Of a stretch of DNA of 64,000 nucleotides, positions 1 through 64,000 are shown one piece after another. The first letter of the stretch is position 1; every line of letters begins with the position of its first letter. The stretch comes from Octopus sinensis (taxonomy: Eukaryota), in the NCBI RefSeq assembly GCF_006345805.1, contig NC_042999.1:99076001-99140000 (forward strand), written 5' to 3'. The notes below the pieces were generated by a model. It was not told the origin of the DNA. It saw nothing but the letters and a program-made list of their open reading frames with translations, and made no database searches. A program made the position numbers and the translations under genes.

Positions 1-82
1 AATAAATATTAGGGAATAAATCCAAATTTACAGGGAAAAATCAGATTTATGATTGAATCCAATTTTATAGTAAAATATAATA

Positions 83-303
83 TAATATTAATTAGAGACA
101 AAACCACTATTATGCAAATCAAACAAAGAAAGACTTAATCCAATACATAAAAAATTTTATATAAATTAAATATAATTAAGATATCCACTACGATCGTTTC
201 TTGTCACTTCTATGGACATTCATCAGGTGGTTTCAAGACCTTCTATGCAATTTTGAACTATGTTTGATTTGCATAATAGTGGTTTTGTCTCTAATTAATA
301 TTA
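83..303. mobile_element. Foldback element with 43-bp perfect inverted repeats (83-125 / 261-303) enclosing a hammerhead; probably Penelope-derived
   Basis: taatattaattagagacaaaaccactattatgcaaatcaaaca and its exact reverse complement, followed by (AT)n. Confidence 0.7.
185..230 (-). ncRNA. Minimal type I hammerhead ribozyme motif
   Basis: Minus strand reads CCAC-CTGATGA-A-TGTC-catagaagt-GACA-A-GAAAC-GATC-GTA-GTGG. Stem I is CCAC/GTGG, stem II TGTC/GACA, helix III the palindrome ACGATCGT, with a GUA cleavage triplet. The base-of-stem-II pair is an A/A mismatch. Confidence 0.72.
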
Positions 304-351
304 TATATATATATATGTATATATATATGTATTAAATATCCATCACAGCTG

Positions 352-424
352 GTCTTACCAATCAGTTTTACGTAAAGAGTGTTAGGTAACAAACCAATTA
401 TATAACTTTACACTCATCAGAGTT
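352..424 (-). ncRNA. Decayed hammerhead ribozyme motif
   Basis: Minus strand reads AACT-CTGATGA-GTGTAAAG...CTTTACGT-AAAAC-TGATTG-GTA-AGAC. Stem II still pairs, GAAA has become AAAA, and stem I is mostly lost. Confidence 0.5.
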
Positions 425-704
425 GGCTGATATGGAAGCGAATATAGTGACTGCTCTCTATTGTCAGAAGTGGATTAGCACAGCCAGCCAGCATTTGCTG
501 AGAATGTGGTGTGTGGTATGTCTTGTGGTGTCATATGTATAATTTTTTCTGGAGGTGTAGGTATATATAGCTGTGTTCATTTGTCTGTTTACTTTCTGTA
601 AAGGATAAAGATGTGCTGTGGGGGAGGTTATGTTACATATATGTATATGTACATTATCATCATCATCATCATTTAATGCCTGTTTTCCCTATTTTTCCCT
701 ATTT

Positions 705-760
705 GTCTCTGATGATGGAATATCCCATACTCTGGGATATCCTAGAAACAGCTGTAAGAC
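705..760 (+). ncRNA. Minimal type I hammerhead ribozyme motif, core intact
   Basis: GTCT-CTGATGA-TGGAATATCCCA-tactc-TGGGATATCCTA-GAAAC-AGCT-GTA-AGAC. Stem I is GTCT/AGAC, stem II has an 8-bp perfect core ATATCCCA/TGGGATAT, helix III is the palindrome ACAGCTGT, with predicted cleavage after GUA at 756. Confidence 0.82.
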
Positions 761-984
761 TGAATTTTTTCCAATAATAATAATGTATATGACTTGAGAC
801 GTTTGCCTTGCCTTAATGTTTGTTGTCCTCTTTAAAAATTATACATCTGCTGCAATGGAAAGCTACAATGGCTCCATAACTACCATCTCGTCTATAACCT
901 TGGAGCCCTAGTAATCTGTTACATAATTGGTTAGATCACCTGTGAACTAAACGCCCATACTTTGTATATATATACATATATATA

Positions 985-1227
985 GGTCCAGGAGTGGCTG
1001 GGTGGTAAGTAGCTTGCTAACTAACCACATGGTTCCGGGTTCAGTCCCACTGCGTGGCATCTTGGGCAAATCAGAACGTAAAATATTTTTAATTAAATAC
1101 AATATGGTCAATGAGGTAACGGTTGTACCAATCCATCAGTCTTATTTACATATTCTGCTATAGCCCCGGGCCGACCAATGCCTTGTGAGTGGATTTGGTA
1201 GACGGAAACTGAAAGAAGCCTGTCGTA

Positions 1228-1271
<44 letters not shown>

Positions 1272-1478
1272 TGTGTGTCTGTGTTTGTCTCCTAACATTG
1301 CTTGACAACCAATGCTGGTGTGTTTACATCCCCGTAACTTAGCAGTTCAGCAAAAGAGACCGATAGAATAAGTACTGGGCTGACAAAGAATAAGTCCCGG
1401 GGTCGATTTGCTCGACTAAAGGCGGTGCTCCAGCATGGCCGCAGTCAAATGACTGAAACAAGTAAAAGAGAATAAAAA

Positions 1479-1480
<2 letters not shown>
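985..1480 (+). mobile_element. tRNA-derived SINE with internal (AT)n and an ~85-nt foreign insert
   Basis: A-box-like TGGCTGGGTGG and B-box-like GGTTCAGTCCC; the body and tail (gcagtcaaatgactgaaacaagtaaaagag) recur across the window. Confidence 0.85.
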
Positions 1481-1544
<64 letters not shown>

Positions 1545-4374
1545 TATGTGTGTGTGTGTATTTATGTATGTATATATGTATGTAAAAAGAGGTCCTTCTC
1601 AATCCATAGTTGCAGCAGCCTAGTTTCATGGTTTCTTTGGTGTATACATTCACTATGGTGAATATATACATGACACACACTCACTCACAGTGTGTGGGCG
1701 TGCATATGAATGTGTGTGTCTGTGTAAGGTGCCAAGTAATGGTGCTAAAGCAGCTGATGGATTGAGTCTACCACCCAAATAGGCCAGGGTAGGATTTGAA
1801 CTCAGAATGCAATGAGCTGGCGTAAATACAACAATCATCAAGTTTGATGTTCATACAGTATTACAAGCCCACTTCCTCTAGATTGATATTCTTTTTATCG
1901 GTCCTAAAGGAATGAAAAGAGAAGTTGAACTCAGAGCACTGCATACCAGAACAAATACTGTGACATATCTTTACAACATTCTAACATCTCTTCCACTATG
2001 CTGCCCAAATAAAAATAAGATTTTGATTATGTATTTGGAAATGGTTGTTTTCTAAGCTATAGCTTACACTGAGCCATTAAAGTTTAGTGCTATTTTGCTT
2101 TTTTTTCTTCTACTTCTTTTCATAACCTTTTCTTCATTGACATGACACCTGATACTAGACAAAAATATACAGTTGTAACATCTTACAAATAAATAACAGC
2201 AATGATTATAATATATTGTATCCAATTATAATTGTGGTTGTAAGATGGTAGGGAGTCATAATTACTAAAATAACTTCTCAGAAATTTAGTCATAAAAATT
2301 GCTGTTATCTTCCTACAAGGTTGTAAATATTGTTGCCTCTAACATTTTTGACACGACGCTTATGGATGTAGTATTCTACAAATTCAGATCTACAATAAAA
2401 TCTTTGGTTATAATTCCTTGCTAATTATTTAGTCATAATCACAACCTAATCATGTTGTCAAAATTATAAGCTGATTTTGTAGTCATAATTGCTAGCTAAT
2501 TATTTATAACTTTTTAATCTTGTAGTATTAATACCACAGCAATATTAATATTAATAACTATTTATTACTAGTTAATCCACTTCTTACAATTACTAGCTAA
2601 TCAGTTAGCCAGAGTTACTAGCAAATTGTTTTCCAGCTGCAATGGACAACATATGATTCACAATCCAATTCTAAATTTTGTAGAATTAGCAAGCTGTGAA
2701 ATAAAACATCCTTTCAATATTGCAAGTAGCTTTTCTGGCAGGGAATATTGAACTCTAGGTCAACAATCTACACTGCTTTTCTGCTTACAGCAGCCAACCA
2801 CCCTGCCCTGCAATAACTATATACATATCGATGAACTGTTGCTGTTTGATCACAAGTCATCATAAGTGAGATGACTGGTGATCAAAGGCAATCTAGTCAT
2901 GGCCATCACATCTTTCTTCCTAATATATGTTATCTAGAATTGTATATATATATATATAAATATATATACCAATTTGAAAATAAATGTGGTTTATGGTATG
3001 TATCTTTATGTCTTATAACTTAGCAGGTCAACAAATAAGAACAATAAAATCATTGTCAGGCTTGAATATGTACTCAGATTGATTTTATTACAAAATATGA
3101 GAACAATAACCAGTACTGTGGCAGTTCAGTGACTGAAACCAATAAGAGAAAAGTAAAGAATAATCTCTTTAACATCAATATTTCCACTGATTTTTCCTTC
3201 ATTTTCACCATGACCATCACCACCACAACCACCACCACCACCACCACCATCATCGTCGTTGTCATCATCATCATCACTTTCATCATTATCACCATAATCC
3301 CTACCACCATCACAAAAGTAATTTTTTTATCTTTTGCAGTACTTCTTTCTATGTTTACTGTTATGTCATTCTGAAAAAGAATTCTCTTTCTATATCTGCT
3401 CTGTTATTATAATGTTGATGCAATACTATAGATTACTGGTTAAAATTTCCACATTACAATGGAATTACTGAGCTATTCAGCTATCACTTTGATGTTCATA
3501 ATTACTCATAACAAACTGACCCATGATACTTGTAGTTCTGTCATATTTGATAATCTTCTCAGTGCTGTCTTGTATCCCAGACCAGATTGATTCTAAGTCA
3601 CCAATTGAATCTAGAGATCATTTAGCATCTCCTTGGTAGTTGGTCAATAAAATGGAAATTAACAAGCTTATTATCTTTCAGACTATTACCCTCATCTTTG
3701 TGGGTTTTTAAAAAAAATTATTTCATACCAGTTAGTATACTGATTTGACTATGCCTGCCATGTTCTCTGGTCTTTTTGAAAAGTTTTTGTACAATCCTAA
3801 ATTAGAAGAGGTTTCTAGTATTCTAACTCAAGCCAATTTCTAATTTGTGGAGGAAAAGGACACAATGATTGACCCAGTTTTCAACAGTGTGCATGACCAA
3901 TTCTTGAAAAGGAGAAAAGGGAGGGGGTGAGAGAGAATAGAGAGAGGGTGGGGAGAGAGGTAGAAGGAGGGAAGAGGAAGAGAAATAAATAGAAAGACAA
4001 ACTGAGTAGACTCAACCCACTAATTGATTGGTTCATTGTCAACTCTAGAAAAAGGAGAGGCAAAGTAGATCTTGCCATGATCTGAACTCAGAATACAAAG
4101 AGCTGGAACAAAGCCCTCTCGATATTTTGTCTGATAATTCTAATGATTCTACCAAATGACCAGCTTAACTTCATCTTCAGAGATAGTAAAAATGTTAATG
4201 ATTACATCCATCTACTCTACATTTCAAATTGTAGGATCATTATTTGTTATCAAATATCTCATTTCTGGAGTGTGGGGTATGCATTGTATTAGAGTGGAAT
4301 TGGAATTAACAACCTTTATTTCTAAACTAAGAGTAATAATGTTTAGGCCACAGATGCATGTAGTTCAAAATCCA

Positions 4375-5070
4375 GTCTAAGTGGTTAAGAAATTCACTTA
4401 ACAGCCACATGGTTTCAGATTTAGTCCCAGACCACAACATCTTGGGCAAGTAACTGGGCAAGGTTGACCAATACTTTGTAAGAGAATTTAGTGGACAGAA
4501 ACTGTGTGGAAGCCTGTTTGAAACTGTGTGAAAGGCGGCTAGCTGGCAGAAATGTTAGCACGGCGGGCAAAATTCATAGCGTTATTTCATCTGCCGTTTC
4601 ATCTGAGTTCAAATTCCGCCGAGGTCGACATTGCTTTCATCTCTTTGGGGTCAATAAATTAAGTACCAGTTACACACTGGGGTCGATGTAATCGATTTAA
4701 TCCCTTTGTCTGTCCTTGTTTGTCCCCTCTATGTTTAGCTCCTTGTGGGCAGTAAAGAAATAAGAAACTGTGTGGAAGCCTGCTGTATATGCATGTGTGT
4801 GTGAGTGTGTGTCTGTTTGTCTGTCTGTGTCTGCATTTGTTCCTTGCCACCACACTTTGGCTGCTGATGTTGGTTTGTTTACATCCCTGTAACTGAGCAG
4901 TTCAGCAATTGAGACTGAAAGAATAAGTGCTATACTTAAAAAGAACAAGAAGCACTATGGTCAATTTATTTGACTAAAACACTTCAAGGCGATATCCCAG
5001 CATGATGACAGTCCATGTTGGGACACTAAGCTAGTGTCCCAGCATGTTGACAGTCCAATAATTAAAAGAA
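4375..5070 (+). mobile_element. SINE interrupted by a second SINE family (4533-4763)
   Basis: The host SINE head and tail flank an insert bounded by the 19-bp direct repeat gaaactgtgtggaagcctg (4498-4516 / 4764-4782). Confidence 0.8.
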
Positions 5071-6429
5071 GAGAAAATAAAATAACATCCAAAAAGAAGA
5101 CTGATGAAGGCAATAAGAAATCAAATTGATGGAAAGACAGTGTAGATATAAATAATATTAGAGTATCATCTCTAAGGATGAGGTTAATAGTCTGGAAATT
5201 TATTATCTGATTAACAACAACTAATCTCAGGTATTTAGACTATTAATGACAATAAATATTGATATTTTTACTCAGCCATTGTTGCTTCATATATCTCAGG
5301 TAAAACATTATCAGATTTATGATCTAAGGTATTCCAGCCATGAATGTCTTATATTTTTGCATATTCAGCGTACTGTTGAATTTGTTCATCCTCTTTTAAG
5401 ATAGAAAAGTGTAATCAGAGAAAATTTGGCTTATTTTTAACAGGCATAAACTCTCTCTTTCCTAAGCAACTGTAGCTAAATGTGACAATTTCCTTGTAAT
5501 TCTAATACATCAAATTATTTAGTTTGGTCCTTTACAGCTTCTGTTATCTGCAAGCCTTAAAATAATATTGATTTCTTAATTAGGTACAAAGCACATATTT
5601 TTAATGAAATAACGATTAAATATATTGAGCCCTGTACATTCAATTGCAGAAGGTTGAAGGGCAAAAATCTACTTCGGACAGATTTGAATTCAGAATATAA
5701 AGGTATGGAATTAAATGTCAAAAGGTATTTTGTCTGATACCCTACAAGTTTTACCAATCCATCAATCTCCACATCCAAATAAAAATATTAGTTTCAAGTT
5801 TAGGTAAAAGGCTAGTAATATTCTGTGGAGAGGATAAGTCGGTTACATTGACCCCAGTACTTGACTGGTACTTATTTTATCAACCCTGAAAAGATGAAAG
5901 GCAAAGTCAACCTTGGCAGAGTCTGAAATCAGAATATAAGCACAGACGAAATACCACTTAGCATTTTGCCTGGTATGCTAATGATTCTACCAGTTTGTCA
6001 CCTTAAATTATTGGTACTTATATTATTAGTGACCCTTTGTATAAGTCAACCTAGTCAGAAAGGATATACCTTAATACTCCCAAGCATTTACCACATTTAC
6101 TGCTGCCTACTCTCACCTGTATTAAAACAAGGAGATATATCCCCCATAATCAGGCATGTTTTCAGAGAAAATTGGAACCAATGAACCCAGTTATATAACC
6201 ATGCCATTGTTTACAAGTATCATGTGATATCAAAGCAAGGAGGCACAAACACTCACATTTACACACACACACACACATGATAGGCTTCTTTCAGTTTCTG
6301 TCTACAACATCTACTCACAAGGTTATGGTTGGTTAGGGGCTACAGTAGTAGATTCTTACCCAAGGTGCCATGCAGTAGAACTAAACCTGAAGGCATGATA
6401 TTGCAGCAAACTCCTTAATTACACTACCA

Positions 6430-6525
6430 TATATATGTATGTACGTATGTATGTATGTATATGTGTATGTATGTATGTATGTATGTGTGTGTGTGTATGT
6501 GTGTATGTATGTATGTATGTATGTA

Positions 6526-6560
<35 letters not shown>

Positions 6561-6581
6561 GTGTGTATGTATGTATGTATA
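6430..6581. repeat. Compound (TATG)n/(TG)n microsatellite
   Basis: Direct inspection. Confidence 0.95.
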
Positions 6582-6859
6582 TGCAAACTGAAACTGAAAG
6601 AATCCTGTCATGTTTGTTCATTTGTGAGTCTGCTTATGGGATCATGTTTCCCTTGTCTTGACACAAGGCCAGCTTTTTATGGATAGTGGGTAAGCTGATT
6701 ACATTGACCCCAGTGTCCAACTGATACTTATTTTCTCAACCTTGAAAGAATGAAAGGCAAAGTTGACCTCACTGGATTCAGTGGATGAAATGCAGCTAAG
6801 CATTTTGCCCCATGTGCTAACAATTCTCCTATCTTGCTGCCTTAATTTTGCCACCTTAA

Positions 6860-7130
6860 TAATAACAGTGATATAAAGAAGGAACTAGAAAAGATTGGAA
6901 AATACCTGAATGTGTCTACAGAGCTGAAATAATTCTGGATCATGCAAGAAAAAATTATTTCTACCGTCATGGGATTATTAAGAACAACAACTAAATCTGT
7001 TGCTGAAAAGACTAAGAAATATTATATTGATATCAGTGAGCAAGATTTTAAAAGCTGTTGTCCTTTAATCAACAAAAATCTCCCATCAAGTCCTTCAGAG
7101 TTGAGAAGACAATGTTGCTAAATATCAAAT
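6860..7130 (+). mobile_element. Degenerate R4/Dong-like non-LTR retrotransposon C-terminal (restriction-like endonuclease region) fragment
   Basis: Frame reads KELEKIGKYLNVSTELK*FWIMQEKIISTVMGLLRT, resembling the KE.EKI.KY.DL..EL..LW....PIVIG.LG motif. Confidence 0.5.
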
Positions 7131-8049
7131 TATAAAATTCTTGACAAGATTAATGTAGATAATTTATTAAATGATTAGTTAATGAGACATCAAACAGCAT
7201 ATGTTCCATAATCTGAAGCATATTGTGAGGTGTATCCAACGATTAACTATACAAATTTTAGCTATTTGTTTTAGATAATTGTTTAAAGTCGTAGCTAACA
7301 TGTGTATTGTCATTAGATATACTTTACTATACATTTAAGATGAATATAAAACAGATATACTAATTATTTTCTAACATAAGCCCAAAGCTATAAGTTTTGG
7401 AGTGAATAAATAGATTGATTATATCAAGCTACTCAATTTCTTAACAGGTACTTTTTCTATTGACCCTCTTCACATTCCAGTGAAGGCATGTTGGACACAA
7501 GAACATCATTGCTGTAATTCCCAGACAAGAGTATTGCTTTATGCTCTTGGGTAAAACACTTTATTTTACATTGTACTATTCAATTCAGCTGAAAATAAAT
7601 ACCCACAACAGTTGGGAGTTAACCCTGTGAAGAACTAGTGTCTGGTTCAATGGGGAATGTTGTTCTCTCAATCACTCATATGCCAAGAAAACTGTGATAA
7701 GTTCTAGTCTTTAGAAAGTCTCTGACAGATCTTAACACCTTCACATTTTGACATTAAATGAAAACAAAAATATTTATAATAAGGATTTCTAACATACATC
7801 CTGAAATTCTAACAAGTGTTCTTCAAGATGACGCATTGACACCATATCTTTCCATATTCACTCAGGACTAAGCCATGAGGGAAGCCATTGTTAATGTGTT
7901 TCTTTATTACTCACAAGAGGCTAAACATAGAGGGGACGAACAAGATCTTAGCTTTACAGTGACACAAAGGAGAAGATTTGACATTATCAAATACAATTGA
8001 TCAAGCTCAAGAACTTCTTCATAAAGTCTAATTCTCTGTCAGGAAAATT

Positions 8050-8250
8050 GGTCTGCACTGGAAGTTATACACAAGCTACTACTGTGGGAACCAACCCATG
8101 GGGGAGGGAGTAAAAGAAGACCTACATAAACATTAATTGATCAACTCTCAGATGATACTAACCTAAATAAGGAGCAATTGCCACAAGCAATGGAAAATTG
8201 AGAATTGTGGAGAGAATTTGTCAAGAAAGCTTGACCATGGTTGCAATTAT
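8050..8250 (+). mobile_element. RTE-type LINE ORF2 C-terminal fragment
   Basis: Frame reads EVIHKLLLWEPTHGGGSKRRPT*TLIDQLSDDTNLNKEQLPQAMEN*ELWREFVK. Confidence 0.7.
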
Positions 8251-8272
8251 GAACATACATACAAAATTGCAA

Positions 8273-8311
<39 letters not shown>

Positions 8312-8313
<2 letters not shown>

Positions 8314-8603
8314 CGGAGATGTACTCGCATAGCAAGTGATTTGATCTGAGATCGTGTGCTGAAACGAAAACAATTGCAGCGTGGAAGGTGTTTGTAAGCC
8401 ATTTAAGAAACACACAAAAGCCGTTCGATTCACTTCAACATTTAAATTTAATTGCTGAGATGCAGCATGGATTTTTGTCAGTGAACAGGTCATGGATTTT
8501 AGCGACGAAAATATTTTGACAAATCAAACTTAAATGTTGAAGTGAATCAAACGGCTTTTGGGTGTTTCTTAAATGGCTTACAAACACCTTCCACGCTGCA
8601 ATT
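8312..8603. mobile_element. Foldback repeat with 74-bp inverted arms (8372-8445 / 8530-8603), flanked by (AT)n
   Basis: Arms match at 72 of 74 positions; CpG-rich compared with the flanks. Confidence 0.8.
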
Positions 8604-8637
<34 letters not shown>

Positions 8638-9366
8638 TCAAGAAGGCTTTAGTCAGTTAAAACAACACCACTACTTAAATGGTACAAACTTTATTAAGCA
8701 GACAGGATGAGGTACAAAGTAGATGGAAGCAGGATTTGAAGTCAGAGCATAAAGGTATATAGCAAAATACTATAAAGATATTCTCACTGTTTTCTAATAC
8801 TTTTTCATATTAACTCTGCTTTCAAGTGATAATTATTATTATTTTCTTGTTTAACATAGCAACTTCACTGAAGAATATAGCAAAATGTCAGCTGGCCACA
8901 ACTAATATACTAAGGTAACATTCTTCATTTAGATTTCAAGAACTCTGTAGAGAATTCATTCTGCCTCAGAGACCAGTTTTTCTTTGTAAATTCGCCATCT
9001 TCACTTGTTTTCAAGCTTTCCAATTCAGTGTGTAAACTTGTTACTTATAGGACCCAAAGCTCCAACAAAAGGAATAATACTCACTTCTCTTCAATGACGT
9101 CAGTCGTTTTCCTACTTTAAATCATCATATCTGACCTGCTGCAATTTTTCTGTTCTAAATACTCTGTCATCACTAGAGCATACAATGTCTATATTTTCTT
9201 GTTTCCTTTTTAGTCACAACCACTATATCCAGCTTTCGATGTTCAATTTCATGAACACATTGGATCATTACGTTCCACAGTATCTTCGACTTGTCATTCC
9301 TAATTACTCTGTCAGAGATTTGCCCACACTGTGCCTTTGCTCTATCAAATCAATACTCTCTATACA

Positions 9367-9394
9367 ATTATTATTATTATTATTAATAATATTA

Positions 9395-9435
<41 letters not shown>

Positions 9436-9443
9436 TATTATTA
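9367..9443. repeat. (TAT)n microsatellite
   Basis: Direct inspection. Confidence 0.95.
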
Positions 9444-10922
9444 CTGTTGTTATTGTTGTCAGTGGCAGCGTTGTTGGTGTCATTGGTGTCGGCGTTGGCG
9501 TCATCAGCATTGGCATCAAACAAAATATTTTGTAGTATTTGTTCAGACTCTTTATAATTTGAGTTCATATCCTGCTGTTATCAACTTTTCTTTTTGTCCT
9601 CCTGAGGTTAATAAAATAAAGTATCAGACAAGTACTTGGGTTGATATAATCAACTGTCCCCTTTGCTCAAAATTGTTATCCTTATAGCTGTTAGAGATTA
9701 CTACTGTTATTTTTCTCTTAGAGAAGTGCAGTACAAGAAACAGTAGTGTTCTATCTGAAATTCTCTGAAAACTAATACATTCAGCTAAGGAGGTTTATAT
9801 GTAAAGTTCTCCCTCAGCAATAAATAACCCTTATAACAAAGAACCAGCTTAAGTGCCTGTATGTGGTTGCTTGACTTCTTGTAAATATTAGCCAAATCTA
9901 TTTCAAGTTACACCATACTATCTTGAAATAGGAGGTACACATTGAGTGATGTTGTATGAAATACTTAATGACTAAGTGAAGAAAGGTGTGATCATATCTG
10001 GAACTTTTAGGACAAGAGGGCTTACCTGGAGCTAAACAGTAACAATGACCCTTACAACAAAATATCCACCTTAAAGACCATTACTGTCTTTTCTCTCTTC
10101 TCATCTACATTAAAATAGATGGTCTTGATTACAGTTAGATTATGAAAACTTATTTAATTGTCTAAATATCTAAATGATCAAGGCTTTGTTTAAGGCTAAG
10201 TTTGTAATGTTGTTACCATGTTTACTGCAATAAATGATGTTACAATTGAAGTCTAATTAGTCAATTCTTGTATGGGAAAGCTGTTTCAGAATGGAAAACA
10301 ATAAATAAATAAGTATACACATATGGTGTACACATCAACACACACACACAGGCACAAGGTAAGTGAGACACTAAGCAGCCACTCAAATTGCTGGAAATAG
10401 CAGCCATATTTCCCTCAAACCAGACTTTGCTGTCTTAAACAAAATTAAGAACATAGTTGACAATGTAGGCTCACAGTGGGGATGCATTTAATCATTGGTC
10501 AATTCCTTCTGGAATAATGGGCTAAAGAAAAGCATCAACTGCATGTAACTTTACCAGTAACAGCACACTTACCTTAATTCTTCTCTCAAACCTCATCTAT
10601 ATGTATAGCATTAAAAATCTTTGGCACACATGCTTTCTTCTATGAAGGATGTAACATTACAGTTTAATCTAACAGTACAAATACACAGAATTTACACACC
10701 ATGTGTACCTATGTTACGCACTTTACCCATGTGTAATATGCAGTAAAAGCCATTCTTTTATTTAAACAGCTAGACATCATTAATTCTGATGGCTTCCTGT
10801 GGTGACCATATACCTAATATACTAAGTTGCAGCACAGAGGTTATGTTTGCTTTTCAGGAATGGAAACAACTATTTTTAAAAGTTCATGTAAATCCAATGA
10901 GAGAACTTCTACATTTTGACAG

Positions 10923-10937
10923 AACTTACCAGAAATA
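10923..10937 (+). CDS. Candidate 15-nt microexon (NLPEI), RGS linker
   Basis: tacattttgacag|AACTTACCAGAAATA|gtaagc; phase 0-0; in frame with the 11001-11084 candidate exon. No homology support. Confidence 0.3.
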
Positions 10938-11000
10938 GTAAGCATATCTCTCTCAAATCACACTCTGCTATCATAACTAAAGAAGTCTATGGTTGAACAG

Positions 11001-11084
11001 TGTAGGTTTGATGCAAAAAATGATGGAATAGTCATTACTGGATCACCATCAAAGTTTGACTTAGAACGAGATAACAGCGTTGAA
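11001..11084 (+). CDS. Candidate 84-nt linker exon (CRFDAKNDGIVITGSPSKFDLERDNSVE)
   Basis: Complex, protein-like reading frame ending GAA|gtaatc at a codon boundary, followed by an intronic (ATC/ACC)n repeat. The acceptor is ambiguous (AG at 10982, 11000 or 11005). Confidence 0.4.
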
Positions 11085-11121
11085 GTAATCTTTGTCATCA
11101 TCACCACCACCACCACTACCA

Positions 11122-11152
<31 letters not shown>

Positions 11153-11889
11153 CATCATTGCCATTATTGCTGTTGGTTAAATTAGTGGTAACATATTTGT
11201 GTTGGTACATTGATGGCACACAATCCTGTTTTGGATCACAATGCCAAAAGTGTTATCCACCTGATAGACAAGCCTTTCATTCACTGAATTAACAAGGGAT
11301 CCTCCTAGTCATTCACCATGGAATGGAAACAGTAAATTCAAACAGGAACACCCTGTAGTATTCATATTTGATTGATTTTTCTTCCCTCTTTCCAAAGTTC
11401 ACTTTACCTTTATATATCTCACAAGAATGATGAAATAAGTATTAGACAAAATATTGGGCTGTATAATTGGTTAAAGTACTTTGTTGAAGACAATGTCCTA
11501 ACATGACCATTGGCCATTTATTGAAACCAGTAGAAAATTTAGGAAGAATATAAAATGTTCCACTCTCTGTTCTTGTTCAGAGGCTGAAGTGAATTTACTT
11601 TCATTGGTATCCTTCAGTGTATCACTTGTAAATATAATTTTAAGCCAGTGTGTTTTGCATCATGTGATGCATGTAGGCATAATTTAGTATTTGTATTGAA
11701 AATTTATTAATCTAAGATTCCATAGTGTTGTTCTTTTGGTGTCACATATTTCAAATTACTCACAAGCTACTGTGTTAACAAGCTGTCTACTAGCTGTAGA
11801 TACATACATAACCCCCCAAAAATTCAACATTCACAAAATGTTTTGTAAAGTTTTACTTTAAATTCAAATAGTTTGTGAAGTGAGAAATT

Positions 11890-12080
11890 TACTTTAAGGC
11901 TTCATAACTCACACAATGAGCCAATGAGGGTGCTACTTCCACTCATGCACTGTCATCACTCATATTATGTCCACCCTTTACACTTCACACTAACCATTGT
12001 TTCAAATCCTTTCTCCTCAGAATATATTTTCTGGAATCCTTGCCTGCTTAGGTTTTTCCTGTGGCTAATAACTTGATATT
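11890..12080 (+). mobile_element. CR1/jockey-like LINE 3' fragment
   Basis: Frameshifted remnant of the FLPRT..LWNSLP..VFP..NNL C-terminus (ctttctcctcagaatatatttctggaatccttgcctgcttaggtttttcctgtggctaataacttg). Confidence 0.45.
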
Positions 12081-13187
12081 CTATTAGTAACAAGTTCATA
12101 GTTGCATGGAAACATTAAGAAAAATATTAACCATGCTCATCTTGATAGTCCAGGAGGATATGCAATGACTATAGATATAGGTCCATTCTAAAAAGAAAAA
12201 AAATGGTATAATTATGTGCCTTCCCATAAGTTTTAATATGCATTACTAAGTTTGTTCAATGTATTTTCTTGGTTTGTTAAGTGTATTGTTCAATACAGGT
12301 CACCAGTGACACCTTAATATTTCACATTCAAAAAATCTGACAAATTTATATTACAAATCATAAATATGGTTCTGATACTATTTATTAAAAAAAAACAGTC
12401 AATTATTCTTCAAATTCACTGAAAAAAGAAACAAAATATAAATCTTGTTACTCTATAGTTTAAAATATTAGTTATGTGATAATACTAAATCTAAAGTTGT
12501 AACCTATAATTTTTAATTGAATATTTCTCTTATTATTATCTTAAATATTGTTTGAAGAAATAGTAAACCAGTTTCTTTACCCTTTGTATGTTGTCTATTG
12601 CTTTGAGATTATTGAGAGAATTCTAACCTTGACTAATTAATCTGCAATAACTTTTCTTATACATTATCTTTAATAATTAATAATTAACACTAACTCAGAA
12701 TTTTGAACTAATAAAGACTAACTACTTATTGTGTACTATACTATGAGGGAAAATAAAATCAGACCTAAATCACTTTTCTATCTTCGACTGGTTCTTAAAA
12801 TATCTTATATCACTTCATGCATGAAATCTTAGCAGTTAATTTATAACTTCTTATCTATTTTATTCTACTAATTTGGGTTCTGTTAAAATGTCTCCATCTA
12901 TTTTCTTATTTACTAGTCTGATTTTGACTGCTCATCATTTCTGTCTTCAGTATTAATTCTAATGAGACTTTATCTCTCAAGGAATGAAATGACAAGAAAT
13001 GGCTACACCATCCCATGAATAATGTTAAGTTGTCTCTGACATTCTTTGGTACCTTATCAGCTTACCACTACTAACATTTACTACTAACAAGTAGTTTGCT
13101 TTGAAACAACATTTGGCTCTACTCTGTTTCTCTGCTTCAAGAGATATTAACATCAGTATTCAAGATGAATATATATTTTTCTTATAG

Positions 13188-13277
13188 CACAATTATGCTG
13201 TACCAGGTGGCCGTCTTAGTCCAAGTGTGTCAGAAGCTGACTTACACAGTCCATCTACAGATTCCACTAAATCAGAG
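13188..13277 (+). CDS. RGS7: Probable RGS linker exon (HNYAVPGGRLSPSVSEADLHSPSTDSTKSE)
   Basis: atatttttcttatag|CAC...TCAGAG|gtaagc; 90 nt, phase 0-0, open frame, GC-richer than flanks. Ser/Pro-rich like the DHEX-GGL linker of R7 proteins. Confidence 0.72.
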
Positions 13278-16200
13278 GTAAGCCTCATAAATTAGAACTT
13301 GACTTACACCAGAAAATGTTTCACTATTCAATATCATCATTTCTTTCAATTAGACACAAGGCAGATTTCATAGACAGAGAGACAAAAGCTACAAATAATG
13401 AACTTAATGCCAGTACACCAGTATATTACTATAACTTACTAGTGTTAAAGAATGATGAAAAGCAAAACAAGCCCAGATAAGATTAAAGATCATAAATCTA
13501 AGGCAACAATCTACATGTTGTATAGCGTGTGATTGGCTCTCAAAACATTTGTGCTATCTTCTTCACCCTGTTATTCAATATAACAGTAAATTGTCATTGA
13601 CACTTTCTTACAAATATGCTACAAAATATATATGGTTTACATAAGAGTTGAATATTGCTTAGTTGTAAGTGGTAACTTTTGAAGAAGATTCTAATTTTAA
13701 TTTACAAACATTATGTAATTATTATTTGGTTTACTTGATGTAATCTAGAATTAAGAATAGAATTTGTTAAACAGAAAAGTAAACATCAGTACTATAAGTA
13801 GTGATAGGCTGTCCCAGTAATTATCATGACTTAAACAAATACTGCTAACAATGTATCAAAAAATTTATTGGTTATGTTCTACTAGCAAATACATCAACCT
13901 TTAATATTCAGTGGAAATGACATGTCAGTGAAACAAAATAAGTTAGGGAAAGGACTTAGAGAAACCAACAAATAGGGGATTAAAGGCAAGTATGCTAAAG
14001 AAATAATATTCAGGAAGAATGACTTTCCCATTTAAAATTGCTCTACTTTTCAATATTGGCTGAAATAGCTTCTAAGGAGTGAATTAAGTCCTTGAATTTT
14101 TTATATTCAAAATTTTCTACATGTGTAGAAACCTATACACACACATATACAAGTGTGTGTGTGTATTACTGTATACATATATAAACACATTTATTTGCTA
14201 ATATTGTTCTAGTGCATGACATGAATACAACTATTTGTTTAGAAATACATATGCTCTATTTCATACCAATACATACATTTGGAAAATTTATTTGTATTAC
14301 CATATAGATAATCATATGGGGCAGATGTACAGACTATAAGAGTCAAAGAGGACTGATAATAATTAATTAACATGACAACATGACAGTAACAATTCATTTA
14401 ATTCATCCTTATTATACTGTTATATCATCGTCATCATTATCATTTAGCATCCATTATACCTGCATGGGTGGGACAGTTTGACCAAGCTGGTAAACTAGAA
14501 GGCTGCACCAGACCCCAGTCTGATTATATATATATACATACATACACACATACTAGCTTTTGTAAATATGTTGAGGTGCACAGCTGGTGATACAACAGCT
14601 ATCAGCTATCGACCAAGGTGTGTAATGAATTATCAGTAGTTCATACATATATATATATAAGCTTTCAGTAAAACTTCTTGATACTGTAACAATATTAGAA
14701 TTAAAATTCTCTTAAATCAAAATTTTTAATATCTTTAAAATCTTTAAAAACAGATTGACACAGACCTTACGGAAGGACGTTTTTGTATTAAGCACTTTTT
14801 CTGTTCTCACCTTCTCAAACACATGTGTTATAAGGTAATTCACATAGAAGTAGTTGTTTTAGCCGTAATGTTTGACTGTTTCTGGTTTAGTTTTGGATTT
14901 AGAATTTTTATAAAGTATTCTTCTTTTCAGGAATGCACCATTTCTGTCATGTGGAGGTAGCTGTATATAACATTTTATCTTTATCCTTAATTTCCACAAA
15001 TGCACATGCAAATATACACACACAAACATTCTCTACCACACACACACACACACCAATTTGTTGCTGTTACAGATTTGATAATGATTTTCCTGGTGTTCTT
15101 GGATATTTTGGATGTGAGTATTTTATGATAGATTTGGAATTGAATGTAAATCCTAGAATATTTAACTTCCTTTTGTGTCAGTATCAGTTTGTTGTTTGTG
15201 TGAAGTGGTAATTTCTGTTGGGTATTGTGCAAGGTCTTGAAAAATTTTGTGATTTTGATTCTGTTTTGATGTCTAAGTTATTCACAAATCCTAGAACATA
15301 AGCAATAAAAATATTACATACAATATTGGATAAATCCAGGAACAAGGTGATGCTATGAACTTTGTAAGTTCTAATCGACATACAATCACAGAAGATCCTA
15401 TATTTCCATATAATTTTGTATGTAGAGCACCTGGTGTTTTAAAATTCTTTTCATAAAAGTATTAGAAATTTAATACTAGCACCTTTCACAAATTTTATAT
15501 ATCATCTCGATTCTTTTTCTGTTCCTTTCCCAGAGCAGCCATCTTCAGTGACCTAAAATCAGCATAGAGTGGTCTTCAGCATCTTGATGTTATATCAACT
15601 ACAAATATATAGACACATGTATCATAGCTGTGTGCTTTAGAACTTTGATTTCCAACCACTCCAGTGCCGTTGCATGTTACTTTAGGCAAGTGTTTTCTAT
15701 AATACTAAGCTAAATAAAGCCTTGGGAGTGAACTTCGTATATAGGAACTAAAAAAAGCTCATTATGTATATGTGTATGCATATATATATATATGTATGTG
15801 TGTGTATGTATACAAGTGTTTCTGCACGTTTGTTTACATTTGCACTTCTTCAGAAATTGTGAGGTGCAAGCAATGGTGCCGTTGTTGTTTCTCTTGCCAT
15901 CACATCCTCCACTAGATTTACACATTCAAATATATGTGAAGTAAGAGATCCTTTACTAGCGAAACAAGTGAAGATTATCGTCAGGAAGGGCATCTTGTCC
16001 TAAATAAAACTCTGCAATAATTATTTTCTTAGTCCATGCTGGTATCAAAAAACAGAAGTAAAGTCAAACAGATAAACTACTAAAGAAAGATAAGATACTG
16101 TATGAAGTCTAACCATAATGTGATACAGTACAATACACTGAACTGGAAGTGGTTATGTTATGGACTAACAAAAACAAACTAACAAATCTATTCTCTGATT

Positions 16201-16656
16201 ATTTCTTTTCTTTTTTTCTTTGTTTTTACTTACTCTGTTGCTTTTTCCTGATCACACATAATTATAACCAGTTAACCTTTTGATATTCCTTACAAAAGAT
16301 ATATTAATGTTAACATTAACTTAAATAATGTTTTTCATCATGATGGTGTCTTTGGGTAATTTATTCTCTAATTCTAGTTTCCTTTGCAAAACAGTGTATA
16401 ATATTGTACAATCTACCAATGTAGTTTGTGAGGGATGTTTCTTCATTTGTATGTGTCTTGTGTATGATTTTGGCTTTGTTGGTCATCTTGTATCTTCATA
16501 AAGAGTGAATATCAGTTGTATTAAAAGCTTTTAGTTTGTTAATATTTATTCTAAGAGGTTGTTTTTGAGAAGATTGTACTTTGAGTTAAGCAAACTTTTT
16601 CAAAGACTCAGTGTTGTGAAATACTGCTTGTTACAACTGAACACATTGATTTAGAC

Positions 16657-16942
16657 CAGTAGTTCTCAGCTGGGGGTCCATATGGCCTTTGGTAGGGGGT
16701 GCCATATAAGTTTCATTGTTAACATTTATCTCCAATAAATTGGTCATACTTTTACAATACACAAAATATTTTAATAATTATATTTATACACAAATGTGGC
16801 TGTGTGGTAAGAAGCTTGCTTCCCAACCAAATGGCTCCAGGTTCAGTCCCACTGCGTAGCACCTTGGGTGAGTGTCTTCTACTGTAGCCTCAGGCCAACC
16901 ATTGGTAGATGGAAGCTGAAAGAATCCCATTGTATATGTGTG

Positions 16943-17005
<63 letters not shown>

Positions 17006-18326
17006 ATTGCATCTTTCTCTCCCTCACATTTCCCCTTCATAAATTATGATTGTTTTCCAATCTTCTTTCTTGATCCTCACTGCCCTGCTTGCTGAATTGC
17101 TGCTCCCAACATCCACATCCACACCCTATTTTTCTACTTGGGTTCTACACCTATATACTTGTTACTTGTGATTATACCCTCACACTACACCATCTCTCTT
17201 CTGCTCACTCTTCCACGTTTGCTGTTTCCTAGTCTCTCTCTTTTGCCTTTAGTCACTCCCTCTTTCTCTCCTTTTGTTTTTTTCTCTGACTAGGTAATTA
17301 AGTATCTCCTTTACATCAGCACACTTGTTTCTGGCCTCTTTCTTGTACCTCTCTCTCACTCTCTATCTCTTTTCCCTTTATCTCTCCCTCTCTATCTCTC
17401 TTTCTCTCTCACTGATTAACCATGTACCCCCTCTATAACAAGACACCTATTTCTGTCTTGCTATTTCTCTGTTACACTCTAACCTTTCATCATCTGATAT
17501 TGGATCACCTCTTGTAATGCCTCCTCCATTGTGGCTAGATACCTGCTTCCGTCTCTCTGTCTCTTTGTCACATTCTAACCTTTCATCTTCTGACACAAGT
17601 TCCCCTCCTCAAATGCCCTGCCCTTCTCATAGTTCCTTGTCTTGCGACTGACTTGGTTACCCTGCCAGTGCTGGTGCCACATTAAGAGCATCTAGTTCAC
17701 ACTGTCACGTGGTTGGCATTTGGAAGGGCATCCAGCTGTAAAAATTATGCTGAAACTAACCTCGCCTGTACTAGTGCCATGTAAAAAGCAATGAATCCAC
17801 TCTGCAGAGTGGTTGGTGTTAGGAAGGGCATCCAGCCATAAAATCTTAGGGTAGTTTTACAACCGGACCGGCTCCTGTCAACCAGCCTACCCTTGCATGT
17901 ATAGAAGATGAATGTTAAACGATGATAATGATGATGATGATATGTATATATCTATGTGTGTGTGTGTCTTTGTGCCTGTTTATCCCCCCCCATCACAGCT
18001 TGACAAGTGGTGTTGGTGTGTTTACGCCCCCATAACTTAGCAATTTGGCAAAAGAGACTGATAGAATAAGTACTAAGTTTAACAAAAAATAAGTCCTGGG
18101 CTTGATTCGTTGGACTAAAATCCTTCAAGGTAGTACTCCAGCATGGCCGCGGTCAAATGATTGATATAAGTAAATGAATAAAAGAATAAGAGAATTCCTA
18201 ATAATATTTAATTATCAAAATATTATAGGATTTTTTTTTTTTAGCATCAAATGGCTAGGTTTCACTCAAGAAAAATTGGAATCAATGGAGTCCATTGGTA
18301 AAATCTAGATCAGTTGAGGAAGACTG
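16657..18326. mobile_element. hAT-like MITE split by an ~1.4-kb nest of SINEs (about 16795-18190)
   Basis: Terminal inverted repeats cagtagttctcagctg / cagttgaggaagactg match 12 of 16; 8-bp flanks atttagac / atgtagat match 6 of 8; SINE head, (CAT)n-tailed SINE and SINE tail lie inside. Confidence 0.5.
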
Positions 18327-19585
18327 ATGTAGATTTTGCAAATTTACTGTGGAAGTATGCTAATTCTTTGATTTTACAGTTACTTTTAATTTGATATCTT
18401 AAAGATAAAATTTCAAACTATATGAAGGTTAATTTACCTTTACACCAACCTAGATTCTTTAAAACTGAATGCTGTGAAACTTTATAAACTGCTTATTACT
18501 TTACAAAGTAATTTGCAGTTTGAACTGTTAAAAATTGTCTTTGGAATGAAGCTATTTTAAATACAAAAAAGTTTAGCATTGGAATTGCTAATATAGTTAT
18601 TACTGATAGCATATTCTAAGTGGTAACATAGCCGACAAGGAGTGTGTCAAGTTTCTGGTTTCTCACTCAAATGCTTGGCATAAATACAAGCAGATAGTTG
18701 ACCCAGTTTTGACAAGATTTATGACCCCTCAACCATCTGCTAGCATACATTGTTTTCTTCAAAAATCTATTTTAAAACAGATGGTCTGTTCTTTAGCATC
18801 TTTTACTTTATGACAATCTAATCAATAATCTTTCTGATTTTAGACCTATATTTTGAGCATTTAATTCTAATAAGGCATAAAAATGTTTTCATATAGGAAA
18901 ATATCATCATCATCATCATCCAAAATGTTTATGCTGACTTAGGTTAAATGAGTTTCACAGCATCCTGACATTGTCTGCATCATCTGTTACACATGGAAAC
19001 ATAGATCCTAACTAAATTTATTGTTGTATGTTTAATAATGCAGCTGTTTGTGTTTTCTCACACCAGCCAACACAAGAGAGATTATCTGCAGCTCAACTAA
19101 AAATATTTTTTTCTATTATGTATCTATTCTTGGTTTTTGGTTACTTACATAGGTACTCTGTCATGTGACATGTGGACTTCATTTCTTATTCACACACTTC
19201 ATATTTACATAAACTGATACTGTATGGGTCTTTGGAAATCAGCTGCATTCTCATACAAGCTCAGTTAACTTGACTTATCTTGTCACTGAGAAGAGAGAGT
19301 GAGTCTGAGGTGCTTGCCATATGGCTGAAGTCACCTCCATTGATCACTAATAGTCAAACATGATAACATTAAACATCTTATTTATGTTTCCTTATTGTTT
19401 TATCAATTCCTTTCATTTTTGTTCCATTTGATGAATGAACTTTAATTTACACTCACACACAAGTGTTAAACTGAGGTTATTATTTTAAAGCAAGTTTAAG
19501 AAAAATAACAGAACATTTACTGATGGAAGATTCTGTATTGAAAATTGAGTCAAATTTATTGCAGTGTTTGGGTAGACTGGGGCAT

Positions 19586-19628
<43 letters not shown>

Positions 19629-21691
19629 ATATATATGTCACTCGCACACACACACACACATAAACTATGTATATTTTGAGAGAGAGAGAGAGAGAACAAT
19701 AGGTGTTTCAGAGTAAGAGAAAGTAGAGAATATGTAATTCTCAGGATCAGAATATTAAGTTTAAAAAATTTTAGGCACACTACATTTTTGAAAATATAGA
19801 TTATTCTTTTAACAGATATATACATCGAAGGTGGTTTATATCAACGTAGAAAAATCAATATTAATTTATGCGATGTTTCCAATGAAAAGGCTTTGCCCAT
19901 AGCTTATGGTGGCTTTCCTTAAACAGAGACTTCAAATATGATTGCAGCAAATAAGGTTTTGTTTGAACATTAAATGTTAGTAATTGGAAGCAAGATATAG
20001 AGAGAATTGGCTAAGAGGAAATTTTGTTTGATGTTGGATTAGGTATAAACATGGCGTTATATGAAGAGGTAGAAACAGAAGTGCAGTATTTAGTTTTGAG
20101 TGATGTTGGATAGAGCCAACAGATGGTGAGGAGCAGAAAATGTGTAAATAGTGGAAAAGGTAAAGAAAAGATTAATATTTTAACTGATCAAACAATTAGG
20201 ATGTGAGTGAAGTTTATCAATCAATTCATGGATTTAGTGAAGGTGCTTGTGAACTGATGACAATGGTAATGAAATATCCCACCAAACTAATTATTTCCTT
20301 TGATCACAAACTAATTCACATTTCATAAATCATCTTCACTCCATTACTGATACTTATGATATTGAATTCCAAATAAAAAGGTCAAGCAAAGAAGAATTTT
20401 GACTCAGAAGGAGACATCAATCTGTTTCTATAATGCTTGTAGCTAATTCTCTTAAATAATATTTCAACTTCATTTTTGTCTGTTTCATGTCTATTTTCTG
20501 TATCATTTATTTATATTATCCATGATGTAATTTCAGGTGCCTTGCTTTACAAATGTAAAATATATCAGCCATATTATTTTGTAGATCTAAAAAGAAATAA
20601 TAATAAAGCCACCAAACTATTGCCAACATGAATTGATATTAGTTCTACTGGTTAGGAACTACCAAGTAATATAATGAAGTAATCATGACAAAAAATATTA
20701 TGTATCCTCCTTCTTGAAACAGAAACTCATTCCATGTCCATTTTAATAGCTATTTTTTCACTTACTTTATACCTTTACATTCCCAGACACTTAGACAAAC
20801 CTTCTAATCCATACAGCTTTTGGAAAAACAGATGTTAACACATCAAAGTGACTACTAATAACAGTGATAATGATTTTTCTTTCAGAATATTTTCATTATA
20901 TGAAATATTTTTTCTTACAAATGTTTATTGTGAAAGCTAATTTCCTTGTCAATATATTGATTCTAAACAGATTTTGTGCACTCAGTCAACAAACCTATGT
21001 AACATGCTTTCCACTGTACTACTAATTCATTTCGAACTGAATTTAGACAAGCCATTTGTTATCATTTTTGTCTTGTTTTTTCCTTTCTTTTTAAATGCAT
21101 TTGATGTTGACATTGGTTTCACTTGATGTTTGTAGTGGCACAGAATATATTTTGATACAGAAATTCTACAGTGACTGAATATATGTTTGGAAAAGTCCAA
21201 AGTAACAATTAATGTTACGTTACCAATTCTATATGAGAATGTATTTGTTTAGCTTTCCTTTCTAAAATATAACATTAACTTGAGAAATTGACTGATTGCC
21301 TCAAATATTATATTTCTATTGCTAAACTGGCTAACTGAAACAGAAGGTATTGCTTGGGTATCACTAAACCTAAAATCAATGATTTCTTCACAACATTTTT
21401 GCTTCTGATTTCTGTTCTTCTCTCAATGTTTTGTGAATCTTTCCACATCTTCAAAACTTTTGTTCCTTAGCTAATACTTGCATTTCAGCTTATTTTCCAT
21501 AGTCCGTAATTGTCATTATCATTATAATAATGATCAACCTTGTTGTTGACACTGGTGCTCTCTTCATTATTACTATCCTCATCATCACCACCACCACCTT
21601 TGCTACCACTGCCATCACCACCACTACCACCATCATCATATCATCATTAACATTATGTTAATACTTAAATTTGCAATGTGGTTGTGTCTAG

Positions 21692-21715
21692 ATCATAAAT
21701 ACAAACACACAAATG
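21692..21715 (+). CDS. Candidate 24-nt microexon (IINTNTQM)
   Basis: ttgtgtctag|ATCATAAATACAAACACACAAATG|gtaagt; consensus donor, phase 0-0, weak pyrimidine tract. Confidence 0.25.
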
Positions 21716-24700
21716 GTAAGTTCTCTTTTGTTTCAAGTCATAACTTCAGAATATATATACTCAAAAATTCTTAAAAGTATTTCCCACCTTGAGATCTAGA
21801 ACTCATCAACTGCATAGAGTTTAGATATTCTTTTCATAAATTTGACTTGATCTTTACAAATTAGCATATCCAACAAATATATATAATGAACATAATTAAC
21901 CCCAACCCCAAAGAAAAGTAAATAAAATAACGAAAAAAAATTAGTAGCAAAGTCAGTTACTGACTTATTTTCATTTTGGGATGGATGAGAAGGGAAATAG
22001 GGGAGAAAACTTCAAACCTGCTTTGGTGTTATTTTAACCTCATCAGCAAAGCCTTGCTGAAACAGTAAAGAAAGAAACACTAAGTAAATTGGCTGATGAA
22101 GGAAAATAGAATTCTTTAAATATACTAATACCAAATTAACTATTGTTTTTCTAGCAGATGGATCAAATAATTACAAGAAGTTTTGCTAACATTCTTATTA
22201 TTTCACTATTGTAAGAGATTAGGTCAACTATTTATTTAACCATTTATTTAAAAGGTTCAGTTGAAAATCTAAAAGTGTCAGTTGAAAATCAGACAGTCAA
22301 TGTAATTATTAAGTTTGAAAAAATATGCATGGCACTCATAACATTAATTGGTCTTGTAAAACTGGGATGGTAGATATAACAGATGGTCTACACAAAAATA
22401 TGGATGCTGAATCTCCATAACAAAAATGTAAGGATAAAAAGAGTCCTACAGAACTGTGGTTTGGGGGAGAAAGATTTGAGTGAAGTGTTTTGAAGAAGGT
22501 ACTGATGCTGTTTAAAGTGAGATCAACCTTGATTCAAATTATGTATTACTAAAGGTATTTCAGCTGTGTGAATATGCATAGTCTGGTAGTTAGAATATTT
22601 AGCGCATAATTTTAAGGTCTTAGGATCAATTCCTTGAGCAGAAAGCAGATTGTGTTCTTGAACAAAGCTATTTAATTTACTGCATGTACGCACACACAGA
22701 CTCACACACACTCTGTGACTCTAAGTGTGTTTGTGTGTGTGAGTGCATGCCTATGCGTGTACATTGGTAGATTGGAGGGTTTCATTTATTTACAACTTGA
22801 TTTCTTAATTTCACTAGAGTATAAATACCTATAATGGTGACACTTATAAAAAAAAATGAATTCAGTTCAATTAAAAAGCATGGGTAAGTAACGCATTTTA
22901 AGCCACACTATAATTTGTGAAAAAATGTATCTGCGCACAGGATATGCATCACCCTTTCCATGCCCTTTTTTTCATTATTATTGATTTGACTCAGGTTCAT
23001 TCTTATTCCTGGTAGATTTTATATTGGTAGCAGGTTACTACCTATAACCTTAGGTATACAAAATCTTTCACTAGTCTTTCAAGTGCTGAAAACCCTCCTG
23101 ACAATACTTCCTGTGCCTAAGAGGCAAACTTTCTTTAGAAGCTCTACAGGACATTCTATTCCAATCTCTGTCAACCATTTTTCTATATCTTTAGTCTCAG
23201 TTCTCAGTGCAATAATTATTACAGACACAACTGTTACAATTTTCGTTCTCCAAATTCTTGCAATTTCAAAATTTTAAGGAATTGTATTATTATTTTAAGG
23301 GATTATATCATATTTATTATTATTAATATTACATTCACACATCCATTACAAATAGATGCAAAGCACTCATACATAGAAATCAATTGGAGTGACACACCTC
23401 CTCTTCATCACCATCATAATCATCATCATCATCATCATCATCATTATTGAGATCAGTCATTAATTTAATATTATCAGTTAGTTTACCTGATTATGGAACT
23501 TTGATATAGTTACTGTGTCTAGAATTCTGTTACTAGAATTCAAAACTAAATATTCCTATAATCTTTCCCTCCTATCTTAAGCAACAGCAATGAATAACAA
23601 CACTTAAAACTATGGCAAGTAATAATATAAAAATAAGCGTCACCATAATAATTTAACATCAATACTGAAACAGTTGTGTGTGAATCTGTGTGTGTGTATG
23701 AGTAAAAACAGTGTCATTAATAACATTGTACAAGAAATCAATGATGACAATAGATTTATATATAAATGGTGGGGCTAGGGTAACCCCCAAAATTTCCTTC
23801 ATTTATTTAAAATTATTTGTATTTGAAATGTTATCATAATAGTTGATATTCTTTCATTGAATAATTTCAATTACTGTACCTCATGATGAAGTCTTGATAT
23901 ACTTATCCAAACTACTAGAGACTGCAACTAATTCATCCTCCTCTTTTAAATGACAATGAATAACAGCCACAAAGTATTTTAAACCTCCTCATACAGTCAT
24001 ACTCCCTCATTTCCAATTAATAATAACACAATAATAACTCACTAACGATTCCACTTACACAGTAACACTAAAAGTAATTCTTAATTGCAAGCAAAATATA
24101 ACACCTTTGTCAAACAATGGCTAGAACAACAATGTGAAAGAGACCAGCAACAATAACAACAGACACAAAGATGCATGTGTGGTATTTTAATGTAGACCAG
24201 AAGTAACAAAGCAGTGAATAGACATCAAGATAGAAACAGGAAGTAGACACCACAGTGAATAAGAGTTTGTTGCTTGATTTTAGTGAAAATGGTTGTTGAT
24301 GAAGTATTAAAAATACACCATAAAAAGTTATATTTTTATGAAAATATATTAAGACTGGAATTACTAAGACTATTCATTTGAATAGGAAGGCTGCTTGGGG
24401 AAAGTTTACAGAGATATAAATACTAATTGCCTCTTATTCCGCTGTAATATAGATAATACTTTGACAATTTTTGACAGAAGTTATATTTTCTAATTTTTTC
24501 AGTTCTTCCTTGCATTATATTATATAATGTATAATGTGTTTAGCTTCTGGCTGTTCCTCTTAGACATACCACCATGTTTATGTAGACATCTGATATTTCA
24601 AAAGTAGGTAAATTCTCAATTTTGGATTTTTGGATATATATTATAGTGATTTTATTGTTTCTATATGCACAAACATACATATTTTAAACTATTGAAATTA

Positions 24701-25526
24701 AACTTAGCTGTAATTGATGAAACTTTTGATCAAAACTTACCTATTGTGACCACCATGTCATTCTTGATTTTTCTTTCTTTCTTGTCAATGGATAATATAG
24801 AGGCTCCATTGTTAACTGATTTTCACTGAGATGTGATGCAATAGAGCTGTAGATTAAAAGTAAAGGTATTGCATTGTGTGAAGTTGAACAGAGATTGTTT
24901 ACAACTTTCTACTTTAGTACTTCACATCACACTTCAAAGGCTATGCATTTGCAGTTCTAGAGCAAGATATTGCTACCTAATGAACAAAAGAGACTGAAAC
25001 TATTTGAGCTCCAAAGTGCAATCAAAAATGTTTTGTCACATTCTCCTGGAAGATATCACATTTGATCCACTGCTGTCCAAAAATATCATCACAATATTAC
25101 TTCCTAGAGTAATATGATGTCAATGAAACAATATACAATCCAATAGAAAAAAAACTGTTCTGGAGTAGAGAAGAGAATTGTTATAGAATACATGCATAAA
25201 CATCATTGGTGGAACATTCCATCAGAACGTCTACTTAGTGCAATCATTATAGACCAGATATAGTCTTTTGGAATATACAAGAAAATGTATGGATTATCAT
25301 AGTGGTCTGCTACCCAGCTGATGTGAATATTTATATGTGAAAATCAAGGAGAAATAAGATATCTATGGACAACTGCTTCAAAACCTTCAACTTTTGTGCC
25401 CAGATTATAAATTTACATTTATCAATAGTAACTAGTGCGTTTCGTTTTGTGAGTAGATGCCTAAGAGACAATTTGGAGAAGCAAAGGTTTTAGGAAAAAA
25501 CAGTCAACTAGGTAACTCACACATTA

Positions 25527-25765
25527 CACGGGGTGTTCAAAAAGTCTGTCGGCAGTAAGTATTTTATTGCAAAATAAATATTTATGAGACAGTATAAGAC
25601 TACAAAAGAATATATTAAACTTTACAAGACGTTAAAAACCTTTATAAGCAATGTTGAAAGGGTCATCCTTCATTTTCAATACTTAAGTCGACTCTTCTAC
25701 ACATGTTTCTAAATACATCTTGGAGAGAAAAATTCACTGTGGAGAGACTTTTTGAACACTCTATA
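25527..25765. mobile_element. Tc1/mariner-type MITE
   Basis: Terminal inverted repeats with a perfect 14-bp core gtgttcaaaaagtc; TA at 25525-25526 and 25766-25767. Confidence 0.7.
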
Positions 25766-28289
25766 TATATATAACCTGTAAGTGGAACAGTATAAACACA
25801 GAAACCTTTTCTCAAGTTCAACATGTAACATTGCTTTCTTTTTTTTATCGACATTCCAATGATAGAACATTGAATCTTTGCTAGAAACCAGCTATTTTTA
25901 ATAATTTGAGGTCTTTCTGTAAGAATTTGTAACAGTAAGACCTCAAATAATTAAGAGAACAAACATGCATTCAATAAGTTGTACAGAGAAAATTTGTAAA
26001 AAAAGTTCAGATATTCTCTATTTAAGGATCCTGGATCAAACCTGTTCACTCAATCACATGAACATGTAGAAAACAAACCCAGACACACTCATGCATATAT
26101 AACCAATAATGAAGTATACACATATGTATATTAAAGTGACATGCATACTCACGACATGAGTAGAAGTTTATCCAAATGTGTGCACACACCAACCAATTCA
26201 AATCTTCACAGTGCTCCAAGAGCTATCTTGATTTAAATAAAAGAGCTTTGTCACTTTGTTAATAACTGGTTTGAATTCTGCAAAACATATACATATGCAT
26301 ACATATATACATACATGAATGAATAAATGATAAGCTTTCAGTTTCCATTTAGTTTTCATTTATTACACTCTACTGACAAAGTATTGGTCCATCTGAAGTA
26401 AAACCAAAAGACATTTTCCCAATGTACTTCACAGTGGAATCACACAGTTGCAAAATGAACTTCTTAACCACTCTGACATGCCTATATATTATATTAAATC
26501 TACAATGAGCTAAAGTCCATAAGGGAAAGGCATTCAGAAAGATACTTGTTAGTCACCAACATTCTGCTCTAATACCTAGCAGGGTCTATTGTTGAGGAAT
26601 CAAGTAAATATGTCAACTTCAATAAATAATTTATGTTATTCATCATCATCATCATCTTTTAATGTCCATTGTCCATGCTGGCATACATTGGATGGTTTGA
26701 CCAGGGCTGGCAATCTGGAAGGCTGCACCAGAATCTGGGCAAGCAGTGTGAAAGGAGAGAGAGTATGATGTGAGAAACAGAGTAATAGGTGTGAAGAAAT
26801 GTGAGAGGAGGATGTAATGAATGAGAGTCTATATGTTGATGGTTGGTTAAGAGAGTGAATAGAAAAATAGCATGAGTGGCATTATGATCAAAGAAAAAGT
26901 GAGAGAGAGAGAGAGAGAGAGAGCACAGTTAGACGGCAGAGGGAGTAATGGAAGTGAGATACAGTTAAGGAAGGTAGAGAGTGAGAAAGAATGATAGGAG
27001 AAAGACTGAGAGAGCAGTATATGGCAAGTAGAATAGAAAGGAGTAATATTGGAGACAGTGAGAGATAGTGTACAGGTGATAGTAGAGAACCAGTGCCACC
27101 CTAGGCACTAGTCATACACACACACACATCATCATTTTAATCTACATTTTATTCTGGTGTGGGTTGGATGAGTTGTCATTGTTTGAATCTTTTCTTAATG
27201 GAAGTTCCTGCTCTCATATACTGGTGTCTGAATGTGTTATTTTGGTTTGGTTTCTGTGTCTGGATACACTTCCTATTATCAACCACTTTACAAAGTGTAT
27301 TGGGTATATTTTGTCAACCCTCCCTTACGTTTCCTTGCTCACTAATCATTCTAGATGTGCATTGATGTCATAAGAATTTTATAAACTTTTGAGAGAACAT
27401 GATATAATTCTTTCTTTGGATCAGTGAATCTTGAAGCATACCTAAACCTATGAATAATATTTACATATCATTTATAACTTTATGTGCTTTGAGATCCACA
27501 ATTTCTAAAAAGATAGACAAATATATGTACACACATACACCTGGTTTTTCTCAGTTACCTTTATTACCCCCACTCAGTTACTTTCTTCCCCCCCCCCCGC
27601 CTACAAACTCTACCATTCACCTCCTTTGTGTGCCTTCTCCTATCTGTGCTTTCTCTCCCCCTCCTGTGCTGCTTTACATCATCAACTCCTTACATATCTG
27701 ATATCACCCTCAATGCCCTCACATAATTGCTGCAAACCCTGCCTCCTGAGTCTCTTCTGTATTTCTCTCCATCATTTGGTACAGTTATCCCATCTTGCTC
27801 ACTCACCCAGCCCAAGTCTCCATATCACCTTACCTATTCTCACCAGCCCCAATGTCCTTCGAGGGCTTGTCTCAAAATATCTTTACCATCATCTCTCTCA
27901 CTATCAGTCTCTTTATTTTACTCTGCAACTTGCTTTCCTTTATTTTCTAACTGGAGTATCCATGCAGCTACTCTACTGCAAGACATCTGTTTCTGTCCTG
28001 CTATACCTTAATCCATTCATTTGGCACAAAGCCACACACCCTCAAAACTACCCTGCTCCCAGCTAGGGGGTTCTGTTTTGCTAGGTACTTGCTGTTGGGG
28101 TTAGTGCCACATAAAAAGTACCCAGTACACTCTGCATCCAACTCATGCAAGCAGGGAAAACTGATGTTAAATGATGGTGGAGATGAATGATGATATATTG
28201 GCCCACCTTTTCTCTCTCCCGCTCATTCTCTCTCTCTATGTATATGTGTATATATATATATATACTTTCATAGGGGGGAAAGAGAGAGA

Positions 28290-28469
28290 GTGGGCCAAAA
28301 GTGACACACCAGAATTTTCAACATTTTATATTACATCATCATCGTTTTTATCATTATTATTATTATTATTCATTTTGTTCATCATATACATGTATATGTG
28401 TAGTCATTATTTACTTTATTCAATTTTTGGTCAGTATTAAACTTATTTTGTGTGTGACTTTTGGTCCAC
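28290..28469. mobile_element. Small MITE
   Basis: Inverted termini gtgggccaaaagtgacacac / gtgtgtgacttttggtccac match 18 of 20. Confidence 0.6.
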
Positions 28470-28483
28470 CATATATATATATT

Positions 28484-28597
28484 GGTCTCGCCCCCCACCA
28501 AGGTCGCCCACTTTCCAGGCTCCACTTGGAGCAACGCTACATCTTCACCCTACAAACTACCACCCCACAGGGACTTAACACAGCCCCCTCCTCTTGA
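28484..28597 (+). mobile_element. Penelope-like element GIY-YIG endonuclease C-terminal fragment
   Basis: Reads GLAPHQGRPLSRLHLEQRYIFTLQTTTPQGLNTAPSS*, matching the R...E...I..L.T..P.GLN terminus typical of Penelope-like elements. Confidence 0.65.
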
Positions 28598-28629
28598 GAT
28601 CTGCCTTTTTTTTTTTTTTTTTTTTTTTT

Positions 28630-31385
28630 GCACACCACCCACACACACACACCCACCTGCCTCCCACACGCACACACCCACCCACCTACCTCCCACACAC
28701 ACCCAACCACCTACCTCCCACACGCCTGTTCACACACACACATACGCAGACCCATTTACGTACATACATTCACACATTTAATCACACACACTTACAGACA
28801 TACTAGCACACACTAACATACAAACCAACATGCACATACACACACACATACATACATACGCACACACATACATACTTACACACACACACACACACACAGA
28901 CATACATACACACATACACACACACATACCTACGCACATACATACACACACACTCACACACACACACACACACCGCACGTACATACTTCACACACACACA
29001 TGCAAACATACATGTAGGCACATACATACATACATGCCCACACATGCACACCCTTACACTGAATGCACACACACATACACCTTTTTGCATCCAGGCAGCC
29101 CCCCCTCTTTTCTGCTTTCCGGTTTTGGCTGATGGATCCTCGGTTCCCGCGTAGCGGGGCGTTCGAGGGCCTTTGCGCTCGCGCGCCTTGGCGCGCGCTG
29201 GGGGCTTGGTCGGCCCCTTGGGCTTGCGTTGTACTGCTTGTGCGTTGTGTGCGTGAGCGCGCTTTGTGCGTGTGGGCTTGCTTCGGATGTGCGCGTACGT
29301 ATGTATGCATACATACCCACACACTCGCATGCATCCCTACCCACATACATACACGCACACATACTCACACACACACATACACACACATACCTGCACACAC
29401 ACACACATACATACATACACATACATACCTACTTCAGACATACACACACACAGACATACACCCATACACTCACACTCACACGCATACACACACACACATA
29501 CACACGCACACGTACACATACACACACACACACACACCTACATACATACATTACACTTGTATACACACACTTACATTCATACACACACACACCTACACAG
29601 CCATACCCTCATTCAGACACACACATCTACCTACACACACACAAACACACACGGACACACACCCATACATACATACATCTACACACACACGCCTACACAC
29701 ATACATACACACATACATAAACACACACACATATACATATACACACATACGCACACACACATATACTTATACACATGCACACACACACACATACATACAT
29801 ACACCCATATACATACATACACACATACCCACATACTCCTATACGCACATACATACACAAAGACATACACACTTACACACTCACACAAACATACACACAC
29901 ACATACTTACACACACACTCACCTGCACGCGCACACACATGCATGACAAACACCCATACACTCACACTCACATACGTACACACCAACATAAACACGCACA
30001 CGCACACACACACCTACACTCCCACACACATACACACGCACCTACATACACACACGCACGCATACACACGCACACACACATACATTACACACGTACACAC
30101 ACACCCACATACACATGCATACACACACACACACAAACATGCACGGACACACCCAGACATACACCTATATACACACGCCCACACACGTACATACACACAC
30201 ATACACACACGCCCACACACCTACATACACACACATACATACACACACATACACGGACACACCCACACATACTTACATACATACACCTATACACACACGC
30301 CTACACACCTACATACACACACATGCATACACACACACACACATGTACGCACATACACACACATATACGCACATACATATATACCCACACACATGCACAC
30401 ACACACACACATACGCACATGCATGCATGCATGCACACGCGCACACCTACACGCATACACACACACACACGCACGTACACATACATACATACACACACGC
30501 ATACATACACCCATACACATACATGCATCCGACACACACATACATACACACTCACACATACATACACACACACACACTTACTCACACACCTGTATGTACG
30601 CGCACACACATGCACATACACACACTTCCCCACACCCACACGTACATACATACACACTCACACACATACACACACACACACGGACATACATCTATGCACA
30701 CACATACATACACACATACTCACATACATTCATCGCACACACTGCCACCCAGACATACACACAGACACACTCACACATCCACACACATACATACGTACTC
30801 GCATACTCGCAGGCACGCGCACATACGCACTTACGCCGGCTCGCGTTGCATACGCGTCGCATACACCTCGCCCTTGGACCTGACGAGACCTCCCGCCCGT
30901 TCCTGGGACCGTCGCGTGTCGTTGGGTTTTCCCACGCCTGTCTCCGCGGTACCACTCTTCCATCTTCCCCTCAGCTGGAGTCCTTTTTCCTTACCCCCCC
31001 CTTTTTTCGTTACACACACGCGCACACATATACACACCTTGCCTATATATATACATCACTCTTACACACATTCAATCTACTCATTAATACCACCACGACA
31101 CTGGACACACACACACACTACTACTCAACACACGCTGGCACGCTACATACGCCCCCACCCCTTCCCCTCCCTCCCTTCCTCCTTCCTTCTTTTTCTTACT
31201 ACTGACCTCCCTTCCTCCTTCCTTCTTTTTCTTGTCTGCTAGCTGACCACTAGTCTCGCCCTACCTCACACGCCTACACACAGACGCACACACTAACACA
31301 CACCTATATTTTTTTGTTTTTTCATCTCGCCTCACACACACACATACACACACGCACATGCACACACTCACACATACACACACAT
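28630..31385. repeat. ~2.8-kb degenerate (CA/CATA/CACG)n tract with two GC-rich islands (about 29090-29300 and 30810-31010)
   Basis: Direct inspection; source of the His/Thr-rich pseudo-ORFs. Confidence 0.9.
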
Positions 31386-31556
31386 CTGTTGGGTTACCAA
31401 CCTTGTCTCCACTCTTTTGCCTTTAAAAACCCACTTTGCTCTTGTTATCGTCAACATCCGCCTTCACCATGTGCAACTCGTAAACACCAGTCGTCTTTTT
31501 TCTCTTTCCCTGTTGCCCGCTCTGGGATCTTTCTTTCCTCTCTCTTCCTTCTTTAT

Positions 31557-31591
31557 GTTTCCGACGAAGAGCTCCGCTCGAAACGTCATAC
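31557..31591 (+). ncRNA. Minimal hammerhead-like motif with one core substitution
   Basis: GTTT-CCGACGA-A-GAGC-tcc-GCTC-GAAAC-GTC-ATAC. The core is CUGACGA with U>C, stem II is GAGC/GCTC, helix III the palindrome ACGT, the triplet GUC, and stem I pairs 3 of 4. Confidence 0.55.
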
Positions 31592-31679
31592 CTCCCTGCT
31601 TCCATCTCCTGAGCGCCTATTAATAATAATACTGTAATTGTTCCTGTTGTTGTTGTTTTTTTTGTTTCCCTTTTGGATT

Positions 31680-31715
<36 letters not shown>

Positions 31716-32254
31716 ATATATACATATATGTACATACATACATATATATATGCATATATGGGTACAGGACATCACAAAACATAAACAACATGAAATATGA
31801 AGACATACTTTGGTATGTGAACAACAAGAGAAACAAGACAATTACCATAAAAAAACCCACCCTTCTTCAGTCATCAAATGTCCATCTACTCCTCATATCG
31901 AGCAAATAACGACAATATGAGGCTTTGAAAAGGCAGTTGCTCCTGCAGACCAAAATAAAATTTGGGATTTGTGGAGGGTCAAAGTTGGTAACCAAAACAG
32001 GACAACAAACCAAATGCAAACAAACATGGAGGGCTGTTAGACCAGTCGAGGTAAGGTAGTGAGCACTGGAGGAATATTGTCTTTGACAAGAGAAAAGATA
32101 GAAAGGAGACAGATAAGAATGTGTCTGGTCTGTAAGATAGACTGAAAGAAAAGAAAGATGATCATGTGAGGAAAAGAAAGATGGACGATGAACAGGTGTA
32201 AGCAATGAGAGAGAGTAAAGGAGAAAGAGGGAGAGATATAGAAAATGGTCAAGT

Positions 32255-32398
32255 GGAGAAAAAAGAATTAGAGAAAGGATGAGAGAGAAAAGAATGAAAG
32301 GGGGAGAAAAAAGAATTAGAGAAAGGAAGAGAGAAAAAAATGAAAGGGGGAGAAAAAAGAATTAGAGAAAGGAAGAGAGAAAAAATGAAAGGGGGAGA
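32255..32398. repeat. Purine-rich minisatellite, ~46-bp unit x3
   Basis: ggagaaaaaagaattagagaaaggaagagagaaaaaaatgaaaggg repeated at 32255, 32303 and 32349. Confidence 0.85.
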
Positions 32399-32442
32399 GA
32401 GAGAACAGTACAGGGTAGTGTCGCATCAAAATTATTAAGATG

Positions 32443-32900
32443 AACTTACTTGGAAATGGACGCGTTGTGTTCAATCATATAATAATATGAATAAAATGAT
32501 ATATATGCATATATACATACATATATATGTATATATATATGCATATATGGGTGCAGGACATTACAAAATATAAACAACATGAAATACAAAGACAAACTTT
32601 GGTATGCAAACAATGAGAGGAACAAACGGAAAACAAGAGAAGTACCATAAAAAATAACCCTTCATCTATTGTCAGCTGCTCATCTACTCCTCATTTTGAG
32701 CGTTGTTTTCATATTTCATGTTGTTTACATTTTGTGACGTTCTGTACCCATATATGCATATATATATATATATACATATATATATACATATATATATACA
32801 TACATATGTATGTATGTGTACATATTTGTGTGTATATATATATATATATATATATTTATTATTATATGATTGAACACCACACATCCATTTCTAAGTAAGT

Positions 32901-32901
<1 letters not shown>
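32443..32901. mobile_element. Diverged foldback element (arms 32443-32586 / 32712-32901, including microsatellites); a sister copy of the core lies at about 31745-31900
   Basis: aacttacttggaaatggacgcgttgtgttcaatcatataataat and atatgggtgcaggacattacaaaatataaacaacatgaaata both have reverse-complement partners with several mismatches. Confidence 0.7.
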
Positions 32902-32956
<55 letters not shown>

Positions 32957-33004
32957 ATATATATATATATATACGCGAGAAAGAAGCAACAAGAATGGAT
33001 AGGT

Positions 33005-33095
33005 TTTTAGTACAATCGTTTCATACAAGGACAGGCTTTATTAAAAGTTGTAAAAATTACAGCATATAAACGTGTCCCGTACTCATCAGCTAAAA
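33005..33095 (-). ncRNA. Type I hammerhead motif, left arm of the 263-bp palindrome
   Basis: Exact reverse complement of 33392-33482. Confidence 0.72.
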
Positions 33096-33391
33096 TACAT
33101 GTGAGTTCTCTAGACATCCTAGTGGTTGAGGCTATACTCATGAAGTAATGTAGATAATTAAGTAACATAAACAGATTTCCAAAGTTCATTAAAGTTCTTT
33201 AAAGATGATGTACAGTCTTATCACAGAATTTTAAAAAGGACAACAAAATTTTTTAAAATTCTGTGATAAGACTGTACATCATCTTTAAAGAACTTTAATG
33301 AACTTTGGAAATCTGTTTATGTTACTTAATTATCTACATTACTTCATGAGTATAGCCTCAACCACTAGGATGTCTAGAGAACTCACATGTA

Positions 33392-33482
33392 TTTTAGCTG
33401 ATGAGTACGGGACACGTTTATATGCTGTAATTTTTACAACTTTTAATAAAGCCTGTCCTTGTATGAAACGATTGTACTAAAA
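33392..33482 (+). ncRNA. Type I hammerhead motif with extended stem II loop, right arm of the palindrome
   Basis: TTTTAG-CTGATGA-GTACGGGACA-(39 nt)-TGTCCTTGTAT-GAAAC-GATT-GTA-CTAAAA. It has a 6-bp stem I, a ~10-bp stem II with G-U pairs and one bulge, an intact core and a GUA triplet at 33474-33476. Confidence 0.75.
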
Positions 33483-33625
33483 ACCTATCCATTCTTGTTG
33501 CTTCTTTCTCGCTTATAATCACCCCACATTACTGTATTGTTAAAACAGTATAGTTTTTTTTGGTGCATCTAAGTTAGGTACCATATTCAAGTAAATTCAT
33601 TTAAATTAACTTGAATCTTTATTGC

Positions 33626-33684
<59 letters not shown>

Positions 33685-33699
33685 CTGGTGCAGGCTTCT

Positions 33700-34365
33700 G
33701 CCTTGCCAGCTCTTGTGAAACTGTCCCACCCATGCCAGCATGGGAGGCAGACATTAAACGATGATGATGATGATATATGTATATATATTTGTATGTATGT
33801 GTATACATGATACGCATCTTTCAGTTTCCATTTACCAAACCCATTCACAAGGTTTTGGTCAGTCAAAGAATGCAGTAGAAGATACTTGCCCAAGGTGCCC
33901 TCAGTGGGACTGAACCCAGAACCATGGCTGGAAGGCAAGCTTCTTAACACACAGTCACATGCACATGTGGTAAGTAGCTTGCTTACCAACTACATGGTTC
34001 CGGGTTTATTCCCACTGCATGGCACCTTGGGCAAGTGTCTTCTACTATAGCTTCGGGCTGACCAAAGCCTTGGGAGTGGATTTGGTAGACAGAAACTGAA
34101 AGAAGCCTGTTGTATATATGTATATATATATATATGTATGTGTGTGTATATGTTTGTGTGTCTGTGTTTGTCCCCCCAACATCGCTTGACAACCAATGGT
34201 GGTGTGTTTACATCCCCATTACTTAGCGGTTCGGCAAAAGAGACCGATAGAATAAGTACTAGGCTTCCAAAGAATAAGTCCTGGGGTCCATTTGCTCGAC
34301 TAAAGGCAGTGCTCCAGCATGGCTGCAGTCAAATGACTGAAACATGTAAAAGAGATAAAAGAGGA
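33700..34365. mobile_element. Head-to-head SINE pair (minus about 33700-33965; plus about 33966-34365, near full length)
   Basis: The plus copy is very similar to the SINE at 985-1480; the minus copy is the reverse complement of the same head. Confidence 0.8.
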
Positions 34366-35259
34366 AAACAATATATACATACACATTCACACACACATAT
34401 ATCATATTGCGTGTGTGTATAACATCTGTATAACACATCTTGTCTTACCCTAATTTATACAGTGCATGAATATATAAACTATCAATAGTACTGCAATTAT
34501 TATTATTTGTCTTTCATTTTCTAACATTTTGCTTGCAGCTGGAATTATTATGTATCAGGTTAATAATCCATATCTTGCTAACTAAAAGTACTTCTGCCAG
34601 CTATCTGTATCAGTGTCTCCAATCTTATTCCAGCCTCCACTCACTCTATGCTTTAAGCCTATAGAAATTGATTCTATAATTCTTGTTTGCTAATCATGTT
34701 TTATATGATGTCTTTATATGATGTTTTTTTTTTTTGTTTTAAATCTTTGCTCTCAATGATGTTTCTGGCACCAGTGCCATAGTATTATAAGACATATGTC
34801 TGGCACCAGCCTCTTTTCCATTAATTTGTTTCTCATCATCACCTTTTCTTCATTGTTATATTAATTGATATATGAGAATGTATTGCTCAATTTTCTTTCT
34901 ATATGACCTTATGACCTCCTTTATCCAGCCCAGGGCCACACTACCTTCTTCATCTTGAATTCTTTCTCACTTACTTTCTTTTTGTTGATAACGCCTATAC
35001 AGCATATATTACTCTTTAAACCACCAAAAGAGATCAAAGCATATCTGTATTTCAATCTATACCCTCCATCAAATGTCATATGTATGTATATCTACACACA
35101 CACATGCATGTGTGTGTGTATTTATATATGTATGTACACAGTGTGTGTGTGTAATATCATCTGGATAATAACCTATAATGTGCATTTCAAAGCTTCTCTA
35201 CATTTATCGGCTACCATATGCAATCATACAGCAGGAATATTCCTTTTACTGAATATAAA

Positions 35260-35500
35260 TGTGAATTATTATACAAGAAGATGTAATGAACAGGCTTTAT
35301 TCCAAATCACAAATTATTTCTGTGCATTAGCAACAACTGTCAGTTGCTAAGTGTTTCACATATACTTATTATCATAAAAATATTATATACATACCAATAT
35401 GATCAGCTGTAGCTATGCACTTGCACATCATCAGGTGAGTGGTTTTGAGAGTACTTCTGGATCACCTATAGTTTCCCATTGTTTTATAGCAATATCATAT
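35260..35500 (-). mobile_element. Interspersed repeat, inverted relative to its homologue at 38450-38690
   Basis: Shared blocks acaatgggaaactata...ccactca(c/t)ctgatgatgtgc and gaaacact(t/c)agcaa...gttgctaatgcaca...catcttcttgta. Confidence 0.65.
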
Positions 35501-36379
35501 TTTTAGTATTCCCTTGGTAAAGAGCAGCACACAGATTCAAATTGGCACAAGTCGTATAAAATACCAAATAGATTAATAGAAATAAAAATCAAAATGTAAA
35601 TTATGAAATAAATAGATTAAAATTAATCAATGGAAATTTAAAAAATCAAATATATAATATATTTATTAACGAAACTTCATATTCAGTTTTTTCTTTAGCA
35701 TAGATGTATCTTGCTTATTATGAAGATAGATTAGCACTCTAACATAATAATATTGTCAAAATATAAACTAGAAGCATATACCTGTTAAATATTGAATAAT
35801 ACCTAAAAGATTTAGGGAAATGTCTATCGAATGTGGAGAAAAATTTTCTAGCAATTTGAAGAGTCATATGGTGAAATTATCACATGCAACATCAAATAAT
35901 TTTAAATATCATATTCATAAAGCTGAATATAACAATTTTAGACTCTAAAAATATAATCTGGAATAACACAGGTCCGAAGTGTAGGAAAGACCATAATGCT
36001 GTGGAGCAAAATCTTGATAGTCCATGTGATCCTAATATAAGTGTATATATCAACATTAGTGTAGATAATAGGAGTAGCAACAGGAATAGCACTGGGAATG
36101 ACAGCAATGAGAATAATGGAAATAAAAATAGTAATAATAACAGCAATAACTATCAAGAGGAAAGATATGAAAACGAATACAAGGAGCAACCTGGTTGCAA
36201 ATATTAATATAAAAAATGAAATTGTTGAGATAAGAAAGCATGTCCTTTGGTGAATGAATGTTTATGTAGAAATGTTATATATAAATGTACAGTAAAAACA
36301 AGTGCATATATATATATGCACTCACAGAGGCAATGACAAAAGACTGAGACCTCTGGAGATATGCTGTGATTAAGAAGAC

Positions 36380-36962
36380 TCAGCAAGTAAAGCAAGATCA
36401 CATCCATAACCTACACCAGTGTCACATAACCAACCCATTTAAAAAGTACCTTTGAATCATCGGGTGACATTCCATGCTTGTGGAGAGTTACTGAGTCAAG
36501 TAAAATAAAAAATAAAAATCGAAATGAAATCAAATCACAGTCAAACGGAAATTGCAGTTGTGGCCAATGCTAGTGCTGCCTGACTGGTGGCATGCAATAA
36601 GCACCCTACATGCGTGGGTCATTGCCAGTGCTGCCTGACTGGCTCCTCATGCTGGTAGCTCATAAAAAGCACCATCTGAATTTGGTCAATGCCAGCCCCC
36701 CCCCCACCTGACTGATTCCTGTGCCAGTAGCACGTAAAAGGCACCATCAGAATGTAGCTGATCGAGTACCACCTGACTGGCTCCTGTGCTGGTGGCATGT
36801 ATAAAGCAGCCACTACACTCTCGGAGTGGTTTGCATTAGGAAGGGCATCCAGCTGTAAGAATACTGCCAGATCAGACTGGAGCCTGGCTTGCCAGTGCCC
36901 AGACAAACCGTCCAACCCATGCTAGCATGGAAAACGGACGTTAGGCTATGATGATGATGATG
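36380..36962 (+). mobile_element. SINE of the (GAT)n-tailed family
   Basis: Ends ccaacccatgctagcatggaaaacggacgtta...gatgatgatg; related copies at about 17700-17940, 51560-51890, 59650-60075 (minus), 60385-60580 and 61990-62170. Confidence 0.75.
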
Positions 36963-37011
36963 GTATATATATATGTATATGTGTGTGTGTATATATATAT
37001 GTATATATGTG

Positions 37012-37043
<32 letters not shown>

Positions 37044-38869
37044 ATATATATGCATGCATATTTATAGGTTTAACAAGCGACACTTTCAAAAGCTGCATCA
37101 TTTATGAACAACTGCAAAAGGCAATGTACATCACTCAGACCTTATATGGGACTTCACATTGTAAAAAGCACAATGCAGCATGACTTGAACAGTAATACGA
37201 AATGTGAAACTATATAACGCACACTCAAAAGTCTGTAAACCTCTGCCTGGAAGAGACCCTTGAAATAGTATTGTTGTGACAAAATAATCAACAAATGCTC
37301 AAAAATTATATCAACTTGTAATCATAGCTTTAAAAGACCATTTCTGGAATTTAGAAACAATATGTAACATTCAATGTTACATCAATCTTTCATTTACACA
37401 AAAATGCATTTATAATTTGGTGATTTCATCTACTGGCAAGATTATATTGTTGCTTACTTGAATTATCTGATATTCATAATAATTTGTATGTATCTATGAT
37501 CATTTAGTGATATCAATCCACGATTCGCTCAAAACTGCTATTATAATGTTTCAGTATCATTAATGGTATGCTTTTTTTTATATTGCTGTCCACCTAAATT
37601 GTATATTCCTATAATAACTGATATGTTAGGTACAATTGTTTAGGTAAAGGGGAAATGACTATAGAATGGACCTTTTTGTTCTGACAGAATGTTGTAGCAT
37701 AAGTGGTAAAATGACTGGTATAGCGGCATGGAGAGATGCACATTCATGAGAGCAAAAATCTGTCTAATTTTAGATAAATATATATTGGTATATATAAATA
37801 TATGTATGTTAATGCAAAATAAAAAGAATATGTATACATAATATATGTGTGGGAGAGAAAACTATTGATTTGACCTCACATTATGGAATGAGGGGAATCA
37901 TCAATTGTATGTATGTATGTATAGGTGTATGTGTACATGGGTATGCAAGTAGGTATGTGTCTAAGAATGTCTATATAAATGTACAAATGTATGTGAATGC
38001 ATGAGTATATATATTGTGTATAAGGGTGTGATAGCGTCTGTTAATAACTGTGGCTAAATTTAAGTTAATGAGCAGTCTAGTAGACAAGTTGGTATCCTGC
38101 TGGGGTAATAAGTTGACCACTGGTCCTTTGAAAAAAAATGTTTACAGACAAAAGAGATAAAGAATTCTTCTAGTTTATATTTTTGCAACATTATTATGTT
38201 AGAGTGTTAATCTATCTTCATAAAAGGCAAGACACATCTTGGCAAAAGAAAAGACTAAATATGAGATTTTGATAATTTATATTTTATACTTTTAATTTTG
38301 TATTTCCTTTGATTAATTCTGGTCTATTTGTTTTATAATTAATATTCTTGATTTTTATTTCCATTAATTTCTTTGGTATTTTATGACTTGTGTCTGTTGA
38401 AATCTATATGTTGCACTTTATAAAGGGATTACTAAAAATACAATATTGGTATAAGACAATGGGAAACTATAAGCAATCCAACAGTGTCCAGAAAGCCACT
38501 CATCTGATGATGTGCGATGCATAGCAATAGCTATGCACTTGCACATCATATTTATATGTATATAATATCTTTACAATGTGTAAAGCATGTGAAACACTCA
38601 GCAAGTAACAGCTGTTGCTAATGCACAAAAACAATTGTAATTTGGATTAAAACTTGTTCATTCCATCTTCTTGTATTATAAGCTTTTTTTACTTTTTTTA
38701 TATATGTACGTATATATCTTTGTGTGTATGTTTATATATTGATATATATGTGTAGATATATGTCCATGTATATATGTATATATATTATGCAAAAATGAAA
38801 ATAATACTGACATCTCCTTTTAGCAAATATATTTACCAAAATTACATAAGAATATCTTGAAATACTAAA

Positions 38870-39507
38870 GAAATAATAAAATTGCCATTGGCTTCAACCA
38901 TGGCCTCCAGATAACTTTACAATTTCCTGCAATTCTTCTGGATTGTCTCCTTGTTTAAGTTGGTGAATACTGCCATAATCCTTGCCTTCAGTTCATCTTT
39001 GGTGTTACAAGGAGTTTTGTTGGTCTCTTGCTCAACTGCACCCCACACATAATAATCAAGGGGGTTGCAGTCTGGAGAGTTAGGTGGCCAGATGTTAGGA
39101 GTGATGTGGTCACAGAAATTGTCAGACAGTCATGACTGGGTTCTCCTGCTTGTGTGGTATGGTGCAGAGTCCTCTTGCCAGATATAGGGTGTTTCAGCAG
39201 CCACTCTGTTGACCCAGGGCAGCATTGCCTCCTCCAGGCACTTGATGTAGGCTGGAGGCATAGTGTTGCCATCACTAGTGATCACTCCAAACACCATGAT
39301 GTTGACTGAATGTTTGATTTTTATCACTCTCGCTACATGTTTTGGGTACATGATAAACCAACGGTTGTTCTGTGGGTTCACCAGCCTCATAGCATGCTTT
39401 TCATCTTGTCCTTGATGGCTTGGGATAAAAATTGGCCCTTTCTCATCTTGTATGAGGAATACTGAATGTCTTCATGCACTACCTGCCTGATAAGAAACTC
39501 AGACACT

Positions 39508-39538
<31 letters not shown>

Positions 39539-39960
39539 TTTAACTTCCATGTCCCTGGCAATGGATCTGAGTGACTTGGAGGGATTGTTTTCAATCATGG
39601 CCTGGATCTCATCAACAAATTCAGGAGTTCTTTTCTTATGAGAATGATCAGAGTGAGTTTTCCGAACCACTATACCTTTATAATCACCATTAGACACATC
39701 CAACTATTTCTGAATCCTCTGCAATGTCCTCAGGTTGACGCCCAAATACTCTGAGATGTTTGTATTGGAGCTTCTGATGTGAATGCCAAGCAGTACAGCA
39801 TGTCGTTTCCAAATTTCTAGCAGAGTGAATTGCTTCATGGTGCTATTTTTCTCACAGAGGGTGTCCAAATCACTGTACTATACTGTGTAGTTGATAAAAT
39901 CAAAAACAAACAACGTGCATGTACAAAATTAAAAATATAAAATGGTGACAGTTTACCCAT
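38870..39960 (-). mobile_element. Fossil maT (DD37D) Tc1/mariner-superfamily transposon
   Basis: Minus strand reads MVFGVITSDG...WQEDSAPYHTSRRTQS*LSDNFCDHITPNIWPPNSPDCNPLDYYVWGAVE, with 37 residues between the second and third catalytic Asp. An N-terminal remnant lies at about 39650-39850; stops and deletions are present. Confidence 0.82.
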
Positions 39961-40430
39961 TTACATTATTTTTTCTGTATTTCAAAGGGCCATCTTTGTC
40001 ACACTCTATCTTCATGCTAAAATCTACATTAAGGGTACATGTTTCTGTGGAATGTTCAACCACTTGCACATTAATTTCATGAGCTGGTTGTTTGATTGAT
40101 TGATTGATCAACTGCCACACTCATTGTCATAACTGGCGGAGTGCCAGTTTACACACACACACACACACACAAAACCACATAAACACACACACTCACCTGC
40201 ATGCACATATATATGTATATATTAACAGTGGAGTCTTAATAATTTGCTTTCCAATTATTTTTCATTTTTTTCCCTTAAATTTTAATCCTTTCAGTACAAA
40301 TAATTTGGAAATCAAGTGTTTTCTTCCTTAATGCTTCTAACCTCTGCTATTGTAGTTGTAATATTAATAAAATGGATGTTTTCACTCAACTCTATTAATT
40401 TCTTGGTTTTCTTCTCTTTCTTTTTACTAG

Positions 40431-40451
40431 GCTTCGGCTGACAGTCAGCTG
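40431..40451 (+). CDS. RGS7: Probable 21-nt microexon (ASADSQL) upstream of the GGL exon
   Basis: Long pyrimidine tract ttttcttctctttctttttactag|GCTTCGGCTGACAGTCAGCTG|gtgagt; phase 0-0, matching the phase-0 start of exon 43852. Confidence 0.62.
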
Positions 40452-42029
40452 GTGAGTGTTATTTTTAAATATTTTTTCTGTTCCTTTTCATTTTTTTTTA
40501 GTATTTCCATAAGTTTCAAAATTTGTGTATTGATAAGTATTTATAGATTTTCACATTTTCAAAACATTTTTTCGTTCTGTCTTGAATTGTATGATGCCAA
40601 AATTTACTGGTGGTGAGATTATAAATTTTAAGCATTGATATACACTTCCCTTTCTTTTTTCTTATTATAAGTTACTATTATACATAATCAATTGACTAAG
40701 TATTAACAAAATCAATCTAACAAAAATCAATTCAATTCGGAAAAAATTACATTTGGTCATCTGTGCTGAGGTTATTTTTCATCAATATAAGCACATTTGA
40801 ATGATTACTCACTGCCTGACAATAACATGGTTTCCTTTTAAGTCACCACTTTTGTAGTGGATATTTTCTCTTCATTGAGTATGTGCTTTCAAGATTATAA
40901 ATTTAACGATGCCACTCATTGAGGTCCAAAATAACATTAATCTTGATATTAATCATCTAGTACTACATTTATGTTGCTTTACACTTCCATTTCATGCACA
41001 TGCACACATATACACATGCTTGCATGCACACACACACTCTCTCTCTCTCTTTCACTCACTCATTCATGGAATCATATCCATGCACATATACTTTTAATGT
41101 CTAAAGCAGCAATGTTCAACCTTTGCTAATCTATAACATACTGAATAAGGCACTGACAGTGTTACACCATCAGCTTTTTTGCATTGTATAAAAAAGTAAC
41201 CAGCATTAAAATTGTTTTAAAACAGAGATGGGCACAAGCACTGACCATTGCCTCAAAAGAGCACACAAACTTGTGCAATTCATTAAATACATTCAACCTA
41301 AATATTCTAGCATTATCTGATCCCCTTCAAAATCTTATGGCACACCTGCAGACCATATTCAGCACAGTGGCTAAAAATATTTGGTATAAATGGTTGTCCT
41401 AAACTCAAGTACTTTATAATATTTAAAACATTCTTGTTGCTCTGTGAAATGAAGTAAGGACTGACATCTTGAACATCGTCTTTCATTGGGAAAAAAAAAT
41501 TTTAAAAACTCTACCTGAAACATTCATCTGTATATTTTATCTCTTGGCTGACACAGATTTCCACTAAACTATATACTGTTTCTAATGACTAGCCTTACTT
41601 CTGTAATATCTTTAAAAGATTAAGAGATAACAACTTTCTGAATGTCTATCCTAAAAAAATTCTGAAAACAAGATAATATTTGAACAGCATAAGTTTAGTA
41701 TCAAAATATTGTCATTTAAAATTCTGTTTATTCTTCAGTTTTTCAGAATCTTGGGTACATCATATGTGTTTTATTCTATAGTTATCATGTGTTTTGAGTA
41801 TTGAATAACGTACATCCTCATGTAGACAACCTGATTTTCCTCAAATTTATATGCAAATATTTTAAAGTGCCTATAATAAAGTAACAAGAAATAATTTGTA
41901 AATAGTTTGGTTTTAGGTGAGATGTGGTATATACACAGAGTGTTTGGGCTAAATTTGACAGTTTGCAAAAAATAAAAGAAAACAATATTCCATTCAAACC
42001 TAAAAATATTTTAAAATTCAATACATACC

Positions 42030-42740
42030 ACATTAGATTATGGCTGAGAGGTAAACAGCATAGTCAAAGCAGCTGCTCTCATCTTCCACCACAGCCACAA
42101 GACAGCTCTGGAGCCTGGTACATGCGATCCTCACTGTGTCCCTGGGAAGATCTCTGAACACTTCCTTGATCTTGGCCACTAGCTTAGCCTTGGTGTTGCA
42201 GGCAGAGCAGTTGATGTCTTTGTCAACCATGCTACCCCTATAGTAATCCATGAGGTTACTATGCAACCAGAAATTTGGGTTGGTGAAGTCATAGAAATTT
42301 TCTGACAACCACTTCTGACTCTTTCATATGGCCATCCAGCAGCAACCCTCTTGAACCAGGGTTTGGCTACAGTCTCCAGAAGTTTTACATAGCAGTCAGA
42401 ATTGAGCCTAAGACCTTATTCATCTGCTATTGGATATATTCCAGCATGCGGATGCAGACAGAATATTTGCTGCATCCCTTCCTGCTGGTCATGGCTTCAT
42501 AGTCTCCACTGTAATTGTCCTTGTCATATCTTACAACATTTACAGTATTCACAGAGCATTGAGCTACAGTCATGTTGTCAGTATTTTGATACCTAGTACA
42601 TCATCGTAATACAAATAACTCTTTTCCAATATTCCAGTCTTCTATGTCAGTTAATATTTTCTCAACTATAACTTTAGTCTTTATGCTCTCCAGTACAATT
42701 GACTGTTCACAGCACATCGACCTGTTCCTGAAAAAGGAAG
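42030..42740 (-). mobile_element. Second, internally deleted maT-like transposase remnant
   Basis: Minus strand has LNSDCYVKLLETVAKPWFKRVAAG, SENFYDFTNPNFW...MDYY and TKAKLVAKIKEVFRDLPRDTVRIACTRL, plus an N-terminal remnant GDYEAMTSRK...CIR. Confidence 0.68.
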
Positions 42741-42810
42741 ACAAACCTCATCATATTTAACTCAAACACTCTGTATATATATATGTAGAAGGTTGAAAAG
42801 AACACAATTG

Positions 42811-42842
<32 letters not shown>

Positions 42843-42889
42843 AAAAAGTCAAGGTAGAAAATGCTAAAATAATTTTATAGAAAACATTT

Positions 42890-42933
42890 CAGTACTGGTT
42901 TCGGTCATTCGGTCATTGAGACTTTTTCAACTG
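42890..42933 (-). ncRNA. Decayed hammerhead-like motif, left arm of the 42.8-43.5 kb foldback
   Basis: Mirror of 43416-43451 carrying an extra 8-bp duplication (tcggtcat x2). Confidence 0.35.
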
Positions 42934-43415
42934 TAAGTATGGAAAACAATTAAATTTTGGAGAAATTAAATGGAAAGTATTTTGAAAGAGCATTTGCATA
43001 GTATTCAAATACAAGGGGCATTTTCCTTGTTTCTACCTGTTTCTGTCTCTCTTGTTTACTCTTGTGGGTTTGAGGTCGTTGGGAATTCTTGGCAGAGGAG
43101 AAGAGGAAGAAGAAGAAGAAGAAGAAGAAGAAGAAGAAGGAAATAATGCAGAAGTGCTCTTCTTCTCTTCCTCCTTCTTCTTCTTCTTCTTCTTCTTCTT
43201 CTTCTTCTTCTTCTTCTTCTTCTTCTTCTTCTACTTCTTCTTCTTCCTCTTCTCTGCCAAGAATTCCCAACGACCTCAAACCCACAAGAGTAAACAAGAG
43301 AGACAGAGACAGGTAGAAACAAGGAAAATGCCCCTTGTATTTGAATACTATGCAAATGCTCTTTCAAAATACTTTCCATTTAATTTCTCCAAAATTTAAT
43401 TGTTTTCCATACTTA

Positions 43416-43451
43416 CAGTTGAAAAAGTCTCAATGACCGAAACCAGTACTG
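43416..43451 (+). ncRNA. Decayed hammerhead-like motif, right arm of the foldback
   Basis: CAG-TTGAAAA-AGTC-tcaat-GACC-GAAAC-CA-GTA-CTG. The geometry is retained but the CUGANGA core is mutated to UUGAAAA. Confidence 0.42.
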
Positions 43452-43851
43452 AAATGTTTTTAATAAAATTATTTCAGCATTTTCTACCTTGGCTTTTTTC
43501 CATATATATATATATAGTGTGTTATTGTTTTCAGTGCTAGACCTGCTCTTATCAAGCTGTATCTATACTCAATACTATTCTCACCTTACATCTAGACAGT
43601 ATATCTTATATCACATCTTATATATAGACAGTATTTCTGGAGTGGCATTATTCCGTCACCTTTTTATGTTTAAGGTGGTACATGAAAGTGGTAATTGAGT
43701 GAGATTTAGCTGCTGTTTCTAGCAGGCTGAATCAATGTGTTATTTGAAGAGAGTGATGTACTATTTAAAGAGAGATATGTGTTATTTGAAGTAGTAAGGT
43801 CAATTGAAATGATGATGTTTAATGAACGATTTCATTCTTGTTTCATTTTAG

Positions 43852-43913
43852 ATTGAGAGTCTTAAACAAAAGCTTGAGAAACGAAGAGTAAAAATTTCCA
43901 AAGTTGCTGAAAG
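43852..43913 (+). CDS. RGS7: RGS exon, GGL domain N-terminal part (IESLKQKLEKRRVKISKVAE-S)
   Basis: tttcattttag|ATT...GAAAG|gtatgt; 62 nt, phase 0-2; resembles RGS7 IKYWQIQLDRHRLKMSKVADS. Confidence 0.95.
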
Positions 43914-44188
43914 GTATGTTTTATACAATAGCTTTAAATATATTTTAAATATTTATTAATCTTCTGTCAGACACAATTAGCCTTGGCATCCTCAGAACCA
44001 GCTTAACATTGTATGAAGTATAGCAATATCTGAACAAAGAGTTACTAAGGTATCATGTGTGGCTTGACAGTTGTTATGTGTCTTACATTGCTAAGCCATA
44101 TATTGTGTATGAGTATGGAATATTTAGAAAGCCATTAATGTTAAAAAAAAATCTGTCTGTTTATACATTACTAAGAATAGTCATTGTA

Positions 44189-45457
44189 TCAGATCATCCT
44201 ATAAGTTCTGTCCAAATTTTGAATAAAGAAAGCAAGTGATCAAATGTTATATTTAATTGAAATTTAATCATCAATGTACTTTCGCTGATTATCTATGACT
44301 TCCTTCCATCTATTTACAAGCTTTTAAATCCCATCAATGTAAAACTCTTTTGGTTTCAAAGCGAAGAGCTCTGAAATGTCAGTTTCTACATCCTCCTAGC
44401 TTGCAAAAATTATGTCCCCCAAATGATCCTGTAAACTATGAAACAAATGGTAGTTTGAAGGAACAAAGTCAGCAGAATAAGGAGGGTGAGGAATTTTTTC
44501 CCAGCCAAGCTCTTCAATCTTCTATGATGTGATATTTGCAGTGTGGGGTTGCGCATTGTCCTGATGAAACATCACTCCTTTTCGATTCACTAAAGCAGGT
44601 CTTCTTTTCTTCAAAGCTTAGTTCAAATGCTCTAATAGTTGACAGTAGACTTGAGCATTGATTGTTGCATTAGGTAGTAACAATTCAAAGTGAGTTACTC
44701 CTTTGGAATCCCACTAGATAGAGAGAAGAACCTTTTTCCCATGAAGTTCCCTTCTCGGTTGTGGTTGAGCTTTTTTGCCTTTTACCAAGCCACTGTTTAA
44801 GACATTTAATATTTTTATATAAGATCCATTTTTCATCACCTGTCACAAGTCTATCCAAAAGGGGTGAAATGAGTTTGCGAGAATGGAGAGAAGAGCAGAT
44901 GTCAACTCGAGATTTGTGGTTGCTCTTGGACAATTCATGAGGCACCCATTTTCCAAGTTTAGAAACTTTTCCAAGTTGTTGAAGATGACGATGAACAGTT
45001 GTATGGTTTGGACTAAGCTTTATTGCCAATTCTTCAACTGATAATGCAGGATTTTCGTCAAGTAATGCTTCAAGGAGCTTATCTTAAAACTTAACTGGAC
45101 GTCCTGTTCGATCTTCATCTTCAAGGCTGAAATCTCCACTTCTGAATTTTGCAAACCATCTTCTGCAAGTTCTTTCATTCAAACATTCTTTCCCATAAAC
45201 TGAATGTATGTTTTGAGTTGCTTCGGCTGCAGAGTTTCCTTATGTGCCTTAAATGCTCTTTGGATACTTCCATGTTAGAAAGGGTTTTAATCAAAGAAAT
45301 TTTAATTCTATTATTCTGTAAAATAATATCTAATTAGTTTAAATGTACACAAATGCATAAAAATAATTCTTAATTTCATTAGATATTCTAAAGTACTATT
45401 AAATTTCATTCAATTTTAAAAAAGGTAAAATCAGACAGAACTTATGGGATGACCTGA
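44189..45457 (-). mobile_element. Full-length fossil mariner (DD34D) element, 1269 bp
   Basis: 24-bp terminal inverted repeats (44189-44212 / 45434-45457) match 22 of 24, with TA duplicated at both ends. Transposase motifs WVPHEL, VTGDEKW, HQDNAQPH and YSADFVPSNY are present; the frame is disrupted. Confidence 0.92.
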
Positions 45458-45619
45458 TATAATGTATGTTTCTTTGAATTCTTTTTTACTTTTTTATTGA
45501 CTTGGTTTGGTCTGGAAGTAGGGGTGATGTTCATAACCTTTACAGACTCCCCTACTTAGATTGGTGTGATTGAAATAGTTAATATTCCCCTTGAATAGTT
45601 ACAAGGAAAAAGCTGTAAG

Positions 45620-46320
45620 GAAAATATCTAGGTTGCATATAGATGACACTTAGGTACTGAAGGTTAGAGAAGTATAAAGGATGATAAAATCTGCATGAGA
45701 TTGGATGTTGTTGATGATGAAGTTGACAGCAAGTAGATCATTAATGTATAAGAGGAAGTTGTGTTCTCGAAGATCTAGACATAACTTTGAGGGAGAGAAA
45801 GAGAGAGAGAGATTTACAAATTTGGTGATGATAGGGACTTGCTCTGGAGTGTATTGTTCGAGGGTATTGGTTGAGACAGTGTTAAGGTTGGCAGTTTTGT
45901 TGGTATGAAGCAACAAGAGGGACTTTAGAATTTGGTGTTTAAGTGTATTTGGTGGTTAGCTTTGTGAAGTGGAAAGATAAAGTTTTGGAAGAGATTTTTC
46001 TATGTGCAGCACAAAGATGACTGTTAAATGGGCTGCAAATGTGGAGGCTTTCTCCACAGGAGTACAACTGACAGAACCATCATGCTTGAGGATGGAAGGA
46101 AAGAAGGAGAATCCTGCAAAGTTCGTAGAGACATTTTTTGGAAAGGGACCAAAAGGACTGGTGACAGTTTAGGGGATATGTGATGCTCAAAGACATCTTT
46201 CATATTTTGGATGATGGTCCTGAAGGAGCTGCAGCTCATCCAATTTATAGGATTGGGTCACTTTCTCTGAAGATAGTGGGGAAGAGTCTTCAAATGTGTG
46301 ATTAATGTCTCTGTTGGAAA
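45620..46320 (-). mobile_element. CR1/jockey-like LINE reverse transcriptase fragment
   Basis: Minus strand reads FLLYINDLL...NNIQSHADF, a degenerate LFLLYINDL...YADD. Confidence 0.62.
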
Positions 46321-46429
46321 TAATGATTTAGACAAATATTTTTATTGAATTCAGTGAATTATATAATTAGAAGATCAATAGATTAATATGTATTATTGGA
46401 ATATCATTGATGTAGCAAATGTTTATGCA

Positions 46430-46880
46430 ATCTCTCATCATCATTGTTTTAATGTGAACTTTTCTATGCTTGCATGGGTTGGACAAAATTTGTTGAGGTG
46501 GATTTTCTGTGGCTGGATGTCCTTCAAGCCACTGACCCTCAACTGCTTTCAAGTAAAGTAATATTTCCCCATGACCAGACATGATTTGAAATAATGGACA
46601 TTGCTTGTATGACAGTGATACATGTTTACAAATCAAGGAGATGACAAGGCAAAGAGACAGTAACACATACACGTATACCCCTTCCACACACACACATGTA
46701 CACCCCACCTCTGCACACACATACAGATACACAGGGTTCTTTCAGTTTCTGTTTACCAGATCCATTCACAAGACTTTTGTTGGCTAAATACTATAGTAGA
46801 AGACACCTGCCTAAGTGGGACTGAACCTGAAACCTTCAGTTGGGAAGTAAATTTCTTACCACACAGCCATGCCCACATGT
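46430..46880 (-). mobile_element. Compound SINE copy
   Basis: Reverse complement of the SINE head (gtgggactgaacc...cacacagccatgcc) plus a catcatcat-type tail segment. Confidence 0.7.
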
Positions 46881-48412
46881 AGATATGCCTCTCCCCTATC
46901 AAAATAAATAAATAAAACCACCTATCCAGAGCAAACTCTACTTGATGCAATACACCATTGATAAAATTCACTCAAGAGCTACCTTAATGAATTTATTCTT
47001 GGTGAAAGTGTTTAACTTAATCAACAATTGAGACTTTGCAACTGTTGTTGTTCATATTTGGCCCCCAATCTCTTCCTTCATTCAGCTGACCACATTGTTC
47101 TATCATCTGAGCAATACCCGGATGATAGAACAATTGGTAACATTTTAGATTCCAAGTGCCCATTCTCAATTTATGTTCATTATAACAGTATGTTAGACTG
47201 GCTAACTTATCTATGTCCTTTCCATTTTTCTATAATGCTAGGGTAAGGTTTGGGGAAGATTTTGTCTGTTATTTCTAGCCAGTTGAGTTGTCACTTTGAG
47301 ACTTTCTTATCACCTCATATAGGTGACTTGCCAAAAATCTTTTCAAATTGTTGAGTATCATCTCAGTGGTGGGGGCAAATAACTGCCAATGTTATCTGAT
47401 CAGTATTGCACATTCAATACAAAACTGCTGTCTTCCCTAGCAATTTATATCTTTTGCTAAATTTAGAAATAATTATTGGTTTCAAACTTCAGCACCAGTT
47501 CAGTAATTTCAGTGTTGGTGGGGGTAAGCCAATTACATCGACCCCAATGCTCATCTGGTACTTATTTTTAAGACCCTGAAAGGATGAAAAGTATAGTCGA
47601 CCTTGGTAGAATTTGAACTCAAAATGTAAAGATGAACAAAATGCTACTAAGCATTTTGCCCTGTGTAGTAATGACCCTGCCATCTTGCTGCCTTAAATTT
47701 AGAAAAAACTATTATGTTTATCAGCAGTTCTATGGAAGTATTTTCACAAAAACCAGTGCATTTCACTACAACATAGTTTTAGGTTAAATCCACTGTGTAA
47801 CGTCTTAGGAAAGTCTTCCCTAACATAGCCTTGCTTGACAGTGGAATATTATCCATGTAAAACTGTACTGAAGCTTATCTTATATATGTGTGTGTGTGTC
47901 CATGCATGTGTGTGCAGGTGGGTAGATGTAGGTGTGTATGTGTGTATATGCATTTCATAAGTAAAAGATGTTAACATAGGCTATAAAACTGTGGAAGAAA
48001 GGTGCTCTTTGTCTTTAAATATTTGTTTTGCATTGAATTTAATACTCTCTTGTCATTCTTGCTGTCAGAAATCCTGTGAACTAGTGATTGGTCCATTGAA
48101 AAAAAAAATGTGACAAAAGAATGCTACTATTCATAAATTGCAATATTAAACACAAAAAAGTAAATAAGGCCATCAATGTGTTTTTCAAGTGTATGTAGTG
48201 TTAAATTTTTACGTGTTCTGAAATTTGTTTGGTATTTATTGCATTAGATTAGTGTGAAAGTTTTTATAGTATTTGAGTGTCAACTCTGAAAAATATTTTC
48301 TGTGTGATTTGTCTTACTAAATTAAGTGTCTTGCATAAGATGGTTGCTGTACCTAAGTAGGCTGTTTGTGTTGAGTGGGTAATTTTGTATCAAACTGTTA
48401 GTCTACTGTGTA

Positions 48413-48632
48413 CGAGGACATTTTGAAAAGTTCCTGGCTTAATGAGTATCACAAAAGGCCTGGTTGGAGACCCAACATTCTGAGTGCTTCTACAGGACTT
48501 AGAAAAACTGAAGAACCACTGTGATAAGTGAGTGAATCTGAGAAACAAGTGTGTTGAATAAAAAACATAATTAACTGATCCTTCTGTATTTTTTTTTTTA
48601 CCCAAAGCCAGGAACTTTTCAGCACCCCCTCA
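48413..48632. mobile_element. Mariner-type MITE
   Basis: Terminal inverted repeats with a perfect 16-bp core gaaaagttcctggctt; TA at 48411-48412 and 48633-48634. Confidence 0.78.
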
Positions 48633-50518
48633 TATATGTCATACTTTAAGCTTAATCAGATTCATCCACCAAGCAATAACAGCTGTTCAGCAAAATTCCA
48701 CTAATCAGTGATTTATGGACACTATGCATGTAAATGGAAGATGTTCTTCTCATCTCTCAGACATGTCCATTTGGCAGCACTACTATAATTGCAGAGTATG
48801 TCTCCAACTGACAACACATCCTCACAACCTGCACAAGAATTCTTAGAGTATGGTAGCTATATCATTGCCACCTAGTATTTGGTGTGTGCTCCTGTTATGT
48901 ATTTTCAGTTTTCATGAGAAAATGTCTGCATTATTCATAAGATAAAACTATATGCCTTGTGATGCTTGTAGGTATATCCAGTCTCTACATGTGCTGGACA
49001 GCCAGAAATGATGTGGTTAATTGTTTCTTTATGCTTATTGCATAGTTCTTGCAGTTAATATTAACCTCTTATTTTACCATCTTATTTTTGTTGATTTTTT
49101 AATGACTAGATATCGATCTTGAGCTGCTAAAAATCAGATCTCCAGTTTCTGTCTTTATTTTGGAATTTTTGAGCCATTTTTGGTTTCTTTCATGATTCTC
49201 CCTTATTCTTTGTCTAACTAATTATAGAAAGGTTTTTACTAAAATTGTATTTATTGGCAATATTTTTATAGTTCCATTGTGATTTTGTTTTAGACTTTTT
49301 CAACTGTTTTTTTATTCTTTTTTTTTACCTCAGTGTAATTAGTTTCTAGTTTAGACTTTATTGTTTACTTATATAAAGAAACAATTTTTTTTCTTTTCTG
49401 CTTCTCATTATTAGAAATGAACTGACAGAAATCTTTCTCTGAAAGGTTGGGAAGAGATGGCAACATGCATACATTGATTTAGTTGCTTCACTGTTGTGCC
49501 TTACCCCAAGGAATATCAAACCAGACTGGAACATCTGTTGTTTTGTTCTCTTTTATCTCAAAGGAATATATCTCAGTCTTGTGAATGGAATGCATTCCTT
49601 TGTTTAGATCCCATTCTGAGATATATTTCTTTGTCAATAATCATTCTGTTGGAAAACATGTGCTGCTGAGGTTAAAGATGCACAAGCATGCACCAACTCA
49701 CAGATAACTGCAGATATTCCTGGATAGTGAGCAAGTGTAGTGGTTGTAAAAACTTTTTACAACTTTTCCACATGACTGAGCATAAACTGAGGACAGGCAC
49801 TTGGAATTTGAAATGTTACCAATTGTTCTGTCATCTGGGCAGTGCAGTTAGTCAGGAATCAATGCTTATATTTAGTAGTGCTTTAAGTGAGGGTATGAAT
49901 AGAGACATACTCTGGTGTTGAGGAAATGTGCTGAAAGCTTCTTATAAAATTTCTTTGGATTACAAATAATGGATAATTTTTCAAAATATTTCACTTGAAA
50001 GTGCTGCCATGATGCATTGCCAGCTGGAGATATACTCTGCAGCTACAACAGTGCTGCCTGCTGGCTATGTCTGAGATATGGAGAAAAAAAAATCATTCAT
50101 TTATTTCCATTGTGTCTATAAATCATTGAATGGCTGTTATTACTTGTAAGCTACATCTGATTGTCATCTCAGTCCAATTCGAAGTTTATTTTACAGCCTT
50201 TGCTTTAGAGGTAGAGTTAGATAGTTTTCCACTAGCTGTTGGATATAGTGAAAGTGGCAATAAGAAAGATAACATTAAAAGGACAGAATACATGACTTTT
50301 TCTTTCTAACAAAACATTTATCAATGTCTTCAAGTATCACTTTGAAGACAAAGAAAGAAATACCACCATCCAATAAATGTTGTAAAAGGTAGTGTGTGGA
50401 ATATTTGATGTGCATGAAAAAATATATGCCTAGATATAGCTTCAGGGTGTCTTGTCATCACTAGTAGCTGATGCTTACTTTTAGAAAGTTATATATACAT
50501 TTTATATAGTATTGCATA

Positions 50519-50570
<52 letters not shown>

Positions 50571-52049
50571 CATCATATACATACTTTCCAAATTGCTGTC
50601 AATTTTATTCAGAGTTACTCCCCTCCTAGATGGGCTGCAGGACCACATTTCATTTGTACATTTCAGTTTGGGTTTGGTTTTTTTCTGTTGGATGCCATTC
50701 CTATCACCAGCCATTGTACAAAAGGTACTGGGTGCATTTTATTGTAGAAATTGTACTAGACAGATTGTTATGTCATCTACAAGACTAAAGGGTTTGATCA
50801 ACAACACAACTAATACATGTTGTGAAGTGGTGGGCATTTGTCAAGCACTTTACAAAGTATGCCTGTAAAGTGGGGTTGTCTTGCACCTCCTTAAATTAAA
50901 GAGTTCCCACTAATTTAGGATTTGTTTATTCACTTAGGGCTACATTACAGAGAAGGAAAGATAATAGAAATGCGAGTAAAGGAGTAAAAGTATGATGGGA
51001 GAGAGAGAGAGAGAGAGAAATTAGGGTGACATGGATGAAAGGGACAGACAGTGATGGATACTACTGAAGATAGTCACTTGTGGGTGTCAATAACAAGTGG
51101 TTGTACAGAGAAAGGGTCATGGAAGTGTGTACTGGATATAAGCAGGTCTGAGAGAATGCCTTGTACACAGGTTTAGGGGTAAGAATGATGCTATATAGGG
51201 TAAAGGGATTGAAATATGGATAAGTTTAGTACTATCCCTTGTTACACAAACTGCATTTGTCAACCCAGAACTATAGTAGGAGGCATTTACTCATGGTGCT
51301 ACACAGTGTGGTTATACCCACAACCACTTGGTCACAAAGCAAACATCTTCATGATACAGCCATGCTTGTGCTATATTAGAAAGGATTTTCTATTTGTGCA
51401 AACGATGTCATAAGTTCAAGAACCATTTTAAGCTGCATCCACAATAGGTAACAAGAAAGGCAGGCACTAGAAAATATCTATGTAACTTTATATTTAGTTG
51501 AAAAATATTCTATTTTAAGAAGAAAAGATGACTGCTTTATATCAACACTTTGGTTTCTATTGTAAGCTGAAATCTCTTGTATATGTATGCACACATACAT
51601 ACATTATACATAAAAAGCACCTGTCCCAGTGCAATGCAAATGCACCCATACTGGTGCAACACAAAATGCACCTAAGCCAGTGCCATGTAAGACCACTTAT
51701 GTCAGTTGTATGTAAAAAGCACCAGTACACTCTGTAAAGTGATTTGTATTTGGAAGGGAAACCAGTCATAGAAACCGTGTCAAAACACACAATTGGAGTC
51801 TAGGCTGCTCTCCAGCTGACAAGCTGCTGTCAAACCATTCAACCCATGCCAGCATGGAAAACAGATATTAAATGATGATGATGATGATGATATATATATA
51901 TATAAATCAAAAATAAAACCATTTGGTAATACTGAATTTATATATATTCTTTGCTTGGATTGTATCAATAGGCTTGGATGTTTGACATTCCTTTGGTAAA
52001 TATATTGTTGCTATGATTTAACTTATTTCTTTTATTTTGGTATTTTCAG

Positions 52050-52163
52050 CTTCATTGCTTACTGTGAACAATATGCAGAATTTGATGCCTTCAGCACAAC
52101 CCCTGAACCATCGAATCCTTGGATCTCTGATAATATAGAATTCTGGGAGCAGGAAAAAACTGT
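52050..52163 (+). CDS. RGS7: RGS exon, GGL domain C-terminal part ([37 protein letters not shown])
   Basis: tattttcag|C...ACTGT|gtatgt; 114 nt, phase 2-2; contains the GGL hallmark SNPW. Confidence 0.97.
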
Positions 52164-55100
52164 GTATGTTGCTTTCATTTAAATTTGATCCCTTTTATGC
52201 CACCAAAGTTGAAATTCATAAATATATACATAAACAATCTAAGGTTCTGTAAATTAGGAGGAAGGGGACTACCTTGAACATGTGATGCTTTAAAGAAACT
52301 TGTTTGCTTTTTTATATGAAATTCATCAGATAAATTTTATATAGCCCTGGTTATTTTTTATATATATTTTGGACCAAACAGCTCAGCCAACTCTCAATCA
52401 AATCTGACATTGAAGTTAATAACTACTGATTACACCAAAATATATGTTGAGCTAAGTTGAAAATCTTACAGACGTTTGTGAAAGCAGCTTATTTGCAAAT
52501 GCTAAGACAGCATTTTTATTCTGTTGTATATATGTATAGGGCCTCAGTTATAAGCAAAACAAACATTATTCTTGATATAATTATTTCATCCCCCTAAGGT
52601 CAGGTTTGCCTTTCATCCTTGCTGGATCAATAAAATTAAGTACCAGTCAAATATTGAAGTCAGTTTAATCAATTAACCCCTCCACACATATTATACCTAT
52701 GTAATAAATAACAACAACAACAACAGCAATAATAATACTGATGATGATGTTAATAAGTTTTAGATTCATTGGCCTAGACTGGCATGGGGTTTGGAATAGA
52801 TAAATGTGTGGTTCTAGTTATAAGGAGGTAATATCAGAAAGAGAAAAAGAGAAGCCTTACTCTCCTGGCTTGAAGTAAACTTTGGTGTTGTTTAATCCCA
52901 GATCTGTCTTTATTGAAGCTCTTTGATGAACAGCATTCCATTTGCAGCATTCTCCTCATTTGTGGCAACTTCAACATCAGGAACTATATTGTTCAGTGAA
53001 GCCTTTAATTAAAGGTATGATTTGTGGAGATTTAGCTGCATTTTTCAACTGGTCAAGTGACTACTGAATTGTGAATATTTAACAAGATTCAACATGTCTG
53101 CTGCTAAAAGTGTTCAATGTTAAAAAGTGCATTTTCTAAAATTACCATTCATCTATTATTTATGTAAATATATAGATTTCAAACAAATCAAAAGCTTATG
53201 AAAGACTGGTGTAATTTGGTATAAAAAACAATATATATTTTGAATAGTTTTTTTTTATTTAGAATAAGATTGTTCTCATCCATTATTTAAAGTATTTTGT
53301 TTTGCATACTTTAGCAAAATATTCTTAGTGCATATATATGTCTACAAATTATCTGACAATTTATAGATAGTTAAAACTGCTCAGAATGTTAGACTAAAGA
53401 TCTAAAGGTCTATGGTTCAATCTTGTGTTTTAACATGTTGATATTTTCACTCTTGAAATTATTAGTGATTGAAATTTCTATAGTTCAACTAACAGAGGTG
53501 ATAGAAGATGTGATTTTTGTGACATATATATGTATTGACACATAGCCATTATTATAAGATTGTAGATATGGATAGGCAGTATCATTAAAGTGTCAGAAAA
53601 ATGCCTTGCATTATTTAACTACAGCCCTTTTCATTCTGAAGTCAATTCCTATCAAAGTTAACTTTTCCTTTCACCTTTCAGGGATTTATAGTATAAATAA
53701 GAGTACTGTAATGAGCTTTATTTATTTAAGTACACTCTACACATTTGTAGTTTTGTGCTGTATTTAGAAATCATTTTTATTAATATTTTTATTTGGATTT
53801 AAGTGTGATGAGTTAGGAGAATCAGTAGAGTGTCAGACATAATGCATTGCATTATTTTGTGAGAACCCTTTTCATTCTGAGTTTAAATAGCATGAAGTCA
53901 ACTAAGTCTGTCAATCTTTTCAAGATTGATAGACTAACATACCAATCAATCAATAACATACCAATCACTGGGGTTGATATGATCAACTCTACTTATTTCC
54001 TTAATTTCCTTTTATATTTGTTGTTGATGATAATAACCTGAGGACTTTTACATGACTAATTTAAGTCAACATAATACCTGAATTTTTTCATAAATTCTAA
54101 CATGCTTCAAGTACTTGGTCTTATTATAAATTCATTTACTAGAGAAGTGAGTACTACTAAATGAATAAAGCATATAAAGTAAATTAGATGTAATATATCA
54201 GAAAAACGACACAAACTGGGATTCACATATATAAATATCATTTAGCTACTAACAGAAAACTGCTCACTGAATGGTTTGTCTGCTAAATAATGACCTCAAA
54301 TTTTGGAACAAGGCCATCAATTTTGGGGGAGGTGGGTAGATGATTACATTGGCCCCAGTACTCAACTGGTACTTATCTTATTGACCCAGAAAAGATGAAA
54401 GGCAAAGCTGATCTCAGTGGAATTTGAAACCAGAATGCAAAGATGGGCAATATGTCACTACACATTTTGCCTGGTATGCTAACGGTTATGCCAACTTATC
54501 ACCTTTAAATAATAATGATAAGAAGAAGAAGTAGAAGAAGAAGAAGTAGAGGAAGAAGAAGAAGAAAAGAGGAAGAAGAAGAATGCAGTTTATCTTGAAA
54601 AGAATATCAAAAACATTTGCAGCAAATTTGAAATAAGGAGGTGATCCAATGCATTCTTTCTTGGAAACCCTGTTCTTACAAAGCAAGAAAGACCAAACTA
54701 ATAACTATCTTATAAATACATGAATACATAATAATATAATAATAATAATAATAATAATTGTGTACAGTGCTCAGGTGCACTACAACTCATCTAAAGTGTA
54801 TACATAATCATGTGTAGTTTCGGCGGATTTCGGAAAGCATGAGGGCCTTAAAGGATGCAGTGTCCAATGAGTTATAGCAGTCAAATTTCTCTCTACTCAT
54901 TCCCTACAATTTTGTGAAAAAATGGAAGAACATATTGGATAATACAGTTCTTGATATAGAAAAAAATATTTTGGTTATAACCAGAATGCTTTTGATCAGG
55001 GATGACTTGGTGCTAATCAAAAAAAAAAAAAATGTATTGGCAATGAATAATGAAATGAAGGGTTTACAATAAGGGTTGTTGTAGCGGGATAGTTATTGTG

Positions 55101-55334
55101 TAACAGGAGAGATACCAGATGTATATTCCATATTCCATAGATTTAAGTTGATGTTTTAGAAGAGATGTATATATCCATCAATGTTTATGAAACCAAAAGC
55201 CATTGTAGTTGTGAAAGAAAACAGGAAGGAGGAATACATGAAAAGATTTTTTAATTTTATTTATCATTCCTTGAGTTTAATCATTTTTGTGGGGAATGAG
55301 GATTAAGTCTTTTTTTTTCTTCTCTTATTTGCAG

Positions 55335-55466
55335 AAATCCCAAAGACATTCCACCACGGCGTGTGAAACGGTGGGGTTTTACTATTGAAGAGGTTCTCAC
55401 TGACCAGGCTGGAGTTGAACAGTTTAGTAAGTTCCTTGATAAGGAATTCAGTGGAGAAAATCTTAA
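55335..55466 (+). CDS. RGS7: RGS exon, start of RGS domain (NPKDIPPRRVKRWGF...KFLDKEFSGENL)
   Basis: tatttgcag|A...CTTAA|gtaagc; 132 nt, phase 2-2; RVKRW and EFSxENL motifs. Confidence 0.97.
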
Positions 55467-55789
55467 GTAAGCCTTCTTGATTTTTTAATGAATTAATTTT
55501 CCTCTTTGTTAACTAAAAATTTTTCTGTTTTGTATTTTAATTTATTTTGTGTGAGTTAATCTTTTCTCATTTTAATTCCTCAACCTTGCCCTTGACACTT
55601 CATTTTATTTTGTAAATCAACATAGAAATGACAAGTTTCTCCTTTAGATAAAATGAAAATCTATTGCAAATAGAGAATATCATCCATTTGCATTCTGCCT
55701 TCTTCTGATTGAAAGGAAAACTTTCAAGTGAGCTCTACAAGGTCATATCTCAGATGGAGTACATTTGTAAGAAGTCTTTCTCTGTATAC

Positions 55790-56830
55790 ATCCTACCCAT
55801 ATGCAGCTAGATGAATTGAGCAGCTGTAAATAACTATTGTTCCAATGATGGTATACAACTGAAGGAGGTCACTGACTTCAAAAACCTTGGCTTCTATGTT
55901 GCTGACCATATGAAAGACTTCCTGATACACAAGGTAAAGACATGAAGTGGCTATAACAAACTTCAAACCATCATGCAATTATTAAGTTACTTAATTTCAA
56001 TGAAGCTGGATTTATACAGGTTATGTAGAGAGAATTCTCCTCTATAGAAATAAAACTTTGGCAATAAAAAAGAACATATTTTTCATCTTTAATCTTTTAC
56101 TTGTTTCAGTCATTTGACTGCAGCCATTCTGGAGCATCACCTTGAATGAAGGGTTTTAGTCAAACAAATCAACCCCAGGATATTTTTTTATTTTAAAGCC
56201 TGATACTTATTCTAACAGTGTCTTTTGGCGAACTGCTAAGCTATGAGAATGCAAACACACCAACATTGGTTGTCAAGTGGTGGTGGGGATGCAGAAACCG
56301 ACACAATGACACACACACTAAGATACATACATTTATATGTTTGTATATATGTGTATATGTTTCTGTCTACCTAATCTACTCACAAGGCTTTGGAAGGCCC
56401 AAGTCTATAGCAGAAGACACTTGCCCAAGGTGCCATGCAATGGGACTGAACCCAGAACTATGTAGTTTGGAAGCAAGCTTCTTACTACACAGCCACACCT
56501 GTGCAGCTGTGTAGTATACCAAACTTTTCATAACTTCATATGATATGGACACAGGATTAAAGAGAAGATTTATTGTTTCATTCTATCCATCTCTACTATT
56601 GTTGCTCAATACAGAGTAGGTTTTACTGGTTACTATTATTGTACCGAACATCAGGCAATATTGGATGTTATATTTTGGTGAATTCTACAACCCAATAGAG
56701 GATGAAGACCATTCAACTACTACGTTGATGGTTTTTTGCAAAGATACACAACATTAACCTGAGGAAGTACCAAAGCTAGGTTGAAGCAGAAATCCTTGGT
56801 GCAATGTTATAAAATACATCTCAGTTGGAG
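55790..56830 (+). mobile_element. RTE-type LINE fragment split by a minus-strand SINE (about 56085-56504)
   Basis: Left part reads GIQLKEVTDFKNLGFYVAD...KDFLIHKVKT*SGYNKL; right part reads IVAQYRVGFTGY...LDVIFW. These are collinear parts of an RTE ORF2. Confidence 0.65.
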
Positions 56831-56969
56831 ACACTCAATGAAAGAAAACTGATTTAATTTAGGGCCTGCTCCCCCACCCACTTCATTCTCCTCTCTTTTG
56901 TCTCCCCTCCTCTGCTTCCCCCTTTCCCCTTCCCACTTCTTTCCTTCCAGCACTATTTTCTCTCCCCCT

Positions 56970-57028
56970 CCTCTTCCTCCTCCTCCTCCTCCTTCTTCTT
57001 CTTCTTCTTCTTCTTCTTCTTCTTCTTC
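56970..57028. repeat. (CCT)n(TTC)n microsatellite
   Basis: Direct inspection. Confidence 0.9.
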
Positions 57029-57525
57029 TGCCTGAAAAACAATCTTTGTCTGTGTGTCATTTTTTTAAAAATCTAAAATTGCAATTCTTGAAAAAAATCA
57101 TTCCTTGGTGTCATAAAATTTTATGGATTCTCTTAGTTTCCAACTGTTGTTTAAGGCAAAATGTAAAAAAAAAAATTAACTTGTGCTGAATAATTTCTCT
57201 TATTTTTTTTCAGATTTGAGGTTTATTTTTATATTTTGGAAAAAAGTTATAATTATTTCTTGATCTCTTAGAAATGCTATGGATTTTCTCCAATCCCTCC
57301 TACGGTGTAATACAAAATATAATGAATTCTAACTTGCACCAGGCATTTTATCCTTTTCTTAAATTTTTTGCTACCATATTTTATTTGTTTTTGTTTTAGT
57401 TCTTCTTTTTATTCTTCCCTTCTCATAGAATTTCACACTTTCTTTAGTAACATCTTTGCTGCTGTGCAAAACAAATAGGTTCTTAAATAGAACTGAATAT
57501 TTTCAATCCTTTTTTTTCTTTCCAG

Positions 57526-57600
57526 ATTTTGGTTAGCATGTAAAGATCTGAGAGGATTATCCCTGAGAGAAGTAAACACCAGAGTTCTAGATATATATAA
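57526..57600 (+). CDS. RGS7: RGS exon, RGS domain (FWLACKDLRGLSLREVNTRVLDIY)
   Basis: tttttttctttccag|A...TATAA|gtaagt; 75 nt, phase 2-2; FWLA motif. Confidence 0.97.
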
Positions 57601-57704
57601 GTAAGTAGATCACAGCTACTCTGTTTTCTGGAAACTTCCACCTAATTTCATCCACATTTGTAATCAGAAAGTGCACCCCATAAATTCTTACTACATAGAT
57701 GCAG

Positions 57705-58493
57705 GCATGGCTGTATGGACAGAAGTTTGCTTTCCAACCACATGGTTGCTATAGCCTCAGGTTGACCAAAAGATTGTGAGTGGATTTGGAAGACAGAAAC
57801 TGAATGAAGCTCATAATATATGTATACACTCACACACACACACACATATATATATATTTAGATATATATATATGGTGGTTGTTTATGCCTTATGCAGAGT
57901 CTGACCACCTCTCGTACCTACACCTTAGATCCATCATGGTGTCTGATGTGGCTTTTTTAAAACCAGACAATGCACTGAAAAGACACCTACATAGATTGCA
58001 TATCTGATTTGGACCACCAAGAGCAGCAGTTAAGTTCTGATCTTTCAGGATCTTAAAATGTCTTTTGAGGCCTCTGTTAGATTTGAAGATCTTATGGCAC
58101 ACACGGCATTGAAAGGTGTGCACAGATATATAGGCAGAATAGTTGGTGGAGGTTCATTTTTCATGGGTTCACAAATGAGATTTGAATCCAGCAAAAGAAA
58201 AACAAGGTCTGTCACAAACTGTGTCACCGAGATTCACCTTCTCGATTGCAACATTCTTCTTTAAATCTTTCTTGAGTCTTGCATGTGTTATCCTGGCCTC
58301 TTCATATGCTTGTGTGTGTTGTGTGTGTGTTTGTCTTTGTCTCACGTTATTGCTTGACAACTGATGTTTTGGCTAAAGAGACCAGTAGAATAAGTACCAG
58401 GCTCAAAAAAAAATGTACTGGGGCCAATTCGTTCAACTAAAATACTTCAAGGGAATGCCCCAGCATGGCCACAGTCAAATGACTGAAACAAGA

Positions 58494-58495
<2 letters not shown>
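57705..58495 (+). mobile_element. SINE interrupted in its microsatellite region by the LINE fragment at 57880-58310
   Basis: SINE head at 57705-57810; body and tail resume at about 58310-58495. Confidence 0.7.
57880..58310 (-). mobile_element. RTE-like LINE ORF2 C-terminus with tandem C2H2-like zinc fingers
   Basis: A single frame reads AYEEARITHARLKKDLKK...VCDRPCFSFAGFKSHL*THEK*...FQCRVCHKIFKSNRGLKRHFKI...ICNLCRCLFSALSG; both TGA stops are consistent with decay of CGA. Confidence 0.65.
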
Positions 58496-58530
<35 letters not shown>

Positions 58531-58534
<4 letters not shown>

Positions 58535-58602
58535 GCTATTTAAGTATATGTATATAATGCTATTTAAGTATATGTATATAATACTATTTAAGTATATGTA
58601 TA
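58531..58602. repeat. 24-bp tandem repeat x3
   Basis: taatgctatttaagtatatgtata at 58531, 58555 and 58579. Confidence 0.9.
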
Positions 58603-58614
58603 CATTATAAGGTT

Positions 58615-58850
58615 GAGGCACATGACTTAGTGGTCAGTGTGTTGCACTCATGATTGTAAGATTGTGGTTTTGATTCCTGGACTATTCATTCATTGTATTT
58701 TTGAGCAGAACACATCACCTCATGTTGCTCAAGTCCACTCAGCTGACAAAAATGAATAATCCTGTGATGGGCTGATGTCCTGTCCAAGAGGGAATTTATA
58801 TTTCTCAGAATCTGGGAAACCAGGCTTATGAGCTAATGACTTGGTAAGGA
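58615..58850 (+). mobile_element. Older tRNA-derived SINE (third family)
   Basis: tRNA-like head cacatgacttagtggtcag...ttgattcctgg then tgagcagaacac...tccactcagctg; a related remnant lies at about 7480-7720. Confidence 0.55.
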
Positions 58851-60081
58851 TCTTTGATCCTCCTTTTTTTGTATGTATAGAAGTATGTCTCCAAGAGGTT
58901 CACATGTGATGTTCTGCACTTAATTTAACTGTGGGGCAGGCACCTTCAGGAAGAGCCCTCTATTATAGCCTTGGGTTGACCCAAGCCTCATGAGGGAAAT
59001 TATGTAGGATCCTATCGGATAGCCTGTACTTGAAATTCAAAGGCCAGCTTTGTTACAATCAAAGTTAAGTGCTTAATCATTGTGTTAAGGTAACAAGTGT
59101 AAGTGGAATGATCATCCATAAACACTATTAGAACCTCATTCTTTGGAAGTGAATGGAAATCCATTCATGTATGCATGCACCACTACCACATGACTCGTGA
59201 CCATTTCAACCTCTCTCATCCTCTTTTGCTTTACCATTGACCAGGTTGGTCATGTTTCCTTGTGCTCCTACACTTTTTCTACATGGTTTGTTTACTTCTT
59301 TCATTATGACATTCTATCTGCCTCTCTCTCATCTCTTGTCTTACAGGACATCTTCATTTTCTTTTGTTGTATACAAATAGTTATTACGAATAGTTATAAA
59401 TATTTTATTTTCTGTTTGTTTTTGTCATTTTCCTGTATGCTCATTTGGTTGTGCTATTGGGATTGCCAAAAGTGAACAATATCAATGTTAAAAGGTGTGA
59501 AATTGTTAGGATCTTTTGAATGTTGACTGATGAAGAATTAACTGCAAATTTTCTGATTGTTATGTTTTTGTTAATTTTTCCATTTGCTGTGTTTTTGTTA
59601 AATTTTTGAAATTATATATATGATGATGATGATGATGATGATATATATATATATATATCATCATCATCATCGTTTAACGTCTGCTTTCCATGCTAGCATG
59701 GGTTGGACGGTTCAACTGGGGTCTGGGATGCCAGAAGGCTGCACCAGGCCCAGTCTGATCTGGCAGTGTTTCTACAGCTGGATGCCCTTCCTAACAGCAA
59801 CCACTCCGTGAGTGTAGTGGGTGCTTTTTACATGCCAGACGAGGCTGGCAAATGGCCATGATCGGATGGTGCCTTTTACGTGCCACTGGCACAGGGGCCA
59901 GATGAGGCTGGCAACGGCCATGATCAGATGGTGCTTTTTACGTGCCACCGGCACAGAGGCAATCAGGACTGCGCTGGCTATGGCCACGTTCGGATGGTTC
60001 TCTTACGTGCCACCAGCACTGGTATCACAGCTCCAAATTCCATTGATGTTGATCAATTTTGATTTTAATTTTGAGATAGAC

Positions 60082-60116
<35 letters not shown>

Positions 60117-62708
60117 TGCATACATAAATGCATACATATAAGGAGCTTTGAACCGAGGTAGTACGTTTAGTGTCTGGCAGTTGCATCTTGCCAGTAATAG
60201 GTGTACAGGCCTCAATTCTGCCAATTCACCAAAGACAGTAGAAGACTGAGAAGTGGCAAAATCTGGTTGTGTCATCATCAACAAATGCTCCAGTGACCAA
60301 ACAGTCAAGGCACACAAAGGAAGGATACACACACACATGTATGCATATACAACTTGCCCCAACCCAGTTTACATATACCAAATTTCATTCACTGTCACAT
60401 AAAAAGCACCCACTACACTCATGGAGTGGTTGGTGTTAGGAAGGGCATCCAACTGTAGAAACACTGCCAGATCAGACTGGAGCCTGGCGCAGCCTCCTGG
60501 CTTCCCAGACCACGGTGGAACCATCCAACCCATGCTAGCATGGAAAACAGATGTTAAACGATGATGATGATGATGATGATGCCTTAGGCTATTGCCAAAG
60601 ACACTTACTCAAGATACCACAAAGAGATGGAACCCATAACCATATAGATATGAAGTGAAATCCAAAACCACACAGCCTTGCCTGAACTTGTATAGTCACA
60701 AATTTCAGTCATTAATATTTCATGTCCTTGCTTTCTGCCACATTCAGCAGTGTTTGTGTTGTAGCTGAAATTATCATAATTTGTTTTAGGTTTGTGTTGA
60801 TACATAGATACTATAGCCCATTCTTGGAGATGCACTTGCAGTACTCTAAAGAAAGCAATTGAATGATAACAAAAAAAATTTAGTAATTTAATATCAAATA
60901 TTAGCTTCTCTTAAATTATGCAGGATACTAGAAATGCAATAACATTTATCAAACTACTTTTTAAAGTAGGTCTGTAGTTTACTTTTCTCTCATTGCACTA
61001 AAACACAAATATTTTGATTAAAGAGCTTCACACTCAGAAATTTTGTCAAATTTTTTTATTTCAGTTATTTATTCTAAAATGGAAGGGCCTTGTTGTTTTT
61101 AACTTCTTACACTCGGTGGATCAGGATAAATAGATGAATTTATGAATTCTTACTTCTGATTACCAATTTTACATCTATTTTGAAAAGTGATGGAAATTAG
61201 CTTTGAAAACCTCATGTCTACTAAATCTGGAATTAAGAGCTGTATGAGAGCTGTGAAAGAGTTTAGTTCAGATGGAAGCCATCTGGTACAGGTTAGACAC
61301 ATTTAATTAGCAGAAACTTGGCAAAGTTAAAGCAAATTTGCATCATATTATAAAAAAAGTAAACAAAAACTTAGCAACAAATTTGTATATTAAGAATTAG
61401 CTATATATCACTTACCAAGCTTTCTCTTTCCTAATGAATCCTTTTGGTGTTGTAAATTCTAAAGTGTATATATGTGCATGTTTGTTTGTATATTTCAGTG
61501 TATATGTGTGTGGGTTTTAAGTTAGGCAATCATACTTAAGATGATAAGCCAAAAATAATTTTTAATCAGCTGAAATTTTAATTGTAATGGGAATAGTCAT
61601 TAGTATTAATGAAAATTACTTTCAAAAGAGGTAAGGGAGATAACTCAGCAGACCAAACATTAAATGGAGATCTGTAGGGGATGGGTGAAACTTATGTTTG
61701 GTAGCTATGGGAATGACTCCACACATATTTCAGTCTTATTAGAGCTTGCTAGCAAAGCTTATTCCAAACAAAACTACCAAGACCTCTGAAAGACTAATGT
61801 ATATAGCATGTTTATGCATGGACAGTGTAAAAAATTTAAAAGAAAGAAACAAAACCAACAAATAAGGGTCAAATTTGTGGGTTGCATTGTAAACAAGTAC
61901 AAAAATGAAATCCCTGTTAAAGCTAAAGTATCATCAATAGTATGTCTGCAACATTTAATAACTAATGTCTAATAACACCAGCTATAAAAATCATGCCAAA
62001 ACAGACCTTGCTGGTGCTTGTGCCACGTAAAAAAGCACCCAGTCCACTCTGTAAAAGTCAAGCCAAAACATACAGTAGAGCTCGGTACAGTCCTCTGGCT
62101 TGCCAGTTCCTATCAAACTGTCCAGTCCAAGCCAGCATGGAAAACGGATGTTAAATGATGATGATAATGATATCAGATATGGTTGTGTGGTTACAAATTC
62201 ACTTTTAGCCACATAGTTTGGGGTTCAGTGACAATATGCAGCACCTAGAAAAAATATCTTCTACTCTAGCCACAGGCTAATCAATGATCATATAATTCAT
62301 ATTAGTCATATTGGTAGATGGAAACTGTGTGGAAGCCTGTCATCCTCATCATCACCATCATTGTTTTACTGTCCACAATCCCAGGCTTGCATGGATCAGA
62401 TTAAATTCATTGAAGCAAATTATCTATGGCTGGATGTCCTTCCTGTTGCCAACACTCACCTGTTTCGAAGCAAGGTAAATATTTACCCCATGACCAAGCA
62501 CATTTTCATGGAAGATTGAAAAAGAATGCCACTACCTGTGATGGTGTCATACATACATTCATGCATGCACACACACACACACACAACACACACATGCATA
62601 CATACATACATACACACACACATGCATACATACACACACAATTCTTTTTTGCAATTGTGGATCTTGAATCACACAAAGCTATATATTATAGCATGTAAAT
62701 AGTGGTAT

Positions 62709-62782
<74 letters not shown>

Positions 62783-63474
62783 AACATAATTAAGGGATTA
62801 ATGTTGCTTCACCACATACCCCGAAAATTTAGAAATAGCAGTCAAAAACTACTAATTCTTCTACTACCCTATATCTATAATATATATATATATACACACA
62901 CACACACATGCACACACATATAAACATGTATATATGTGTGTCTGTGCATATGTGTCTATATGTGTGTGTGGATGCGTGAGTGTGGTGCGCATTTATGTGA
63001 ATATTGTCTGGCCTCTTGTGTCACTGCTTGAGCAAAACAGTGCAGTAATGTTTACATTCTTTGTTATCATGATGACCAGTTACTCTGCACTCTCAAAGAA
63101 CAGCGGAATAAAATATCACTCACTTCAGAAACATGCTAGATTCAATGATAAGAATGGCATCCAGCCATAAAATGCTGCTTTAGATATGTTCTTTTCTGAT
63201 CAATGAATAAATAACTGAAAAGATTCTGAACCAAAATATAGTCATTTGATTTGCTAGAAATAGAAACTCATCCTCCCTCATACTATATTGAAAACAAATA
63301 TGTTGGATTGTGGAGTCAGAGGAACAACCGGAAATACCTTCTATGTAGGGATTACTTGAATGCCTGTGATTGTCAGTCTACTTGATTAAGGCTATATCAG
63401 AGACTAAGCAATAATAACAATTATAATGTCTGTTTTTATCATATTGAATTTGTATTGTATTTTCTTTCTTACAG

Positions 63475-63589
63475 AGAATTCCTTGCTCCTGGTTGTCATA
63501 ACCCAGTTAATGTGGATAGTACAATTGCTGAACTGGTAAGACGAAGAATAGAAAATAACCCTGATCGGTACTGCTTTGATGAAGCTCAG
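63475..63589 (+). CDS. RGS7: RGS exon, RGS domain (EFLAPGCHNPVNVDSTIAELVRRRIENNPDRYCFDEAQ)
   Basis: ttttctttcttacag|A...GCTCAG|gtatat; 115 nt, phase 2-0; EFLAPG, NVDS and FDEAQ motifs. Confidence 0.97.
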
Positions 63590-64000
63590 GTATATTTGAA
63601 CTATGATTTTAACTCAAGTCATTTAACCATTTAGCATTTCAACTGTGCATATCCAGCTCAAATATTACCCCTCTTTTACATTAAAACTGGGCAGATCTGG
63701 CATCTCAAAACTACATTACAATGCCATTCAAAAAATAAGCAGTCACCTCACTAACATCTCAAAGCTACAAGATAATGCATAATTAATTCATAACTATGTG
63801 AATAAATAAGCATTACATTTGACAGAATTGTTTGAATGCTAAAACGTTAAGATGGCCACTTGGCAGAATCACTAGCACATTGGATAAAGCTCTTAACAAC
63901 ATTTCTCCTACATTTCTACTTTCCGAGATCAAATCCTGCTGAGATCAAATTTGCCTCTCATCCTGTCATCCTTAGCGTTGGTTGATAAACTAAAGTACCA

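Follow-up and report, generated by a model that had tools for sequence, protein, structure and literature searches.

Near the beginning of the 64,000-nucleotide stretch of DNA analysed here (the window), a 56-nt segment of the plus strand has the sequence layout of a hammerhead ribozyme. The initial annotation had described this segment (positions 705-760, here called motif A) as a fully intact hammerhead, sense to an RGS gene and probably within one of its introns, and had proposed that cleavage after position 756 during transcription could affect the integrity or splicing of the RGS pre-mRNA. The locus therefore raises the question of what motif A is and whether it is likely to cut. The observation on 705-760 was confirmed in our analysis, and its interpretation, taken as a whole, was partly supported.

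Sequence and structure of motif A

When read directly, the plus strand at 705-760 gave GUCU CUGAUGA UGGAAUAUCCCAUACUCUGGGAUAUCCUA GAAA CAGCUGU A AGAC, which is a complete type-I hammerhead core with both ends lying in helix I. A structural descriptor that we wrote ourselves retrieved the motif exactly. The nucleotides that define the core were all found, i.e. C3 U4 G5 A6 N7 G8 A9, G12 A13 A14, the pair A15.1-U16.1 and an H17 that is not G. From the sequence read and the descriptor, the initial annotation was correct as to strand, position, core and helices, and as to where it predicted the cut. The parts of the motif are the following.

705-708, plus strand: 5' strand of helix I, GUCU, forming four Watson-Crick pairs with AGAC at 757-760
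709-715, plus strand: core box CUGAUGA (C3-A9), exact consensus
716-744, plus strand: helix II hairpin, 11 pairs and one A.C mismatch, loop UACUC
745-747, plus strand: core G12 A13 A14, exact
748-755, plus strand: helix III, self-complementary octamer ACAGCUGU running from A15.1 to U16.1, as read from the sequence
756, plus strand: H17 (A756) in the triplet GUA, with the predicted scissile bond at 756/757 by hammerhead numbering
757-760, plus strand: 3' strand of helix I, AGAC, from the sequence read and the descriptor

Helix II is built from the pairs U716-A744, G717.U743 and G718-C742, an A719xC741 mismatch, and eight Watson-Crick pairs (720-727 with 733-740). At about 11-12 bp it is three times as long as the canonical helix II of 4 bp, and the hairpin on its own has a folding energy of -12.3 kcal/mol. 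The 10.1-11.1 position is occupied by U716-A744, and the conserved G-C pair that closes helix II is absent. Motif A also lacks a bulged nucleotide after A9 ahead of a G10.1-C11.1 pair, since U716 pairs with A744; if U716 were taken as a bulge, U743 and A744 would be left unpaired ahead of G12. Helix III can form at most 2 bp within one molecule (A748-U755 and C749-G754), capped by the tetraloop AGCU. The description of the motif as fully intact thus holds in that every core nucleotide is present; it fails at 10.1-11.1, which is U-A, and at the palindrome, which cannot give 4 bp intramolecularly.

Beyond its 4 bp, helix I showed no convincing extension or loop 1 in the sequence, the descriptor or the folding, and no contact between loop 1 and loop 2 was found in motif A. 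Such contacts cannot form, since helix I has only 4 bp with neither loop 1 nor an extension, and helix II has three times the canonical length. Natural hammerheads owe their activity at cellular Mg2+ to such contacts (PMC6155905). Motif A in this respect resembles the minimal hammerheads of the laboratory, which have the core and three plain helices with no tertiary contacts; in both, cleavage would be expected to need high Mg2+ (PMC6155905). Unlike motif A, however, the laboratory versions have a designed stable helix III, the G10.1-C11.1 pair and no competing folds.

The hammerhead fold is predicted to be disfavoured in the monomer

In a 66-nt context, the minimum free energy (MFE) of motif A was -17.0 kcal/mol as against -11.5 kcal/mol for the hammerhead-compatible fold, i.e. 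the latter lies 5.5 kcal/mol above the MFE by an energy model that leaves out tertiary contacts. The fraction of the ensemble in the hammerhead fold was 3e-5 in this context, and the 66-nt MFE structure pairs the core nucleotides C709-G711 with C749-G751. Although three helices can be drawn by the descriptor, they are not the favoured fold of motif A.

We observed that the hammerhead fraction fell to 3e-6 in a 131-nt context and to 5e-8 in a 191-nt context. This decrease arises since a (CAU)n tract upstream of the motif pairs with UGAUGAUG of the core. The tract is a perfect complement of this part of the core, and would be transcribed immediately ahead of motif A. In the MFE structure of 640-830 the two are paired, and positions 710-717 are engaged. 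The tract belongs to a repeat that we could follow elsewhere in the window.

654-672, plus strand: (CAU)n tract competing for the core box, at the head of the truncated SINE-like repeat 628-688
628-688, plus strand: SINE-like repeat, starting with (CAT)n and then TTTAACATCCGTTTTCCATGCTAGCATGGGTTGGA..., cut off after GTTTTCC at 688

Five further copies of the SINE-like repeat were found, all on the minus strand (51856-51916, 60542-60578, 36929-36982, 62139-62172 and 28153-28186), and the homology ends at 688.

Folding of two copies together gave a different picture. The MFE structure of the homodimer is exactly a double hammerhead, in which a helix III of 8 bp joins the two molecules, at -40.7 kcal/mol as against -34.0 kcal/mol for two separate monomers (2 x -17.0). 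Among the folds computed (monomer and homodimer), it is only the homodimer of motif A that takes the active shape.

Motif A is rarely expected by chance and has a partial counterpart

Chance rates were estimated by simulating sequence of the window's composition as Markov chains (order 1, 3 or 5). The strict descriptor (helix I of at least 4 bp, CUGAUGA, helix II of at least 3 bp, GAAA, helix III of at least 2 bp, and UH) had an expectation of 0.013-0.05 matches per window, counting both strands. When the stretch A15.1-U16.1 was also required to be fully palindromic by Watson-Crick pairing, a trait published for dimer-type hammerheads, this became 0.002-0.006 per window; only six matches to the palindromic descriptor occurred in 180 Mb of simulated sequence, and in all six helix II was shorter than 4 bp. 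In the real window there were two palindromic matches, motif A and a second motif (motif B), and none in the other 63 kb or in the reversed window. A relaxed descriptor, for which 0.34 matches per window would be expected, also found A and B alone, and its count in the reversed window was zero.

At 0.006 per window, a Poisson model gives a probability of about 2e-5 for two palindromic matches in the same window, as seen here at a distance of 475 nt; this value is conditioned by a palindrome requirement that was introduced after A and B had already been seen. A 4-bp helix I, an 8-nt palindrome and GUA are common to the two motifs, and not all of these are demanded by the descriptor. Within a single window, motif A is far beyond chance, and it was itself picked from a scan of unspecified size. 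Extrapolation to a genome of Gb size gave a few coincidences as good as motif A, and hundreds that would pass the strict descriptor.

Motif B lies on the opposite strand, antisense to the RGS gene, within a MITE-like unit.

185-230, minus strand: motif B, hammerhead-like, CCAC/CUGAUGA/A-UGUC-CAUAGAAGU-GACA-A/GAAA/C-GAUC-G-U-A/GUGG
75-312, no strand assigned: MITE-like unit enclosing motif B, with 54-nt inverted arms (75-128 and 258-312) that are 96-98% identical, and a 129-nt spacer

Read through, motif B is CCAC CUGAUGA AUGUCCAUAGAAGUGACAA GAAA CGAUCGU A GUGG. As in motif A, there is a 4-bp helix I, a palindromic 8-nt helix III (ACGAUCGU) and a GUA site, the palindrome being different from that of A. 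Helix II of motif B is merely 4 bp, with A.A at 10.1/11.1, and G10.1-C11.1 is absent here too. The flanks of A and B could not be aligned, no score exceeding those of shuffled controls, and nothing common to the two was found outside the core.

The MITE-like unit has TA-rich flanks, and its spacer is non-palindromic, the inner halves not being complementary. The palindrome of motif B, ACGATCGT (190-197), falls exactly at the symmetry centre of the unit (193.5), and we offer no explanation for this.

Further copies and relatives of motif A

We looked for other copies of motif A by several routes. The 56-mer was unique in the 64-kb window at up to three mismatches, and neither blastn at word size 7 nor repeat finding gave a copy. 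When A and B were combined into a covariance model and this was run with filters off, no convincing further copy was detected in the window. By mismatch search, repeats, descriptors and covariance model, there was no second copy of A on the plus strand within the 64 kb. Tandem or dispersed copies of 690-780 were likewise not found in the 64 kb, and neither were head-to-tail repeats of the retrozyme type.

The covariance model and related scans listed a few weaker places. A segment at 22087-22136 (plus strand) scored 21.5 bits with the A and B model, having CUGAUGA and a 4-bp helix I but not GAAA, and is probably noise. The same probably applies to a weak hammerhead-like match at 56588-56660 (minus strand), which has two core changes, and to 11986-12026 (minus strand), which has a CUGAGGA core and AU/GU-rich helices. 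A third CUGAUGAG box at 411-418 (minus strand), in the region 335-418, was rejected; it is not a valid core, and its likeness to A was no better than that of shuffled sequences. This region (335-418, minus strand) contains a 6-bp GUAAAG/CUUUAC hairpin followed by GUAAAAC in place of GAAAC, with CAGCUGU nearby at about 341-347.

None of the Rfam hammerhead models (RF00163, RF00008, RF02275, RF02276 and RF02277) reached its gathering score in the 64 kb, although these models may miss minimal variants of the kind carried by Penelope-like elements (PLEs). At E<=10, 261-nt and 81-nt slices around A gave no Rfam hammerhead match either, HH9 and HH10 included. The scans at E<=10 returned only insignificant look-alikes of snoRNAs, MicF and miRNAs.

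A mobile element that might have carried motif A was also sought at the protein level. Six-frame translation of 1-4950 contained no Penelope-like coding remnant and no Pfam domain of any kind. Orthologous or paralogous loci were sought as well: the joined ORFs of 390-935, used as a protein query, gave no relatives of the surroundings of A. Exact look-ups of two ORFs overlapping A and of one transposase-like ORF yielded nothing. A metagenome pattern scan gave 0 matches.

The host gene and the position of motif A

To define the gene, exons on the plus strand were located by tblastn with homologues and by their AG/GT borders.

43852-43913, plus strand: R7-type RGS exon
52050-52163, plus strand: R7-type RGS exon
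55335-55466, plus strand: R7-type RGS exon
57526-57600, plus strand: R7-type RGS exon
63475-63589, plus strand: R7-type RGS exon

The spliced product of these five exons matched Pfam GGL at 55.1 bits and RGS at 82.8 bits, and by this sequence evidence the host gene is of the R7 type; the RGS gene proposed in the initial annotation was thus borne out. The full-length proteins most similar to it have the architecture DEP-DHEX-GGL-RGS, and NCBI names one of these RGS7; for the RGS part the nearest named relative is from the gastropod Nucella lapillus.

With about 100 R7-type homologues as queries, no DEP or DHEX exon was found in 1-43851. The N-terminal exons would therefore lie upstream of the window, which would place motif A on the sense strand of an intron longer than 43 kb. 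We consider it likely, from the architecture of the gene, that A is inside an RGS intron in the sense orientation, as had been anticipated from the expected upstream location of the DEP/DHEX exons. One candidate DHEX exon at 420-473 (plus strand, peptide ELADMEANIVTALYCQKW) was judged spurious, as its tblastn E value was 6.6 and it had no Pfam DHEX match. The peptide ELADMEANIVTALYCQKW is faintly like the DHEX stretch LELADYEAE..L..KW of R7 RGS proteins.

Related genomic sequence was reached around the RGS exons alone. A closer relative in Logan SRR11869391 has about 72% nucleotide identity in intron sequence there, and in a distant relative (ENA ERZ25073280, contig ctg52903_9x_l) only the exons are alignable. 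This contig carries the orthologues of exons 52050-52163 and 63475-63589 at 2700-2828 and 10082-10203, which are 7.4 kb apart as against 11.4 kb here.

Within the RGS introns, decayed DNA-transposon ORFs are seen at 38920-39877, 42036-42323 and 44688-45083 (all on the minus strand), among them a DDE_3-type transposase fragment with a score of 23.4 bits, below the cut-off, and a mariner-like HTH fragment (...LVTGDEKWILYKN). At 42950-43399 there are two near-identical 115-aa ORFs on opposite strands, with poly-E/poly-F runs and both beginning with MFTLVGLRSLGILGR; the pair indicates that sequence was duplicated in inverted orientation around a centre near 43175, a short way upstream of the GGL exon. 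The segment 28800-31250 is about 2.4 kb of degenerate low complexity of the (CA/TG)n type, with artefactual ORFs of up to 606 aa (THTHT...).

Comparison with known hammerheads

The closest parallels are the minimal hammerheads of PLEs, in which a helix I of 4-5 bp is combined with a large helix II and with a palindrome at 15.2-16.2/loop 3 (PMC4209133). They occur in the terminal repeats of these elements and as thousands of solitary copies in animal genomes (PMC4209133; review PMC6765202); most are single dispersed copies, with some pairs 100-700 bp apart on opposite strands (PMC4209133). Single motifs are without detectable activity, and the activity of dimers is low (PMC4209133). Motif A shares with them the type-I arrangement, a short helix I that lacks a defined loop 1, an over-long helix II, the lack of loop contacts, and a short palindromic helix III that is stable in the dimer alone. 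The trait of a second motif at 100-700 bp on the opposite strand is seen in motif B, which is itself imperfect.

The agreement is incomplete. Helix II in the PLE motifs is 6-8 bp, while that of A is 11-12 bp. Cervera and de la Pena gave four hallmarks that separate real minimal hammerheads from noise (PMC4209133), and two of the four are missing here: G10.1-C11.1 in both A and B and, in A, the nucleotide between A9 and 10.1. PLE motifs lie in a pseudo-LTR beside an RT/GIY-YIG ORF or belong to genome-wide consensus families with covariation, the latter being the decisive hallmark; for A, the search of 1-4950 gave no such ORF and that of the window no further copy, as would also be seen with the solitary motifs that make up most of those published. 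PLEs do occur in cephalopods and other molluscs, where Naiad PLEs have been recorded without canonical hammerheads (PMC8557442).

Non-LTR retrozymes and satellites of metazoans (newt and axolotl, Schistosoma Sm-alpha, coral and mussel; PMC7229834) have in common with A the core, a GUH site, a 1-2-bp helix III and a palindromic tetraloop. In invertebrates, type-I hammerheads typically have a helix III of 2 bp that ends in a palindromic tetraloop (PMC7229834), and the retrozyme-type hammerheads of amphibians are dimer-dependent as well, as the build of A would make it (PMC7229834). Unlike A, however, retrozymes are head-to-tail repeats of about 170-400 bp with a 6-bp helix I, a 4-bp helix II and conserved loop-loop contacts.

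The amniote hammerheads HH9 in RECK (RF02275) and HH10 in CTCL (RF02277) resemble A in being of type I and lie, as A probably does, in a sense-strand intron of a protein-coding gene. They differ in their stable helices, their conserved tertiary contacts and their ultraconservation across species, and A matches neither model.

Evaluation of the possible origins and activity of motif A

We put at about an even chance the reading that motif A is a solitary, minimal, dimer-dependent hammerhead-type motif that a mobile element left behind and that has no catalytic activity in the pre-mRNA of the RGS gene. A leftover of a Penelope-like or related non-autonomous element would have come to lie in the RGS intron, which is also its most likely location. 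Cleavage by motifs of this kind requires two copies joined by their palindromes as a double hammerhead, and is slow even then. With no partner on the same strand of the window and the core box sequestered by alternative pairings, A would not cleave and would have no role in RGS expression. The complete core, the rarity of the motif, the nearness of motif B, the PLE-like build and the homodimer fold favour an origin from a mobile element, which we regard as most likely; the missing hallmarks, the lack of a PLE remnant in 1-4950, of further copies in the window, of an Rfam match and of relatives of the flanks, the dissimilar flanks of A and B, the location of B in an unrelated MITE-like repeat, and the lack of canonical hammerheads in the Naiad PLEs of cephalopods weaken it. 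Motif A is most likely inert because it has no partner, no G10.1-C11.1 and no loop contact, and because its core box is sequestered.

A serious though less likely alternative is that motif A is a coincidence, in which a (TGA)n-like CUGAUGA box, the inverted repeat at 716-744, GAAA and a short palindrome happen to stand in hammerhead order in an AT-rich, repeat-rich intron, with no ribozyme history or function. Searches for minimal motifs yield mostly false positives (PMC6155905), and the genome-wide extrapolation from the strict descriptor (hundreds per Gb genome, few by its most demanding version) as well as the unspecified size of the original scan point the same way. So do the absence of G10.1-C11.1 in both motifs, the lack of a family, element or Rfam match, and a fold that disfavours the hammerhead. 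Coincidence does not readily account for two palindromic matches so close together (Poisson, with the descriptor tightened post hoc) and none elsewhere in the window or its reverse, nor for details common to A and B that are in part beyond what the descriptor demands. A box C/D snoRNA encoded in the intron, with a C box UGAUGA at 710-715 and a D box CUGA at 760-763, was considered in addition, since sense-strand introns are the usual home of animal snoRNAs and the sole Rfam matches in the region were to the C/D families SNORD50, snoZ159 and snoTBR7, aligned on both boxes. These matches scored 11.7-13.1 bits as against gathering scores of 39-45, with E values of 1.9-8.2 in searches of 81-261 nt. 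The boxes are not flanked by a terminal stem (U708-A764 is the sole possible pair), the distance of about 45 nt from C to D is filled by a 12-bp hairpin, and UGAUGA is preceded by C and not by a purine. We rejected the snoRNA reading of 709-763 on its insignificant Rfam scores and missing terminal stem, and its probability is very low.

An active hammerhead that cuts the nascent RGS pre-mRNA in cis after 756 and modulates its splicing or integrity, as proposed for RECK and CTCL, is improbable in our estimate. In its favour are the complete core with a GUA site, the sense orientation and probable intronic position, and the very stable helix II, which would form first in transcription. Amniotes have conserved intronic type-I hammerheads (PMC6155905), and among invertebrate retrozymes there are hammerheads whose monomers cleave efficiently with a helix III of 2 bp (PMC7229834). 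The active retrozyme monomers, however, need contacts between loops 1 and 2 in a build of 6-bp helix I and 4-bp helix II, whereas A has a 4-bp helix I without a loop 1 and a 12-bp helix II. Vertebrate introns are, moreover, depleted of hammerhead-bearing repeats (bioRxiv 10.64898/2026.07.22.740005). The folding results also speak against an active hammerhead, since the MFE structure is 5.5 kcal/mol more stable than the one required and the core is captured by the (CAU)n tract that precedes it, as do the lack of a dimer partner and of any match to HH9, HH10 or another Rfam hammerhead. A further point against it is U10.1-A11.1 in place of G-C: G10.1 contributes a metal-binding site, and lower activity is expected in its absence. 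Intronic ribozymes are not known to disturb mRNA production unless they cleave fast. The co-transcriptional cleavage proposed in the initial annotation is thus not supported, given the disfavoured fold and the missing partner copy, G10.1-C11.1 pair, loop contact and Rfam match.

We see a very slight chance that motif A is a domesticated hammerhead in the R7-type RGS intron of a mollusc, probably a cephalopod, that is conserved at this position in related species and that, aided by host factors, cleaves the nascent RNA in spite of its minimal build. If it were conserved and cleaving, gene-embedded hammerheads would extend to invertebrates, as a counterpart of those in amniote RECK and CTCL and within a gene of neuronal G-protein signalling, and one could test whether cleavage by a ribozyme is linked to how a very long neuronal intron is processed. 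If motif A is a relic or a coincidence, its importance is small, as thousands of minimal motifs are known in animal genomes, mostly solitary and barely active; at best, it adds one member to a known and very numerous kind of hammerhead. The lesson from this locus is that a perfect catalytic core is insufficient for calling a ribozyme, and that activity is decided by the pair at 10.1-11.1, by peripheral contacts, by folds that compete with the active one and by the presence of a partner copy.
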